The notes under the pieces were generated by a model, which saw only the letters and a program-made list of their open reading frames with translations, was not told the origin of the DNA and ran no database searches. Below are positions 1 through 51,841 of a DNA stretch of 51,841 nucleotides, piece by piece. Positions within the stretch are counted from its first letter, which is position 1. Each line of letters opens with the position of its first letter. Source of the stretch: Candidatus Woesearchaeota archaeon (GTDB taxonomy: Archaea; Nanobdellota; Nanobdellia; Woesearchaeales; GW2011-AR4); contig JACPJP010000007.1 of assembly GCA_016187495.1 (NCBI GenBank), positions 1 to 51,841 on the forward strand, read 5' to 3'. Position numbers and translations under genes: made by a program.

Positions 1-767
1 AAGCATTATATGTTTACGGAATAGTAAAGTTTGGATTTGATTTTGATTGGAAAGAAAAAGGAATTGATGGAAAAAATGTTTATGCCATAAACCAAGGGGA
101 ATTTAGCGCTTTGGTTCATGACTGCGAAGAAAAGCCTTATGCCCCTGAAGAACCAAGCAAAATAAAGGAGCTGATAATATCCCATAATAATATTTTAGAC
201 AAGGCAATTGAAGTTTTTAATGGTGTAATACCTTTGCACTTCAACACCATAATCAAGAAAACAGAAACAACTTCGCAAGCTAACCTCAAAAAATGGCTGG
301 AGAATGAGAAGGGAAGGCTGGAAAAGGTATGGGGCAGTATAAAAGGCAAGAAAGAATACGGCATCAGGATTTACTATGATAAAGACAATCTTGTTCAGGA
401 AATTTCTGCTGATGAAGGCGTAAAAGAAAGCGAAGAAAATATGGAAGGGAAAAGCATAGGGCTAAAATACCTTTTGCAAGCAAAGGTAAAATCCAAGATT
501 GATGAAATTATTCATAACAAGATTAATAATTTTAAGCAAAAATTTTATGCTGATATAAAGGCAATAAGCGAAGATGCAATGCTCAGCAATTCAAGAATTT
601 CAATTGACGAAGAAAAAGATATTTTGCTGAATTTGTCCATATTAGCAGGCAAACAGCAGTTTGATAAAATAATAAGAACATTGGAAAGAAAAGAGGGCAA
701 AGTATTTTCATTTCAGATTGCTGGACCTTTTGCCCCGTATTCTTTTGTCCAAAATGAAGCACAATAA
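1..767 (+). CDS. gvpF: gas vesicle protein GvpL/GvpF family; the 5' end runs off the window
   Basis: Frame 3 is open from nt 3 (ALYVYGIVKFGF...), which matches the family's N-terminal YxYG(I/V) start. It ends ...SFQIAGPFAPYSFV, a GPWPPY-like C-terminal signature. It overlaps the next gvp gene by 14 nt. Confidence 0.8.
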   Translation, partial: ALYVYGIVKFGFDFDWKEKGIDGKNVYAINQGEFSALVHDCEEKPYAPEEPSKIKELIISHNNILDKAIEVFNGVIPLHFNTIIKKTETTSQANLKKWLENEKGRLEKVWGSIKGKKEYGIRIYYDKDNLVQEISADEGVKESEENMEGKSIGLKYLLQAKVKSKIDEIIHNKINNFKQKFYADIKAISEDAMLSNSRISIDEEKDILLNLSILAGKQQFDKIIRTLERKEGKVFSFQIAGPFAPYSFVQNEAQ

Positions 768-1011
768 CACTGGAATTGTAGAATTAATAGACAGGGCATT
801 AAATAAAGGCGTTATCTTAAATGCAGATTTAATTGTTACTGTAGCTGATGTTCCTTTATTGGCTGCAAATTTAAAATTAGCTTTAGCAAGCGTTGAAACC
901 ATGTTAAAATATGGCGTTATGAACGATTGGTTGACAGCTGTTTCGTTAAGTGATAAAGAAGAAAAGCCAATGAATGCAATAAGTATAATAGAGCAAGAGA
1001 TAATAAAATGA
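754..1011 (+). CDS. GvpA/GvpJ/GvpM-family gas vesicle structural protein
   Basis: From the ATG at 754 the protein reads MKHNNTGIVELIDRALNKGVILNADLIVTVADVPLLAANLKLALASVETMLKYG. This matches the conserved (L/I)xDLLDRxLDKGVV...ASVET core of the GvpA family. The track's start at 718 overlaps gvpF and is unlikely. Confidence 0.8.
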   Translation: MKHNNTGIVELIDRALNKGVILNADLIVTVADVPLLAANLKLALASVETMLKYGVMNDWLTAVSLSDKEEKPMNAISIIEQEIIK

Positions 1012-1012
1012 G

Positions 1013-1123
1013 ATGGCCCAGCAAGATGTTTTGGATTTTCTTAAAAAGAATGGTGGTAAATGGCTCTTTGCAAGAGATATAAGCAATGGTTTAAATGCAT
1101 CTTATAACTACAAATCATCATAA
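1013..1123 (+). CDS. 36-aa ORF resembling the first helices of a winged-helix protein (possible remnant or small protein)
   Basis: It translates as MAQQDVLDFLKKNGGKWLFARDISNGLNASYNYKSS and starts 2 nt after the gvpA-like stop. It is too short to appear in the ORF track. Confidence 0.2.
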   Translation: MAQQDVLDFLKKNGGKWLFARDISNGLNASYNYKSS

Positions 1124-1166
1124 ATCGCCAGCATGTTTTTAAATCGCTAAATCATACCATTATAAT

Positions 1167-3620
1167 ATGGTGGACAAAATAAGATTTTATCCTTTAGATG
1201 TGATGTATAAGGTTATGGATGGAAAACCTGTAATTCACTTATTCAGCAGGACAGATGACAACAAGCAAATATGCATTCTTTATGACAAATTTGAGCCGTA
1301 TTTCTATGTTATACCAAAAAAAGGTGCAGATATATCAGAAAAGCTGAATGCTCTAAAGATAATAAGGAACAATGAATCTTGCGAAGTGACCAAAATAGAG
1401 CATGTAAAAAAGAAATATTTAGGCAAAGAAGTCAGCGCAATAAAGGTCTTTACGAAGCTTCCAAGCAATGTACCTTTAATTAGGGAAGAGCTGAAAAAAT
1501 GGGAAAGCATTGAGTCTATTAACGAGAATGATATTCTATTCGTAAAGAGGTATATGATTGATAACAATATAGTTCCCTTAACGCTATATGAAGCAGAGGG
1601 GGAATTTACAACCCAGAGGCTCAAGGTTCCTGCATTCAAGGCAGAAAGAATAGAGCAGTTTTCCACAGAAACCTACATAAACCCTAGAATGCTCTCTGTC
1701 GACATTGAAACATACACCCCGCAGTATAAGGGGATAGAGCCTGAAAAGAATCCTATAATAATGATTGCATTGTACGGCAAAGAACTAAGAAAAGTATTTG
1801 TATGGAAGTATTTTAAAACTAACCTCGATTATGTGGAGTTTGTTGACAGCGAAGCAGAATTGATAGAAAAGTTCAAGGAGACAGTGGAAAATTACAGGCC
1901 AGATATAATTACAGGCTATTTCTCAGACGGTTTTGACCTGCCGTACATAAAAATCCGCGCAGAGAAATACAGGATAAATCTTGATTTGGGGCTTGACTTT
2001 TCAGAATTAAAAATAGAAAGCAGAAAAGATACAACAGCACAGATAATAGGGATTACTCACCTGGACATATTCAAATTCATAAGGAAGATAGTTTCTGGAA
2101 CTCTGGAAACTGAAACCTATAATCTTGGAGCGGTCGCATCTGAGATGCTAGGGGAAACGAAGCATGATGTTAACCTTGATGAGCTTTCAAAAGACTGGGA
2201 CGAGAATTTGGAAGAGATAGATAAGTTCTGCGAATACAACCTCAACGATGCTGGATTGGCATATAAGCTTTCTGAAAAGCTCTTTCCTACAATAAGCGAG
2301 ATGGTCAAGATTACAGGACTTACGATTTATGATGTGAACCGCGCAGGATTCTCCCAGCTTGTGGAATGGTATCTATTGAAGCAGTCCCCTAATTTTAATG
2401 AAATAGCTCCAAACAAGCCGACAAATGATGAAGTCATGGAAAGAAGGATGCAGACATACAAGGGAGCTTTTGTATTCGAGCCAAAACCCGGATTGTATGA
2501 CCATATAGTTGTCTTTGACTACCGAAGTTTGTATCCGACTATAATAGGCTCGCATAACATAAGTCCAAGCACCATCAACTGCAGCTGTTGCGAAGGAACT
2601 GAAAAAGCTCCTCTGGAAAACAGCAGCATATGGTTTTGCAGAAAGAAGAAAGGGTTTATACCTGCATTAATAGAGGAATTGATAACAAGAAGAATGCGGA
2701 TAAAAGAGATAATAAAAGATGAGAAAAACGAAAAGTTTGCAATACTCGATGCAAGGCAAAACAGCATCAAGCTTTTAGCAAACTCTTTTTATGGCTATTT
2801 GGGATTTTTTGCCGCAAGATGGTACTCCATAGAATGTGCTCAAGCCACAACAGCTTATGGAAGGTATTACATAAAAGATGTCATTGCAAAGGCTGAAAAG
2901 GCTGAATTTAATGTCCTGTATAGTGATACCGACTCAATTTTTTTGACTTTAGACAGCAAAACGAAACAAGATGTTGAACGGTTTGCAGAAAAGATAAATC
3001 AGGAGCTTCCCGGACTGATGGAACTTGAATTTGAGGGCTACTATCCTGCTGGAATTTTTGTATCGGCAAAAATAGGCGCTTTCGGGGCAAAGAAAAAATA
3101 TGCTCTCCTTGACGAAAGGGGGATTCTAAAAATAAAGGGTTTTGAAAGCGTAAGAAGAAATTGGTCGCTAATTGCAAAGGAAGCCCAGGAAAATGTTCTT
3201 GGGATAATATTAAAAGAGCATGACAATGAAAAGGCATTGAGGTATATAAAAACAGTCATTGAAGACTTGAGAAGCAAGAAAATACCTATGGAAAAAGTAA
3301 TAATACGCACCCAGCTGCAAAAAGAAATTTCGGATTATGACAACAAAGGCCCGCATGTTGCAGTTGCGCAAAGGCTGAGGAATCAGGGAATAAATGTAGG
3401 CCCAGGTTCTATGATAAAATTTATAGTGACGCAGGGCAGCGACATAATAAGGAACCGGTCAAAGCTGCCTGATGAAGTCCATGATGGGGAATATGATGCT
3501 AACTACTACATAAACAATCAGGTTGTTCCGGCTGTTGAGAGAATATTCGCTATCCTTGGATGCAGCAAGGAAGAGCTGCTGGAAAGCAAAGAGCAGAAAA
3601 AGCTGGAAGGATTTTTTTAA
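1167..3620 (+). CDS. polB: family B DNA polymerase
   Basis: The Exo I motif is DIETY. The polymerase motifs are A DYRSLYPTII, B KLLANSFYGYLG and C YSDTDS. The protein is 817 aa and contains no intein. Confidence 0.95.
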   Translation: MVDKIRFYPLDVMYKVMDGKPVIHLFSRTDDNKQICILYDKFEPYFYVIPKKGADISEKLNALKIIRNNESCEVTKIEHVKKKYLGKEVSAIKVFTKLPSNVPLIREELKKWESIESINENDILFVKRYMIDNNIVPLTLYEAEGEFTTQRLKVPAFKAERIEQFSTETYINPRMLSVDIETYTPQYKGIEPEKNPIIMIALYGKELRKVFVWKYFKTNLDYVEFVDSEAELIEKFKETVENYRPDIITGYFSDGFDLPYIKIRAEKYRINLDLGLDFSELKIESRKDTTAQIIGITHLDIFKFIRKIVSGTLETETYNLGAVASEMLGETKHDVNLDELSKDWDENLEEIDKFCEYNLNDAGLAYKLSEKLFPTISEMVKITGLTIYDVNRAGFSQLVEWYLLKQSPNFNEIAPNKPTNDEVMERRMQTYKGAFVFEPKPGLYDHIVVFDYRSLYPTIIGSHNISPSTINCSCCEGTEKAPLENSSIWFCRKKKGFIPALIEELITRRMRIKEIIKDEKNEKFAILDARQNSIKLLANSFYGYLGFFAARWYSIECAQATTAYGRYYIKDVIAKAEKAEFNVLYSDTDSIFLTLDSKTKQDVERFAEKINQELPGLMELEFEGYYPAGIFVSAKIGAFGAKKKYALLDERGILKIKGFESVRRNWSLIAKEAQENVLGIILKEHDNEKALRYIKTVIEDLRSKKIPMEKVIIRTQLQKEISDYDNKGPHVAVAQRLRNQGINVGPGSMIKFIVTQGSDIIRNRSKLPDEVHDGEYDANYYINNQVVPAVERIFAILGCSKEELLESKEQKKLEGFF

Positions 3621-3849
3621 TATTATTTATTATATATGATTAAGAGAATAAGTAAACGGATAACCAATTTTTATTATATCTTATTTTTCAATTCGCTTCA
3701 CAATTTTAGTGGCAGGAAAAAATTTCGCCGAGTGTAAAAATGGTGAGCGAAGCGAACAGACTGAATTTCGTCCTAGAACTAATGTTACCAACTAATAAAG
3801 GGAAGACTTTTTATATTAGCTTATTCATAACATCTATTTTATAAAAAAG

Positions 3850-4407
3850 GTGATAATTATTGAAAGCAAGGGCATCGAGGAAATAAAGCAGGAAATAGAA
3901 GGCCTTTCAAAATATAACCTCCTATTTGAAGAGCTGGAGCAAAGCCCATTTTTTAATCTGGAAATTTCCATGCACATAAATAATCATGACTTTCTGCAAA
4001 GCCGCATTTTGATTTCTGAAATAGTGGAAAAAAGAGAAATAATTGATAGAATCAGCAACTTAAGCCTAAATATTGAATCATTAAATAGATCAAGCCTGGA
4101 AAATAACAATGAAAAAATTAAGGAAAAAATAAGCTTGGTACTGAACAACGAATACAGCAGCATAAAGACAATAATCTCTGAATTAAGCTCCTTAAAAAGC
4201 AAGATTGACGAGTTTGAAAAGCTGCATAATGGTTTATTGAACAGCAATCTGCTCAGCCTGGACATTAAGATGCTCCTTGAGCAGGACCTCAGGAAAAAGC
4301 AGAAGCTAGGTGAATTGTTTGATAAGCAAAAGGGAATTCTGATGGACCTAAGCAAAACATTTGTAAAATTAGCCAAAGGTGCTATCGTTAAGAACAAAGG
4401 AAAATAG
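3850..4407 (+). CDS. hypothetical coiled-coil protein (GTG start)
   Basis: The 185-aa ORF is rich in heptad-like L/I/E/K segments. I recognised no family. Confidence 0.45.
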   Translation: MIIIESKGIEEIKQEIEGLSKYNLLFEELEQSPFFNLEISMHINNHDFLQSRILISEIVEKREIIDRISNLSLNIESLNRSSLENNNEKIKEKISLVLNNEYSSIKTIISELSSLKSKIDEFEKLHNGLLNSNLLSLDIKMLLEQDLRKKQKLGELFDKQKGILMDLSKTFVKLAKGAIVKNKGK

Positions 4408-4495
4408 CCATTTCAAAACCCAAAATATAAACCAGTCTGCGTATGTGCAGTTAATTTCAATAATTTTTCTGGGCAAAATCCGCAATCTTTATATA

Positions 4496-4525
4496 TAAGA
4501 TACTCTTACTAGTAAGATATTCTTA
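4496..4525. promoter_or_regulatory. putative operator: two palindromic boxes TAAGATA(C/T)TCTTA separated by CTAG
   Basis: The sequence taagatactctta-ctag-taagatattctta lies between a tatata box and the AGGAGG/ATG of the AbrB-type antitoxin gene. The centre, cttactagtaag, is a perfect 12-bp palindrome. Confidence 0.4.
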
Positions 4526-4565
4526 TTAGGAGGCAAACAAAATAGAAAAACTGGAAATAACAAGC

Positions 4566-4799
4566 ATGAGTTCAAGAGGGCAGGTAGTTATACCTTCGGA
4601 TATAAGGGAACGACTAGGATTGAAGGAAGGAGAAAAATTTATCGTTGTAGGAGAAGATGATACAGTTATATTAAAAAAAGTAGCTATGCCTTCCTTCAAA
4701 AACTTTGACAAATTGCTTCAAAAAACACAGCAGTTTGCAAAAGAGAAAGGGTTAACCAAAGCTGATGTTGAAAGTGCTATTAAGAGAGCTAGAAGATGA
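4566..4799 (+). CDS. AbrB/SpoVT/MazE-fold antitoxin (VapB-like)
   Basis: MSSRGQVVIPSDIRERLGLKEGEKFIV is the looped-hinge-helix signature (KGQVtIPkeiReklgl). Its stop overlaps the PIN start in an ATGA arrangement. Confidence 0.8.
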   Translation: MSSRGQVVIPSDIRERLGLKEGEKFIVVGEDDTVILKKVAMPSFKNFDKLLQKTQQFAKEKGLTKADVESAIKRARR

Positions 4800-5197
4800 A
4801 AGTAGTTCTGGACACGAATATATTTATTTCAGGCATTTTTTGGAAAGGTGCCTCTAATAAAGTCATACTCAATTGGAAATAAGATAAATTTATATTAGTC
4901 ACTTCTTTGGAAGCAGTTTCAGAAATAATAAAAGTTCTTAAAGATTTCAAAATCATACTTTCAGATGATGTGATTAAAGAATGGATTGATTTAATTATAA
5001 GAAATTCCATAATTGTAGAGCCAAAAGAAAGAATAAACATAGTTAAAGATGATCCAAAAGACAATATTTTCATAGAAACTGCTGTAGCTGGGAATGTAGA
5101 TTATATAATTTCACAGGACATCCATTTATTAAAGTTAAAAGAGTTCAAAGGAATTAAAATAATCACTCCTGAAGAATTTAATAAGATAGGTAATTAA
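4796..5197 (+). pseudogene. PIN-domain toxin interrupted by one in-frame TAA (nt 4880-4882)
   Basis: MKVVLDTNIFISGIFWKGASNKVILNWK-TAA-DKFILVTSLEAVSEI...DDPKDNIFIETAVAGNVDYIISQDIHLL is all in a single frame. The N-terminal DTN and C-terminal D..D...A....D.(I/V).(S/T).D motifs of PIN lie on either side of the stop. Confidence 0.75.
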
Positions 5198-5269
5198 TTT
5201 TTCTCGTTCCTGATGTTTTACTCCAATATTTAATAAACATTTAAAAATAAGGACAATTTCTTATATCCA

Positions 5270-8200
5270 ATGGAAAAATATGAGCCGTTAAAGCAGGAAC
5301 CAGAAATTTTGAAGTTTTGGAAGGATAACAGAATTTATGAAAAAGCAAAAGACAAGAATAGGGGCAAGAATAAGTTCTATTTTTTAGATGGGCCCCCTTA
5401 TACCTCAGGAAAGGTGCATTTAGGCACTGCATGGAACAAGTCCCTAAAAGACTCTATTCTGCGATATAAAAGGATGCAGGGCTTTGATGTTTTAGATAGA
5501 GCGGGATATGACATGCACGGCCTTCCAACGGAAAATGCTGCAGAAAAGGAGCTTGGAATAAAGAAAAAGGATGACATAAAAAAGTTCGGTGTCGAGAAGT
5601 TTGTAAAGGCGTGCAAAGACTTAAGCATCAAAAACATGAAAATAATGAACCAGGATTTTCAAAGGCTGGGCGTGTGGATGGATTTTGACAACGCATACCA
5701 GTCTGTAAAAAAAGAATTTATAGATGGGGAATGGTGGCTTGTCAAGAAAGTGCATGAAAAAAAAAGGCTGTATGAGGGATTAAGGTCAATGGCATGGGAC
5801 TGGGAGCACCAAACAGCATTGGCAAAGCATGAGCTCGAATACAAGGACATTAAAGACAAATCAATTTTTGTAAAGATGCAGGTTAAAGGCAAAAAAAGTG
5901 AGTTCTTAATAATTTGGACTACTACTCCATGGACAATCGCATTTAATTTGGGGATAATGGTTAATCCTAGCCTAGATTATGTAAAATGTAAGGTTAATAA
6001 TGAATACTGGATTGTGGCAAAGGACATTGCTAATTCATTTATTTCTGGAATTGCAGGAAAAAAATACGAGATTGTGGAAGAATTCAAAGGCAAAAAACTG
6101 GAAGGAATCGAATATGTGCATCCGCTTTATGGTGAATTAGAAGAGCATTATAATAAAATAAAGCAAAAGCACCCGAAAACACATACTGTGGTTATGAGCG
6201 AGGAGTATGTTGACGCAAGTTCTGGTTCCGGTCTTGTCCATATGGCTCCGGGCTGCGGCCCTGAGGATTATGAAGTCGGCCACAGAAACAATATTCCCGC
6301 ATGGAATCTGGTAAAAGAAGATGGCATCTATTCAGATGACATGGGAAAGTTTGCGGGAATGCACACCATAAAAGACAATGTCAAATTTATTGAGCATTTA
6401 AAAGAAAAAAATGCAGTTGTTGCCCAGCAGGTTGTAGAGCATTCCTATCCGCATGGGCAAAGAAGCCATGAGCCGGTTATATTCAGGACAACAAAGCAAT
6501 GGTTCTTTAAAGTTGAGGATATTAAAAAAAGCTTAATCATGGAAAATGACAAGATAAAGTGGGTCCCGAAAGCAGGCTACAATGCATTCAATTCATGGCT
6601 GGAAAACTTAAGGGATAATTCAATATCAAAACAACGGTATTGGGGAACCCCTGCACCAATATGGCGCAATGTTGAAAATCCGGATGATTATATTGTTATA
6701 GGATCAATAGAAGAGCTTGAGCAACTATCTGGAAAAAAAGTGGAAGAGCCGCATATCCCTTGGATTGATGAAATAAAGATTAAAAAAGATGGAAAAGCTT
6801 ACAAGAGGGTTCCTGATGTGCTTGATGTATGGGTAGATGCAGGAACCGTTTCTTGGAACTCTTTAGATTTCCCCCATAATGAAGATGATCTAAAAAAATA
6901 TTTCCCGGCTGATTTTATACTGGAAGGCAAAGACCAAATCAGGGGTTGGTTTAATCTGCTCCATGTAGCTTCCATGCTTTCCATGGGAAAAAGAAGTTTT
7001 GATGCAGTATATATGCATGGCTTCATTAATGATGCAATGGGCAGAAAAATGTCAAAAAGCTTGGGCAACTATATCCTTCCAGAAGAGGTCATAAACAAAT
7101 ATGGCTCGGATACTTTAAGGTATTACATGATTTCCGGAACAAATCCTGGCTTGGACTTAAATTATAATTTTGAGGATATGAATGTAAAGTACAGGAACTT
7201 AACAGTATTATGGAACCTCCATAATTATGTTATAGACCTTGCGAAAAATTCTGGCACTAACCCATCAGAGATTAAGATAAGAAAAGATCGCTTTTCATTG
7301 GAAGAAAGCTACATTTTCTCAAAATTGAACTCAACAATAAGAAAAACTACAAAGACTCTTGATGAGTATAAATTAAATGAAATTCCGCTGCTGGTTGAAA
7401 ACCTTTTCTTAAAGCTAAGCAGGACTTATATCCAATTGACGAGGGACAAATCTGCAGGGGAAGACAAGAAAGTTGTTTTGTACGCAGTTTATAATGTCTT
7501 AATTGAAACACTAAAGATGTTTGCGCCTATAGCTCCATTCATAACTGAAAAGATCTATCAAAACCTAAAAAAAGAGTTTAATTTGGAAAGAGAAAGCATA
7601 CACCATTATGAATGGCCGAAATGCGATGAAAAATTAATTGACAAGGAGCTGGAAAATGAGATGGATGATATAAGCGATGTGCTGCAAGCAATTTTTTCAT
7701 TGAGGGAAAAAATAAACCTAGGCATAAGATGGCCGCTGCAGGAAGCTGTTATTGTTACAAAAGATGAAAATACAATAAAGGCTGTTGAAAAGCTTAAAAG
7801 CCTTATAAAAACACAGGCAAATATCAAAGAGATTGGTGTTCAGCAGTCATTGCCTGGAATAAAGCTGATGGTAAAAGCTGACTATTCAAAGCTTGGACCT
7901 GACTTCGGGAAAAAAACACCGGAAATAATAGCAAAGCTTACTTCTGAAAGCCCTAAAACAATATTAACACATATAGAAAAAGAGGGAAAGTACGAATTGA
8001 TGATAAATAAAGAAAAGATAAATATTGTAAAGGAGCATATAATTGTTACAAGAGAGGTTCCTGCTCCTTATATTGAAGGCGCTTTCAAAAAGGGGCTTGT
8101 TTATTTAAACAAAGACATCGATGAGGAACTGGAAGCGGAAGGCTATGCCCGTGAATTGATGCGCAGAATACAGGAACTGAGGAAAAAAGCAGGATTGGAG

Positions 8201-8401
8201 AAAAAAGACAGGATTTCCTTGTTCATAAAGACTGATGGGGAGATGAAAAACACCCTAAATAATTTCCACAATGCAATAAAGGAAAAGGTAGGAGCCGAGA
8301 TTCTAAAAATTTCCGAGCTGAAGCCGAGCAAAAAGCATCCCTTCAGCAGCAAGGAAAAAGTCAAGGACAAGGAGTTTGAGCTGTTTCTGGAGAAGGTTTA
8401 A
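5270..8401 (+). CDS. ileS: isoleucyl-tRNA synthetase
   Basis: The protein is 1043 aa. It has GPPYTSGKVHLGTAWNK (HIGH region), KMSKSLGN, a WTTTPWT editing-domain motif, and the architecture of archaeal IleRS. Confidence 0.95.
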   Translation: MEKYEPLKQEPEILKFWKDNRIYEKAKDKNRGKNKFYFLDGPPYTSGKVHLGTAWNKSLKDSILRYKRMQGFDVLDRAGYDMHGLPTENAAEKELGIKKKDDIKKFGVEKFVKACKDLSIKNMKIMNQDFQRLGVWMDFDNAYQSVKKEFIDGEWWLVKKVHEKKRLYEGLRSMAWDWEHQTALAKHELEYKDIKDKSIFVKMQVKGKKSEFLIIWTTTPWTIAFNLGIMVNPSLDYVKCKVNNEYWIVAKDIANSFISGIAGKKYEIVEEFKGKKLEGIEYVHPLYGELEEHYNKIKQKHPKTHTVVMSEEYVDASSGSGLVHMAPGCGPEDYEVGHRNNIPAWNLVKEDGIYSDDMGKFAGMHTIKDNVKFIEHLKEKNAVVAQQVVEHSYPHGQRSHEPVIFRTTKQWFFKVEDIKKSLIMENDKIKWVPKAGYNAFNSWLENLRDNSISKQRYWGTPAPIWRNVENPDDYIVIGSIEELEQLSGKKVEEPHIPWIDEIKIKKDGKAYKRVPDVLDVWVDAGTVSWNSLDFPHNEDDLKKYFPADFILEGKDQIRGWFNLLHVASMLSMGKRSFDAVYMHGFINDAMGRKMSKSLGNYILPEEVINKYGSDTLRYYMISGTNPGLDLNYNFEDMNVKYRNLTVLWNLHNYVIDLAKNSGTNPSEIKIRKDRFSLEESYIFSKLNSTIRKTTKTLDEYKLNEIPLLVENLFLKLSRTYIQLTRDKSAGEDKKVVLYAVYNVLIETLKMFAPIAPFITEKIYQNLKKEFNLERESIHHYEWPKCDEKLIDKELENEMDDISDVLQAIFSLREKINLGIRWPLQEAVIVTKDENTIKAVEKLKSLIKTQANIKEIGVQQSLPGIKLMVKADYSKLGPDFGKKTPEIIAKLTSESPKTILTHIEKEGKYELMINKEKINIVKEHIIVTREVPAPYIEGAFKKGLVYLNKDIDEELEAEGYARELMRRIQELRKKAGLEKKDRISLFIKTDGEMKNTLNNFHNAIKEKVGAEILKISELKPSKKHPFSSKEKVKDKEFELFLEKV

Positions 8402-9468
8402 TGGAGAGAATAGACTCGATTGACATTTTCAGGGGTTTTGCAATTCTGCAGATGATATTCTGGCAGATTTTTGATTTCTTTGCAAAAGTTGACATTTATA
8501 AAGATGTTCCATATTATATTCCGATTTTTAATATGCCGATTCATGGAACCGGGGTTGCTTTTTTTGCTTTTATAAGCGGCACCAGTGCTTATATTGCATT
8601 ATCAAGAAAATTAAATAAAAATGCAGGGAAAAAGGATGTTATTTGGCACTTAATCAAAAGATATGGCGGTTATATCCTGCTAAGCCTGTTTTTTACCACT
8701 TTTGTGTTCGGATTTAAGACATTTTACATATGGAATGAAGCTATTCAGGGAATCGGGCTTGCTACCCTAGTTGCCGCGTTGGTAATTCTGCTATTCCGCT
8801 CAAAATTTGTGCTGGCTGCTTTAAGCTTGGCCATAATATTAGCGCAGCCTTTTTTAAGGCAGTTTATAGAAAATAGGCTTGCCATTCAGAATTTTCCTGA
8901 AAACCTGATTTCCTTTGATATATTTTCAAATGCGGTTTCAATATTTTTGAATTCTGCCTTTAGGGGATTTTTCTCTCTCTCAAACCTGCTTCCAATTGCA
9001 TTATTTGGGATAGTCCTGTCACATTTTTTGTTGGAACTAAATAAAAAAAGAGTGATAAAGGTTTCGTTAGCGCTAGGCATTATATTTACTTTAATTTCGA
9101 TATTCCTGCATTTTTCAATTAACCAAATAGATTACTATAACAGATCTTCTTCTTATCAATTATTTTATATAGGGCTGTCTTTCCTGTTATTTGGCCTAAT
9201 AGGATTTTTACTTAAAAAATTTAAAAGAAATAGTATATTTGATGTGCTTATCTTATTTGGAAAAGCTTCTATAGTTGCGTATTTAGTCCATTACATATTT
9301 ATTTATAAGTTATTGAGCATATTAAACTATGAAAGCGTATTGGACTCTTTAATTTCTTATTTTCTTGCTGTAATTTCAATTATAGCTGTATATCACATCT
9401 GCAGAATTTGGCTAGCAAGCAAACGAACTGTTTCTGACAGGGTAAAATCATTTTTTGGCAATTATTGA
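8401..9468 (+). CDS. multi-pass membrane protein, DUF1624/HGSNAT-like acyltransferase family
   Basis: The N-terminus RIDSIDIFRGFAILQM matches the R(I/L)xS(I/L)DxxRGxA start of that family. There are about 9-10 hydrophobic spans. Its start overlaps the ileS stop (TAATGG). Confidence 0.55.
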   Translation: MERIDSIDIFRGFAILQMIFWQIFDFFAKVDIYKDVPYYIPIFNMPIHGTGVAFFAFISGTSAYIALSRKLNKNAGKKDVIWHLIKRYGGYILLSLFFTTFVFGFKTFYIWNEAIQGIGLATLVAALVILLFRSKFVLAALSLAIILAQPFLRQFIENRLAIQNFPENLISFDIFSNAVSIFLNSAFRGFFSLSNLLPIALFGIVLSHFLLELNKKRVIKVSLALGIIFTLISIFLHFSINQIDYYNRSSSYQLFYIGLSFLLFGLIGFLLKKFKRNSIFDVLILFGKASIVAYLVHYIFIYKLLSILNYESVLDSLISYFLAVISIIAVYHICRIWLASKRTVSDRVKSFFGNY

Positions 9469-9524
9469 TTTTTGTTTACGCTTCTTAAGAAAGTTTTTTA
9501 TATAGCTAACATTAGTTTGATTTT

Positions 9525-10967
9525 ATGAAATTAATTTTAATTGCATTTTTATTGACACTAATCCTTTCATTGAACGCAATTGCTATACAAAGATCAGATG
9601 TTCAAAAGGCGGCTAATTTTTACAGCGACTATATTGATTTTTTCAATAAGCCTCCAAAATATGCTATTATAAACGAATCTGCCATAGATATTTCTGCCGC
9701 ATATTTGCTCTTCATACAATATATTTCCGGAAAATCGAATTTCGATATAAAGCCAATTAAAGGCGAGAATCATAACTTTATAACAAACAACGAGTGCACA
9801 TTAAAAATAGAAGACATTAAAGAGGCATCCAAAAAATTATTGAGGTTCTTTGAAGAAAAAAATGAATTTCCGCTTGCCATAAAGATTAATGATTGCTATA
9901 TCTCCAATTCAGACTTTTTATATTTAGTGTCTGGAATTATTAGTGACGAATTTATGAATAATAAGTTTAATGAAGATTATGCCGTAAAGAGGCTTTATTT
10001 TGATAAAACAATTGATTGGGATTCTAGGATAGATGCTAAAAAAAGGTATATTGGGTTTACTATGGACTATGAGGCGGACAGGCCTGAAAACTCCGATTAT
10101 TACATTAATGCCGTGGATGTTGCTATTGAAAATGTTTCAACTATTGGTATAAATCCGTTATTATTTGATAGGCTATGTTATGGCAGTTTCTGCACATTGC
10201 CGGAAGACTATTGGATAAGGAACTACTCATCAGCTGAAATAGCTTGGACCACTGCAATTAAAGAAGATGGGAAAATAGTTTATCCATCCTGCTATCCTTA
10301 CTGCGGCGCAACAGAAGGCACATATATATTATTCAAGGAGTTTATTGACAGGTATGGCTTTCCAGTTGCTTGGCATATGACAGGAAACTCAATTATAGCG
10401 ATTGCTTCTAAGCCTAAACTCATAAGTAAGGTCTTAGAATACAAAAATAATGGCCTTATAGATTTAGGATTGCATACCATGTACCATACAAACATAAAAA
10501 AAGTCTCATATGATTTCAGAGAGAAAACCATAAGAGAAGGCTATGAAGTATTCAAATATGCTTTTAATGACGACCCAGTCCAGTTCAGGGCACCATATTT
10601 AGACCTGCCTGAAAATTATTTGCCGGATTATTATTTATTTGGCTACGGTTTACTGGCAGATAATGAAATGCCTGATGTCTACCCTGACTGCAATTTGGAC
10701 GCATCCTGCAATTATGAAATTTTCTCAAATTCAAGCATGTCTTTCGTAAGGCTGGATTGGCAGATTAACCGAGAAGACTCATTTTTAAATATATATTTGT
10801 CGCATCCTTGGGAGCTTTTGTATGAAACAGAAGGAAATCCTATATACTTAAAAGAGTCTGGCAATGCTAAGCTTAATGTATTTAAAAAATGGTTGCAACC
10901 TGTCGGAGAATTTGGCTTGGTTCCAACTACCCCGACTGAATTTTTAAGAGGTACGCCTTATGGATAA
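9525..10967 (+). CDS. secreted protein with a NodB/CE4-like polysaccharide deacetylase domain
   Basis: There is an N-terminal signal or anchor (MKLILIAFLLTLILSLNA). NodB-like motifs occur in the expected order: TMDYE(AD), HTMYH (HxxxH) and FRAPYL (RxPY). Confidence 0.45.
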   Translation: MKLILIAFLLTLILSLNAIAIQRSDVQKAANFYSDYIDFFNKPPKYAIINESAIDISAAYLLFIQYISGKSNFDIKPIKGENHNFITNNECTLKIEDIKEASKKLLRFFEEKNEFPLAIKINDCYISNSDFLYLVSGIISDEFMNNKFNEDYAVKRLYFDKTIDWDSRIDAKKRYIGFTMDYEADRPENSDYYINAVDVAIENVSTIGINPLLFDRLCYGSFCTLPEDYWIRNYSSAEIAWTTAIKEDGKIVYPSCYPYCGATEGTYILFKEFIDRYGFPVAWHMTGNSIIAIASKPKLISKVLEYKNNGLIDLGLHTMYHTNIKKVSYDFREKTIREGYEVFKYAFNDDPVQFRAPYLDLPENYLPDYYLFGYGLLADNEMPDVYPDCNLDASCNYEIFSNSSMSFVRLDWQINREDSFLNIYLSHPWELLYETEGNPIYLKESGNAKLNVFKKWLQPVGEFGLVPTTPTEFLRGTPYG

Positions 10968-11463
10968 AAACAGCAAAGTTATATTTTTAATTTTATTTTC
11001 AGTAATTTTGGCGAGTTCAATTTATTTTTTATTTAACAAGCCTTATGATAGGATAGATGTTATAGATAAAGACGAGTTTAGTTTTAGATTAGAAAGGTTT
11101 TTGCCAAGAGAAAATATTATTGGGCAAGCCTATGCATACTCAAAAAAGTCTGACATTGCAATTGATAAAATACCGAATAATATGACAATAAAGTGCAATA
11201 ATAGGGAAGGTTTTATCATCAGCATTGAAAACAAAGACAGCAATGTTGCCAGAAATATAGAGTTTTTAATAGAAAATGCAGAAAATTTGGTATTTGAGTA
11301 TCCGAAAGATTTTGTTGTGCCGCCGCTATCCACCAAAGAAATGACTTTGTTTATTGATGTAGATTGCTCAAACGCGCCAAGGCTTCTAAATCCAATATTT
11401 AAAGTCAAAGACGCCCAATTAGAGTTTAATTTCAGCATTTATGTTGAGAACAGGTCAGAATAA
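10960..11463 (+). CDS. hypothetical N-terminally anchored protein
   Basis: The ORF is 167 aa with a single N-terminal hydrophobic helix. It overlaps the upstream gene by 8 nt. I recognised no family. Confidence 0.4.
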   Translation: MDKNSKVIFLILFSVILASSIYFLFNKPYDRIDVIDKDEFSFRLERFLPRENIIGQAYAYSKKSDIAIDKIPNNMTIKCNNREGFIISIENKDSNVARNIEFLIENAENLVFEYPKDFVVPPLSTKEMTLFIDVDCSNAPRLLNPIFKVKDAQLEFNFSIYVENRSE

Positions 11464-11580
11464 TTCCTTTTAAGTTCTACCATTATTAACTAAAAACAAA
11501 ACATTTAAATATTGTTTCCACTATTATATTATAAAATCCATAAAATATTAATAAATAAATAAAATATATTTTATAATATA

Positions 11581-11721
11581 ATGAAAAAACCCATCAGCGC
11601 GACAATTGATGCAGAACTGATAAAGTGGATAGACAAAGAGCTGGAAGACAGGCAAAAGTACAGGAATAAGTCGCATTTGATTGAGATAGCCCTCGATATG
11701 CTAAAAAACCAGAAAAGATAG
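11581..11721 (+). CDS. ribbon-helix-helix (CopG/MetJ-like) small DNA-binding protein, 46 aa; absent from the ORF track
   Basis: MKKPISATIDAELIKWIDKELEDRQKYRNKSHLIEIALDMLKNQKR has a beta strand (ISATID) followed by two helices, with the typical (R/K)S(H/E)(L/V)IexAL motif. The 94-aa antisense ORF at 11571..11855 is probably spurious. Confidence 0.6.
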   Translation: MKKPISATIDAELIKWIDKELEDRQKYRNKSHLIEIALDMLKNQKR

Positions 11722-11906
11722 TAATTAATAGGCGAGTCCGAGCGATGTGGCAAGACAGCGAGGACTCGCACTAAAATTGCGAAGCATAACGATTTGTTCA
11801 ATAATAAAATTCCAATAAAAATTAGCAGTAAACAAAGAAAATAAATAAAAAACACATTAAAAAATAAACAATAAAAAAATAAATCAAAAAAAGAGGGAAA
11901 TAATTA

Positions 11907-14900
11907 ATGGCCTTATTCGACAAAACCAAAACACCCTTTTCATATGATGTCATAAGGGAAGGGGATGATGTAATTCTTTCAATCAACTTAGAGGATTACC
12001 CCCATACTCCTTCGATAGAAGATGATCCAATGGTTATGTCAAAAACATGCGACATGCTGATAGAGGTAAAAGACGCAACAAAGATAGTTTTTATACAAAA
12101 AAGAAATTATGAGTATGATTCTATTCAGACCGAGATGCTGAAGGAGATTTCAAGGTTATATAGCCAGCTGACAAGAAGAAAAGACGTGTTTGGCTACAAT
12201 ACGCTTCTGTCTGATACCAAGTGCTCAAGATGGATTAACGCTTGGTACGCGAATGTGCAGAATGTAATATCCAATTTGTTAAGGTCAGATCCAGTAGGGG
12301 CTTATGTAGAGCTTATAAGGATTGCAAGAGATGAAAGGATAAAAGCAGAAAAGTCTGTTGATAATCCATACATCAGCTGCTCAAGCAGGTATGCAGACGT
12401 TTTGGACTACATAATAAAGCTGCTCGAGAAAACAAAGGTTATTGCATTGGCAAAACCATACGTAGCGGGCCATAAAGTAGGAGACCGGGAAATATACAGG
12501 AAAAGTTTTGCTGCAATAATAAGGCCAGATTTTATGTTCACAAAAATCATGGCCACTTATCCTGCAGAAGGGGAAGAGGTAGACAGCTATACCGTTGGAA
12601 AGGACATTGAGGTTACGATATTCGAGCTTCCGGAAACTGTGCAATACTTATACCATATAATTCCCCCAGAATTCAAATTGAGCGAGGAAAAATATGAAAT
12701 ATTGGATACTGCCAGGAAGATAATGGCAGAGCACAAGCCCAGAAGAACGGAATTCATTGATCCTGAAAGAATGAGGCAGGTTTTCTATAATGTAGGCTCA
12801 GACCTTATTGACGAGCTTGCAGCCGAGAAAAATATCAGCATGACTTCCTCTGAAACAGAGCAGCTTGCAAATATTCTTGTGAGGTATACGGTAGGCTTTG
12901 GATTGATAGAAGTTTTGCTGCAGGATGAAAAAGTGCAGGACATAACAGTAAACAACCAGATAGGGGAAGTTCCCATGTTTATTGTGCACCAGGATTATGG
13001 TGACTGCAAAACAAACATAATTCCAACTACAACTGAAGCTGAATCATGGGCAACAAAATTCCGCCTTATTTCGGGAAGGCCATTGGATGAAGCAAATCCG
13101 ATACTGGATACGGAGCTTGAGCTGGCAACCGCACGCGCAAGAGTTGCAGCAGTAGGCCCTCCGCTGAATCCCTTGGGCCTGGCATACTCATTCAGAAGGC
13201 ATAGGGACATGCCATGGACTTTGCCGTTATTCATCAACAACCGCATGATAAATCCATTATCAGCCGGATTGATTAGCTTCTTGATAGATGGCAGCAGGAC
13301 AATACTTGTAGCAGGCACAAGGTCAGCAGGAAAGACATCGTTATTGGGGTCAATTCTTGTAGAATTAATGCGAAAGTACAGGGTACTAACGATTGAAGAT
13401 AGCGTTACGGGAGACTGTAGCCTCTGCATCAACAGAAATGGAAAGATAGAAAGAACAACTATTGCAGGTTTAGTTGATGGTATGTTTAATAGGTATGGAA
13501 GCTGGTATAGTTTAATAGAGCACGAAGTTACAGGAAATCCGGAAAATATCAAAGTCTTTGCTATGGACAAAGAAGGAAAGATAAAACTTGCAAATGTAAG
13601 CAAATTTATACGCCATAAAGTTAAGAAGCCAGTATACAGTATAAAAACAAGAACTGGCAGGGTTATAAAAGTTACAGGGGACCATTCTCTTTTTGGGCTA
13701 AGCAATGAAGCTAAAATAATAGAAGTTAAGGCAAATGAACTTAAAGCAGGCAGCCATATAGCTGTGCCTAGGTTTATAAGTCTGGATAACAAGCCAATAA
13801 AAAATTTAGAATTGCTTAATCAGATTGTCAGAATATCAAAAACTTATTTCCATGGAGCTTCAATTCAAAAAGCAATTTCAGAATACAAAAATGAAATTAA
13901 GAAGTTTGGAAAGGAGCTAGGATATGAAAAATCAGCAATCAGGAATTGGATTAAAAGGGGATTTTTGCCGCAGCCGGTGCTTTCTGCCTTAATCAACTTG
14001 GGGTTAAGAATAGGAAAGGATATATACTTTTCTTATAACAACAGCATAACAAAAATTCCCGCAAATATCGGGCTTGAAGAAGATTTCCTTACTTTTATTG
14101 GCCTTTGGATAGCTGATGGCTGTTACGATAAGAGTTCCGTAATAATATTCTGTAATGACTTGGAAGACAGAGGCATATTTGATAAAGTTGCGCAAAAATT
14201 CAATATCAAAAGAAAACTGCATTCTGATGGTGTCTCTTATATGCTGAATTCCAAGCCTCTTAAAATTATGATGAGGGAATGCCTCAACTTGCAAGGCGAC
14301 GCATACACAAAAAGAATTCCAGATTGGGTTTATAATCTTTCCAAAGAGCAGATATCTTTCGTCTTGAAGGGTATTTTCTCAGGAGATGGGTGCGCTTCAG
14401 ACAAGGAATTAGTTATACCGCTTGCTTCAATTAATCTTCTGAAGGATTTGCAGTTCTTGTTAGCTGCTTTCGGAATTAATCTCAGGATTGGAACGCTAAG
14501 AAAAGACGGGACTTATAATGCCAGCATCAGCACAATAAAAGATTTTGTTAAATTTAATGAAAGCATAGGGTTTTTACAAGAGTATAAAAGAGCAAAGCTG
14601 ACAAATCTATACGCAAAAATAAGCACGCATGATACGTCCGATATAATTCCTCTTCCCCTGGAAGCCAAAAAAGAGATAGAAAAAAATTATCGTGAGTTCA
14701 AATATGGGGATTATATTTTAAGGAGTAATGACATTGGAAGAACGAGGCTCTCGCAGATTGTTGAATTGATGCCTGACAGCGAATTAAAGAATAATTTAGC
14801 AAATCTTGCTAGCTCAGATATATTTTGGGATGAAGTTAAGTCAATAGAGATATCGCAAGACTTTGAGGACTATGTGTATGACATTTCTGTCCCAGAATGT

Positions 14901-15746
14901 GAAAGCTTTGTTTGCGAGAATATAATAGCGCACAACACATTAGAGCTTCCAACAGCATCGTTGAGAAAGCTAGGGTATAACATACAGCCTATGAAAGTAG
15001 CAGCAGCCTTGACAAAAGGAACATCAGAGGTGCCTGCAGATGAAGGGATTAGGACCACATTAAGGATGGGCGACTCTGCTTTGATTATAGGTGAAATAAG
15101 GAGCAGGGAAGCTCTTGCGTTATACGAAGCAATGAGAGTAGGAGCTTTAGCAAATGTCGTAGCAGGAACTATACATGGAGACAGCCCTTACGGGGTTTTT
15201 GACAGAGTTGTTAATGACTTACAGGTTCCAAGGACAAGCTTTAAGGCAACCGACATCATCATAGTTGCTAACCCAATAAGAAGCCCTGACGGCCTGCACA
15301 GATGGAGAAGAGTAACACAAATAACAGAAGTAAGAAAACACTGGGAAAATGACCCGTTGCTTGAAAACGGATTTGTAGACCTTATGAAGTATGACACAAG
15401 AACTGACCAGTTAGAGCCGACTGATGAGCTAATTAATGGCGATAGTGAAATCCTCAAGGGCATAGCAGGAAATGTAAAGGAATGGGCTGGCAGCTGGGAT
15501 GCAGTCTGGGACAACATAATGCTAAGGGCAAAAATGAAAGACACTCTTGTAGATGTAGCAAAAAAAGTAAATATGATGAACTTATTAGAAGCGGATTTTG
15601 TCGTGCGGGCAAATGACGAGTTCCATAGGATATCGGACAGAACGCTGGAAGACACAGGAACTCTAGACAGCAAAAAAATATTTTTTGACTGGAACGAATG
15701 GCTTAAAACCCAGATAAAAAAGATCAATATGAAAAGTACAATATAG
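11907..15746 (+). CDS. type II/IV secretion (GspE/VirB11/FlaI-ArlI family) ATPase carrying an intein; the host protein is 767 aa after splicing
   Basis: Motifs present are Walker A GTRSAGKTS, an Asp box RVLTIED|...|TLELP split by the intein, Walker B-like ALIIGEIRSREA, and a His box GTIHGDS. There is a long N-terminal domain. Confidence 0.9.
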   Translation: MALFDKTKTPFSYDVIREGDDVILSINLEDYPHTPSIEDDPMVMSKTCDMLIEVKDATKIVFIQKRNYEYDSIQTEMLKEISRLYSQLTRRKDVFGYNTLLSDTKCSRWINAWYANVQNVISNLLRSDPVGAYVELIRIARDERIKAEKSVDNPYISCSSRYADVLDYIIKLLEKTKVIALAKPYVAGHKVGDREIYRKSFAAIIRPDFMFTKIMATYPAEGEEVDSYTVGKDIEVTIFELPETVQYLYHIIPPEFKLSEEKYEILDTARKIMAEHKPRRTEFIDPERMRQVFYNVGSDLIDELAAEKNISMTSSETEQLANILVRYTVGFGLIEVLLQDEKVQDITVNNQIGEVPMFIVHQDYGDCKTNIIPTTTEAESWATKFRLISGRPLDEANPILDTELELATARARVAAVGPPLNPLGLAYSFRRHRDMPWTLPLFINNRMINPLSAGLISFLIDGSRTILVAGTRSAGKTSLLGSILVELMRKYRVLTIEDSVTGDCSLCINRNGKIERTTIAGLVDGMFNRYGSWYSLIEHEVTGNPENIKVFAMDKEGKIKLANVSKFIRHKVKKPVYSIKTRTGRVIKVTGDHSLFGLSNEAKIIEVKANELKAGSHIAVPRFISLDNKPIKNLELLNQIVRISKTYFHGASIQKAISEYKNEIKKFGKELGYEKSAIRNWIKRGFLPQPVLSALINLGLRIGKDIYFSYNNSITKIPANIGLEEDFLTFIGLWIADGCYDKSSVIIFCNDLEDRGIFDKVAQKFNIKRKLHSDGVSYMLNSKPLKIMMRECLNLQGDAYTKRIPDWVYNLSKEQISFVLKGIFSGDGCASDKELVIPLASINLLKDLQFLLAAFGINLRIGTLRKDGTYNASISTIKDFVKFNESIGFLQEYKRAKLTNLYAKISTHDTSDIIPLPLEAKKEIEKNYREFKYGDYILRSNDIGRTRLSQIVELMPDSELKNNLANLASSDIFWDEVKSIEISQDFEDYVYDISVPECESFVCENIIAHNTLELPTASLRKLGYNIQPMKVAAALTKGTSEVPADEGIRTTLRMGDSALIIGEIRSREALALYEAMRVGALANVVAGTIHGDSPYGVFDRVVNDLQVPRTSFKATDIIIVANPIRSPDGLHRWRRVTQITEVRKHWENDPLLENGFVDLMKYDTRTDQLEPTDELINGDSEILKGIAGNVKEWAGSWDAVWDNIMLRAKMKDTLVDVAKKVNMMNLLEADFVVRANDEFHRISDRTLEDTGTLDSKKIFFDWNEWLKTQIKKINMKSTI
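13401..14936 (+). mobile_element. 512-aa intein with a LAGLIDADG homing-endonuclease domain
   Basis: It starts at Ser (SVTGDCSLCI, block A). Block B is IKVTGDHSLF. The two LAGLIDADG motifs are FIGLWIADGCYD and VLKGIFSGDGCAS. It ends ...IIAHN followed by Thr+1. Removing it restores the conserved TIED-TLEL. Confidence 0.85.
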
Positions 15747-15950
15747 CTCGCAACCGAGTTTAAATTTTAGATTTATAATAAAATTTATTCACAAATGGAG
15801 GTTTAGTACAATAATAATAAAAATTGATAATAGGATTTTTTGCTTTAAAGAAGGCGATAGCAAAAAACATCCAAAGTAGTTGTGCACATAAGATAAAAAT
15901 AAAATTTATTGAATAAATCAAATTGAAAAAGAGGTGAAGATTAATTTCTC

Positions 15951-18110
15951 ATGCCAGATAGAATAAATAAGCAGAGGATGCAGGATTTAATAGAGGAGTA
16001 CAAGAAAGCAATAGAGAAAGAGCTAGGAACAAGAATAGAAAAGCAGAAGATTGTATCGAAAGAGTACCAGGAATTCAGGGAGGAATACATGCCGAGACAC
16101 CTTAATATGTATGAGAACCTTTGCAACCTAAGCGAAAAGCTCCTAAAAATAAATCCTGGCAAAAACAAATGGCATGAGATTACCGAAAGCGCGCAGATAG
16201 CGCATCTAAAAGTCACTCCTAGTGGGGTTATGTCCTTTTCAATCCTATTCTCCCTATCAGTTATATTATTTGGCTCCTTGTTTTCATTGCTTATTAACTC
16301 AACGTTTTTCCTGGTTTTTTTTCTCATTTTAGGACTATCGCTAATTGCAATTCTCATGAAGCTTCCTGATTTCTTGGCTAACAGCTGGCGCCTGAAAACA
16401 AGCAACCAGATGGTATTGTGCATATTCTATGTGGTAACATACATGAGGCACACGAGCAACCTGGAGAATGCAATAGAGTTTGCAGCTGACCATCTTGCCC
16501 CTCCGTTAAGCATTGACCTGAAGAAGGTGCTGTGGGACGTGGAAAATGAAAGGTACGGCACTGTAAAGGAAAGCCTTGACATTTACCTCGAAACGTGGAA
16601 GAAATGGAATTTTGAGTTCATAGAATCTTTTCATTTGATTGAAGGCTCATTGTACGAGGGGAGCGAAGAACACAGATTAAATTCATTGGATAAGTCCTTA
16701 GATGTTATCCTAAGCGAGACTTACGAAAAGATGCTCCATTACTCCCACAACCTGCAAAGCCCAATAACAATGCTGCATATGCTTGGGATAATATTACCTA
16801 TTTTAGGCCTTGTAATATTGCCGCTTATCGTAAGCTTCATGGAAGAGGTGAAATGGTACCAGATAGCATTATTATACAACATCGCTTTGCCAATATCGGT
16901 TTTTTACCTTGGAAAAAACATTTTGTCCAAAAGGCCTACGGGATATGGGCAAACAGATATATCGGAAGAGAACCCGGATCTTAAGAAATACAAGAATATT
17001 ATATGGGCTATAGGAAACAAAGAAATCCTCATTAATCCGATTTTCTTGAGCATTCTTGTGTTTGGCATGTTTTTCTTTTTAGGATTAAGTCCGATACTAA
17101 TGTTTAGCCTTGGCATTCCTGATGTCGGATTTGGTGATGCTGATTTAAGCAACTCGTGCGGAAAAAGATTTTGCCTGATTGGCTACAGGGAAAGCGCCTC
17201 AACAGGGGAGATTATAGGGCCTTATGGTCTAGGTTCCACTGTATTAAGCTTGTCTGTTACTCTGGCATTTGGACTGGGATTGGGGCTTTTTTTCATGTTG
17301 AGGTCCAAAAATATCATAAAGATCAGAAGGAAAGCTAACCAGCTGGAACTTGAATTCGCTTCTGCATTGTTCCAAATGGGCAATAGATTAGGGGATGGAT
17401 TGCCTGCAGAAATATCTTTTGAAAAAGTCGCAGATGTTATGCAGGGCACCGTCTCAGGATCTTTTTTCAGACTGGTAAGCACAAACATCAGGAGGCTTGG
17501 CGTAAGCGTCAAGGATGCTATTTTTGATCCAGTTTATGGCGCCTTGATAAGGTTTCCCTCCAACCTCATAGAAAGTTCAATGAAAGTCCTTGTGCAGTCG
17601 ATAAAGAAAGGTCCGAAGATAGCAGCCCAGGCAATAATTAACATCTCCAGGTACATAAAGGAGATCCACAGCGTAAATGAAAGGTTAAAGGACTTGATGG
17701 GTGATATAATATCTGATATGAACTCCCAGATAAAATTTCTGACTCCAGCAATTGCCGGAATAGTGGTAGGAATTACATCATTGGTGACAAGCATAATAGG
17801 CAAATTAGGCACACAGCTAAAGGCAATTACGGAGTCGGGGCCAAGTGCGCAAGCAGGATTGATAGGATTGTTTGGAGATGGGATTCCAACATATTATTTC
17901 CAGATAATAATCGGAATTTATGTGGTACAGATAACCTACATACTTACAGTCCTTGTAAACGGCATTGAAAATGGCTCTGACACCTTAAGTGAAAAGTATC
18001 AGCTCGGAATCAACCTAGTTAGAAGCACTATATTGTACTGCCTTATTGCTGGAACAGTTATTATAACATTTAATGTAATTGCTACGAATATACTGGTAGG
18101 CACATTTTAA
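15951..18110 (+). CDS. polytopic membrane protein, FlaJ/ArlJ/TadC-like (T2SS-F type) platform protein
   Basis: The protein is 719 aa with clustered TM helices separated by soluble helical domains. It lies immediately downstream of the secretion ATPase, which is the typical gene pair. The call rests on architecture and synteny, not on a strict motif. Confidence 0.6.
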   Translation: MPDRINKQRMQDLIEEYKKAIEKELGTRIEKQKIVSKEYQEFREEYMPRHLNMYENLCNLSEKLLKINPGKNKWHEITESAQIAHLKVTPSGVMSFSILFSLSVILFGSLFSLLINSTFFLVFFLILGLSLIAILMKLPDFLANSWRLKTSNQMVLCIFYVVTYMRHTSNLENAIEFAADHLAPPLSIDLKKVLWDVENERYGTVKESLDIYLETWKKWNFEFIESFHLIEGSLYEGSEEHRLNSLDKSLDVILSETYEKMLHYSHNLQSPITMLHMLGIILPILGLVILPLIVSFMEEVKWYQIALLYNIALPISVFYLGKNILSKRPTGYGQTDISEENPDLKKYKNIIWAIGNKEILINPIFLSILVFGMFFFLGLSPILMFSLGIPDVGFGDADLSNSCGKRFCLIGYRESASTGEIIGPYGLGSTVLSLSVTLAFGLGLGLFFMLRSKNIIKIRRKANQLELEFASALFQMGNRLGDGLPAEISFEKVADVMQGTVSGSFFRLVSTNIRRLGVSVKDAIFDPVYGALIRFPSNLIESSMKVLVQSIKKGPKIAAQAIINISRYIKEIHSVNERLKDLMGDIISDMNSQIKFLTPAIAGIVVGITSLVTSIIGKLGTQLKAITESGPSAQAGLIGLFGDGIPTYYFQIIIGIYVVQITYILTVLVNGIENGSDTLSEKYQLGINLVRSTILYCLIAGTVIITFNVIATNILVGTF

Positions 18111-18326
18111 TTAAAATCTAATTAAAAAACTAAAAATTAACAACCAGTCCCTTTTGCCTTAATATCTCTTTTATTATTTCCATCTTATCACCTCAATATT
18201 TTTTATTATCGGCTTAACATTATTCTTATTTAAATAATTTTATGCTAGAAATATTCTTATTGGAATAATAGAAAAATTTAAAGCAAGATTGTCTATTATA
18301 GGTTTAGGTATTGTAAAGAGAGTGAG

Positions 18327-18472
18327 TGGGACCGCTGGGATTTGAATTCCTGCGCCAAAAGTAAAAACATTTGGACGTCCCAGGACAACTACGTCTTCAG
18401 CGTATAGAGCCGCAAAAATGCGTGTGCTCTCCTTAGACGAAGATGTTCCTTCCCAGTCTGAGCTACGGTCCC
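18327..18472 (-). tRNA. tRNA-Phe (anticodon GAA) interrupted by three putative introns
   Basis: On the minus strand, the exons are 18472-18450, 18429-18424, 18404-18379 and 18346-18327. Joined, they give a 75-nt cloverleaf: GGGACCG UA GCUC AGACUGGGAA GAGC A CUACG CUGAAGA CGUAG UUGUC CUGGG UUCAAAU CCCAG CGGUCCC A. All stems are fully Watson-Crick. No CCA is encoded. Confidence 0.6.
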
Positions 18473-18517
18473 TTAAGATTTTCAGAATTAATATACAATT
18501 TAAATTACTTTCGCTTA

Positions 18518-18967
18518 CTAGTCTTCAACGTCCTCGACATCAACTTCTTCTTCTAGACTTTCTTCACTACCTTCCAGCTTTTCCTCAATATCTTCCAGGT
18601 TTTTTTCAGATTCTTCGTATATTCTCTTGTCTTCTTCCTCATCAGGCCCTTTAGTCATTTCTTCATTAGTTTCTTGGCTTTCGCCAACAACCTCTAATTT
18701 GCCCATCTTGCCCGTAGTAAGCTGCTTTTCTCCCTGCCATTCAGAAACATAGCCGTTGGTAATATGAACTTTATCACCAGCCTTAACCTGATCAATTTGG
18801 TCATTCCACAAAGTAAGCTTTATATCGCCAGTTTCGTCCTTTGCAACAGCAGTAGCAACCCTTCCCGATTTTCCAAACTTCTCAAATTCCCTTGGCTCTC
18901 CAACATCGATTATATCAACAACCAGCTCAACATTGCCCTGCCTTGCCTTTAAATCCTTGATTGCCAT
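18518..18967 (-). CDS. ssb: single-OB-fold ssDNA-binding protein with an acidic C-terminal tail
   Basis: The N-terminal roughly 100 aa has an OB-fold pattern (VELVVDIIDVGEPREF...GRVATAVAKDETGDIKLTLWNDQ...GDKVHITNGYV). It is followed by an E/D-rich tail ending EEEVDVEDVED. Confidence 0.75.
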   Translation of the reverse strand: MAIKDLKARQGNVELVVDIIDVGEPREFEKFGKSGRVATAVAKDETGDIKLTLWNDQIDQVKAGDKVHITNGYVSEWQGEKQLTTGKMGKLEVVGESQETNEEMTKGPDEEEDKRIYEESEKNLEDIEEKLEGSEESLEEEVDVEDVED

Positions 18968-19016
18968 TATATTAAGAATAAGAGCAGTATATATAAAATT
19001 TTGTATTATTTTTCTA

Positions 19017-20549
19017 TTATTTAACTAATTTCCCAGCTTCCTCAAATTTTAGCTCATTATTGATTAATTTCCTTATCGTTTCTTTCAACTCGTCAATTTT
19101 TATTCTTATCTGTTCAGTTGTGTCCCTATGTCTCAATGTTACTGATTCGTCTTTCAATGTGTCAAAATCTGTTGTACAACCCAAAAACGTTCCTTCCTCA
19201 TCAGCTCTCGCATAGCGCCTCCCAATTGAACCGCTACAATCATACCTGCAATTAAACTCATTTTTCAACAAATCGTAAACTTCTCTTGCTTTTTTAACAA
19301 TCTCCAGCTTATTTGAAACTAAAGGAAAAACCCCAACCTTAACCGGAGCTAATTTAGGATGTAGTTTCAAAACAACATTTTCCCTTTTTTTGTCGTATTC
19401 GTAGGCATCAAACATGAAAACCAGAAAAGACCTGTCTACCCCTAAAGAAGGCTCTGCAATGACATGCGGCACTATCTTCTTCTTTGTTTCCTCATCAAAA
19501 ATGCTCAAGTCCTTTCCTGAAAACTTCATATGCTGCTTTAAGTCAAAATCGGTTCTATTAGCAATGCCCTGCAGCTCTTTCCATCCAAAGGGAAAATTAT
19601 ATTCTAAATCCCATGTATCCAAGGCGTAATGGCTTTTTTCTTCTCTCAAATGCTGCCTCACCCTAAAATTTTCTGCCTTTGCTCCCAAGTTTGTAAACCA
19701 ATTCTGCTCTGTAGATAGCCAATATGCATGCCATTCAGAAATTAATCTTTGGTTTAACGCATCCTTTACTTCCATTTTTACGGGCTTTTTATTTTTCTGC
19801 TGCATTTCCGCGCTGTAAAAGTTAAGCTCTGTATCAATAATCTCATTAATAAAAGGGCATTTGTTTGTTTGTTCTGGATGTGCAAAATACTCTATTTCCA
19901 TCTGTTCAAACTCTCGGCTTCTAAATAAAAAATCCCTTGGGCTTATCTCATTCCTAAATGCCCTTCCAGCCTGCGCAATCCCGAAGGGCAGCTTTAGCCT
20001 TGCATTGTCCACCACAAGTTTAAAGTCTGCAAACATGAGCTGTGCAGTTTCTGGCCTTAAATAAGCAATAGGGCTTTTATCCTCTTTAGGTCCTACATTT
20101 GTCTTGAACATTAAATTAAACTGCTGCGTATCCTCAAAATCAGAACTGCACTTTGGGCATTTTAATTTATTTTTTTTGATAATGCTGTTTATTTCTTCCG
20201 CCTTATGCCCCTCAACATTAACCTGCAATTTTTCCTGAATAAAATGATCAGCTCGTATTTTTTCCTTGCACTTAGGGCAGGCAAGCATTATATCTTGAAA
20301 GCTCTCGACATGTCCCGACGCTTCCCAGACTTTTGGGTGGGTAATAATGCTGCCGTCTATTCCTACGATATCTTCCCTTGACTGCACATGGTATTTCCAC
20401 CACTCGTTCTTGATATTATTTTTTAACTCAACTCCCAAATGCCCATAGTCCCAGAAGCCTGAAAATCCCCCATAAATCTCACTATTTGGATATACAAAAC
20501 CTTTTTTCTTGCAGAATATAGCCATGTCTTCAATGGTTAATTTGGTCAT
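19017..20549 (-). CDS. glyS: glycyl-tRNA synthetase (archaeal/eukaryal alpha2 type)
   Basis: The protein is 510 aa. It has FVYPNSEIYGG...GFWDYGHLG, class II motifs (FRNEISPR, GVDR), and a C-terminal anticodon-binding domain. Confidence 0.95.
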   Translation of the reverse strand: MTKLTIEDMAIFCKKKGFVYPNSEIYGGFSGFWDYGHLGVELKNNIKNEWWKYHVQSREDIVGIDGSIITHPKVWEASGHVESFQDIMLACPKCKEKIRADHFIQEKLQVNVEGHKAEEINSIIKKNKLKCPKCSSDFEDTQQFNLMFKTNVGPKEDKSPIAYLRPETAQLMFADFKLVVDNARLKLPFGIAQAGRAFRNEISPRDFLFRSREFEQMEIEYFAHPEQTNKCPFINEIIDTELNFYSAEMQQKNKKPVKMEVKDALNQRLISEWHAYWLSTEQNWFTNLGAKAENFRVRQHLREEKSHYALDTWDLEYNFPFGWKELQGIANRTDFDLKQHMKFSGKDLSIFDEETKKKIVPHVIAEPSLGVDRSFLVFMFDAYEYDKKRENVVLKLHPKLAPVKVGVFPLVSNKLEIVKKAREVYDLLKNEFNCRYDCSGSIGRRYARADEEGTFLGCTTDFDTLKDESVTLRHRDTTEQIRIKIDELKETIRKLINNELKFEEAGKLVK

Positions 20550-20675
20550 GCTAGGGAAGAGTTATTATTTTTTTATAAAGTTTGTTGTTTTCTACATGAA
20601 ATATAAACGTGAAGACAGTTAGAAAAAAATAAGTAGAGAAGTAAGTTTATATAGCTGCAATGATATTAAACAATA

Positions 20676-21077
20676 ATGAAAGGGATAGATAATATAATAA
20701 AAAAGAATTTGGACTGGTTTGTTGTGTTCTTGATTGGATTAATTCCTATAATCGCTAATTTAGTCTTAAGGGGTTTATTATTTTGGAATCAAGCCTTAGG
20801 TTGCTTAAACATGTTAGCCAACATCACAACCTTGTATACTAGCTTATTCCTAGTCTACGTATTTCAATTTGAAGTTGATAGGCTGCCCTACCCCTATGAT
20901 GACATTCTATTGTATGTACTAAATTTTGCAGTTTTATTCATTGGGTACTATTTATTAAAAAAAATATATTTGAAACTTCCAAAATACAGAAAATTGATGA
21001 TATTTACTGGAATAATAGTATTGATTTTTGCTATTGCATGGCCTTTAAGTTTCTGCTTGACATTTTCATTCGGTTAG
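20676..21077 (+). CDS. hypothetical small membrane protein (about 4 TM)
   Basis: The ORF is 133 aa and hydrophobic. I recognised no family. Confidence 0.35.
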   Translation: MKGIDNIIKKNLDWFVVFLIGLIPIIANLVLRGLLFWNQALGCLNMLANITTLYTSLFLVYVFQFEVDRLPYPYDDILLYVLNFAVLFIGYYLLKKIYLKLPKYRKLMIFTGIIVLIFAIAWPLSFCLTFSFG

Positions 21078-21172
21078 TGCGGCTTTTGACATTTTTATCA
21101 GAAAATAAGCTAAATAATTATAGGGGGTGGAAAAAATGGATATAACTAATTTTACAAAGTTTTAAAGAATAT

Positions 21173-22639
21173 TCAACTGATACTTATCTTAACCCTCTTC
21201 TGCGGCACCAAGAAAGATATAACCACCGGAGCCAAAACAGCGACCCATCCAACCACAATAGCCCAGTCCGGATAGCCCCCATAATTCTCAACAAGTTCAG
21301 CTTTTAGCTGCAATGCAACTATTATGGATAAAGCAAGTGGTATAATATACTTTATCGCATAATCCCACCATACGCCTATTTTAATTTCAGAAACCTTATT
21401 TACATAAGCTCTTAGCCTTTCAGCTCCAAAAACCCATCCAACAGCAATGCATTCTAAAATGCCAACTGTAATTAAGGCATAGCTGTTCATAAAATGATCA
21501 ACTATATCAAGGAAATATAAACCAGAATTTGTTGCAAAAATAAGCCCCGCTAAAAAGCCCAAGATGCACACAACGAGTGCTATATATTCTCTTCTTATTT
21601 TTGTTTTCTCAACAACAACAGTATTAATAGCTTCTACAAGCGAGAAAGCGCTGTCGTAGGCAATTACAACAAGGATCAGGAAAAATATCATGCTGAAAAG
21701 GGTTGCAAAAGGCATTAAGCTTAATGCCTTCGGAAATATAACAAAAGCTAAGCTAGGCCCTGAAGCTACAACCTGGTCAATAGGAACGTTTTGCGCTGTT
21801 GACATAAAGCCCAATGTTCCAAAAACTATAAATCCTACGAATATTGAAAATAAGGTATCGGAAATCCCAACAATAATGGCATTCTTTGCAATATCATTTG
21901 TCTGCTTATTGAAGCTGGCATAAGTTATCATAACTCCAAAACCAACACTTAAAGAAAAGAATATTTGCGAAAAAGCAGCAATCCATACTTCTGTGTCAAA
22001 CAAAGCTGAGAAATTCGGCGTTAGGTAGAAAGATAATCCAGCTAAAGAGCCTTCTAAGGTTACTGACCTTATTATCAGTGCTATAAACAGGATTAAGGCA
22101 ATAGGCACAGTCCAACTAACAACTTTTGAAACGCTTTTTGTGCCTTTCCATACGCTTAGGTATATCATTATCCAGCATATAACCAATGCAATAAAAACCG
22201 CAGGCACAATATTGCCAACAACATTTATGCTGTCGCTCAATTGCAGCACATTATTGAAAAAATAGGCTTTTGCGTCACCTGACCACTGCAGCCCAATTGA
22301 GGTAAAGAAATAAATTAATGCCCACCCCATCACAACAGCATAGTAGCTTATGACAATGAAGCCAACAAACAACGCAAGCCACCCAATTCCGCTAAACTTC
22401 TTTTTTATTGAAGCTAAAGCATCTACAGCACCTTTCTGCAGTTTCTGTCCAAGCGCAAATTCAAGAATAAGCAATGGAATGCCTGCGACAACCAATGCAA
22501 TTAAGTAAGGCAGCAGGAAAGCACCTCCGCCATACTTATACGCCAAATACGGGAATCTCCAGACATTTCCAAGGCCGATTGCAGAAGTCACAGCGGCAAA
22601 CAAAAAAATTAGTCTTGTAGGCCATCTCTCTCTTGCCAT
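21173..22639 (-). CDS. sodium-dependent transporter, SNF/NSS (LeuT-like) family
   Basis: RERWPTRLIFLFAAVTSAIGLGNVWRFPYLAYKYGGGAFLLPY is the NSS TM1 signature. There are about 12 TM helices. I prefer the ATG at 22639 over the track's GTG at 22651. Confidence 0.9.
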   Translation of the reverse strand: MARERWPTRLIFLFAAVTSAIGLGNVWRFPYLAYKYGGGAFLLPYLIALVVAGIPLLILEFALGQKLQKGAVDALASIKKKFSGIGWLALFVGFIVISYYAVVMGWALIYFFTSIGLQWSGDAKAYFFNNVLQLSDSINVVGNIVPAVFIALVICWIMIYLSVWKGTKSVSKVVSWTVPIALILFIALIIRSVTLEGSLAGLSFYLTPNFSALFDTEVWIAAFSQIFFSLSVGFGVMITYASFNKQTNDIAKNAIIVGISDTLFSIFVGFIVFGTLGFMSTAQNVPIDQVVASGPSLAFVIFPKALSLMPFATLFSMIFFLILVVIAYDSAFSLVEAINTVVVEKTKIRREYIALVVCILGFLAGLIFATNSGLYFLDIVDHFMNSYALITVGILECIAVGWVFGAERLRAYVNKVSEIKIGVWWDYAIKYIIPLALSIIVALQLKAELVENYGGYPDWAIVVGWVAVLAPVVISFLVPQKRVKISIS

Positions 22640-22805
22640 AAAAAACACCAAGAATATTTTTAGGAGCAGGGTATTTAAATATTTTGAATAAAACTTTGAT
22701 AAATAATTATCATGTTGTGGTGAATTTTTATAATTTTTAGTATTATTTATTTTTAAATTTTTTTTATTCCTATTAAAATTTTGATTATTGTATTCTTTAT
22801 TATGG

Positions 22806-24034
22806 TTACTTCTGTAACCACTCCACCTCTTCCCCGCTCAAATCCAGCTCATTTGTCAATTTATTCCTAAAATCCTTGTTTTTCTTGAAAGCAACCTGCA
22901 AATAAGGCAATGTATCTTTCAAAACTTCTTTTGTAGAGCTATGCGTCCTTTCCGCAATCTTTTCCGCAATAGCCTTCTTTTTCATTGATTTCTGCTTCGC
23001 CCACCATAGCTTTAATAATTTGCCAGTAGGCTTGATAATTTGCCAGTAGGCTTGTATTGAACATAATGGCTATATTTCTCCTTTTTTGAAACCGCTATGC
23101 CTCCAGTTATCAAAGCATTAATATATACCAAGAAGCGATAATGCTGCCATCTTTTAATCCTCCTGTTGAAAACATCTGCTTTGCTTAATTTATCGTATGC
23201 TTTTGCCAAATCCTCTGCCTTAGTGTATTCTCTTGGCAAATTCTCATCCAGCCATAATAATTGCTCATCTAAATCCTCTTCAATATTATCGAAAGCAGCA
23301 ACAGCGATTTTAGGATCAGTGGTTTTAAATATCTTAAACAACGCATTTATCATTGTGTCCAGCTTGTTTCTTTCTCCAATCTCTTCCAAGCTTTTCTTTG
23401 TAAGCTCCTTTGCCTCTATTGTCAGCGTTTGTAAGTCATTAATTGCTGCCCTGGCATCGTTTCCAGCCCTCCTTGCAAGGCCTTTCAGAATTTCTTCCTC
23501 ATATTTTATATTTTCATTGTTACAAATTTTTTGCAGTATTTTAAAAATATCCAAATAATCCAATGGGACAAACTCAATCATTTCAGCGCTTCTTCTTAAT
23601 TTATTAAACTTGTAGTCCCATGGGTTTGTTGCAGTAAGAATTATCGGAAATGAGCTTTTCTCAATAAGAGCAGTTATTGCCTGCAATCCTCCCCTGTCTT
23701 TTGTTCCAGACAAGCCGTCTATTTCATCAACTAAAATTATTTTGCCTTTGGCAAACAAGCTCATCTGCCCTACAGCAGAGCCAACCATAGAATTTATCCC
23801 ATCAGCATTCCTAACATCAGATGCATTGACTTCAAGAATCTCAAGATTAAGCTCGTTTGCTAATGCATGAACACTTATTGTTTTTCCAATACCGGAAGAT
23901 CCATAGATTAACGCAGCGTTCTTTCTTTGTTTTTTGAAATTAACAACAAATTCATTTAATTTCTTTAAAGCAATATCCTGCCCTATGATATCACTTGTCT
24001 TCTTGGGCTGGTATTTTATTGTAAAGGGGTGCAT
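22806..24034 (-). pseudogene. rfcL: replication factor C large subunit, with the frame broken by a 20-bp tandem duplication
   Basis: The N-terminal ORF 24034..23012 carries the AAA+ motifs: Walker A GSSGIGKT, ILVDEIDG, and the sensor region GNDARAAINDLQ. After the duplication, the conserved C-terminus (LKLWWAKQKSMKKKAIAEKIAERTHSSTKEVLKDTLPYLQVAFKK...LSGEEVEWLQK) continues in another frame down to 22806. Confidence 0.8.
23015..23054. repeat. perfect 2 x 20-bp tandem duplication (ataatttgccagtaggcttg)
   Basis: The copies at 23015-23034 and 23035-23054 are identical and lie inside rfcL. Confidence 0.95.
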
Positions 24035-24185
24035 AGAGTAAGGGGTATTTTTGATGTATTTAAGGGTTTTGTGGAGTAAGTGGGATTTGGAAAAGAAGTA
24101 AGTTTGTAGAGTAGGTGTTGAACAAAATATTACTCGGGTCGAAATTTAAGTAGTTTTATATATATTAACTCCAATAATTACTAAT

Positions 24186-24941
24186 ATGACTTCAAAAGAA
24201 TATGTAGGAAGTTGGATTTTACTAACACTTTCGACGTCTCATAAATCTCTTGGAGTAAATCCTGCGGATATGCATTATAGGAAACCTCCAGAAATTGATG
24301 TGAGTTTAAATGATTTTCTGGATTGTTTAAATAAACTTCAGAGTAAAAATTTTGTTTCGCAATCATCTATTCTTGGAGGACACGTATGCATCACAAAAGA
24401 TGGTGAAAAGGAGTTACAAAAAAAGGTTGATGAATTGAAAAGACAGAAACAAGAAAAATATATTTCATTAATTTCTTTATCTCCTATCTATGAATTAAAA
24501 GAAAGAATTTCTACTCTGGAAAAATTTATATTTTATAGTTTTATGGGTGGATTACTCCTTTATACTTTTAATATTGGTCAAAAAGGTATGAATGACCTTT
24601 TCAAAATTGTTTGGGCTGTTATTACTATATTATTCTTTATCCCGGCGGTTAATCATTTCACAACATTTATTCTTTTTGCTAAAAGAGGAGTTAGAGAAAG
24701 AGTTTTGGAAGGCTTTTGGAATTTTGTTGATAATAATGAAAAAAGTATTTTCTATATGATGTTTATAGCTATCTTGGGGGGAGTTTCATATATACTAAAC
24801 AAAAATTTTGGATTTAAATGGGAAATAATTATCGGCACAATAATTTTAGGAATCTTAGTGGATAGTATTTGGAACCAAAAAAAATTTCAAAATAAGTTTA
24901 TCAAATTTAAGAAAAGGATGAAAAGCAAATATCCTAATTAA
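24186..24941 (+). CDS. hypothetical protein: soluble, possibly winged-helix N-terminal domain, coiled coil, then about 4 TM helices
   Basis: The ORF is 251 aa. The first roughly 85 aa are soluble, followed by KELQKKVDELKRQKQEK and then hydrophobic spans. Confidence 0.4.
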   Translation: MTSKEYVGSWILLTLSTSHKSLGVNPADMHYRKPPEIDVSLNDFLDCLNKLQSKNFVSQSSILGGHVCITKDGEKELQKKVDELKRQKQEKYISLISLSPIYELKERISTLEKFIFYSFMGGLLLYTFNIGQKGMNDLFKIVWAVITILFFIPAVNHFTTFILFAKRGVRERVLEGFWNFVDNNEKSIFYMMFIAILGGVSYILNKNFGFKWEIIIGTIILGILVDSIWNQKKFQNKFIKFKKRMKSKYPN

Positions 24942-25048
24942 ATTGTGGTCCGCGTCATACTTTCACCATCTCTAATGGATTGGTTTAGCTAACAGACACT
25001 TCTCTATATTGTTCTTCCTTGCCTCCAAAAACCAACCAAAACCTTTAT

Positions 25049-25072
25049 ATACTATAGTATCTAAATAGATAC
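25049..25072. promoter_or_regulatory. overlapping palindromes just upstream of the MNT-HEPN operon
   Basis: atactatagtat is a perfect 12-bp palindrome. gtatc-taaata-gatac is an inverted repeat ending 3 nt before the ATG at 25075. Confidence 0.3.
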
Positions 25073-25074
25073 AT

Positions 25075-25656
25075 ATGTATCGAAATAGAAACAATGAACT
25101 TGAAGTTATTTCTTTGTACAGGGCCAACTACAAAGAATCAAGATTTTATCTTAGGCAGATAAGCAAACTTGCGAAAATTCCACTTAAAACCTGCCAAACT
25201 GCGCTTATGAATCTTGAAAAAGAAAAAGTGCTTAAAAGCAAAATAGAAGGCAAAAACAAGTATTTTGCCCTCAATCTGGATAATATCAAAGCAAAATCTA
25301 ACTTATTGCAAGCGGAAATTTACAGGACAGACATATTTTTAGAGGCTTACCCTCAAATTAAAACATTCTTAAAATCCATTAATACTAATATCCCCATTAT
25401 TGTTTTTGGCAGTTTTGCCAGATTAAAAGCAGACAGGAATTCTGATTTGGATTTGCTTATAGTTGCTGGAGAAAAGCAAAAATTGCCTTACCATCTCCTG
25501 CCTTATAAAGTTCATCAGGTTAATATTTCCGAAAATTCTTTTAGCAAAGCAATTAAAGAGCAGGAAACCTTAGTAAAAGAAATAGGAGAAAACCATGTCA
25601 TTTTAAACAACCATTCTTTTTATATAAATGTAATGTGGGGATATTATGGGAAATAA
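25075..25656 (+). CDS. minimal nucleotidyltransferase (MNT) with an N-terminal winged-helix-like domain; antitoxin-type partner of HEPN
   Basis: IIVFGSFARLKADRNSDLDLLIV matches the GS-x(9-10)-DxD polymerase-beta NTase motif. The N-terminal roughly 80 aa (LRQISKLAKIPLKTCQTALMNLEKEKVLK) looks like a wHTH. Confidence 0.75.
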   Translation: MYRNRNNELEVISLYRANYKESRFYLRQISKLAKIPLKTCQTALMNLEKEKVLKSKIEGKNKYFALNLDNIKAKSNLLQAEIYRTDIFLEAYPQIKTFLKSINTNIPIIVFGSFARLKADRNSDLDLLIVAGEKQKLPYHLLPYKVHQVNISENSFSKAIKEQETLVKEIGENHVILNNHSFYINVMWGYYGK

Positions 25657-26116
25657 AAAACTAAGCTGGTGCTTTAAGTTAAAAGACGGATTGAAAGTAG
25701 TTGAGCCGAATGAAAGGCTTTCAAAATCTTATCTTGAGCAGGCAAAGTCATCTTTGTCGAGAGCTGAAAAAGACCTAAATGACAAGGATTTTCTTTGGGC
25801 AACAGTTGCAATATACTATGCAGAGTATTATGCCCTTTATTCTTTTCTTCAAAAAATAGGCGTAAAGTGTGAAAATCATGCATGTTCAATTCTTGCAGTA
25901 GCTTTTCTTTTAGGCGAAGATAAGACTAAAACAATTAATCTGCATAAAGACAAGAGAATTGACGCCCAGTATTACATTAAGGTTGACCAAGAAGCAAAGA
26001 TAAGAACAATGATTCAGGAAGCAAAAATGTTCGTGGCAGATTTTGATGAAGTCGTATCTAATTTATCTGAAGAGGATATAAAGCAATACAGGGAAAATAT
26101 TTCTGAAAATCGTTAA
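25646..26116 (+). CDS. HEPN-domain protein
   Basis: The ORF is 156 aa and all-helical (YLEQAKSSLSRAEKDLNDKDFLWATVAIYYAEYYALYSFL). It overlaps the MNT gene by 11 nt, which is the classic MNT-HEPN gene pair. Confidence 0.65.
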   Translation: MGNKKLSWCFKLKDGLKVVEPNERLSKSYLEQAKSSLSRAEKDLNDKDFLWATVAIYYAEYYALYSFLQKIGVKCENHACSILAVAFLLGEDKTKTINLHKDKRIDAQYYIKVDQEAKIRTMIQEAKMFVADFDEVVSNLSEEDIKQYRENISENR

Positions 26117-26220
26117 TCGGAATTACCTTATTTTTAGAAAAAAGAGGCGGAAAATACAGAACTCCAAGCAACCATAATTCAACAACAACCTTTAAATACA
26201 AATCTTTTTTCTATTGAATT

Positions 26221-28635
26221 ATGGAATTGCCAAAGCATTACAACCCGCAAGAATCTGAGGTTAAATGGATGCAGTACTGGGAAAAGGAAAAAATCTACAA
26301 ATTTGACCCTGAAAGCAAGGCAGAAATATACTCTGTAGACACGCCCCCACCAACTGTAAGCGGAAAAATGCATCTTGGCCATACATTCTCTTACTCGCAG
26401 CAGGATTTTGTTGTAAGGTTCCAGAGAATGCTGGGAAAAAATGTTTTCTATCCTTTTGGAACGGATGATAATGGCCTAGCTACAGAAAGAATGATAGAAA
26501 AGATGAAGAATGTAAATGGCCAGTTCATGAAAAGGAAGGAATTTGTCGAGCTATGCCTCAAAACATTAGAGGAGATAAGGCCTGATTTTGTCTATGACTG
26601 GAAAAGAATTGGGATTAGCGCTGACTTTAATATTTTCTATACGACCATTGATGCGCATTCCCAAAAAGTCTCCCAAAAATCATTCATTGATTTATACAAA
26701 ATTGGAAGAATCTACAAAAAACGCGCTCCTTTCGTATGGTGCCCTGAATGCCAGACCGCTATAGCTCAAGTTGAAATGAAAGACTCTGAAAGGGACTCCA
26801 ATTTAGTTTATATGAAATTTGACACTAGCTTGGGCAAGCAGATAACAATAGCAACAACAAGGCCGGAGCTTTTGCCAGCATGCGTAGCAATACATGTGCA
26901 TCCGGATGATAAGCGCTATAAAAAATTCATAGGGGCAAAGGCAAAAATACCTTTCTCAGACAGGGAAGTAAAAATAAACGCAAATAAAGATGTGGATATG
27001 GAATTTGGCTCTGGCGCCGTATATCATTGCACTTATGGCGACATGGATGATGTAAAATGGATAGAAGAATTCAAAATTAAGCCAATAGAAATAATAAATA
27101 AAAATGGGACATTAAATGAAAAAGCCGGAAAATTTTCAGGAATGCACGTAAAAAAGGCTAGGAAAGAAGTCATAGAATCATTGAAGGAAGAGAATAAGAT
27201 AGAAAAAATAGAGCCAATAAAACATGTTGTCAATGTGCATGAAAGGTGCGAGACTGACATTGAAATTCTAAACACAGACCAGTGGTTCATAAGATATCTT
27301 GACCTAAAGGGAGATTTCATAAAATATGGCCGAAGGATAAAATGGCGTCCTGAGCACATGAGGGCAAGATATGAAAACTGGATTGATGGGTTAAAGTGGG
27401 ACTGGAATATCTCAAGGCAAAGGCATTTTGGAGTTCCAATACCTGCATGGCACTGCAAGAAATGCAATGAGATTATAGTAGCAGATGAAATGCAGCTTCC
27501 AGTCGATCCCCTAGCTGACAAGCCAAAAGGCAAATGCAAATGCGGCTCTAACGATTTTGAGCCTGAAAAGGATGTTTTGGACACATGGGCAACTTCTTCA
27601 TTAACCCCAGACATAGCTGTTGGATTATTTAAAGACAAATCCATATTTAAAAAACTGCTGCCAATGTCATTAAGGCCTCAAGCCCATGACATAATAACTT
27701 TCTGGCTCTTTAATACTATAGTTAAAAGCTATTTCCACCATCAGAATATCCCATGGAAAGATGTGATGATTTCGGGATGGGCTTTGGACCCTCATGGAAA
27801 AAAAATGTCAAAATCAAAAGGCAATGTTGTTGACCCAAGAGAAACCCTAAAAAAATATTCTGCAGATGCTATAAGATTCTGGGCAGCTGGCTCTAAGCTT
27901 GGAGACGACCTTCCATTCCAGGAAAAAGATATTGTAACAGGAATAAAATTTACTACAAAAATCTGGAATGCGTCAAAGTTTGCATTCATGCACTTACAGG
28001 ACTACAAGCTGCAGAAGCCAAAAAAGCTCGAAACAATGGATTTATGGCTACTATCAAAATTAAGCAGGCTTATAAAAGACTCAACTGAATTTTTTAATAG
28101 TTATGAATATTCTCATACAAAGCTTGAGGTAGATAAGTTTTTCTGGCAGAATTTTTGCGACAATTACCTTGAGATTGTAAAAGACAGGATTTATAACCCT
28201 AACAAAAGGGGCAAGGAAGCAAGAGTATCAGCGCAATATACACTTTACAACTCATTGTTTGCAATAATAAAATTAATGGCCCCTATAACACCCTTCATAA
28301 CAGAAGAGCTTTACCATTCTTTCTTTAAACAACATGAGAAAATCAAAAGCGTACATCTGACAAAATGGCCAGATTTAGACATAATAAATAACAAAGCTGA
28401 AAATATTGGAGATTTTTTTGTTTATGTTTTGCAGCATGCAAGAAGGGTAAAGGCTGAAAAAAATATGTCCATGAAAGACTCCATAAAAAAAATAATTGTA
28501 AAAGGAAAAATTACAAAGGCAGATTTTGAAAGCATAAAAGACGATTTAATAGCGACTACAAAAGCCGAGGAGATTATTTTTGAGCAGTTAAACAAGGACT
28601 CTATAGCAGATTATGAGGTTGTTGTCGAGGATTAA
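26221..28635 (+). CDS. valS: valyl-tRNA synthetase
   Basis: Motifs present are PPPTVSGKMHLGH (HIGH), TTRPELLPACVAIHVHPDDKRY (editing domain), DVLDTWATSS and KMSKSKGN. The protein is 804 aa. Confidence 0.9.
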   Translation: MELPKHYNPQESEVKWMQYWEKEKIYKFDPESKAEIYSVDTPPPTVSGKMHLGHTFSYSQQDFVVRFQRMLGKNVFYPFGTDDNGLATERMIEKMKNVNGQFMKRKEFVELCLKTLEEIRPDFVYDWKRIGISADFNIFYTTIDAHSQKVSQKSFIDLYKIGRIYKKRAPFVWCPECQTAIAQVEMKDSERDSNLVYMKFDTSLGKQITIATTRPELLPACVAIHVHPDDKRYKKFIGAKAKIPFSDREVKINANKDVDMEFGSGAVYHCTYGDMDDVKWIEEFKIKPIEIINKNGTLNEKAGKFSGMHVKKARKEVIESLKEENKIEKIEPIKHVVNVHERCETDIEILNTDQWFIRYLDLKGDFIKYGRRIKWRPEHMRARYENWIDGLKWDWNISRQRHFGVPIPAWHCKKCNEIIVADEMQLPVDPLADKPKGKCKCGSNDFEPEKDVLDTWATSSLTPDIAVGLFKDKSIFKKLLPMSLRPQAHDIITFWLFNTIVKSYFHHQNIPWKDVMISGWALDPHGKKMSKSKGNVVDPRETLKKYSADAIRFWAAGSKLGDDLPFQEKDIVTGIKFTTKIWNASKFAFMHLQDYKLQKPKKLETMDLWLLSKLSRLIKDSTEFFNSYEYSHTKLEVDKFFWQNFCDNYLEIVKDRIYNPNKRGKEARVSAQYTLYNSLFAIIKLMAPITPFITEELYHSFFKQHEKIKSVHLTKWPDLDIINNKAENIGDFFVYVLQHARRVKAEKNMSMKDSIKKIIVKGKITKADFESIKDDLIATTKAEEIIFEQLNKDSIADYEVVVED

Positions 28636-29990
28636 TTCTTCTTTATCACAGTAACCTCATCAGAATCCTCCAATAAGTAGCCTTTACTTTTAATTTCTTC
28701 CCTTATTTGATCAGCTTTTTTAAAGTCTTTTTTCGCTCTTGCCTCGTCTCTCTCTTCAACCAATTTTCTTATTTCTGGAAGGACCTTTTGCTCTTCTATA
28801 TCTAAAACATTAAAAATCTTGTCAAATTCCAGCATTAGCCCATAGCTTTTCTTGCCTCCGCCTTTTTTATGGACATCCTTTACAAAATCAAAGATTACGG
28901 CTAAAGCGCCTGGAGTGTCAAAATCATCGTCCATGTGTTCCTGAAATTCTTTTTTTGTTTTATCGATTAAAGATATGTCATCTTTTTCTTTACTGTTTTT
29001 TACCTTTCTTACAAAATCATTTAACCTCTCCAAGCTGTTTTTAGCCTGCTCCAATAATTCCTCAGAAAAGTCTATGGGGCTTCTGTAATGCCCGGAAAGA
29101 TAGAAAAACCTCAAAACCTTGCTATAATACTCTTTCAATGCGTCTCTTATTGTAATGAAATTTCCTAAAGACTTTGCCATCTTCTGCCCCTTAACATTCA
29201 AAAAGCCAGTATGCAGCCAATACCTTACAAATGGCTTTTTTCCGGAAGCTGATTCCATCTGTGCAATCTCAGCTTCATGATGCGGGAATATTAAGTCACG
29301 AGCGCCACCATGCACATCATACTGCGAGCCAAAGAATTTCTCGCTAATTGCCGTATCTTCAATATGCCATCCTGGACGCCCTCTATCAAACCATGGATCT
29401 GGCCAAGAAGGCTCATCTTTCTTAGATTTCTTCCATAGGCAAAAATCCCCTTTATTTCTTTTTTTGACGCTTTCATCTATTCTAGAAACGGCATCTTCTG
29501 CATCTAAAGACTTTCTGCCAGAAAGCTTGCCATATTCTGGAAATTTGCTCAAGTCGAAATAAATGCCATCATCTTCAATAATATAAGCAAACCCTTTGTC
29601 CATGAGAGTTTTTACTTGGTTTATCATCTCCCTTATGTAATCTGTTGCTCTTGCAAATTTATTTATAGAATTAACGCCAAGAGAGCCTATGTCTTTATAG
29701 TATTCTTCCTCAAATTCTCGGGCTAATTCCATTGGGTCATTTTCCCTCTCAGCAGCCCTCTGGATTATCTTATCGTCTATATCAGTAATATTTTGGAGGT
29801 AGAAAACATTATAACCGCAGTATTTTAGGTATTTTACAATAATATCAAATTGAACATAGGTTTTTGCATGGCCTATATGCGCATAATCATATACTGTAGG
29901 GCCGCACACAAAGAGATTTACCTTTTTATCCGCTGATGGCTCAAAAACTTCTTTTTTTCTTGTTAGAGTATTATAAATTCTTAATGTCAT
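28632..29990 (-). CDS. cysS: cysteinyl-tRNA synthetase
   Basis: Motifs present are [17 protein letters not shown] (HIGH), WHIEDTAI and KMAKSLGNF. The protein is 452 aa. Confidence 0.95.
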
Positions 29991-30612
29991 TTTTATGATT
30001 TTCCTCCATCAGCAAGACTTTTCTCTTAAGCTCGAACCATTCTTCTTTTGGAACTTCAACCTTTTCTATGTCTTTTCTTGTCACCTTTTTGCCTTCTTTT
30101 ATTATATATTTCCCAAGCTCTGCGACAACTGTTGAGTTTGGAGGAACATCATCTATAACAATTGCGCCTGCGCCAATTTTGCTGTTGTCACCAATTTTTA
30201 TAGGGCCAAGAATTTTTGAGCCTACTCCAAGGGTAACATTATTTCCAATGGTAGGGTGCCTTTTCTGGCCTTTTTTATCAGCCCACCACCCATGTCCACC
30301 TAAGGTTACTCCTTGATACATCATAACATCATCGCCAATTTCCGATGTTTCCCCAATTATTATTCCTGAGCCATGGTCTATGAAGAATCTTTTTCCAATT
30401 TTAGCGCCAGGATGAATCTCTATGCCTGTCAAAAACCTGCTAATTTGAGAAATTAATCTTGGAATAAATGGAATACGGAAGTTATAGAAGAAATGAGCTA
30501 TTCTGTGCAGCCATATAGCATGTACTCCCTGGTATAAGAACACTTCTAAGAAGGTTATTCCTTTCCTTAATGCAGGATCTTTTTTATATGCTGTTTTTAT
30601 GGTCTGGAACAT
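29971..30612 (-). CDS. cysE: serine O-acetyltransferase
   Basis: It has left-handed beta-helix hexapeptide repeats ([41 protein letters not shown]) preceded by the SAT N-terminal helical region. It overlaps cysS by 20 nt. Confidence 0.85.
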
Positions 30613-30637
30613 TTTAATTAATAGGCTATAAAATAAA

Positions 30638-30763
30638 AGCGAGGGAAGGGACTCGAACCCTTGAATAACCGCTCTGCAGGCGGTCGCCTATCGGCTTATT
30701 GATACTCAAGCATCAATAATTAGCCGCTTGGCTCTAAGGTATTATTTTTCAATAAACCCTCGC
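30638..30763 (-). tRNA. tRNA-Cys (anticodon GCA) with two putative introns in the D-arm region
   Basis: On the minus strand, the 3' part is uninterrupted: G ACCGC CUGCAGA GCGGU UAUUC AAGGG UUCGAGU CCCUU CCCUCGC U, with the discriminator U73 typical of tRNA-Cys. The 5' part must be assembled from GCGAGGGUU (30763-30755) and GCCAAGCGGCUA (30732-30721). An extra copy of GCGAGGG lies at 30784-30778. Confidence 0.65.
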
Positions 30764-30791
30764 ATAGCGGACTATGCCCCTCGCTAATGCG

Positions 30792-30799
30792 TTATAAAA
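30792..30799 (-). promoter_or_regulatory. candidate TATA box (TTTTATAA on the minus strand) for the tRNA-Cys gene
   Basis: It is centred about 30 nt upstream of the GCGAGGG at 30763. This spacing fits the archaeal TATA-to-start distance with a short leader. Confidence 0.3.
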
Positions 30800-30893
30800 C
30801 CAAACTTCTTTTATAAATATTTCTGAATAAACTTTCGACACACAAAAATCTTTGGCAGAAACATTTAAAAACAGCCTAAGTTTCTCTTTTTTT

Positions 30894-31430
30894 ATGGCAA
30901 GAATAAGGAAATTTGTAAGCTACAGAAGGCTGGAAAGGCCTTATACCAGGACTTCTAAGTACAAGGGCAAGTCTTACATAAGAATGACCCCAAATATCAA
31001 AATAATAGGTTTTGAGCTTGGGAGCCCTAAAAAGAAGTTCCTTTATACCTTAAACTTGGTGTCCAAGGATGATCTTCAGATAAGGGACAATGCCCTGGAA
31101 AGCGCAAAGCAGACTTCCAATAAGCTTCTGGAATCTGCACTGGGAGTTTCTTCTTACTTCTTAAAACTTAAGCCATATCCCCATCATGTTTTACGCGAGA
31201 ATCCACTTGCATCGGGCGCAGGCGCTGACAGGTTTTCCACAGGAATGCAAAAAGCTTTTGGAAAGCCGCTGGGCAACGCTGCCAGGGTAAAAAAAGGCAA
31301 TGTAATTTTCCAGCTTTCTGTTGACAGAAATAACATAAAGCTGGCAAAGCAGGCTTTAATGAGGGCTTCTAAGAAACTGCCTTGCTCTTGCTCAATACAA
31401 ATGGTTGAGAACGGAATTGCCTCCAGTTAA
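30894..31430 (+). CDS. rpl10e: 50S ribosomal protein L10e (uL16)
   Basis: MARIRKFVSYRRLERPYTRTSKYKGKSYI... matches the family N-terminus. The ATG at 30894 is preferred over the track's TTG at 30852. Confidence 0.9.
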   Translation: MARIRKFVSYRRLERPYTRTSKYKGKSYIRMTPNIKIIGFELGSPKKKFLYTLNLVSKDDLQIRDNALESAKQTSNKLLESALGVSSYFLKLKPYPHHVLRENPLASGAGADRFSTGMQKAFGKPLGNAARVKKGNVIFQLSVDRNNIKLAKQALMRASKKLPCSCSIQMVENGIASS

Positions 31431-31528
31431 GAGAAAAAATAAATTTATAAATCAAAACTTGCTAATTTCCATAAACACTGAGTTTTACTGACAAAACAGT
31501 TTACCTTAATAACCACAGCAAAAACAAC

Positions 31529-31825
31529 ATGGAGGTCAGAAACATGCCGGACAACAGCATCTTTATCGGTGGTAAGCCATTTATGAACTATGTTACGGGA
31601 GTGGTAATGCAATTTACCACAAAGAATGCAGACGAAGTCATTATAAAAGCCCGCGGTAAATTCATAAGCAGGGCTGTAGACGTCTCAGAGGTTGCCAGCA
31701 AAAGGTTTCTTGACGGAACAGTAGGAGTCAAGAATATAGCAATTGACAGCGAAGGCTTCAAAAACAACGAAGGCAGAGATGTGAGAGTTTCTACCATAGA
31801 AATCACATTAGCCAAGAAACTGTAA
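31529..31825 (+). CDS. albA: DNA/RNA-binding protein Alba
   Basis: NSIFIGGKPFMNYVTGVVMQF...EVIIKARGKFISRAVDVSEV...STIEITL matches the Alba fold signature. The protein is 98 aa. Confidence 0.9.
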   Translation: MEVRNMPDNSIFIGGKPFMNYVTGVVMQFTTKNADEVIIKARGKFISRAVDVSEVASKRFLDGTVGVKNIAIDSEGFKNNEGRDVRVSTIEITLAKKL

Positions 31826-31828
31826 ACC

Positions 31829-32989
31829 TCAATAAACTGGAACTTGCGGGTCTATTTCATTAGCCCACGCATCTATTCCCCCTGCTAAACTCCTTAGGTT
31901 CTTAAATCCTTTATTTTTCAGTAGTTGCAGCACTGCTAAGCTTCTTGCGCCAGTATGGCAATGCAAAACAATTTTTTTGTCTTTTTCAATATGTTCCAAA
32001 ATTCCGATATTATCATTCATGATTTGGCTCATCGGTATTAATTTAGCTCCTTGTATTTTGCAGATATCCCACTCATGCTCTTCCCTTACATCTACCAAAA
32101 CAAAACCCTCATGGTCATCAATCATATTTTTTAATTGCCTGACGCTGATTTCGTCCCCTTCCAAAAATTTTTCTTCCTCTTCTTTTGTATCGCAGAATTC
32201 TTCATAATCCATTAATTCCTTAATTCTAGGGCTCTCTCCGCAAATAGGACAATTTTTATTTTTGCCTAGTTTTAATTCTCTAAAATTTAGCGATAGTGCA
32301 TCATAAACCAAAAACCTCCCGGATAAGGTTTCCCCAATGCCCAAAATAATCTTTAATGCCTCTGTAGCCTGTATCGTGCCTATAATTCCTGGCAAAACCC
32401 CTAAAACACCGGCTTCTGCACAGCTAGGCACCGCATCTCTTGGCGGAGGATTTGGGAACATGCACCTATAACATGGTCCATTCTCATAATTAAACACCGA
32501 AGTATGCCCCTCGAACCTGAAAATGCTTCCATAAGCCAAGGGCTTTTTTAAAAGCACACAAGCATCATTAACTAAATACCTTGTTGGGAAATTATCGCTG
32601 CCGTCAATAACAACATCGTATTTTTTTATTATTCCCAAAGCGTTTTTTGAGTCTAATTTTTCATTGTAAGTTTCAACTTTAATATTTGGATTTAGATTAT
32701 TGATAACGATTCTTGCTGATTCTACCTTTGATGTTCCAACTTTATCTGTAGCATGAATTATCTGCCTCTGTAAATTGTTTTCCTCAACATTGTCAAAATC
32801 AATAACGCCTATTGTGCCTACTCCTGCTGCTGCAAGGTACATTAATACGGGGCTTCCTAATCCTCCTGCTCCTACAACTAAAACCTTACCAGCCTTTATT
32901 TTCTCCTGCCCTTTTATGCTTACCTCTGGCAAAACTAAGTGCCTTGCATATCTGCTCATTTCCTGCTTTGTTAGGATTTTATCTGCCAC
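31829..32989 (-). CDS. MoeB/ThiF/UbaA-type adenylyltransferase (E1-like) with a C-terminal rhodanese domain
   Basis: Features present are YARHLVLPEV...VLVVGAGGLGSP (a nucleotide-binding loop), two CxxC pairs (CYRC, CPIC), and a C-terminal rhodanese with the active-site loop HCHTGARS. Confidence 0.85.
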   Translation of the reverse strand: MADKILTKQEMSRYARHLVLPEVSIKGQEKIKAGKVLVVGAGGLGSPVLMYLAAAGVGTIGVIDFDNVEENNLQRQIIHATDKVGTSKVESARIVINNLNPNIKVETYNEKLDSKNALGIIKKYDVVIDGSDNFPTRYLVNDACVLLKKPLAYGSIFRFEGHTSVFNYENGPCYRCMFPNPPPRDAVPSCAEAGVLGVLPGIIGTIQATEALKIILGIGETLSGRFLVYDALSLNFRELKLGKNKNCPICGESPRIKELMDYEEFCDTKEEEEKFLEGDEISVRQLKNMIDDHEGFVLVDVREEHEWDICKIQGAKLIPMSQIMNDNIGILEHIEKDKKIVLHCHTGARSLAVLQLLKNKGFKNLRSLAGGIDAWANEIDPQVPVY

Positions 32990-33035
32990 GTAGAACTTAA
33001 GAAAATATTATGGATTTTTAATTGTTGCTGTTATT

Positions 33036-34406
33036 TTACCAGATATTCCACACAGCCCTCTGCACAACCTCGCTTAAAGCTGGATGTATATGCACCGCCT
33101 TGTTTAGGATATCAACTGTCTGATTGGCTTTCATAGCTATAATAACCTCATGTATTAAAGTGGAGGCATCTGTCCCTAAAATGTGGCACCCAAGTATTTC
33201 TCTTGTTTTTTTATCAATCATCATTTTAACAAATCCTTCTTTATCATTAAGCGCTGTTCCCATCGCAGTTTCAATATAATTTTTCCTTCCAACAAGATAG
33301 GGAATTTTTTTCTCCTTTAATTGCTCTTCTGTATATCCAACGCCTGCGATTTGTGGAGAGGAAAAAATTGCATGAGGCATTGCACTATAATCCACTTTCT
33401 TTTTATGTTTGCCAAAAGCATTGTAATACACGTATTGCGCTTCCAAATTAGCGCTGTGCTTGAACAAATAAATGCCACAAATATCGCCCAAAGCCCAGAT
33501 ATCCTTTGCTGTTGTTTCCATATACTTATTCATTTTAATAAAGCCATTTTTGTCTGTCTTAACGCCTGTCTTAGCAACATCAAGAATATCTGTATTAGGA
33601 ATCCTACCAGCAGCAATCAATAATTTATCAGAAACAATATTTTTTAGTTTATTCTTATTATTATCTCTATTTTTTATTGTTGTTATTATTTTATCGCCTT
33701 TCTTTGAAACCTTTATTGCGTCAGAATTCAGAAAAATGTTGTATTTTTTGCTAAAAATCTTTGTAAACTTTTCTGCAATCTCCCCGTCCTCATTCGGAAT
33801 CAAAACATCCCTTCTTTGGATTATATTTATTTTTGTTCCCAACGCCCCGTAAAAATGAGCAAGTTCAGCAGCTATATAGCCCCCGCCAATTATTGTTAAA
33901 GATTTTGGATGTATTGTTAATCGCAAGGCTTCATCACTAGTCATATAACCAACCTTATCCAATCCTTCTATTGGAGGTATAAACGGTCTTGTTCCAGCGG
34001 CAATGATGATTTTATCCCCATTTATTGCCTTATTCCCTACTTTTAACGTTTTATATCCAATAAATCTGCCTTCTGTCTTGAACAAAACTGTGTCTTTATC
34101 AGACCTTATTCCCTCTTCTATACTCTTTGCGTCCTCATCAACTATCTTTGAAGCCCTTTCCGTGACTTTTTTGAAATCGACAGTAAAGCCCTTGGCATTA
34201 ATCCCAAAGCTTTTGGCATTGTTTATTGTTTCGGCAACATCAGCAGAATGGATTATAATCTTTGAGGGAATGCAGCCCCGGTTTAAACAAGTGCCTCCCA
34301 TATGTCCTTTCTCAACAATCGCTGTTTTCAGTCCTCTGGAAGAAGTAGCTGAGGAAATATTAAGCCCAGAGCCTGCTCCAATCACAATTACATCAAAATT
34401 CTTCAT
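33036..34406 (-). CDS. class I pyridine nucleotide-disulfide oxidoreductase (dihydrolipoyl dehydrogenase / glutathione-reductase family)
   Basis: Features present are VIVIGAGSG (FAD-binding), the redox disulfide GGTCLNRGCIPSK, a second GGGYIAAE dinucleotide fold, and a C-terminal HIHPALSE interface motif. Confidence 0.8.
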   Translation of the reverse strand: MKNFDVIVIGAGSGLNISSATSSRGLKTAIVEKGHMGGTCLNRGCIPSKIIIHSADVAETINNAKSFGINAKGFTVDFKKVTERASKIVDEDAKSIEEGIRSDKDTVLFKTEGRFIGYKTLKVGNKAINGDKIIIAAGTRPFIPPIEGLDKVGYMTSDEALRLTIHPKSLTIIGGGYIAAELAHFYGALGTKINIIQRRDVLIPNEDGEIAEKFTKIFSKKYNIFLNSDAIKVSKKGDKIITTIKNRDNNKNKLKNIVSDKLLIAAGRIPNTDILDVAKTGVKTDKNGFIKMNKYMETTAKDIWALGDICGIYLFKHSANLEAQYVYYNAFGKHKKKVDYSAMPHAIFSSPQIAGVGYTEEQLKEKKIPYLVGRKNYIETAMGTALNDKEGFVKMMIDKKTREILGCHILGTDASTLIHEVIIAMKANQTVDILNKAVHIHPALSEVVQRAVWNIW

Positions 34407-34473
34407 TAGCTCACCAATTTTTATAAAATAGTCTGACTAAAAATGCAATTGAAAAAAGAGTATATAAAATTTG

Positions 34474-35361
34474 TTAAATTGTTCCGCTCTGCCCAAAGCT
34501 CTGAGCTTTTTTATGGAAAGCGTTTTCCATTATTTCTTTGTTATAGCCAGAAGGTATTTTTCCGCTGTCGGCATAAACAAATAATGCTGTATTAAAAATC
34601 TGGTTTGCAATGCCAAAAACCAGCATCACTACAACAAGATAAAGTATTCCAAGCAAGATAATTCCAAGAGTCCAAAATAAGCCTAAAGGAAAAAGCAGCA
34701 TAAACAAAGGAACAATAAGCACAGCTCCGATTAAGATAACAATCAATTGAACCAAACCCAGCCCATAATACCTAACCAGGCTTTCCCCCCATGTTTTCTT
34801 CAATACTGCAACAGATTTCTTTATGGCGTCAAAAGGGCTTAGGTTGTAATAAACCATTCCAGGTATGACAAAAATGGTTACAATGCTCCAGACCACGCCA
34901 AGAATTGACCTTGTAACGTAAAGCAAAATTTGCCCGCTTCTTCCCGCTCTCTCAGCCATTTCATCAATAATCCTCAATATTATTCCGACAGTGGCAGAAA
35001 CAGCGCTCCACAGAAATATTAAGTTGATTTTTGAAACTGCAAAATTTATGCTTTCTCCAAAAGTTGCATTGCCTCCCTCAAACCTCTTCTTTGTTGTGTA
35101 AACAACGCATACATTGAAGAAAGTGGCAATAAAAGCCAATCCAAAATAAATTAAAAACAAAATTATGTACTCTGCAGCTCCGGCATATTCTGCATTCATT
35201 GTTACAAGTCCTAAAAATACAGATGGAAAAACCATGGCAGCAATAAAAATCAATGAAAAGGTAGTGGCTAAAATAGGAAATGCTAACAACTCCTTGTCCT
35301 GCTTCATAACATTAAAGCTTAATTTTGTTATTTCCCAGCTTCTTGAAAATGCGTTTGCCAT
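34474..35361 (-). CDS. hypothetical polytopic membrane protein
   Basis: The ORF is 295 aa with about 6 TM helices. I could not name a family with confidence. Confidence 0.45.
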   Translation of the reverse strand: MANAFSRSWEITKLSFNVMKQDKELLAFPILATTFSLIFIAAMVFPSVFLGLVTMNAEYAGAAEYIILFLIYFGLAFIATFFNVCVVYTTKKRFEGGNATFGESINFAVSKINLIFLWSAVSATVGIILRIIDEMAERAGRSGQILLYVTRSILGVVWSIVTIFVIPGMVYYNLSPFDAIKKSVAVLKKTWGESLVRYYGLGLVQLIVILIGAVLIVPLFMLLFPLGLFWTLGIILLGILYLVVVMLVFGIANQIFNTALFVYADSGKIPSGYNKEIMENAFHKKAQSFGQSGTI

Positions 35362-35393
35362 GGAATTATAAAAAATTATCTAACTTAAAAATC

Positions 35394-36041
35394 TTACGAT
35401 TCAAAAATAGCCCTGCCAATCCTCACCATATTCGAGCCTTCTTCTATCGCTATTTTATAGTCATCAGACATGCCCATTGATAAATACTCTAATTTTTTAT
35501 TTATTTTTTTTGAAATATTATCAGATAAATTTTGTACCAATGAAAAATATTTTCTGGAATCTTCTGGATTAAAGGATAATGGAGGTATGGTCATCAGCCC
35601 CTTGACTTTAATATTTTTTAAATTATTGTTTATCTTTAATGAAATTTCTTCTATTTCCAATGCGCTAAAGCCATGTTTTTTGCTTTCATCAGTTTTAACT
35701 TGCAACAGAATATTTTGCTTAATGCCTAATTCATTTGCTGCATTATTTATTCTCTCTGCTAGGCTATAAGAATCAACGCTTTGTATCAGAAAAATATTTT
35801 CCTGTAGAACCTTCCTAACCTTATTGCTCTGCAAATGACCTATAAAGTGTATTCTTGCATCAGAAGTTAGCAATTGTCTTGTCTTCTTTAGCTGCTGGTG
35901 GGTATTAAACCCTAAATCTTTTACTCCTGATTTAACTAACTCCAAAATCTGCTCATTAGAAGCGTATTTTACTGCTGCAACCAGAGTTACATAAACGGGA
36001 ATATTGCGCCTTATCTCTTGCACATTTTCCTTAATTGCCAT
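35394..36041 (-). CDS. YggS/PROSC-family pyridoxal-phosphate-binding protein
   Basis: Motifs present are TLVAAVKYAS (containing the PLP lysine), HFIGHLQSNKV and LSMGMSDDYKIAIEEGSNMVRIGRAIF. Confidence 0.85.
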   Translation of the reverse strand: MAIKENVQEIRRNIPVYVTLVAAVKYASNEQILELVKSGVKDLGFNTHQQLKKTRQLLTSDARIHFIGHLQSNKVRKVLQENIFLIQSVDSYSLAERINNAANELGIKQNILLQVKTDESKKHGFSALEIEEISLKINNNLKNIKVKGLMTIPPLSFNPEDSRKYFSLVQNLSDNISKKINKKLEYLSMGMSDDYKIAIEEGSNMVRIGRAIFES

Positions 36042-36076
36042 AATGAAATCAGAATTAAGGATTGTTTTATATTAAA

Positions 36077-36631
36077 TTATCCTTTTGTAGTAACACATTG
36101 AAGCGTTTCTTTTGCTGCGTCTGCGCCTTGGTTGTAAAGAAACATAATAACATTATACACTGCATATTTAACCTGCCTTGCAGCATTAATTTTCTCGTAT
36201 ATTGACTTCGAGTCATAATTGGATGCTGCTTCTTCGGTTTTCTGATGAGCTGCTTGCGCAAGTGCCTCAAACTCTTCCCTCCTCAGGCCTTTATAGCCCC
36301 TTTTTAATAATCTCATTGCTGATTGCACAACTTGCACCATCGTATTTACCCTTAGCGCATTGTCCACGTAATAGCTATAAAACCAAGGATATTTTTCCTC
36401 CATCTGAGTCCTCCATCTTCTTCTTAGTTCATGGTTTTCAAGATTATCTTCTATGTAGGGTCCATTCAAAAGTTTATATAACCTTTCCAAAGCTAATCTT
36501 CTCGGGCCTATGTCCACCCATAAAGAATAACCTATTTCGTCCAAGCTTGGTAAATTCCATTCCTCTACAGGATGTATTGCAACAACATGCAAATCTTGCA
36601 TCAGTATTGTTTCTAAGTCTTTATTAGCCAT
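36077..36631 (-). CDS. hypothetical protein
   Basis: The ORF is 184 aa, Trp/Tyr-rich and helical. I recognised no family. It has visibly fewer long A/T runs than its neighbours. Confidence 0.45.
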   Translation of the reverse strand: MANKDLETILMQDLHVVAIHPVEEWNLPSLDEIGYSLWVDIGPRRLALERLYKLLNGPYIEDNLENHELRRRWRTQMEEKYPWFYSYYVDNALRVNTMVQVVQSAMRLLKRGYKGLRREEFEALAQAAHQKTEEAASNYDSKSIYEKINAARQVKYAVYNVIMFLYNQGADAAKETLQCVTTKG

Positions 36632-36693
36632 AGGGGCAGTCTGCTATGCCTCTTTTTTATAAGTGCAATTTAAAAATAATGAAAATAAAAGAA

Positions 36694-37620
36694 CTATCTC
36701 TTCTTCCTTGCCTTCTTTTTCTTCTTAATTTCCTTTTCCAGCTTTAATTCATCAAGCAATTCCTTGTATCTATTTCTGATTGTAACTTCTGTAACGCCAG
36801 CAACATCCGCTACTTCCCTTTGCGTCCTTTTTTCGCCATGAAGCAAAGCAGCCACATACAAAGCGGCTGCTGCAATTCCTGTAGGGCCTCTTCCTGAAGT
36901 AAGCTCGGCTTTCTGCGCCCTCTCAAGTATCTCTATAGCATTGCTTTGCGTTTCAGCATTCAATTTAAGGGAAGATGCAAACCTCGCTATGTAATCTGCT
37001 GGATTTGAAGGCAATATCGTAATGCCTAATTCGCGAGTAACAAACCTGTAAGTCCTTCCAATTTCCTTCTTCTCAATGCCAGAAGCTTCTGAAAGCTCAT
37101 CTAAAGTCCTAGGAACATCATGCCTACGACAAGCAGCATATAAAGCCCCTGCAACAACGCTTTCCATGCTTCTGCCCCTTACAAGCCCTCTCTGGACTGC
37201 TAAAGTATATATTCTAGCAGATTCCTCTTCAACAGACTTTGGAAGTTTTAAGTAAGAGCTAACCCTCTTAAGCTCGGCCAAAGCCAATTTAAGGTTTCTT
37301 TCTATTGCTGTAGAAATTCTATACTGCCATTTTCTTAATCTAAAAAACTTATTCCTGTCTTTGCCCCCTAACTTAAATAAATCTGCTTTTTGGCCAACTT
37401 CAGTGCCTAAGCCATGGTCATATTGAGTGTAAGTCATAGGAGCTCCTGCTCTCCTTCTTTCACCATCCTCAGAATCAAACTCGCGCCATTCCTGCGTAAA
37501 ATCAACCATCTTTTCTTCTATGACCAGTCCACAGTCTCTGCAGATTATTTCTCCCCTTTCCTTATTCCAGTTTAGGTTTATGCCACCGCACTCAGGGCAT
37601 TTTTTTACAAGCTCAGGCAT
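36694..37620 (-). CDS. tfb: transcription initiation factor IIB (TFB)
   Basis: It has an N-terminal zinc ribbon (CPECGG...IICRDCGLV), two cyclin-like repeats, and an HTH (VADVAGVTEVTIRNRYKEL). Confidence 0.95.
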   Translation of the reverse strand: MPELVKKCPECGGINLNWNKERGEIICRDCGLVIEEKMVDFTQEWREFDSEDGERRRAGAPMTYTQYDHGLGTEVGQKADLFKLGGKDRNKFFRLRKWQYRISTAIERNLKLALAELKRVSSYLKLPKSVEEESARIYTLAVQRGLVRGRSMESVVAGALYAACRRHDVPRTLDELSEASGIEKKEIGRTYRFVTRELGITILPSNPADYIARFASSLKLNAETQSNAIEILERAQKAELTSGRGPTGIAAAALYVAALLHGEKRTQREVADVAGVTEVTIRNRYKELLDELKLEKEIKKKKKARKKR

Positions 37621-37827
37621 TTTTGCTCATTCCTCCGCATAGGTCAATGTAAGGCCAACATAAAATTAATATATCCAAACCACCTTTTTTTACAAAACAA
37701 TTTTGTAAAATAGCAATCAAAAAACAATAATCTTTTTAAATAGGAATAACTGCACCTATATAAACTTTTCCCTCCTTTTCGTCGAAAACTACTAATGAGG
37801 CACCAAAACGGAGTTTTTGAGTATAAT

Positions 37828-38007
37828 ATGCCAAAAAAAGACCCGATTCCAAAAGATTTGTTTGATATTTTAGCATGTCCTATATGCAGGTCTGACCTAC
37901 GCTACAGAAAAGACAAAAAAGACCTTGTCTGCATTAAAGAAGGTCACAAATACCCTATAAAGCAAGGAATACCTATTTTATTGCCAGAAGAGGGCAAAAA
38001 GAAGTAA
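37828..38007 (+). CDS. Trm112/UPF0434-like small zinc-ribbon protein
   Basis: LFDILACPICRSDLRY...LVC...GHKYPIKQGIPILLPEE matches the Trm112 family pattern. The ATG at 37828 is preferred over the upstream start at 37795. Confidence 0.6.
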   Translation: MPKKDPIPKDLFDILACPICRSDLRYRKDKKDLVCIKEGHKYPIKQGIPILLPEEGKKK

Positions 38008-38008
38008 T

Positions 38009-39052
38009 TTAAACTACTTCTCCTTCTAAAAAGAGTTTATCAAACTCCTTAACAAAGCCTAAAGCAAGCTCTTCATTAAAAATGATTAGCATATTCTCAT
38101 CATTCCTGTTAAATCCGCTCGAAGTGAAATTTGGGCTGCCGGTAATTACAACTTTATCATCTACAACAATGAATTTATGGTGCATATTATTCTTGTTGCC
38201 ATCAACCCTTATATTTAAGCCAAAATCCATTAATCTTGTATATTGAGAATTTTGCACGTTTCTTTGTCTTCTTTCCATCAAAATAGAAACATTTATGCCT
38301 TTAATATCTGCCTTAAGCAGTTCATCTGCCAGCTCTTCATGAGTAAAGCTAAAAGAAGCTATTTTTACTGAGCTTTTAGCATTTCTTATGAGTTCAATAA
38401 CTCTGTAAGCTCCTCCCTTAGCTTCCAATCCACAGTCTTCAGGGCAGAAATAGTTTTCAATTTGTCCAATAGGGGTATTGATTTGACTGTACTTAACATT
38501 ATTTCCGCTGGAATAAATGCCATTCCATAGCTCATAAAACTCGTCTTGGTAATTTCCAGCAATATAATTAGAATTAATTATTACGAGATTATTATTGTTC
38601 TTATTTACACCGTTGCTTGTCGGATTAGTGCTGCCCATTAATACAAGGTTTCCATCAATAACGCAAAACTTATTGTGCATCTTTGCATTTGTTTTTGCAA
38701 TCTTAATGATGTTCCCTTTTATCTGCCCATCATAGTTCTCAGTGTCGATTACTACATTTACATCGGCAGAATTGCTCTTTTTTGTTATTGCACTAATTAA
38801 ATCCTTTAAATTTAGGTCGTAGAAAGCGCAGTTGACAGATTTTTCAGCATTATTGATGCTTTCAATTATTGCCGATTCGCAATCGTGTTTTGGACAGAAA
38901 TATGCATTAATCTTAACATCGTTCTCATTAATAACCTTATTCTCATTAATATTTTCATAGATAATATTCCCAGTTGCATTATTATCGCATCCATTGATTA
39001 TTAAGAATACCAAGATTACAAAACTGAAAGGGATATAATTGATTTTTAACAC
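38009..39052 (-). CDS. secreted or anchored phospholipase D-superfamily protein with two HKD motifs
   Basis: There is an N-terminal hydrophobic anchor. The two HKD motifs are HNKFCVIDGNLVLMGSTNPT and HHKFIVVDDKVVITGSPNFT. Confidence 0.8.
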   Translation of the reverse strand: MLKINYIPFSFVILVFLIINGCDNNATGNIIYENINENKVINENDVKINAYFCPKHDCESAIIESINNAEKSVNCAFYDLNLKDLISAITKKSNSADVNVVIDTENYDGQIKGNIIKIAKTNAKMHNKFCVIDGNLVLMGSTNPTSNGVNKNNNNLVIINSNYIAGNYQDEFYELWNGIYSSGNNVKYSQINTPIGQIENYFCPEDCGLEAKGGAYRVIELIRNAKSSVKIASFSFTHEELADELLKADIKGINVSILMERRQRNVQNSQYTRLMDFGLNIRVDGNKNNMHHKFIVVDDKVVITGSPNFTSSGFNRNDENMLIIFNEELALGFVKEFDKLFLEGEVV

Positions 39053-39139
39053 TTTTTCTCTAATTTAACCACAACTTGACGACAACAAAACAAAAAACAA
39101 TCCAAAAAATTTAAATACTACTATCCTAAAGTAACAATT

Positions 39140-39220
39140 GAGTTAGACTATTGTTGAGTAATCAACAATAATCTATCACCTCTTTTTCCCTGGCAGGGCG
39201 CAAGCTTTGCCGGGGTTTTA
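39140..39220 (+). ncRNA. candidate small structured RNA (two hairpins plus a T-tract); boundaries are approximate
   Basis: A TATA-like tttaaata lies at 39110-39117. Hairpin 1 is TTGTTGA-gtaa-TCAACAA (39151-39168). Hairpin 2 is GC-rich: CCCTGGCA...TGCCGGGG (39188-39215), with a G:U pair only on the plus strand. It is followed by TTTTAATAATCAATTTTT. Confidence 0.25.
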
Positions 39221-39243
39221 ATAATCAATTTTTACTTTATTTT

Positions 39244-41067
39244 TCATTTTGCCTTAATTTTCTTATTTTTAACTTTAAAACCGCTAAGTTTCCCAATAAC
39301 AAACCCTAGTAGTATGCCTACAACTAATACAATTAAAAGCTTTTTATCAACATTATCAAATAAAATGAATTTTTCTGCCTTTTGAGTTTTAAAGTAGATA
39401 TCCAAATTGCTTAGTTCTAAAGCATATTCTGAATAAAGCAGCGCTGAAAACGGATCATTTTCCTTCAATGAATTTGCATATTCGAAATAACTGTAGCCTA
39501 CAATAGGAAAAATGCCCTTTTCTGTTTCCTCAACTAAGGTGCTTTCTACAATCTCTAGCTTTTTGTCAACAACTCTTTTAACATCTTCATTCTTTACGCC
39601 AAAAACGCTAAGCACAGTGTCAACATTGGCTTTTGCCTTGCTCGCCTTGGACAAGCACAGCTCAAAATTTCCCTCGTCCCTATCGTTATAAGCGTATTCC
39701 AATTCCTTTCTTGTATTTTCTAGGCTCTGAGGCAAATAAATCTCCACATACTGCAGCCTTTCCTCCACTTCAGAAAGCTTTGCCCTGCATGCATTCTCAA
39801 CAGTTTTATTATTAAAATCAAATTCCTTGCCTTCATTGTCCAAAAACTCCGCCCATGATTTAGCTGAATTAAGCCTCTCCATTGCATAAGCCAGATTCCT
39901 TAAATTAGTATCATTGTTGTCAAACGATTCTTGTACTAAATCAACAAATTCATTTGCCTCTATTAAGCGCTCCTTGACAGTCATGTAGCTTTCTAAATCC
40001 GTGACTGTCTTTAGTTCCTTATTATCTATTTCTGCATCAAAGCTTTCTATTTCGCTTCTTAGCCCATATATCTTCTCAATTATTTCCGTATCTGTCAAAT
40101 TCATCTTTGCTAATATCAGATAGCTAAACTCTACATTAGAACCGAAACAAAAGCTTGCTGAAGAATAGAACTTACTGCTTTCAAAATATTCTTTTCCCCT
40201 TGTAGACAAATTTAGCGCATTGTCCAGTATGCCCTTTGTAGCATTATCGCTTAGATTTAGAATTTTGTTTCTTAAATTTGTGCTTCTGGAGCATAATTGT
40301 ATAGCCAACTTTTTCATTGTATCTGCATAATTCTGGCTTATTGTTATGTTTGTCTTTCTTTCCCTGAATATTTTTCCAGTGAACTCGAATAATGCCTCGT
40401 CCAAGGTGGCAATTTCCTTTATTTCAATTTTAAATTCTTCTTCGGCTTCGCTTAAATTGACTGTTTCATTGATGGTTTCATTGATGCTCTGATTCATAGT
40501 TTGATTCGTGCTTTCATTGAGTTCTATTTTTAGTTCTCCAGAATGTTCCCCTATAGGTATAAGCACTTTTTCCATTCCTGCCATTTTAGCAGCTTCTATT
40601 TTTGCCCCTATCCCGCCAACGGGCCCTATTACACCTCCAGAGTTTATGGTTCCGGTAATAGCAACATTTTCATCTAATGGAACGCCTTTAATCATAGATA
40701 CTGTAAGTACGGCTATTGCAGAGCCTGCTGATGGGCCCCCTATAATAGACGAGTCAGCGGTTATTGTATAGAAAAAGTCGTATTTATCGCAATCTTGATC
40801 AAGAAAATCGCAAGCTATTTCTTTTGCAAACCTAGTCGAAATCTGCGTATCAACCTTAGTCAAAGGAAAAGTCTCAAGGTAAACTCTTCCTGTTCCGGGC
40901 TTTATTTCAAGGTAAAGGTCTGCTATTCCACCGACATCACCGTTGCTGGTCTCAGTCACTGCCAATAGGCGCATATGGCCTTGTTTTGCAGCCGCATTTG
41001 GAAGCAAAAATAACGTTAGTACAAGCACTAAAACAATAATTTTTTTCATCTTACGGATATAATTCAA
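39244..41067 (-). CDS. secreted/membrane-anchored S16 (Lon-type proteolytic domain) serine protease without an AAA+ module
   Basis: There is a signal or anchor at the N-terminus and a TM helix at the C-terminus. The Lon catalytic domain motifs are GPSAGSAIAVL (Ser) and GIGAKIEAAKMAG (Lys). A long helical C-terminal region follows. Confidence 0.7.
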   Translation of the reverse strand: MNYIRKMKKIIVLVLVLTLFLLPNAAAKQGHMRLLAVTETSNGDVGGIADLYLEIKPGTGRVYLETFPLTKVDTQISTRFAKEIACDFLDQDCDKYDFFYTITADSSIIGGPSAGSAIAVLTVSMIKGVPLDENVAITGTINSGGVIGPVGGIGAKIEAAKMAGMEKVLIPIGEHSGELKIELNESTNQTMNQSINETINETVNLSEAEEEFKIEIKEIATLDEALFEFTGKIFRERKTNITISQNYADTMKKLAIQLCSRSTNLRNKILNLSDNATKGILDNALNLSTRGKEYFESSKFYSSASFCFGSNVEFSYLILAKMNLTDTEIIEKIYGLRSEIESFDAEIDNKELKTVTDLESYMTVKERLIEANEFVDLVQESFDNNDTNLRNLAYAMERLNSAKSWAEFLDNEGKEFDFNNKTVENACRAKLSEVEERLQYVEIYLPQSLENTRKELEYAYNDRDEGNFELCLSKASKAKANVDTVLSVFGVKNEDVKRVVDKKLEIVESTLVEETEKGIFPIVGYSYFEYANSLKENDPFSALLYSEYALELSNLDIYFKTQKAEKFILFDNVDKKLLIVLVVGILLGFVIGKLSGFKVKNKKIKAK

Positions 41068-41162
41068 CTTCTTTTAATATTTTTATGTTTTCTACCATTT
41101 GATTTTAGTTTCATTGCTCAAAGTCCAATAATATTTTTAAATGCGTATAAATAGATTAGTGT

Positions 41163-41516
41163 ATGCAAGCCAAAAAAGTAGATGTTGAAATTGTTGGCAA
41201 AGAAAAGAAAAGCAACAAATTCCTTAAAAAGATAGGATTAGTATTTGCAAGAATAAAACTCGGCATTGCAATAATTTTAGATTTAATTGATTTTTTTATA
41301 GCGTGGATTCCTATAATTAACGAGGCATGGGACATTATAACCTTCCTGATACTGCTGATAATCCTAAAAAACAAAAAACTTGCTTTTATTTCATTAATTG
41401 AGCTTCCTTTATTAGGCTTGCCGCCATTCAGCGTTATAGACATGTTCATTCCAATAGCAACAATAACCGTTTTGATTGACAATGGAATCGGAGAACTAAG
41501 AATTCATGAATTTTAG
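41163..41516 (+). CDS. hypothetical small membrane protein
   Basis: The ORF is 117 aa with about 3 TM helices. It converges on the topA stop with a 4-nt overlap. Confidence 0.35.
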   Translation: MQAKKVDVEIVGKEKKSNKFLKKIGLVFARIKLGIAIILDLIDFFIAWIPIINEAWDIITFLILLIILKNKKLAFISLIELPLLGLPPFSVIDMFIPIATITVLIDNGIGELRIHEF

Positions 41517-43756
41517 GGATTATTATCTTCTGCTGTATCATTTTTTGTCCCGGTTGTTTCTAATCTTTGTATGTATTTGCATTTAGGATACAAGCTGCAA
41601 CCATAAAATTTTCCATAAATGCTCCCCCTCAATACAATTTTTCCTTCCTTGCATTTTGGGCATTGCTTCTCTATTTTTCCCTTAGCGATTGCTTTTGCCT
41701 CTTTTCCTGCTTCCCCTTCAACATGTTTAGTTGGGCATTTTTTATTTAAGCAGAAATCCTGTGGCCTTTTTCCCCGTTTGATGGCAACCACCATTGGAAA
41801 CCCGCATGTCTCGCAAATCTTTTTAGCAGGCTTGATTAGAGCATTAGAAGGCAAAGATATTGCAGTTTTGCATTTCGGGTATTGGTTGCAGGCAGCAAAG
41901 CTTCCGTATTTTCCGCTCCTTATCTGCAAATCACCTTCCTTGCAGACAGGGCATTTTCCTAAATTAGATAAAGCATCCCTTGTCTCAATATTAGCTGCCA
42001 AGAGTTCCTTGCCTATTTCCTTTTCTTTTTTCTTGAAATCAGACAGTATATTTGTAATAGCACCTTTAGCTTCCTCTAGGACAACTTCTTTTTTTATCTT
42101 ATCTTCCATAATTTTTTCCATATCCTCCTCAAAATGCCTTGTAAGCTCCTCATCAACTATTTTAGGCACATATTTCTCAAGAGTTTCTACAGTCTTAATC
42201 CCAAGATTTGTGGCTTCTATAGCTTTTCCTGCAACATAGCCTCGCTGGAATAGTGTATCAACAATTTCAGACCTTGTGGCTTTCGTTCCCAAATTCTTTT
42301 TTTCAAGCTCCTTGATTATAGAAGCAGGAGTATATCTTTTTGGCGGCTGCGTTTCCTTATCATGCATTGTTATTTTCTTGACTGAAATAATATCATTCTT
42401 ATTTACCGCAGGCAATTCCTCTTCCTCAATCTTTACATAAGGCTCATAAAAAATGTGCCATCCTTTTTCAATTGTCCTTGTGCCTTTAGCAATAAAAATC
42501 TCGTCTTTGCAATTTACATCGATAGTCATAGTCTCTCTTACGGCAGGCTCAGCAAAAGTAGACATGAATCTTTTAACAACCACGTCATAAACCTTTTCTT
42601 CTCTTTGGTTTAAATTTACGGGGTTAATGCCAGTAGGATAAATTGCAGGATGCGCAGGATCAGTCTTTTCTCCGTTATTAGGCACCAATATTTTTTTTGA
42701 CAATAATTTATTGATTAATTGGGAATACACTTTTTGTTTTTGCAGCTGCACCATTATATTTTTGTATCCTATTTTATCCGACAATTGCTGGGAAGAAGTT
42801 CTCGGATAGGAGATTAACCCTGAAGTGTAAAGCTCCTGAGCTATGCTCAATGTCTCTTTCGGGCTTATTCCATGGCAGCGGTAAGATTCCATTTGCAATG
42901 TTGTTAAATCGAAAGGCACTGGCGCTTGTTGGTTAAATTGCCTCTTTTCCGCCTTATCAACCGCAGCTTTTTTCTCATTCTTGACTTTCTGCATTACTTT
43001 ATCGGCTTCCTTTTTGTCCCAGAACTTGTCTTGCTTGTGCCAAGCTGAAATATCCCCCTTGTTGACCGCGCCTTGCAGCTCTATCTGCCAGAAAGGAACT
43101 GGCTTAAATGCCTTAATCTCTTTTTCCCTGTCCACAATTATTTTTAATGCTGGCCCTTGAACGCGGCCAGTCGACATCAGCTTAAAGCTTCCTGCAGCCT
43201 TTATTGACGAAGTCAAAGCCCTTGAATAGTTTATACCATTATAGAAATCCAGGTAATGCCTTGTTTCGCCTGCAGTTGCCTGCGGCCAGTCCAAATGCTT
43301 TGATTTATTTCCATATGCTTCTATTAAATCGGGTTTTGTTAAAGTAGAAAACTTCATCCTATTCGCATCTTTCTTTTTGCACGCCAAAGTGATTATGTTC
43401 TTTCCTATTACAGATCCTTCCTGGTCATAATCTGTGGCGACAGTGAACTCATCCGCTTCCTTAGCAAGCTTCTTTATGGTATTGAGGTATTTTTTCGAGA
43501 ATCCTGATTTCCTGCTTATATCTCCTGCTGGCTTCCATTCAATATCAAAAACCGGAAATCTCCAGCCTTTTTTTTCTTTTTCATCCAATCCGTATAAATG
43601 GCCCACTGCGCATGCAACCACAATATCCCTTTTTCCCCGGGTTATTTTATAATACGGAACTCCGTCTATATTTTCCTTTATTGGCTTTCCTTCTGCCAAG
43701 GCTTCCGCAATTTTGCTGGCTGCATTAGGCTTCTCAGTTATAATAAGCTCGTACAT
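41513..43756 (-). CDS. topA: type IA DNA topoisomerase (topoisomerase I/III) with C-terminal zinc ribbons
   Basis: The Toprim domain has LIITEKPNAA and DYDQEGS. The active-site tyrosine region is GLISYPRTSS. There are three C4 zinc-ribbon repeats at the C-terminus. Confidence 0.9.
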   Translation of the reverse strand: MYELIITEKPNAASKIAEALAEGKPIKENIDGVPYYKITRGKRDIVVACAVGHLYGLDEKEKKGWRFPVFDIEWKPAGDISRKSGFSKKYLNTIKKLAKEADEFTVATDYDQEGSVIGKNIITLACKKKDANRMKFSTLTKPDLIEAYGNKSKHLDWPQATAGETRHYLDFYNGINYSRALTSSIKAAGSFKLMSTGRVQGPALKIIVDREKEIKAFKPVPFWQIELQGAVNKGDISAWHKQDKFWDKKEADKVMQKVKNEKKAAVDKAEKRQFNQQAPVPFDLTTLQMESYRCHGISPKETLSIAQELYTSGLISYPRTSSQQLSDKIGYKNIMVQLQKQKVYSQLINKLLSKKILVPNNGEKTDPAHPAIYPTGINPVNLNQREEKVYDVVVKRFMSTFAEPAVRETMTIDVNCKDEIFIAKGTRTIEKGWHIFYEPYVKIEEEELPAVNKNDIISVKKITMHDKETQPPKRYTPASIIKELEKKNLGTKATRSEIVDTLFQRGYVAGKAIEATNLGIKTVETLEKYVPKIVDEELTRHFEEDMEKIMEDKIKKEVVLEEAKGAITNILSDFKKKEKEIGKELLAANIETRDALSNLGKCPVCKEGDLQIRSGKYGSFAACNQYPKCKTAISLPSNALIKPAKKICETCGFPMVVAIKRGKRPQDFCLNKKCPTKHVEGEAGKEAKAIAKGKIEKQCPKCKEGKIVLRGSIYGKFYGCSLYPKCKYIQRLETTGTKNDTAEDNNP

Positions 43757-43817
43757 GATTTTTTCCAGAAAAGGGCAACAAATTTAAAAATGTTTGCGAA
43801 TAAAGAAAGTTTTTCTT

Positions 43818-45308
43818 TTATTCAAGATAGAAACACCCAACACTCTTTTTTCTTTTAAAAGATGCTAAAACAATTAATTTAGAAACAATAATCATATTTT
43901 TGGTTTTAATTATTAATTTATGTATCATATTCTTATAACTTTTCTTGATTTCTTTTTCTAATTCAGCTATTTCTCTTAATGCAAGTTTTAATTCATTTGG
44001 GCTCCTTATTATTCCTGCTTTTTCCCACATAATCCATTTTATTTTATTTTGAAGTTCAATTAATTCTTTTTCTTCATTCATGCTTATTTTTTTGATTTTA
44101 AATTTTTTATAATTTTGATTATTAAATGGGATTTTATTATTGCTATAGGATTTTGCTTTTTCAGCGGCCCTTGCAGAAAAAACTAAGCATTCCAATAATG
44201 AATTGGAAGCCAGCCTATTAGCTCCATGCACCCCAGTGCAAGCGCATTCCCCGACTGCAAAAAGGTTTTTTATCGTTGTCCGGCCATAAGAGTCTGTTTT
44301 GATGCCCCCACATAAAAAATGCGCTGCCGGGGTAATTGGAATTTTGTCTTGGGTTATATCAAAATTGAATTCCAGACATGTTTTATAGATATTTGGAAAT
44401 CTTGATCTTATAAAGTCAGCATCCCTATGTGAAATATCCAAAAAAACTTGGCTTTTTTTCATATCATTAAAAATTTCCCTGGCTAAAATGTCCCTTGGCG
44501 CTAATTCTTTTAAATCCTGTTTGATAAATCTTTCACCAGCGGAATTGACAACATAAGCCCCTTCTCCTCTTAATGCTTCAGAGATTAGGAACTTTACTCC
44601 AGAATCTGTATTCAATGCAGTAGGATGAAACTGAACGAATTCCATATTTTCAATTTCCGCTCCTGCCTCAAAAGATGCTGTTATGCCGTCTCCGGTTGCA
44701 ATTTCCGGATTGGTAGTATATTTGTAGACCTGACCAATTCCACCAGTTGCTAGAACAGTGCACTTTGATTTAACATCAAAAATAGAATTAGATGCAGCAT
44801 CAAGAAATAAAGCGCCATAGCATATCTTATTTTCCACTGCTAATCTTAGTAAGATAATATTTTCCATGACCGAAATATTTTTATTATTTTTAACAGCTTT
44901 AACAAGCTTATTTTCAATTTCCGCTCCTGTAGCATCTTTATTGTGCAAAATTCTCCTGCTGTTGTGCGCGCCTTCCATTCCGAGCTCAAATTTTCCATTA
45001 CTTTTATCGAATTCGATGCCATAAGAGACCAATTTTTCAATTTCATGAGGCGCATTTTCCACCATTATTTTTACATTTTTCTTGTTGCATAACTCAGCGC
45101 CTGCTTTTAATGTGTCTTTTATATGGCTTTCAAAGCTGTCTTTTTTGTCAAAAACCGCTGCAATTCCGCCTTGAGCATATTTTGTATTTGACTCGGAAAT
45201 TCCACCTTTTGTAATGACAAGGCATTTTCCGTATTTTGACGCATTAAGAGCAAAATATAATCCAGATAGTCCAGAGCCAATAACCAAAAAATCTGTTTTC
45301 ATTTCCAT
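43818..45308 (-). CDS. nadB: L-aspartate oxidase
   Basis: Motifs present are DFLVIGSGLSGL (FAD-binding), YAQGGIAA and HPTAL, together with a succinate-dehydrogenase-like flavoprotein architecture. Confidence 0.9.
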   Translation of the reverse strand: MEMKTDFLVIGSGLSGLYFALNASKYGKCLVITKGGISESNTKYAQGGIAAVFDKKDSFESHIKDTLKAGAELCNKKNVKIMVENAPHEIEKLVSYGIEFDKSNGKFELGMEGAHNSRRILHNKDATGAEIENKLVKAVKNNKNISVMENIILLRLAVENKICYGALFLDAASNSIFDVKSKCTVLATGGIGQVYKYTTNPEIATGDGITASFEAGAEIENMEFVQFHPTALNTDSGVKFLISEALRGEGAYVVNSAGERFIKQDLKELAPRDILAREIFNDMKKSQVFLDISHRDADFIRSRFPNIYKTCLEFNFDITQDKIPITPAAHFLCGGIKTDSYGRTTIKNLFAVGECACTGVHGANRLASNSLLECLVFSARAAEKAKSYSNNKIPFNNQNYKKFKIKKISMNEEKELIELQNKIKWIMWEKAGIIRSPNELKLALREIAELEKEIKKSYKNMIHKLIIKTKNMIIVSKLIVLASFKRKKSVGCFYLE

Positions 45309-45310
45309 AG

Positions 45311-46267
45311 CTAAAGAATTTCAAGCGATAAGTCGAATGATTTAACTGAATGTGTCAAAGAGCCAAGAGATATTACATCCACTCCAGTTTCGGAATATCC
45401 CGAAATGTTTTTCTCGTTTATGCCGCCAGAAGCTTCAAACAATAGTTTATTATTTAATTTTTTCCCATTATTTTTTTTAGTATTTATTGAATTTCCATTA
45501 ATAATATGGTTAATTTTTTTAATTGAGTTTTTTATTTGTATTGGCTTCATATTGTCAAACATAATGGCAAATAATTTGTTGGAGTTTAAACTAAAAATTG
45601 TTTCTGCTGCTTCCAAAGCCTCTTTTTCATTTTTGGCTTCTATTTCCACATATTTTGTTTTCTTATTTTTATTTGCCAGTTTCAACGCCTTATCAATGCC
45701 ATCATTTAATAATTTCAAGTGATTGTCTTTAATTAAAATAAAACCGCTTAAATTTAGCCTATGCGTCAATCCGCCGCCAACAGAAACAGCTTTTTTGTCT
45801 GTTAATGAGAATAATGTTTTTCTTGTTCCGGAAATGAAGCAACTATTTTTTGTTAATTCATTAGTGTTATATGCCAATGTCGCTATGCCGCTCATTCTCT
45901 GCAATAGGTTAAGCAAAGTCCTTTCATAAGCCAGTATTTTTCTCGCATTTCCATAAAGTTCTAAGATAGGGTCATTATTTTTGACTTTGTCCCCATCTTT
46001 GCTTTTTTCAATGGCATTTATCTTATTTTTTCGTAAAAATGCAGAAGTCTCGTCAATTCCGGCAACAATGCCATCTTGCTTTGCTACAATAATTGCTTTG
46101 ATTTTTTTATTTTTATTAATTAAAGAATTCGTGGTTATATCTTCATTGTAATAATCTTCTTTTAATTTTCCATCAATTGTTTTATTAACATAATTTTTAT
46201 ATTCTTTATTTTTAATATCCAAATATTTGCTCTTGTCCCAGAATTCAAGAACAAGGTCTTTTCTCAT
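45311..46267 (-). CDS. nadC: nicotinate-nucleotide pyrophosphorylase [carboxylating] (quinolinate phosphoribosyltransferase)
   Basis: Motifs present are ERTLLNLLQRMSGIAT, GTRKT and LIKDNH. The ATG at 46267 lies 1 nt after the nadA stop. There is an Asn/Lys-rich insertion near the C-terminus. Confidence 0.85.
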   Translation of the reverse strand: MRKDLVLEFWDKSKYLDIKNKEYKNYVNKTIDGKLKEDYYNEDITTNSLINKNKKIKAIIVAKQDGIVAGIDETSAFLRKNKINAIEKSKDGDKVKNNDPILELYGNARKILAYERTLLNLLQRMSGIATLAYNTNELTKNSCFISGTRKTLFSLTDKKAVSVGGGLTHRLNLSGFILIKDNHLKLLNDGIDKALKLANKNKKTKYVEIEAKNEKEALEAAETIFSLNSNKLFAIMFDNMKPIQIKNSIKKINHIINGNSINTKKNNGKKLNNKLLFEASGGINEKNISGYSETGVDVISLGSLTHSVKSFDLSLEIL

Positions 46268-46268
46268 C

Positions 46269-47201
46269 TTAATTAAATTCCAGCATCCTGTCCAATGCCC
46301 TTTTTGCCTTGGCAATTATATCCTTCGGCAATGTTATCTCATGTTGGTTGTATACCAAAGACTGCACTACCAAAGGCAAGGTTGTTGATTTCATGTAGGG
46401 GCAGATGTTGCAGAAGGAATAAAAATTCTTGTTTGGCACATCTTGCCTTAGCATCTCCGTCATTCCGCACTCTGTTACAACAATAAAGTCTTTTGTCCCG
46501 TTTGAATTCGCAAACTTTGCCATTCCGCCAGTCCCGCACACATGGTCTGCCATCTGCAATATTTCTTCCCTGCATTCAGGATGCGCAATTATTTTTGCTT
46601 CGGGGTTTTTTTTCTTCAAATCGGCAAGAATTTTTGCATTTAATTTGTCATGGACAAAACAATATCCATCCCATAATATTATTCGTTTATTCGTCTTTGA
46701 TGCCACATACCTTCCTAGATTTCTATCCGGAAGAAATATTATTTCATCATTTGGCAAAGAGTTTACAATTCTCACGGCATTCATGGAAGTACAACAAACA
46801 TCGGACATTGCCTTTATATCAGCAGTTGTATTAACATAGCTCACAACCGCAGCTTCAGGGTGCATTTTCTTTACTTCCGCTAGTTTTTCTGGTGTAGCCA
46901 TATCTGCTAATGAGCATCCTGCATCTAGTGTAGGCAATAGAACAGTCTTGCTAGGGCTTAGTATTTTTGCAGTCTCTGCCATGAACTTAACGCCGCAGAA
47001 TAATATTATATCAGCATCTGTTTTGGCAGCTTCCTGCGATAAGCCCAAAGAGTCCCCAATATAGTCGGCTATTTTATACATCTCAGGATTCTGATAATTA
47101 TGCGCAAGAATAACTGCATTTCTCTGCTTTTTAAGCTCTATAACCAGATGTATAAGCCTTTCTGTCTCGTTATCAAACTTAGCTATTAGCTGCTGCTCCA
47201 T
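46269..47201 (-). CDS. nadA: quinolinate synthase
   Basis: The protein is 310 aa. It has ILAHNYQ, FCGVKFMAETAKIL, IAHPEC, and conserved Cys residues for the 4Fe-4S cluster. Confidence 0.9.
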   Translation of the reverse strand: MEQQLIAKFDNETERLIHLVIELKKQRNAVILAHNYQNPEMYKIADYIGDSLGLSQEAAKTDADIILFCGVKFMAETAKILSPSKTVLLPTLDAGCSLADMATPEKLAEVKKMHPEAAVVSYVNTTADIKAMSDVCCTSMNAVRIVNSLPNDEIIFLPDRNLGRYVASKTNKRIILWDGYCFVHDKLNAKILADLKKKNPEAKIIAHPECREEILQMADHVCGTGGMAKFANSNGTKDFIVVTECGMTEMLRQDVPNKNFYSFCNICPYMKSTTLPLVVQSLVYNQHEITLPKDIIAKAKRALDRMLEFN

Positions 47202-47274
47202 TCTGCAATGTTTGCCTGTTCTTTTTAAAATAGTTATCTAATTAGGCAATTTTAGTCTACATAGTCTAAAAAAG

Positions 47275-47289
47275 AGGCAAATTTTGCCT
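47275..47289. promoter_or_regulatory. perfect palindrome AGGCAAA-T-TTTGCCT in the nadA / nadK-wHTH divergent spacer
   Basis: There is also a half-site-like aggcaatttt at 47244-47253 and a direct repeat TAGTCTA at 47253-47259 and 47262-47268. Confidence 0.3.
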
Positions 47290-47332
47290 ATAAACCGCAA
47301 TTTATTTAAACAACTGAGACTTGCCGCTCATT

Positions 47333-48343
47333 ATGTATTTCATAGCAAGCAGGAACGATAATGATTCATTAGAACTATCAAAGAGCATAGCATCTTACCT
47401 AAAGAAAAAAAACATAGAAGTTGAAATAGATGAAAATGTCAAGGCAAGTGGAAACAAAAAAAGGATATCAGAAACAAACGCAGATTGCATATTGGCAATA
47501 GGGGACGATAATTTAATACTGCAAACATTCCGCAATCTGGGCAAAAAGCAGATTCCTGTTTTAGGGATAGCATCAATGCAAAGCTTTCTTGCGCAGTCAG
47601 ATGCAACAAATTTTCGGCAGCATATAGGCCTAATAGGGAGGAAAAGGTATGAAATACGGAAAAAATCTAGGATAGTCGCCTCGTTCAATAACCAAAAATA
47701 CCCTGCACTGAATGACATTGGTATTTTTCCGGCAAAAAGCGCATCTTTGATAAGGTATACTTTAAATATAAATGACAGCCAGCTGTGGAAAGACTCTGCG
47801 GATGGTATTATCATATCAACCCCTACCGGAAGCACAGGCTACACTTATTCTGCTTATGGTCCCATCATTCTTGATGAGCCAGATATATTGTCTGTTACGC
47901 CCATCGCTTCAATAGAAAAAAAAACCACAGTAATAGTATCTGACAAGTCCTTAATAAAAATAAGCGGAATACAGACAGCAATGCCTATAGTCCTAATGGA
48001 TGGCGATGTAAGGGTTCCATTAAAAAGTGATTATGTGGAAATTGAAAGGTCAAAATGTGATGCATTGTTCATAGAGTTCTCGAAAGAGTATGCAATAGAG
48101 AAAAAATTAAAGAAAAGGACTTTAACAGTAGCTTCTTCGCATATAAAGAATCTGCCTCCGAGTGCAAAGCTCGTTTTCAAAGTGTTGTCATATGAAGGCG
48201 ACTTGACGCAAAAGGAGGTAGTTAACGCAACAGGCCTTCCGGAAAGGACAGTAAGATATGCTTTGGAGCTTTTATTGAGGAAAGGATTAATAACGCAAAG
48301 CCCTTACCTTAATGATGCCCGTCAAACGGTTTATGGAGTTTGA
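47333..48343 (+). CDS. nadK: NAD kinase fused to a C-terminal winged-helix DNA-binding domain
   Basis: The NAD kinase motifs are ILAIGDDN (GGDG-like) and ISTPTGSTGYTYSAYGPI. The last roughly 70 aa (LPPSAKLVFKVLSYEGDLTQKEVVNATGLPERTVRYALELLLRKGLI) form a MarR/TrmB-like wHTH. Confidence 0.8.
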   Translation: MYFIASRNDNDSLELSKSIASYLKKKNIEVEIDENVKASGNKKRISETNADCILAIGDDNLILQTFRNLGKKQIPVLGIASMQSFLAQSDATNFRQHIGLIGRKRYEIRKKSRIVASFNNQKYPALNDIGIFPAKSASLIRYTLNINDSQLWKDSADGIIISTPTGSTGYTYSAYGPIILDEPDILSVTPIASIEKKTTVIVSDKSLIKISGIQTAMPIVLMDGDVRVPLKSDYVEIERSKCDALFIEFSKEYAIEKKLKKRTLTVASSHIKNLPPSAKLVFKVLSYEGDLTQKEVVNATGLPERTVRYALELLLRKGLITQSPYLNDARQTVYGV

Positions 48344-48394
48344 AAAAGTTAGTATAACCATCTTCTTGGGTATCATTTTACCATTAGTTTACCA

Positions 48395-48721
48395 TTATAG
48401 ATCTAATAACAGGGGGATAATAGAACTGCTTCCTATTTCCTTAGTTATCTCCTTAATTTTATCATAACGATCCATGTTCAAATAATACTTCCAACCGTGT
48501 TTTTTCTTTTTCTTGATACAGATTTTTTGCTTGACCAATGCTTCTAAAATAGACTCTATCTTATCTTTGCTTATGTTTAGCTTCGAAAATTCCCTATCGG
48601 CAAGTCCTTTTGCAAGATTATCAAAATATATAGAGCCTTTACCCCAACAATCTGCTTTGAAAAGGTTTCTGCAAATAGACCTGCTTGCAATAATGTATTC
48701 CCATCTTTTTACTTTAGTCAT
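48395..48721 (-). CDS. hypothetical protein
   Basis: The ORF runs from the first ATG (MTKVKRWEY...) and is 108 aa. I recognised no family. Confidence 0.35.
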   Translation of the reverse strand: MTKVKRWEYIIASRSICRNLFKADCWGKGSIYFDNLAKGLADREFSKLNISKDKIESILEALVKQKICIKKKKKHGWKYYLNMDRYDKIKEITKEIGSSSIIPLLLDL

Positions 48722-48992
48722 CTTATTTATAAATAAAACTTGAAACAATCAAAACTTATATTTATATTTTGTGGTATTTTTTAAACCTTCAAAGGCTATT
48801 TTTATATATATATAAGGCTAAATATCGAAACATTTAAATATATACTATATGATTATCATAATAATATTATTAATAAATAATAAGGGGAGTTTAGTAAATG
48901 GAAAAAAAGGGTGTTGCTGCAAATAATGTAATATTTTTCTTTTTAAAATTGGTGATAGATTGATGTGTAATGACTAAATAAAAGTATGCAAA

Positions 48993-49364
48993 ATGAAATC
49001 AATATTTTTAAAGAAACAGGGGGCAACGCCGAAAAACAAGGTTTTGGACTTTTTGATTACTTACTCGGAGTTGGATTATTCTCTAAAGGAAATATCCAAG
49101 TATTCGGGAGCAGGTTACTCTACAATCAAACTATTAATCAAGAAATTGGAGAAAGACAAATGGATAATACCAACAAGAAAAATCTCAAAGATTGTACTCT
49201 ATAAGTTAAATATAGAAAACCCAGAAGTAAAAAAATTTATAGATTTTTATTGGGAAGTTATTGAAAATGAAATTAAATGGAAGGAAAAAGGTAAATCAGG
49301 ACATAAAGAAGATTACATTTACGCTCCATCTGTAGGGATTACAATGTCTGCAAAGAATGTTTAA
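48993..49364 (+). CDS. hypothetical winged-helix-like protein
   Basis: KVLDFLITYSELDYSLKEISKYSGAGYSTIKLLIKKLEKDKWIIPTRK resembles a wHTH. Confidence 0.45.
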   Translation: MKSIFLKKQGATPKNKVLDFLITYSELDYSLKEISKYSGAGYSTIKLLIKKLEKDKWIIPTRKISKIVLYKLNIENPEVKKFIDFYWEVIENEIKWKEKGKSGHKEDYIYAPSVGITMSAKNV

Positions 49365-49565
49365 TAAATTTGAAATAAACCAACTTCTAGAAATTCCCAC
49401 GACTTTTTAACGCAAAACCTTTCGCACAATCGGGGAATGCAAACTCAAAGAGATTCACATAATGGGAGGTTATACAAACATTTTTTCTTCAGAAATTTTA
49501 ACCGTATGATACATACCATCTACAATAAACAATAAGCTATAGAACAAGAAATCAATAAGTTTCTA

Positions 49566-49787
49566 TTATTTTCTCCTTGCGCCTATTCCCTTAGAGACAC
49601 GACGAGGCTTGTTGTATCTCCAAAATAATCCGATGGTTCTGTCATCTTCCTGCCTCTGCTTCTGCTGTTCAGAAGTGAGATCCGGAAGAGTAAAAGTCAT
49701 AGTAGATGGCTGCTCTTTTCTGAACTTGGCATATCTTTCCCTTTTTGGATTTACTTTCTTTTTCTTATTCTTGTTTTTCTTTCCCAT
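49566..49787 (-). CDS. hypothetical highly basic small protein
   Basis: The ORF is 73 aa and Lys/Arg-rich at both ends. I recognised no family. Confidence 0.3.
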   Translation of the reverse strand: MGKKNKNKKKKVNPKRERYAKFRKEQPSTMTFTLPDLTSEQQKQRQEDDRTIGLFWRYNKPRRVSKGIGARRK

Positions 49788-49910
49788 AAGTATCGCTAAA
49801 ACGCTATTTCGTGCCTATTTAAAAACTTTTACTTGGAACACTGCAAAAACCTTATTTTGGTTCTCCAGCCATTTCGCCATCCCCTCATACTTTAGTCCTA
49901 TGTGTTTAGT

Positions 49911-50876
49911 CACATAATTGGTTTACATTTCTGCTTCTTTATAAACCAAGTAAAAACTCCAACTTTGGTGATATAAAATGTACAAACTGAATGAAAAAAA
50001 CGTAAATGGATAATAAGAAGAATAAAGGCAGGAATACCTAAATCAAGGATTGCTTTATCTATGAAGATAAGCAGGATGGCAGTATGGAAGATAGAGCAAA
50101 AATACAAAAAATGGGGTAAAGAAGGGCTAAAGGATAGTAGACCAGGAAGGCTCTTTGAGCCTTTAAACTCCAAATTCTATGAATCGGTTATATCAGAATG
50201 GAAGAAATACAAATGTGGAGCAAGAAATCTTCATGCGATATTCAGGAAGAAAGGATTTAAGGTTTCTAGACGCAAAATAGAACAAGTTCTAGTTAAAGAA
50301 GGCTTTCAAAAACCATTCCCTAAAAGAAGAAAGCCTAGAAAGTACAAACGGTATGAATGGCCCCTGCCAAACTACATGTGGCACACGGATTGGCATGTCA
50401 TTAAGGCTAAAAAACTGAAAGGCAAGAAAATACTTCTGTATCTTGATGATTGTTCAAGAAAAATTATGGGGTATATAATTGGTGCAGAGAACACTAAGAA
50501 TTCTCTGTTAGCACTTTATAGCGCAATTGCTAAAAATCTAGTAACACCATTTATATTAAACAGCGATAGGGGGTCCCAGTTTATTTCAAATAAACTGGAC
50601 AAGAAAGGAAAAGCAACACATGAATTTCAGGAAGCGCTAACTAAACTAGGAATAATCTTTGTACCGTCAAAGAGGAGGCATCCCCAGACAAATGGGAAGA
50701 TGGAGAAGTTCTTTGATATTCTTGATAAAGAATTTGATGAGAGATTTGAAACGATTGACGAGTTTATAGAATGGTACAACAATGAAAGACCGAGTGAAGC
50801 AGTGGATTATATGACTCCAAACGAGGCATACAAAAAGAGGCTTTAAAAACCCGTTAAAGTGTAAACCAATTTCGTG
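49911..50876 (+). mobile_element. insertion sequence with about 12-18-bp terminal inverted repeats (core AATTGGTTTACA)
   Basis: The left repeat is aattggtttaca at 49916-49927. The right repeat is tgtaaaccaatt at 50860-50871. They enclose a DDE (rve) transposase gene. The exact ends are uncertain by a few nt. Confidence 0.7.
49978..50846 (+). CDS. DDE (integrase-core, IS481/IS3-like) transposase; the N-terminal HTH is reached from the ATG at 49978 only via a -1 shift in the A7 run at 49994-50000
   Basis: The catalytic residues are in WHTDWH (D), NSDRGSQF (D) and TNGKMEKFF (E). The HTH-like RKWIIRRIKAGIPKSRIALSMKISRMAVWKIEQKYKKWGKEGLKD is in frame with the core but has no upstream ATG. MYKLNEK is in the +1-offset frame. 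Confidence 0.7.
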
Positions 50877-50930
50877 GCGTGTAAACCAAAATCGGTACTA
50901 TAGGTTCTAGCGTCTAGAAGTGTATTGGCG

Positions 50931-51050
50931 GTCACGATTTTGGTTTACATTTTTGGCAGGATTGATGCATAAGTACTTTTTCTACATCATAGGTATACTA
51001 ATATCAAAAATTTACGTGGCAAAAAAGTGTAAACTAATTTCGGTACTATA
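50931..51050. mobile_element. MITE-like element bounded by IS-related inverted repeats
   Basis: cgattttggtttaca (50935-50949) faces tgtaaactaatttcg (51028-42). It has no coding capacity. A further solo end, tgtaaaccaaaatcg, lies at 50880-50894. Confidence 0.45.
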
Positions 51051-51105
51051 CAATTAAGCCTCAGAAACGTTAGATTTATATAATCAGAGGTATAATAATG
51101 TTATA

Positions 51106-51285
51106 ATGCCAGAAACAATAGTTGTAAACAAAAAAGCAATTTTCGATTTAGTTCGAGTGAAAGATGAGTTCGATTCTATAGTTGAAAGTCTGGAATTAAT
51201 GGCAGATAAGGAATTTATGAATTCATACACCATATCAAAAGGGCAAATCAAAAAAAGAGATTTCGCTGATTGGAATGAGTTATAA
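51106..51285 (+). CDS. antitoxin of the RelE-type toxin (59 aa); absent from the ORF track
   Basis: It translates as MPETIVVNKKAIFDLVRVKDEFDSIVESLELMADKEFMNSYTISKGQIKKRDFADWNEL and overlaps the toxin gene by 11 nt. The antisense ORF at 51084..51296 is spurious. Confidence 0.6.
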   Translation: MPETIVVNKKAIFDLVRVKDEFDSIVESLELMADKEFMNSYTISKGQIKKRDFADWNEL

Positions 51286-51529
51286 TATCCTGCCAACTAA
51301 TGAGTTTTCTAAGGATTTTAAGAAATTAGACCCTCAATTACAGAAAAGAATAAAGACCAAGATTGAAGAGGTTGCGGAAGATCCAACTCATTACAAGCAC
51401 TTACATTATGATTTAAAAGGATCGTGCAGATTATGGATAGGAAAATTGCGAATTATCTTTTCATATGAGTCCGAAAAGCAAGAACTCTATCCTGAGAAAA
51501 TTGTTTTTGGCCATAAATATAGGGATTGA
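51275..51529 (+). CDS. relE: RelE/ParE-family toxin
   Basis: YNILPTNEFSKDFKKLDPQLQKRIKTKIEEVAEDP...LKGSCRLWIGKLRIIFSY...IVFGHKYRD matches the RelE/ParE pattern. Confidence 0.8.
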   Translation: MSYNILPTNEFSKDFKKLDPQLQKRIKTKIEEVAEDPTHYKHLHYDLKGSCRLWIGKLRIIFSYESEKQELYPEKIVFGHKYRD

Positions 51530-51558
51530 ATTGAGCGAGTAATGTTCCGTAGGCTTTG

Positions 51559-51614
51559 CGTTTAATCCCACGTTGTACGCATTACTTGTTAGTGCGTGTT
51601 TGCAGGATTAAACG
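51559..51614. other. nested stem-loop: a 10-bp outer stem CGTTTAATCC/GGATTAAACG and a 5-bp inner stem ACGCA/TGCGT
   Basis: It was read directly from the sequence. It starts 30 nt downstream of the relE stop and is more GC-rich than its surroundings. Confidence 0.3.
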
Positions 51615-51732
51615 AAAGGAAGAAGGCTAAGTTTTAGGTTTAACTATAGACAAAGAGGCATTATTCATCTAGCATTGTAAACTATCTTATACTGAACTAA
51701 GAGACCGTAATAATTTTTGCTGAAACTCATTT

Positions 51733-51841
51733 TTAATTTGCATCCATCTTCATAAATGTTTCGTCATACGCTCGCCAAAATATACACCAAGCTGGTTCAC
51801 CATCTGGCTCCAGTCCCTTATTGACCTCCATTTGTCCGACG
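51733..51841 (-). CDS. 3' end of an unidentified gene that continues beyond the window
   Basis: The minus-strand frame is open from the window edge (...VGQMEVNKGLEPDGEPAWCIFWRAYDETFMKMDAN-stop at 51735-51733). I could not assign a family. Confidence 0.2.
   Translation of the reverse strand, partial: VGQMEVNKGLEPDGEPAWCIFWRAYDETFMKMDAN

Follow-up and report, generated by a model that had tools for sequence, protein, structure and literature searches.

Evidence for a tRNA-Phe(GAA) gene divided into four exons by three bulge-helix-bulge introns in a Woesearchaeota-like archaeon

The 146-nt minus-strand locus at 18327-18472 of the window (the whole 51,841-nt stretch of DNA analyzed here) is very probably a functional tRNA-Phe(GAA) gene of a Woesearchaeota-like (DPANN) archaeon, apparently the only copy, split into four exons by three short bulge-helix-bulge (BHB) introns. 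The gene extends from G1 to the discriminator A73, its minus strand having GGGACCGTAGCTCAGACTGGGAA at the 5' end and TTCAAATCCCAGCGGTCCCA at the 3' end, and CCA is not encoded at the locus. An earlier note on this DNA, made from the sequence alone, had observed that the locus has the ends of a tRNA yet is 146 nt long, which is indeed how the sequence reads. Removal of the three inserts gives a cloverleaf with all the stems of the spliced product intact, comprising an acceptor stem of 7 bp, the D and T arms, and an anticodon arm whose 7-nt loop contains GAA. ARAGORN identified the spliced 74-mer as tRNA-Phe(GAA), and the predicted lowest-energy fold of this 74-mer is the cloverleaf (-31 kcal/mol). 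The anticodon loop CTGAAGA, the variable loop TTGTC, and A73, all of which the earlier note had pointed out, are present in the spliced product. The identity elements of tRNA-Phe are G20, G34, A35, A36, and A73, and every one of them is found in the spliced tRNA, G20 being retained by the corrected placement of intron 1 described below. The coordinates of the features are collected in Table 1.

The unspliced locus escapes standard gene finders: ARAGORN, run on the raw window in its default and its intron mode, detected no genuine tRNA there or elsewhere in the window, and Rfam gave no match at the gathering score across the whole window, nor at E ≤ 10 within 18250-18550. A call that ARAGORN made at 25804-25904 when its threshold was lowered looks spurious. 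To cover the whole window, we scanned both strands by joining acceptor-stem anchors with all combinations of up to three strict splice motifs, and we submitted the 4,799 candidate products to ARAGORN. Only the tRNA-Phe locus and one other intergenic locus, a tRNA-Cys gene, were recovered, and the same scan of six dinucleotide shuffles of the window produced no hits. Because the scan gave two loci and the shuffles gave none, the tRNA-Phe locus lies far beyond what chance would produce.

Table 1. Features of the tRNA-Phe(GAA) gene and introns of the tRNA-Cys(GCA) gene, in window coordinates
Feature	Coordinates	Strand	Length	Sequence and description	Basis
BRE + TATA promoter-like element	18498..18514	-		GCGAAAGTAATTTAAAT; immediately follows the OB-fold gene's stop codon	sequence reading
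Exon 1	18454..18472	-	19 nt	GGGACCGTAGCTCAGACTG; acceptor 5' strand, U8, A9, D-stem 5' strand, D-loop to G18	splice-motif geometry and collinearity with intron-free orthologs
Intron 1	18433..18453	-	21 nt	GGAAGGAACATCTTCGTCTAA; D-loop, linear position 19/20 (Sprinzl ~18/19)	
Exon 2	18424..18432	-	9 nt	GGAGAGCAC; D-loop G19-A21, D-stem 3' strand, A26, C27	
Intron 2	18405..18423	-	19 nt	ACGCATTTTTGCGGCTCTA; between positions 27 and 28	
Exon 3	18379..18404	-	26 nt	Anticodon stem from position 28, CTGAAGA loop, TTGTC variable loop, T-stem 5' strand CTGGG	
Intron 3	18347..18378	-	32 nt	ACGTCCAAATGTTTTTACTTTTGGCGCAGGAA; between positions 53 and 54	
Exon 4	18327..18346	-	20 nt	T-loop TTCAAAT, T-stem 3' strand, acceptor 3' strand, A73	
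tRNA-Cys intron	30755-30734	-	22 nt	After position 8; central helix GAGG/CCTT	
tRNA-Cys intron	30720-30690	-	31 nt	D-loop; central helix CGGC/GCCG	

Splice motifs and the placement of intron 1

We searched for splice sites with a strict motif, in which a helix of 4 bp is flanked by 3-nt bulges and adjoined by an intron-side helix no shorter than 3 bp. Applied to the locus, the search listed introns 2 and 3 and a corrected version of intron 1, all with central helices free of G-U pairs and mismatches. Each of the three introns has the core of a 3-nt bulge, a 4-bp Watson-Crick helix, and a second 3-nt bulge, with the splice sites between bulge nucleotides 2 and 3. At the canonical 37/38 intron, archaeal EndA cuts inside the bulges, the exons then being joined by an RtcB-type ligase, and we assigned the splice sites by applying this established cutting rule. 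The central helix of intron 1 is AGAC/GTCT, with the bulges TG^G and AA^G, the intron-side helix GAAG(G)/CTTC, and an exon-side helix of 3 bp. Intron 2 has the central helix GAGC/GCTC, the bulges AC^A and TA^T, and the intron-side helix CGCA/TGCG with a TTTT loop; it has no exon-side helix, the anticodon stem directly abutting the 3' bulge. In intron 3, the central helix CCTG/CAGG is accompanied by the bulges GG^A and AA^T, the intron-side helix CGTC(C)AAA/TTT(T)GGCG, and an exon-side helix of 3 bp that lies past a U-U mismatch. The intron-side helix is 4 to 5 bp long in each of the three introns.

The boundaries proposed in the earlier note for intron 2 (18423-18405, at 27/28) and intron 3 (18378-18347, at 53/54) were exact, both introns being in the strict motif list, and the ACA bulge that it drew between AGAGC and CGCA is real, appearing in the motif search as well as in the fold. 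It had also argued that some junctions lacked a strict motif and that an endonuclease of relaxed specificity would consequently be needed; this need loses its basis because, once intron 1 is corrected, every one of the three introns has an intact 3-4-3 core. The cores appear to settle the matter of strict versus relaxed specificity only in part, given that the exon-side helix is short in intron 1, interrupted in intron 3, and absent from intron 2. Searches with a relaxed motif, allowing one mismatch and two G-U pairs, returned many alternative "tRNAs" per locus, and these were dropped in favor of the single solution that is strict throughout and matches the orthologs.

Four alternative 21-nt excisions of intron 1 give an ortholog-like D-loop, and one of them, precursor positions 20 to 40 (18453-18433), has a perfect motif. 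With intron 1 defined in this way, the micro-exon is 9 nt long, the mature tRNA is 74 nt long, and its D-loop is AGACUGGGA. The earlier note had instead excised 20 nt (18449-18430), which left the 6-nt micro-exon GAGCAC and a 75-nt tRNA with the D-loop AGACUGGGAA, some of its junctions having no BHB and calling for the relaxed-specificity endonuclease mentioned above. The segments named there have the sequences that it gives and do leave a cloverleaf when removed, and the resulting 75-mer is likewise accepted as tRNA-Phe(GAA) by ARAGORN. We nevertheless regard that exact model as unlikely: checked by hand, none of the equivalent 20-nt excisions allows a 4-bp helix with 3-nt bulges to be drawn, and none is in the strict list, whereas the 21-nt excision has its perfect motif. 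Furthermore, the D-loops of the intron-free orthologs are AGACTGGGA or shorter, and the extra A of the 75-mer occurs in none of them. The two placements differ at the exon 1/exon 2 junction of the mature tRNA, which would read GGGAGAGC under the 20-nt model and GGGAAGAGC under the 21-nt model. We therefore retain the 21-nt intron 1 and, with it, GGAGAGCAC as the micro-exon in place of GAGCAC.

Orthologs, covariation, and gene setting

A search with the exon-3 pattern (the identical 26-mer, with one N) gave 21 loci in 20 related Woesearchaeota/Nanoarchaeota genomes, one gene per genome being matched in the 20 relatives. The tRNA-Phe gene is uninterrupted in 12 of these 20 genomes and carries one to three introns in 8. 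The intron-free genes have a D-loop of GCTCAGACTGGGAGAGCAC or shorter, and the 10 of the 12 that were scanned score 65.7 to 68.1 bits against the Rfam tRNA model, for which the threshold is 29 bits. They are collinear with our spliced product across all three junctions, and the spliced product equals them except at compensatory acceptor-stem pairs and position 44.

The introns are distributed among the relatives in differing combinations. L048 has introns at all three of the sites seen in the window, L049 and L054 have introns 1 and 2 only, and L046, L051, and L061 have introns 1 and 2 together with a different, T-loop intron at 59/60. L062 has a single intron, at 53/54, and L001 lacks all three window introns and has only the one at 59/60. 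L001, whose Gly-tRNA synthetase (GlyRS) is 76% identical to that of the window, contains a contiguous match to spliced positions 1 to 62 just downstream of the same genes. The intron-1 motif recurs in L048, L049, L046, L051, and L061 and also in L054, whose central helix has a single mismatch. The intron at 59/60 (locus 2606-2719 of L001; also in L046, L051, and L061) forms its central helix, TTCA/TGAA or, in L001, with TGAG, from the conserved T-loop, and one extra nucleotide separates its intron-side helix from the central helix.

Inserts were seen in other tRNA genes as well. The tRNA-Cys gene of L103 has an intron placed similarly to the one at 59/60, and tRNA-Cys genes of Micrarchaeota (L092 and L116) have short T-loop inserts. 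ARAGORN also made over-long (88 to 95 nt) or unassignable tRNA calls (Pro, Met, and "???") in Woesearchaeota, at L002:8765-8856, L005:630-724, and L006:1934-2025, 7611-7699, and 8851-8941, and these calls probably reflect further non-canonical introns.

Comparison of the interrupted genes revealed covariation in intron 2. Across seven loci, its intron-side helix takes four unrelated sequences (CGCA/TGCG, TACT/AGTA, TCCY/RGGA, and TGCAC/GTGCA), 100% of the cells are paired, and three of the four intron-side pairs have changed on both sides. The covariation score was reached by 0 of 500 shuffles, and slid controls pair in 30 to 52% of cells. At the site of intron 3, which is shared by the window and L048, L062 has an intron whose intron-side helix is entirely different in sequence yet pairs perfectly over 9 bp, AGTTAATTG/CAATTAACT. 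The helices of intron 1 are mostly conserved across homologs and show little covariation; in genes of the L046 type, the helix is lengthened to 6 bp. The exons of these genomes differ almost solely by paired changes in the acceptor stem. Judged from these alignments, exons that are nearly invariant and introns that diverge with compensation indicate a selected gene with selected splice structures rather than a pseudogene.

The element that precedes the gene (Table 1) is a putative promoter, and 25 nt separate the end of its TATA box from G1. L001 and L049 have the 17-mer at this same spacing, and in most of the orthologs examined a TATA-like box lies ~25 to 35 nt upstream. In L048, the promoter-like motif is kept as GGGAAAGTAATTTAAAT but lies 52 nt upstream instead of 25, a spacing that would imply an ~27-nt-longer leader or an insertion. 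The tRNA-Phe gene sits in a 407-nt gap after a gene for an OB-fold, Ssb-like protein (18518-18967), which itself follows the GlyRS gene (19017-20549) on the same strand. GlyRS is closest, at 57 to 76% identity, to proteins of Woesearchaeota, Pacearchaeota, and Nanoarchaeota metagenome-assembled genomes, and in L001 the tRNA-Phe gene is likewise downstream of the GlyRS gene, behind the same promoter 17-mer.

The window as a whole has ~36% G+C. It encodes archaeal core proteins (a family-B DNA polymerase, TFB, an RFC-like ATPase, and ribosomal protein L10e) and, besides GlyRS, two class-I aminoacyl-tRNA synthetases of the Ile/Leu/Met/Val type and a Cys-tRNA synthetase. Several other plus-strand genes drew our attention. 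A 1,279-aa ATPase of the type II/IV secretion family (11907-15746) is split by an intein whose homing-endonuclease domain is of the LAGLIDADG type (Pfam Intein_splicing, LAGLIDADG_3, and T2SSE), and overlapping genes for a nucleotidyltransferase-domain protein and a HEPN-domain protein (25075-26116) form a pair typical of toxin-antitoxin-like modules. An open reading frame at 111-767 matches the gas-vesicle proteins GvpL/GvpF (E 1e-31), which is unexpected for a DPANN-like genome, and one near the end of the window (50061-50846) has a retroviral-type (rve) integrase core, suggesting an insertion sequence or integrated element.

These observations bear on whether the locus might be a decayed pseudogene, that is, a former tRNA-Phe gene that acquired three insertions and is no longer expressed or spliced, a working copy being present elsewhere in the genome. 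The failure of standard finders to recognize the locus is what such decay would lead one to see, but the stems of the spliced product are all intact, the exons are nearly invariant while the introns diverge freely and keep their helices through compensatory changes, and the promoter element is conserved. Moreover, relatives with the same introns show one exon-3-pattern match per genome, and a second gene of the same build is present in the same window. Decay is thus a very unlikely explanation, and we continue to read the locus as a functional gene. An assembly or chimera artifact, with the inserts arising from misassembled metagenomic reads, might be suspected in a window from an uncultured organism but is refuted by the exact 146-nt precursor in all 10 of the Logan contigs fetched, which are independent assemblies from 10 sequencing runs, and has against it the homologous introns at the same sites in the genomes of other species, so that its probability is negligible. 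Eleven Logan contigs (runs SRR12113419-33) encode the neighboring OB-fold protein in identical form.

Processing and a second interrupted gene

On the proposed pathway, transcription would start ~25 nt downstream of the BRE/TATA element, and the precursor would fold such that each pair of exon-intron junctions formed a 4-bp helix between two 3-nt bulges. EndA would then cleave between the second and third nucleotides of each bulge, an RtcB-type ligase would join the exons, and end processing and CCA addition would follow to give a tRNA with the 74-nt body GGGACCGUAGCUCAGACUGGGAGAGCACUACGCUGAAGACGUAGUUGUCCUGGGUUCAAAUCCCAGCGGUCCCA. Since the central helices use the D-loop, the 3' strand of the D-stem, and the 5' strand of the T-stem, the mature arms cannot form before splicing. 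Transcription, cleavage, ligation, and any order of splicing at the locus are our reading of its sequence by analogy with known introns.

Folding of the unspliced precursor with ViennaRNA gave probabilities of 0.00, 0.98, and 0.67 for the central helices of introns 1, 2, and 3, respectively. In the predicted lowest-energy fold, CGUCU of intron 1 pairs with AGACG of the anticodon arm. The earlier note had proposed that a segment of intron 1 pairs with the anticodon region, and the fold agrees with this as to the partners, although the register is different; the pairing is a predicted competing fold only, and the locus can be explained without it. With introns 2 and 3 excised, the probability of the intron-1 helix rose to 0.55 for the window and 0.69 for L048, but for L049 and L054 it stayed close to 0 when intron 2 was excised. 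Introns 2 and 3 might therefore be presented first and intron 1 only afterwards, but since the prediction agrees in the window and L048 and not in L049 or L054, we keep ordered splicing as a weak hypothesis. The idea that introns lying close together are removed in a set order is an established one (PMC8450103).

EndA was not found among the 28 open reading frames of the window that were scanned. Relatives encode a single-unit enzyme with both EndA Pfam domains, as in the Nanoarchaeota and Pacearchaeota relatives L011 (10259-10780, minus strand, 173 aa) and L009 (10991-11503, minus strand, 170 aa), where the EndA gene is ~3 to 4 kb from the GlyRS gene. The clade contains more than 514 genes of this kind. 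The tblastn probe was a Methanocaldococcus jannaschii EndA sequence, and the matches were verified by Pfam and PDB searches; the L011 protein can be aligned with the homotetrameric M. jannaschii enzyme along its entire length.

The second locus recovered by the whole-window scan, at 30638-30763 on the minus strand, is a tRNA-Cys(GCA) gene with U73 and two BHB introns (Table 1). ARAGORN and Rfam both missed it, and a "Leu" call made by ARAGORN at 30638-30782 with a lowered threshold is a misparse of this gene. The spliced 73-mer is nearly identical to the intron-free tRNA-Cys of Woesearchaeota metagenome-assembled genomes (L091, L093, L081, L099, and L120), and in other relatives the tRNA-Cys gene has D-loop or T-loop introns. 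The gene lies two genes upstream of the Cys-tRNA synthetase gene on the same strand, with a hexapeptide transferase gene in between. Just ahead of it, at 30764-30784 on the minus strand, there is a 7-nt copy of the 5' strand of the tRNA-Cys acceptor stem (GCGAGGG, 30784-30778), 14 nt upstream of the true 5' end. The spacer before that 5' end contains the hairpin GCATAG-TCCG-CTATGC, and two BHB-like candidates in this stretch would cut at or beside the 5' end of the tRNA.

Relation to other disrupted tRNA genes

BHB introns, as many as three per gene, are well documented in archaeal tRNA genes, mainly those of Thermoproteales, and positions 20/21, 53/54, and 59/60 are among the archaeal intron sites listed (PMC4090602, PMC4033280, PMC8450103). 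As cited in the same three papers, Sugahara et al. (2007/2008) reported multiple-intron tRNAs in Pyrobaculum, Caldivirga, and Thermofilum. The statement in the earlier note that multi-intron tRNAs are known mainly from Thermoproteales and some DPANN lineages agrees with the literature (PMC8450103, PMC4033280, PMC5829648). Like the genes of Thermoproteales, those described here contain short BHB introns (up to three in a gene) at sites that are non-canonical and include 53/54, 59/60, and the D-loop, they yield a cloverleaf only after in silico splicing, and close relatives vary in the presence or absence of introns. They differ in that Thermoproteales are hyperthermophilic crenarchaeotes, whereas the organism studied here is an AT-rich, presumably mesophilic DPANN archaeon, and in that EndA of its relatives is predicted to be a single unit of 170 to 173 aa instead of the crenarchaeal alpha/beta pair. 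In addition, many of the introns of Thermoproteales are relaxed, whereas those in our gene have the full 3-4-3 core, and there is no 37/38 intron in it.

Disrupted tRNA genes of DPANN archaea were reported in 2018 in a survey that included one Woesearchaeota genome, noted incomplete tRNA sets, predicted undiscovered disrupted genes, and described, for several DPANN lineages rich in such genes, an EndA of the alpha4 type that has an additional loop (PMC5829648). ARMAN-2/Micrarchaeum has disrupted tRNA genes and an epsilon2 EndA (PMC3239211). The genes of ARMAN-2 and of that survey resemble ours in belonging to the same superphylum and in having non-canonical and multiple introns. In the literature, we found no description of this gene, of its three tRNA-Phe sites, or of their presence/absence pattern in Woesearchaeota.

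The introns have the motif of a 3-nt bulge, a 4-bp helix, and a 3-nt bulge in common with the canonical 37/38 intron, and EndA and an RtcB-type ligase presumably act on both, but none of the three is at 37/38, and their central helices are drawn from other parts of the tRNA, as described above. The split and permuted tRNAs of Nanoarchaeum equitans, Caldivirga, and Cyanidioschyzon are likewise tRNA genes in pieces with the same processing motif; here, however, the pieces are collinear on one 146-nt unit, and neither trans-splicing nor a circular intermediate is required. The three-intron tRNA-Phe gene is a well-supported addition to a documented class, in a lineage outside the usual training of intron models, and does not represent a new kind of element or mechanism.

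Multi-intron tRNAs are usually held to be the work of an alpha/beta or epsilon2 EndA. A broader proposal, which we offer tentatively and consider rather doubtful, is that Woesearchaeota and their relatives may be undergoing recent, ongoing turnover of BHB introns at non-canonical tRNA positions (for tRNA-Phe, four sites and six combinations, in 8 of the 20 genomes sampled), serviced by a single-subunit, alpha4-like endonuclease rather than by an enzyme of either of those types. Splicing in the gene described here might also be ordered: pairing with the anticodon arm would keep intron 1 hidden as long as introns 2 and 3 were present.

Standard tRNA finders leave gaps in DPANN genomes, having found none of the at least two tRNA genes in these 51 kb, and from such gaps one may wrongly conclude that tRNAs are absent or that decoding capacity is reduced. 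The 20 orthologous loci, with their differing combinations of introns, are a ready data set on the gain and loss of protein-spliced tRNA introns, and they allow one to ask if a simple endonuclease suffices for multi-intron genes.

Follow-up and report, generated by a model that had tools for sequence, protein, structure and literature searches.

Why would a tRNA gene carry its own 5′ acceptor strand twice? This question is raised by a locus on the minus strand (30784-30638) of the 51,841-nt stretch of DNA analyzed here (the window), which is archaeal and AT-rich (36% GC). The true 5′ acceptor strand of a tRNA-Cys(GCA), GCGAGGG, lies at 30763-30757, and an exact match to it lies upstream at 30784-30778. 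An original prediction, made from the letters of the window, assembled a tRNA from three exons downstream of this second copy and took the copy itself for a probable relic. All strings and coordinates that it quoted are present on the minus strand.

Archaeal tRNA genes carrying several noncanonical bulge-helix-bulge (BHB) introns have been described in Thermoproteales, Nanoarchaeota, ARMAN, and other DPANN archaea; the DPANN, including Woesearchaeota, are reported to have many disrupted and undetected tRNAs as well as endonucleases of broadened specificity; and the intron positions given in reviews include 3/4, 20/21, 22/23, and 25/26, among others (PMC4090602, PMC4033280, PMC5829648). The BHB motif of archaea has been described as well (PMC4090602).

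RESULTS

A tRNA-Cys(GCA) gene next to cysE escapes standard searches

The locus is a real tRNA-Cys(GCA) gene of a Woesearchaeota-like DPANN archaeon. A divergent L10e gene lies on one side of it. On the other side, 26 nt downstream and on the same strand, an open reading frame with a Pfam Hexapep match encodes the serine acetyltransferase CysE (30612-29971, minus strand, start codon at 30612), followed by the cysteinyl-tRNA synthetase gene cysS (29990-28632, minus strand, an open reading frame with Pfam tRNA-synt_1e/DALR_2). The gene order tRNA-Cys followed by cysE or cysS recurs in many related loci, and CysE relatives with 75-87% identity come from Woesearchaeota and Nanoarchaeia MAGs. A T-rich tract, UUUAUUUUAUAG, which resembles an archaeal terminator, follows the discriminator base of the tRNA (30637-30626), and similar T runs trail the tRNA in homologues.

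When applied to unspliced DNA, ARAGORN found no tRNA in the whole 51.8-kb window, and Rfam gave no match in the window at gathering scores. Upon relaxing the threshold, the Rfam tRNA model (RF00005) matched positions 30646-30696 in part (model positions 9-63) with 28.6 bits, just below the gathering score of 29 bits. At E ≤ 1, this was the sole tRNA-like match in the window. A tRNA-Phe that had also been proposed was absent from a simple anticodon-stem scan of the window. An assembly made independently from a separate sequencing run (L151) matches the whole locus at every base, and the locus is therefore not an assembly artifact. The DNA runs for this archaeon are SRR12113426 and SRR12113428. 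An Alba exact-protein look-up returned no additional contigs.

Two BHB motifs define the introns and the spliced product

We scanned for BHB motifs consisting of two 3-nt bulges with a 4-bp helix between them, with cuts placed after the second base of each bulge. This cut rule reportedly goes back to Marck and Grosjean in 2003. In the first motif (BHB-1), the central helix GAGG (30761-30758)/CCUU (30739-30736) is bordered by the bulges GU|U (30757-30755) and AG|A (30735-30733). The inner helix has 5 bp (30754-30750/30744-30740, h′=5), and the outer helix has 2 bp, between G1C2 and G10C11 (h=2), and competes with the leader hairpin and the D stem. The cuts of BHB-1, after U30756 and before A30733, define a 22-nt intron 1 (30755-30734, 18% GC) between tRNA positions 8 and 9. 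The original prediction had drawn this insertion one base off, at 30754-30733, which produces U8 U9; the motif instead gives U8 A9, and intron-free relatives read GCGAGGG-UA-GCCAAG.

The second motif (BHB-2) lies in the context GGC-UAA-UUAUUGAU ... AUCAAUAA-GCC. Its central helix, CGGC (30726-30723)/GCCG (30695-30692), is bordered by the bulges UA|A (30722-30720) and AU|A (30691-30689), and ten base pairs make up its inner helix (30719-30710/30705-30696). Three unpaired bases stand between the central helix and the outer helix of BHB-2, which is the D stem, and BHB-2 is therefore slightly relaxed. The resulting 31-nt intron 2 (30720-30690, 32% GC) separates tRNA positions 21 and 22, with exactly the cuts first proposed, and its helices are also present in the minimum-energy fold. 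Thus, of the two D-arm insertions originally described, the second stands as proposed, and the first belongs at the junction of the acceptor stem and the D arm. By their motifs, both insertions are archaeal BHB (splicing-endonuclease) introns, with cleavage predicted at the positions given.

Removal of both introns leaves exon 1, GCGAGGGU (30763-30756, tRNA positions 1-8, ending at the 5′ cut of BHB-1); exon 2, AGCCAAGCGGCUA (30733-30721, positions 9-21); and exon 3 (30689-30638, positions 22-73), which contains most of the partial Rfam match. Exon 3 supplies the anticodon arm ACCGC-CUGCAGA-GCGGU (30684-30668) with anticodon GCA, the variable loop UAUUC between the anticodon arm and the T arm, the T arm AAGGG-UUCGAGU-CCCUU (30662-30646), the 3′ acceptor strand CCCUCGC (30645-30639), and the discriminator U73 (30638). 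The joint of exons 2 and 3 restores the 17-mer D arm GCCAAGCGGCUAAGGCG, a sequence that over 100 tRNA-Cys loci have without interruption. The 73-mer obtained by splicing is called a tRNA-Cys(GCA) of 73 nt by ARAGORN, in agreement with the three-exon gene that had been predicted, and 68 of its 73 positions are identical to the intron-free tRNA-Cys gene of L091, which scores 60.5 bits in Rfam. The GC content is 62-75% in the exons and 62% in the leader, compared with the values given above for the two introns and the window. The three exons follow one another in order on a single strand, within 147 nt, an arrangement that is neither that of a split tRNA gene nor that of a permuted one.

BHB-1 makes unusual use of the tRNA itself: positions 1-2 form its outer helix, positions 3-6 form its central helix, and positions 7-8 lie in its 5′ bulge. 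Since the motif is built from tRNA positions 1-8, it is mutually exclusive with the acceptor stem.

The upstream copy of the acceptor strand accompanies the 8/9 intron

To gather related loci, genomes were scanned with CysE and metagenomes with a D-arm-to-anticodon pattern. These scans yielded 15 distinct archaeal loci with an insertion after U8 (the window, L002, L003, L004, L043, L053, L060, L068, L071, L076, L096, L108, L109, L110, and L137), as well as a comparison set of 30 archaeal-type tRNA-Cys loci without such an insertion. Conservation of the intron positions, which had been suggested as a check, holds for intron 1 across the 15 loci; intron 2 was seen in the window alone, with a metagenome pattern that demanded an uninterrupted D arm. 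The BHB-1 motif is present in the 15 loci, and all four central pairs form in 13 of them. Its bulges follow the pattern N7 U8|N and NN|A9, and its central helix covaries (GAGG/CCUU, GAGG/CCUC, and GGAG/CUCC). U8 comes directly after the true strand in 14 of the 15 loci, the exception being L109, in which the downstream copy is degenerate (GCGAGCU) and the upstream copy is intact. When L003 and L043 are spliced by the same rule, ARAGORN calls a tRNA-Cys in each; unspliced, both go undetected.

We found a copy of acceptor positions 1-6(7), located 5-45 nt upstream of the true strand, in all 15 loci with an 8/9 intron and in one of the 30 intron-free archaeal loci (L134, where a perfect copy precedes a structured 49-nt spacer). 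For comparison, about 7e-4 exact 7-mer copies within 60 nt are expected from base composition. The association between the copy and the 8/9 intron has a Fisher p of 4.6e-11, which is an upper bound on significance given that the loci are related; the 15 loci probably descend from a single origin, and the association does not represent 15 independent events.

The copy is conserved in surroundings that are not. Among the 14 distinct sequences, pairwise identity is 0.95 for copy positions 1-6, 0.42 for the 10 nt before them, and 0.41 for the 5 nt after them. The spacers between the two copies vary in both sequence and length (5-45 nt) and contain no open reading frame, and the base directly 3′ of the upstream copy may be G, C, A, or U. 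In addition, the copy changes along with the acceptor stem. In L043, where the acceptor strand is GCGGAGG, matching changes occur in the upstream copy (GCGGAGA), in the segment of the intron that pairs (CUCC), and in the 3′ strand (CCUCCGC), such that positions 4-5 are altered in both copies; this covariation comes from a single lineage. The intron-free locus L050 retains a decayed copy (ACGAGG) at the position predicted from L053-like relatives.

Comparison across these loci indicates that the upstream copy is a conserved leader element under selection. It does not behave as the relic first supposed, since it is kept in 15 of 15 loci with diverging flanks, follows the acceptor strand in L043, and is absent from 29 of 30 intron-free loci. 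Neither an integrase nor a long repeat is present at the locus, and the repeat itself, at 7-8 nt and conserved across diverged genomes, does not have the character of an integration-site (att) repeat. The copy also persists whatever gene lies upstream, and it is therefore not part of the divergent L10e promoter.

The relatives also carry insertions in the anticodon stem and the T-loop. The tRNA-Arg genes of L141 and L143 are disrupted by introns in the D-loop and lack a duplicate strand. A search for other tRNAs with the present layout in the window and the retrieved loci (~0.9 Mb; AT-rich subset, 0.39 Mb) gave chance repeats and tRNA-Cys, and no second tRNA species with an 8/9 intron was found in the retrieved loci.

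The copy lies in a putative structured leader

A conserved BRE/TATA element, cAGAAATATTTATAAAAG (30825-30808, TATA box at 30817-30810), lies upstream of the copy and is near-identical in L004, L076, and the intron-free L084. A different TATA-like box, TTTTATAA (30799-30792), had been put forward as the promoter; it shows no conservation in L004, and the conserved BRE/TATA, 25-26 nt upstream of the copy, takes its place. In the window, L076, L004, L043, and L134, the 3′ end of the TATA box and the upstream copy are 22-25 nt apart, the spacing that about 25 intron-free loci have between TATA and G1. Since the TATA box is spaced from the copy as it is elsewhere from G1, the copy and the hairpin behind it would be transcribed, and the transcript would start a few nt before the upstream copy.

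The copy is followed by the leader hairpin GCAUAG-UCCG-CUAUGC (30777-30762), which is present in the minimum-energy fold and whose 3′ strand ends with G1 and C2 of the true tRNA. L076 has an identical spacer. In L068, L108, and L137, the hairpin reads GCAAAG-UUCG-CUUUGC, with one compensatory change from U:A to A:U. Part of the spacer, CCGCU (30770-30766), is complementary to the D-loop sequence AGCGG, and the 3′ part of the spacer pairs with the D-loop in the minimum-energy folds of L076, L002, L003, L004, and L043. In another group of loci (L071, L110, L068, L108, L053, and L109), the upstream copy lies downstream of a small open reading frame, internal to the transcript. Since the copy and the small open reading frame form one unit in L071, L110, and similar loci, removal of a long 5′ leader must exist there.

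We also considered splicing as the route by which the leader is lost. The strict scan found no BHB able to excise the leader. For a third intron made of the spacer plus one copy, the strict scan of the window gave no BHB in the needed 21-nt register; the candidates at 30781/30762 and 30780/30763 for excising the spacer lead to wrong products, and the repeat would demand a self-complementary central helix. The same reading is likewise excluded in L134, L109, L053, and L060. Removal of the leader through a BHB between leader and trailer or between leader and D-loop, worked through by hand, would cut the D-loop or leave a 3′ extension, and this route was rejected.

Folding models pair the upstream copy with the 3′ acceptor strand

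To describe the precursor, we used nearest-neighbor folding predictions. The 155-nt precursor of the window is predicted to be far more stable than its shuffled versions (z = -6.7), with none of 200 shuffles equally good. In its minimum-energy fold, the upstream copy forms the acceptor helix, the hairpin is stacked beside it, GAGG pairs with CCUU as in BHB-1, and the helices of intron 2 are formed. The best fold with the true strand constrained to the acceptor stem lies 11.6 kcal/mol above this one. The ensemble predictions agree for all loci: in each of the 15, the upstream copy pairs with the 3′ strand with P of 0.78-1.00, compared with P ≤ 0.01 for the true strand.

The predicted formation of the splice motif depends on the leader. 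In precursors with an unaltered leader, the median probability of pairing between positions 3-6 and the intron is 0.61. Without the leader, it drops to 0.00, and substituting A7 for the upstream copy lowers it to 0.02. Conversely, the true strand pairs with the 3′ strand at P of ~0.99 upon deletion of the leader and, in some loci, partially upon replacement of the copy by A7 (0.08-1.00; 0.36 in the window).

When intron 1 is removed in silico, the upstream copy keeps the 3′ strand with P ≥ 0.76 in 14 of 15 loci, and its hold is near-complete in about 10. A thermodynamic switch to the true acceptor stem after removal of intron 1 is thus not seen in most of the 15 loci. Since the copy is still favored after intron removal, secondary-structure energetics fail to explain the strand exchange that would be needed.

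DISCUSSION

A proposed stand-in acceptor strand as the best explanation

The best explanation that we can offer for this tRNA-Cys(GCA) precursor is that its leader encodes a stand-in acceptor strand, which would also tether the 8-nt exon. We give this explanation about an even chance. For the role of the copy, it draws on conservation, covariation, and folding models; where transcription starts, the two splicing events, and the mature 5′ end are likewise inferred. In this explanation, transcription from the TATA box at 30817-30810 would begin a few nt before 30784, and the 5′ end of the RNA would be a 21-nt structured leader, consisting of the acceptor-strand copy (30784-30778) and then the hairpin. 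As long as BHB-1 is present, the true 5′ strand would be kept out of the acceptor stem, and cleavage at 8/9 would leave a 5′ exon of 8 nt with almost nothing holding it. The upstream copy would pair with the 3′ strand CCCUCGC in place of the true strand, and the resulting helix would close the tRNA body, including the T arm and the acceptor domain. Occupied by the copy, the 3′ strand could not draw the true strand away from the splice motif, and the copy would tether the 8-nt exon to the body from cleavage until ligation. The spacer would contribute a hairpin or, alternatively, pair with the D-loop, lengthening the exon-side helix of BHB-1. After ligation, the true strand, by then joined to A9 and the D arm, would displace the stand-in, and RNase P would presumably remove the leader by cutting at 30764|30763, 5′ of G30763.

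Several observations weigh against the stand-in. L134 has a perfect copy despite the absence of the intron. L109 has an intact upstream copy and a degenerate downstream one. The covariation comes from one lineage (L043). The weakest point is that the models favor the copy even after removal of intron 1 in most loci. To our knowledge, other archaeal introns that compete with mature stems do without such a helper.

Alternative explanations

We consider it unlikely, but the most serious of the alternatives, that the leader (copy plus spacer) is a regulatory or quality-control pro-sequence and not a splicing aid. By holding the 3′ strand and the D-loop, such a pro-sequence would delay end-processing, CCA addition, or charging of tRNA-Cys, and it might link the maturation of tRNA-Cys to the expression of cysE and cysS downstream. 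The perfect copy and structured 49-nt spacer of L134, which lacks the 8/9 intron, fit this idea, as does the prediction that the copy holds the 3′ strand after intron removal. Moreover, the tRNA-Cys gene always lies within a cysteine gene cluster, and several relatives have an adjoining polycysteine small open reading frame, of a type that is a cysteine-responsive attenuator in mycobacteria. However, 29 of the 30 intron-free tRNA-Cys genes lack the copy, many of them in a cysE/cysS context (e.g., L030), the window has no small open reading frame beside the tRNA, and no sensing element was seen.

It is improbable that the endonuclease cuts after the upstream copy, which would then serve as the genuine exon 1 or as an alternative donor for the 5′ splice, with the spacer, the downstream copy, and intron 1 together forming a 43-nt intron. 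The BHB scan does pair GAGG (30782-30779) with CCUU, with a bulge GG|C and an unchanged 3′ cut; the position of the copy relative to TATA equals that of G1 in near-leaderless relatives; both copies are followed by U in L053 and L060, where either one could act as the exon; and in L109, the upstream copy alone is intact. Yet the product in the window would have G8 in place of the near-universal U8, and across loci, it is the downstream copy that is followed by U (14 of 15), the base after the upstream copy being variable. Furthermore, an inner helix forms with the downstream copy alone (h′=5 versus 0), and loci of the L071 type have the copy internal to the transcript in any case.

Least probable of all is a functionless remnant of a small duplication or a DNA-level feature (an integration-site repeat or promoter element), for although L053 and L060 resemble a simple tandem duplication of GCGAGGGUUU and integrating elements can leave partial tRNA repeats (PMC3293823), the copy is kept in all 15 loci across diverged flanks (~0.42 identity) and spacers of 5-45 nt, covaries with the acceptor in L043, is decayed where the intron is absent (L050), occurs with neither an integrase nor a long repeat, and persists regardless of the upstream gene.

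Implications for tRNA gene finding and intron spread

The ARAGORN miss and the subthreshold Rfam score at this locus exemplify the type of gap that makes DPANN genomes seem short of tRNAs, and the corrected exon map adds a further case with clear rules for gene finding. A splice motif that consumes positions 1-8 raises a problem of folding and tethering that is foreign to canonical introns. Our results suggest that a disposable duplicate of the acceptor strand is evolution's answer to this problem. If confirmed, the stand-in would represent a design principle by which the body of a precursor RNA stays folded as one of its strands serves a processing motif, and it would bear on the spread of introns to new positions in archaeal tRNAs.

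Tentatively, and at slightly less than an even chance, we further propose that a copy of an exon strand in the leader, as helix partner in place of that strand and as tether, lets an intron occupy a site where the BHB borrows the acceptor stem. Such copies would constitute an undescribed class of cis-acting pre-tRNA folding helpers and would show how archaeal introns colonize positions that are otherwise closed; the leader may also gate the maturation of tRNA-Cys in its cysteine gene cluster.

Comparison with known systems

As a tRNA-Cys with two noncanonical BHB introns, the gene belongs to the well-known multi-intron class. Like other multi-intron archaeal tRNAs, it has short, AT-rich, BHB-flanked insertions at positions outside the anticodon, their removal restores the cloverleaf, and standard finders miss the gene. 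Unlike those tRNAs as reviewed, where no conserved leader copy of an exon strand is mentioned, the 8/9 intron here always has one. Full-text literature searches, which covered part of the journals, returned no account of a duplicated or surrogate acceptor strand.

A partial copy of a tRNA terminus beside an intact gene is also what integrated elements of the SSV1 and pNOB8 types leave behind (PMC3293823). Those repeats, tens of nt in length, border an inserted element that carries an integrase and are not under selection (PMC3293823), whereas the repeat described here is 7 nt long, lies 5-45 nt away, is conserved, and covaries.

The split tRNAs of Nanoarchaeum equitans and Caldivirga resemble the present case in that their parts are joined, and the BHB is formed, by additional complementary RNA that lies beyond the mature sequence, a logic shared with a tether that retains a short exon up to ligation. 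Their helpers are a leader and a trailer on separate transcripts, which pair with each other and bring together halves that are spliced in trans. Here, by contrast, there is one colinear transcript, and the helper would mimic an exon strand and pair with the 3′ end of the tRNA itself. Permuted tRNAs and rRNA processing stems share with our locus the principle that discarded flanking sequence is essential for presenting the endonuclease motif; unlike them, this gene has no permutation and no BHB at its termini. The nearest functional analogies to the stand-in are the complementary leaders of split tRNAs and the flanking helices of permuted tRNAs and rRNA precursors, neither of which copies an exon strand.

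Unusual arrangements of the upstream copy and the 8/9 intron

Among the related tRNA-Cys loci, two show unusual arrangements of the upstream copy of the 5' acceptor strand and the 8/9 intron. The tRNA-Cys gene of locus L134 (1695-1830, + strand) has no 8/9 intron but retains a perfect upstream copy, GCGGAGG, followed by a structured 49-nt spacer that resembles the spacer of L043, another of these loci. Either the intron has been lost recently in L134 or the leader has a second role. At locus L109 (minus strand), in the region some 56-40 nt 5' of the D arm, the upstream copy (GCGAGGG) is intact but the intron-side copy is degenerate, reading GCGAGCU with a next base other than U. This gene could be a pseudogene, could reflect a sequencing error in a 1-kb contig, or could come from a lineage in which the upstream copy serves as the exon.

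Further insertions and neighboring tRNAs

Homologous tRNA-Cys genes contain further insertions, with two in the anticodon stem, on either side of the anticodon loop (L002, L053, L060, L068, L071, L096, L108, and L137), and one in the T-loop (L002, L004, L053, L060, L068, L076, L096, and L108-L110). Therefore, some homologues appear to carry four putative introns.

Within the 52 kb of the window (1-51841), ARAGORN and Rfam detect no other tRNA. A GC-rich stretch near 11720-11800 (+ strand) contains the stem-loop TCGCA-CUAAAAU-UGCGA, which may be the tRNA-Phe candidate of the original prediction. On two other DPANN contigs, a tRNA-Arg adjoins tRNA-Cys (L141, about 5880-5990, + strand; L143, about 1480-1590, + strand); the D-loops of both genes contain long insertions, ARAGORN does not find either gene, and neither has an upstream strand copy.

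tRNA-Cys in a cysteine gene cluster with polycysteine ORFs

In these archaea, tRNA-Cys belongs to a conserved same-strand cluster with cysE (serine acetyltransferase) and cysS (cysteinyl-tRNA synthetase), found in the window (28632-30784, minus strand) and at L002, L003, L004, L030, L053, L060, L068, L076, L096, and L108-L110; at some loci, tRNA-Cys is followed directly by cysS.

Small ORFs ending in runs of cysteine codons are conserved among related loci, immediately 5' of either cysE or the tRNA-Cys-cysE/cysS unit. They occur on the plus strand at L003 (2721-2765), L004 (3872-3922), and L007 (1621), and 5' of tRNA-Cys in L053, L071, L108, L109, L110, and L137, with products such as MLKEIKKKNCCSCC, MHNKIIQGNCCACSCC, MIRQDYYRCYCCC, and MRSLPYRSCICFCCSCCC. 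The window has no such ORF beside its tRNA-Cys. In L071, the ATG lies ~22 nt past a TATA box, a spacing that suggests a leaderless mRNA. Our literature search found no description of archaeal counterparts of polycysteine attenuator ORFs. In mycobacteria, leaderless ORFs with polycysteine tracts have been described as attenuators (bioRxiv 10.1101/834739), and the archaeal cysteine-run ORFs are similar to these.

What the first reader, a model, noticed from the sequence alone, without database searches (positions are those of the whole stretch)
47202..48343. NAD kinase fused to a winged-helix domain, divergent from nadA-nadC-nadB across a palindrome-bearing spacer
The NadK catalytic core ends at about residue 270. 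It is followed by a MarR/TrmB-like wHTH. The gene is transcribed divergently from the de novo NAD operon, and the 131-bp spacer between the nadA start (47201) and the nadK ATG (47333) contains several repeats:
- A perfect palindrome AGGCAAATTTTGCCT (47275-47289).
- A related half-site at 47244-47253.
- A TAGTCTA direct repeat.

An enzyme-regulator fusion that senses NAD(P) status and represses nadABC, itself, or both would be a compact feedback device. I do not recall this arrangement being characterised.
Basis: inference. Interest (0 to 1): 0.55.

Follow-up and report, generated by a model that had tools for sequence, protein, structure and literature searches.

The report
NAD-kinase-like regulator of NAD synthesis
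A small DPANN archaeon carries an NAD-kinase look-alike that has lost the kinase's signature loop and gained a DNA-binding domain; comparison with related genomes indicates it is an undescribed transcription factor that controls the neighbouring NAD-synthesis genes through a conserved palindrome.

Summary
ORF 47333-48343 (336 aa) is an NAD-kinase fold (residues 1-250), a linker, and a C-terminal winged helix (268-336). It is transcribed divergently from nadA-nadC-nadB across a 131-bp spacer that carries AGGCAAA-T-TTTGCCT.

It is not a frameshift artefact: at least 117 collinear full-length homologues exist.

- **Motif loss.** The catalytic GGDG motif reads G-D-D-N here, and none of the 117 close homologues has GGDG. 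The NAD-binding motifs (NE/D, region II) are invariant.
- **Second kinase.** A stand-alone NAD kinase homologue with GGDGT lies elsewhere in this genome, and in all three other fusion-bearing genomes checked.
- **Conserved operator.** GGCAA-N3-TTGCC, plus a GGCAA half-site 30-31 bp away, is kept at fixed positions in 14 of 14 related loci, with a single base change in the palindrome of one. The same palindrome, without that half-site, is kept in a Bathyarchaeota locus. It occurs once in this genome and in none of 20 nadA loci from genomes without the fusion.
- **Chance repeat.** The TAGTCTA repeat is not conserved.

Best reading: an NAD(P)-sensing, probably kinase-dead, transcription factor for NAD synthesis genes and for itself. 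DNA binding, ligand and sign of regulation are inferred, not shown.

It works like NrtR and RbkR but is not homologous to them. I found no paper describing it. This scan flagged the same family earlier on other DNA (e1-5305690, e1-4379963).

The parts
43818..45308 (-). nadB, L-aspartate oxidase, last gene of the divergent operon
   Evidence: Pfam FAD_binding_2 1e-92 and Succ_DH_flav_C.
45311..46267 (-). nadC, quinolinate phosphoribosyltransferase. Probable ATG at 46267; the ORF list extends to TTG 46315.
   Evidence: Pfam QRPTase_N 1e-23 and QRPTase_C 2e-33. The Met at residue 17 of the listed ORF lies 1 nt after the nadA stop.
46269..47201 (-). nadA, quinolinate synthase, first gene of the divergent operon
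   Evidence: Pfam NadA 1.1e-119, full length.
47204..47216 (.). Near-palindrome TGCAATGTTTGCC (1 mismatch to GGCAA-N3-TTGCC) between the nadA TATA-like box and the nadA start. Possible auxiliary operator.
   Evidence: A like sequence sits at the same place in L003 only. It is not conserved in more distant loci.
47222..47237 (-). Conserved block TTTTTAAAATAGTTAT, read as the BRE/TATA of the nadA promoter. It is centred about 25 nt upstream of the nadA ATG, which suggests a leaderless mRNA.
   Evidence: Conserved in 12 of 14 loci. The promoter role is inferred from archaeal promoter geometry.
47244..47253 (.). Operator half-site AGGCAATTTT
   Evidence: A GGCAA lies 30-31 bp upstream of the palindrome's GGCAA in 14 of 14 loci.
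47253..47268 (.). TAGTCTA direct repeat (two copies, 9-bp period)
   Evidence: Present here and absent from all 13 related spacers. Probably chance.
47275..47289 (.). Operator palindrome AGGCAAA-T-TTTGCCT, core GGCAA-N3-TTGCC
   Evidence: - Unique in the genome.
- Sits at -57/-58 (-49 in two loci) from the fusion ATG in 14 of 14 loci, with one base change in L120.
- Present in the Bathyarchaeota locus L133.
- Absent from 20 nadA loci that lack the fusion.
47289..47310 (+). TATA-like boxes of the fusion gene: TATAAA (47289-47294), abutting the palindrome, and TTTATTTAAA (47301-47310)
   Evidence: Both blocks are conserved in most loci. The promoter role is inferred.
47333..48343 (+). Gene for the NADK-like/wHTH fusion protein (336 aa plus stop)
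47333..48082 (+). NAD-kinase-fold domain (residues 1-250), proposed NAD(P)-binding sensor
   Evidence: - Pfam domains.
- AlphaFold mean pLDDT 83.5.
- Foldseek top hits are all NAD kinases (7mh7, 2an1, 1suw; E 1e-23 to 5e-21).
47501..47512 (+). Codons for G57-D58-D59-N60, which replace the GGDG catalytic motif
   Evidence: Aligned to GGDG of PDB NAD kinases. No GGDG in 117 homologues.
48134..48340 (+). Winged helix-turn-helix domain (residues 268-336). Recognition helix region LPERTVRYAL, wing DARQTVYGV.
   Evidence: - Model topology H-H-H-strand-strand.
- Sub-threshold Pfam MarR_2, HTH_24 and TrmB hits.
- The best-conserved part of the family.
- Foldseek neighbours are wHTH regulators.

Best explanation
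The gene encodes a transcription factor built from an NAD-kinase fold and a C-terminal winged helix.

**Proposed mechanism**
- The protein dimerises through the kinase fold, as NAD kinases do. That dimer interface also forms the NAD pocket.
- The two winged helices read the palindrome GGCAA-N3-TTGCC, which sits just upstream of the gene's own TATA-like box.
- A further subunit, or a second dimer, contacts the GGCAA half-site three helical turns away. That half-site sits just upstream of the nadA TATA-like box.
- Occupancy of the retained NAD(P) pocket changes DNA binding, so transcription of nadA-nadC-nadB and of the regulator itself follows cellular NAD(P) level.
- I favour repression when NAD is plentiful.
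- The kinase activity is probably lost. The housekeeping NAD kinase is then the stand-alone GGDGT homologue on contig C10.

**Shown**
- The domain architecture.
- Erosion of the GGDG motif.
- Coexistence with the stand-alone homologue.
- Conservation of the operator, and its restriction to loci that have the fusion.
- The NAD-gene context.

**Inferred**
- DNA binding.
- Identity of the ligand.
- Loss of catalysis.
- Oligomeric state.
- Sign of regulation.
For: **The fusion is real**
- At least 117 collinear homologues of 300-360 aa.
- 88 of the best 150 representatives at 50% identity carry both parts.
- Their names place them in Woesearchaeota/Nanoarchaeota, Micrarchaeota, Bathyarchaeota and Heimdallarchaeota.

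**Fold**
- NAD-kinase fold plus wHTH.

**Sensor rather than enzyme**
- In 117 homologues the GGDG positions read G (117) / D 114, N 2, E 1 / D 107, N 10 / N, K, R, S, with G in only 2. None reads GGDG.
- N127-D128 and T163-P-T-G-S-T168, Y170 are invariant or nearly so.
- These correspond to residues shown by mutagenesis to be vital in M. tuberculosis Ppnk: Asp85, Asn159, Glu160, Thr200, Tyr202 (PMC8553519).
- Among representatives, 61 of 79 fusions have an eroded GGDG against 4 of 55 stand-alone proteins. Each of those 4 is sister to a fusion and is probably a fragment.

**A separate kinase exists**
- A GGDGT homologue is present in G000, G144, G065 and G041.
- It occurs in 97 of 201 genomes of the order, against 4 of 201 for the fusion.

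**Operator**
- Unique in the genome.
- 14 of 14 loci keep the palindrome (one base changed in L120) and a half-site with 30-31 bp spacing. Majority identity is 0.94 in the palindrome columns and 0.54 in the DNA between the sites.
- The same palindrome is present in the Bathyarchaeota locus L133.
- 0 of 20 nadA loci from genomes without the fusion have it; 12 of 12 tested loci with the fusion do.

**Target genes**
- A nadA operon is the divergent partner in 10 of 14 loci.
- L132 has nadA, nadC, aspartate dehydrogenase, CN_hydrolase, NAD synthase and NMNAT in one operon.
- L133 has aspartate dehydrogenase and nadA.

**Not an RNA element**
- No Rfam hit reaches its threshold, and the fold z-score is -1.49.
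Against: **No biochemical evidence**
- There are no biochemical data of any kind.

**The domain may still be a kinase**
- The catalytic Asp itself is kept here (D59) and in 107 of 117 homologues.
- All NAD-contacting motifs are intact.
- This domain scores higher against NAD-kinase models than the stand-alone homologue does (128 vs 81 bits).
- The stand-alone homologue has a diverged region II (STAAGSYAW), so which protein is the working kinase is not settled.

**The link to nadABC is not exclusive**
- 33 of 35 nadA-bearing genomes in the order sample lack the fusion.
- Two fusion-bearing genomes (G144, 95% complete; G041, 87%) showed no nadA.
- There the divergent partner is an unknown small protein or an SSF transporter.

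**Sign of regulation**
- Both conserved sites lie upstream of the TATA-like boxes rather than over the start sites. In archaea this position often means activation.

**wHTH family assignment**
- The Pfam wHTH hits are below gathering thresholds.
- The isolated wHTH model lost its wing.
Confidence: 0.7

Rival explanations
1. Bifunctional protein: an active NAD kinase with an unusual GDDN loop that also acts as a transcription factor, as RbkR, NadR and BirA combine catalysis with DNA binding.
For: - D59 (the catalytic base position), the NE/D motif and region II are conserved.
- 18 of 79 related fusions keep an intact GGDG, for example Micrarchaeota P0175.
- The stand-alone homologue has a diverged region II.
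- RbkR sets a precedent in archaea (PMC5397151).
Against: - Both glycines flanking the Asp are replaced in all 117 close homologues, and the Asp itself is Asn in 10.
- The review read lists GGDG as one of three motifs determined in all NAD kinases.
- SphK1 G82D is a standard kinase-dead mutant (PMC7599897, title and abstract only). That G82 is a glycine of the equivalent motif is from my memory of the numbering.
- Unlike RbkR, the fusion is not mutually exclusive with a stand-alone enzyme: it coexists with one in 4 of 4 genomes.
- The fusion is rare (4 of 201), while an essential kinase should be general.
Confidence: 0.22
2. Plain NAD kinase with a C-terminal winged helix used for protein contacts or oligomerisation. 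The palindrome would belong to another regulator or be a promoter element unrelated to this protein.
For: - Public annotation calls the homologues 'NAD(+)/NADH kinase'.
- Winged helices can mediate protein contacts.
Against: - The palindrome travels with the fusion gene whatever the divergent partner is (nadA, small protein, transporter) and across phyla.
- It is absent from nadA loci without the fusion.
- The wHTH, with invariant residues in the recognition helix and wing, is the best-conserved part of the protein.
- GGDG is eroded.
Confidence: 0.05
3. The conserved spacer elements act as RNA, for example an NAD riboswitch of the nadA-motif kind or another leader structure, rather than as protein operators.
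For: NAD+ riboswitches upstream of nadA are known in bacteria (from memory). The spacer contains an inverted repeat.
Against: - No Rfam family reaches its threshold in 46900-47600; the best hit is 24 bits against a gathering score of 81.
- Fold energy is not unusual (z -1.49).
- The elements lie upstream of both TATA-like boxes, so they are probably not transcribed.
- A 7-bp hairpin with a 1-nt loop cannot form well.
Confidence: 0.02

Closest known systems
NAD kinase (NadK/PpnK, EC 2.7.1.23; Pfam PF01513 + PF20143; PDB 7mh7, 2an1, 1suw, 1u0t)
   Same: - Two-domain fold (Foldseek E about 1e-23, TM to target 0.78).
- NE/D motif.
- Region II (DG..STPTGSTGY).
- Probable dimer-formed NAD pocket.
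   Different: - GGDG is replaced by GDDN.
- An extra C-terminal wHTH is present.
- The score is below every NCBIfam NAD-kinase cut-off (128 vs 326 bits).
- It coexists with a GGDGT homologue.
- It is rare in its order.
NrtR (Nudix-related transcriptional regulator of NAD metabolism, bacteria; PMC2330246)
   Same: - An enzyme-derived effector domain for an NAD-related ligand, N-terminal to a C-terminal wHTH.
- Controls NAD synthesis genes.
- Annotated as an enzyme.
- First recognised by comparative genomics.
   Different: - The effector domain is Nudix, not an NAD-kinase fold, so there is no homology in the sensor.
- It is bacterial.
RbkR (riboflavin kinase/regulator of Archaea; PMC5397151)
   Same: - Archaeal.
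- A cofactor-kinase domain fused to a MarR-like wHTH.
- Controls the biosynthesis genes of that cofactor through palindromic sites.
   Different: - In RbkR the wHTH is N-terminal.
- The kinase fold is unrelated.
- RbkR is an active kinase and is usually the only RibK in the genome. Here the motif is eroded and a separate homologue exists.
NadR (enterobacterial trifunctional NAD repressor) and NiaR (YrxA)
   Same: Dedicated regulators of NAD synthesis and salvage whose sensor is related to NAD-pathway proteins.
   Different: - Different folds: NMNAT/RNK with an N-terminal HTH in NadR, and a 3H domain in NiaR.
- Both are bacterial.
- Their operators are unrelated.

Membership tests
NAD kinase (EC 2.7.1.23) | Two-domain NAD-kinase fold | tested here: met
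   Pfam PF01513 and PF20143 above threshold. Foldseek top 50 hits are all NAD kinases.
NAD kinase (EC 2.7.1.23) | GGDG motif (phosphate-binding loop with the catalytic Asp) | tested here: not met
   G57-D58-D59-N60 aligns to GGDG of 2an1 and 7mh7. None of 117 homologues has GGDG.
NAD kinase (EC 2.7.1.23) | NE/D short motif and conserved region II (NAD pocket) | tested here: met
   N127-D128, D157-G158, T163-T168 and Y170 are invariant or nearly so. Their roles are from PMC8553519.
NAD kinase (EC 2.7.1.23) | Score above a curated equivalog cut-off | tested here: not met
   Best NCBIfam hit NF002984 scores 128 bits against a cut-off of 326.
NAD kinase (EC 2.7.1.23) | Phosphorylates NAD | not testable with these tools
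   Needs an enzyme assay.
MarR/TrmB-type winged-helix transcription factors | wHTH fold (three helices plus a beta-hairpin wing) | tested here: met
   Full-length model: H276-288, H293-300, H304-316, E321-325, E328-335, block pLDDT 81-92. Foldseek neighbours of the isolated domain are Lrp/AsnC, MarR and TFE winged helices with prob 0.9-1.0 but E > 0.1.
MarR/TrmB-type winged-helix transcription factors | Passes the Pfam family threshold for a named wHTH family | tested here: not met
   MarR_2 23.6 bits against 27; HTH_24 20.9 against 21.9; TrmB 18.1 against 25.6. Some homologues carry precomputed PF13412, PF12802 or PF01047 hits. The class is wHTH; the family is unassigned.
MarR/TrmB-type winged-helix transcription factors | Palindromic site in its own promoter region, conserved with the gene | tested here: met
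MarR/TrmB-type winged-helix transcription factors | Binds that DNA | not testable with these tools
   Needs EMSA or footprinting.
RbkR-type bifunctional kinase/regulators | The fusion is the only copy of the enzyme in the genome (mutual exclusion with the stand-alone enzyme) | tested here: not met
   A stand-alone GGDGT homologue is present in all four fusion-bearing genomes.
NrtR-type enzyme-derived NAD regulators (analogy only) | Nudix-like effector domain | tested here: not met
   No Nudix hit in Pfam or NCBIfam. The resemblance is functional and architectural, not homology.

The most novel reading that the evidence does not exclude
This is a member of a family spread across several archaeal phyla: the first dedicated transcription factor for NAD biosynthesis in Archaea, derived from NAD kinase. 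The family spans a range of states, from fusions with an intact GGDG (possibly bifunctional) to kinase-dead NAD(P) sensors such as this one. In DPANN genomes that lack de novo synthesis, the same regulator and operator control an uncharacterised 150-190-aa protein and a transporter, which would then be new NAD salvage or uptake functions.
Probability: 0.45. Interest if true: 0.72.

Novelty: new variant of a known kind. Interest (0 to 1): 0.62.

Why it matters
- **Gap filled.** I found no paper naming a regulator of NAD biosynthesis in Archaea. The bacterial regulators NadR, NiaR and NrtR came up only in bacterial studies.
- **Testable.** This family offers a candidate with a defined operator, so EMSA, ligand screening and kinase assays can test it directly.
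- **Annotation.** Databases call these proteins NAD kinases. If they are kinase-dead, metabolic reconstructions of DPANN, Bathyarchaeota and Asgard genomes wrongly credit them with NADP synthesis.
- **Evolution.** The family shows an enzyme turning into a sensor, with intact and eroded catalytic loops side by side.
- **New functions.** The regulon points to unknown proteins that may serve NAD acquisition in host-dependent archaea.

Tried and rejected
- **Genome-contig scan.** The chosen peptide patterns also fit ordinary NAD kinases.
- **TAGTCTA repeat as an operator.** Rejected: absent from all 13 related spacers.
- **Wider regulon in this genome.** No second GGCAA-N3-TTGCC exists. Matches with up to 3 mismatches were listed; the looser GGCA-N5-TGCC matches checked for position lie inside ORFs except one at a contig end.
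- **Downstream NAD genes.** tblastn with nadE, NMNAT, CN_hydrolase and the small protein from related loci found nothing in G000. NAD_synthase was not found in the 67%-complete assembly. Two cytidylyltransferase-like genes on C9 have no motif nearby.
- **Riboswitch or RNA reading.** No Rfam hit reaches threshold and the fold is not unusual.
- **Isolated wHTH model (13 sequences).** pLDDT 72.8, the wing was not formed and Foldseek E-values exceeded 0.1. I rely on the full-length model for the wing.
- **ESM Atlas look-up of the small partner protein.** No usable hit.
- **Frameshift or missed-stop artefact.** Rejected on the collinear homologues.
- **Sigma-70 promoter scan.** Not run; it does not apply to archaea.
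Full report
**1. What is there**

The window is contig C20 of a 778-kb, 67%-complete assembly. The closest homologues of the gene are named Candidatus Woesearchaeota or Nanoarchaeota, so this is a DPANN archaeon.

ORF 47333-48343 (+) encodes 336 residues. The TTG at 47321 that the ORF list offers is not the start: the aligned homologues begin at the same Met (MYF or MFF...).

On the other strand lie three NAD genes:
- nadA, 46269-47201, Pfam NadA 1e-119.
- nadC, to 45311.
- nadB, 43818-45308, an FAD-dependent L-aspartate oxidase.

The spacer 47202-47332 is 131 bp.

**2. The protein**

Domain evidence:
- Pfam finds NAD_kinase (37-97) and NAD_kinase_C (126-248) above threshold.
- It finds a cluster of winged-helix families just below threshold at 273-334.

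An AlphaFold model built on 49 sequences has mean pLDDT 83.5. It shows:
- an NAD-kinase fold to about residue 250;
- a low-confidence linker at 252-264;
- three helices followed by a beta hairpin at 268-336, which is the winged-helix topology.

Foldseek places the model among NAD kinases: 7mh7, 2an1, 4hao and 1suw, with E from 1e-23 to 5e-21. An isolated model of the last 75 residues was weaker and lost the wing. Its nearest solved structures were still all winged-helix regulators, namely Lrp/AsnC, MarR and TFE-alpha.

The fusion is not an assembly artefact. 117 homologues of 300-360 aa are collinear over both parts. A search scored on residues 262-336 alone returned only proteins that also carry NAD_kinase_C.

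**3. The catalytic loop is gone, the NAD pocket is kept**

HMMER aligns 'IGDDNLIL' of this protein to 'VGGDGNML' of solved NAD kinases. In the 117 homologues the four GGDG positions read:

| GGDG position | Residues found |
|---|---|
| 1 | G in 117 |
| 2 | D 114, N 2, E 1 |
| 3 | D 107, N 10 |
| 4 | N 86, K 13, R 10, S 5, G 2 |

None reads GGDG. By contrast N127-D128 (the NE/D motif) and D157-G158, T163-P-T-G-S-T168 and Y170 (region II) are invariant or nearly so.

A review of NAD kinases (PMC8553519) makes three relevant points:
- These three motifs are determined in all NAD kinases.
- Asp85, Asn159, Glu160, Thr200 and Tyr202 of M. tuberculosis Ppnk are vital for activity.
- The NAD site is completed by an Asp from the neighbouring subunit.

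All the NAD-contacting equivalents are therefore present. The phosphate-binding glycines are not, and about 9% of relatives have also lost the catalytic Asp.

My reading is that the pocket still binds an NAD-type ligand but that phosphoryl transfer is lost or much reduced. This is inference. The retained Asp59 keeps an active-enzyme reading open.

**4. A second NAD kinase homologue**

The assembly has a 263-aa stand-alone homologue on contig C10 with GGDGT.

| Protein | Genomes of the order with a hit |
|---|---|
| Stand-alone homologue | 97 of 201 |
| Full-length fusion | 4 of 201 (G000, G144, G065, G041) |

All four fusion-bearing genomes also have the stand-alone protein with GGDGT. This is the opposite of RbkR, where the fusion replaces the single-domain kinase (PMC5397151).

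One caveat: the stand-alone protein has an unusual region II (STAAGSYAW). It also scores lower against NAD-kinase models than the fusion does (81 vs 128 bits).

**5. The operator**

GGCAA-N3-TTGCC occurs exactly once in the 778-kb assembly, in this spacer. The looser GGCA-N5-TGCC matches lie inside ORFs, apart from one at a contig end on C30.

I collected 13 further loci from metagenomes and genomes whose fusion proteins are 37-69% identical to this one. The results:
- All 14 loci have the palindrome (one reads GGCCA in the left arm). It sits at -57/-58 from the fusion ATG, or -49 in two loci.
- All 14 have a GGCAA half-site 30 or 31 bp upstream of it, three helical turns away.
- Majority identity is 0.94 across the palindrome columns and 0.54 in the stretch between the two sites.
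- The TAGTCTA repeat is found only in the window.

Two further tests:
- In a Bathyarchaeota locus (L133, fusion with GGDS) the spacer between the aspartate dehydrogenase-nadA operon and the fusion gene holds GGCAAATATTGCC.
- As a negative control I took 20 nadA loci (125 kb) from genomes of the same order in which the fusion was not found. None has the exact palindrome. All 12 tested loci with the fusion do.

The motif therefore travels with the regulator, not with nadA.

No Rfam family reaches its threshold in the spacer, and its RNA fold is unremarkable.

**6. Promoter geometry (inferred)**

- On the nadA side, the conserved block TTTTTAAAATAGTTAT (47222-47237) is centred about 25 nt from the nadA ATG, which suggests a leaderless transcript. 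The half-site lies 6-7 nt beyond this block.
- On the other side, the palindrome abuts a conserved TATAAA. It lies 12 nt from a second TATA-like box, which is itself about 25 nt from the fusion ATG.
- Both sites are thus immediately upstream of the core promoters. This position fits steric repression of TBP/TFB binding, and it fits activation equally well.
- In the window and its nearest relative L003, a near-palindrome (47204-47216, one mismatch) lies between the nadA TATA-like box and the start codon, a typical repressor position. It is not conserved further out.

I favour repression by analogy with NadR, NiaR and NrtR, at roughly 55:45.

**7. Targets**

The divergent partner varies:
- A nadA operon in 10 of 14 Woesearchaeota-type loci. 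Most have nadA-nadC-aspartate dehydrogenase.
- L132 has six genes, from nadA to the NMN adenylyltransferase.
- The window has NadB in place of the dehydrogenase.
- Three loci (L004, L115/L116, L118) have a conserved 151-190-aa protein without any Pfam family behind the same operator layout.
- One locus (L120) has a sodium:solute symporter.

G144 (95% complete) and G041 (87% complete) showed no nadA. Conversely, 33 of 35 nadA-bearing genomes in the sample lack the fusion. The regulator is thus an optional, lineage-restricted addition, and its regulon is local and variable.

In more distant clades the link loosens:
- A Micrarchaeota fusion with intact GGDG sits next to unknown genes, with no GGCAA motif.
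- Another fusion (L135, protein P0317) faces an ABC transporter.

**8. The wider family**

A profile search of 1.84 billion representatives gave 88 fusions among the best 150.

| Group | Eroded GGDG | Intact GGDG |
|---|---|---|
| Fusions covering the motif (79) | 61 | 18 |
| Stand-alone proteins (55) | 4 | 51 |

The 4 eroded stand-alone proteins are each sister to a fusion and are probably fragments.

A quick FastTree of the kinase part, with the motif columns removed, shows:
- Most stand-alone kinases fall apart from the fusions.
- Most intact-GGDG fusions sit in a mixed group with some stand-alone proteins.
- The window's protein lies in a well-supported, all-eroded group.

Deep branches are weakly supported and the root is arbitrary, so I draw no order of events from this tree.

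**9. Comparison and novelty**

- By fold, the protein belongs to the NAD-kinase superfamily, but it fails the GGDG test.
- By class, it is a wHTH regulator, but no named family passes threshold.
- By function, it most resembles NrtR (an enzyme-derived sensor followed by a C-terminal wHTH, controlling NAD genes) and RbkR (an archaeal cofactor kinase fused to a wHTH).

Four full-text searches found no description of an NAD-kinase/wHTH regulator, nor of any archaeal NAD regulator. Public names are 'NAD(+)/NADH kinase' or, once, 'winged helix-turn-helix transcriptional regulator'.

The scan's own notes show that the same family was flagged on two other genomes, with the same reading (e1-5305690, e1-4379963). 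I reached the conclusions above from my own calls. Those notes are not independent evidence.

**10. Unpublished genomes**

The order-level tallies include genomes flagged unpublished:
- The 52/201 and 97/201 tallies include G121 and G183.
- The 35/201 tally includes G132.

None of the fusion-bearing genomes (G000, G144, G065, G041) and none of the 20 control loci is flagged.

**Verdict**

The important correction is that the kinase part looks like a sensor rather than an enzyme. It is a new variant of a known kind of regulator.

Confidence by claim:
- About 0.7 that it is a DNA-binding regulator of the adjacent NAD genes.
- About 0.6 that it is kinase-dead.
- About 0.6 that the ligand is NAD(P).

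Noticed in passing
L115:114-629 (-), L118:2242-2814 (+), L004:5414-5869 (-): A conserved 151-190-aa protein with no Pfam family takes the place of nadA behind the same operator layout. It has a shared YI.ELIR.S..Y.F block and a C-terminal QELWEK.GFYQ.KT...V.VQ.WPEH..YDHFKR..AFLFC. 54 clusters were found, all hypothetical and from Woesearchaeota. Several share their longest-contig length with fusion-protein clusters, which suggests frequent adjacency. It may be a new NAD-related function.
   Followed up: partly
L120:2189-3613 (+) (G041): In G041 the divergent partner of the fusion is a sodium:solute symporter (Pfam SSF 1e-39). The spacer has GGCCAAAATTGCC and the half-site. It is a possible uptake system under the same control.
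   Followed up: partly
window 43818-45308 (-): This genome uses NadB (FAD-dependent L-aspartate oxidase) as the first enzyme of the pathway. Related operons (L113, L114, L117, L119, L128-L132) and the Bathyarchaeota locus L133 have aspartate dehydrogenase (Asp_DH_C) in that role. This looks like a non-orthologous replacement inside an otherwise conserved operon.
   Followed up: no
window 46509-46521; exact copies inside nadA of L117, L129, L130: An operator-like palindrome lies inside nadA about 760 bp from the main site. It has 1 mismatch here and is exact in three relatives. It encodes the NadA peptide M-A-K-F-A, so coding constraint may explain it. An auxiliary operator is not excluded.
   Followed up: partly
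G000:C10, L002:1492-2283 (-): The stand-alone NAD kinase homologue has GGDGT but an atypical region II (STAAGSYAW in place of STPTGSTAY). It is the form found in 97 of 201 genomes of the order. Its substrate and activity deserve a test.
   Followed up: partly
G000 whole assembly: NAD synthase (PF02540) was not found. Two cytidylyltransferase-like genes lie on C9. In this 67%-complete assembly the steps after NaMN are not accounted for.
   Followed up: no
L004, L115, L132, L133, L135: 6-10 nt upstream of the fusion ATG: A further GGCAA recurs just before the start codon in five loci, including distant ones. The window and L117 have TTGCC at -12 instead. This could be a third half-site for autoregulation, or part of a ribosome-binding stretch.
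   Followed up: no
L115, L128, L129, L131, L132 downstream of the fusion gene: NurA-like nuclease and PfkB-family kinase genes recur a few kb downstream of the fusion gene. Topoisomerase I and Lon follow the nad operon on the other side, so synteny around the locus is conserved.
   Followed up: no
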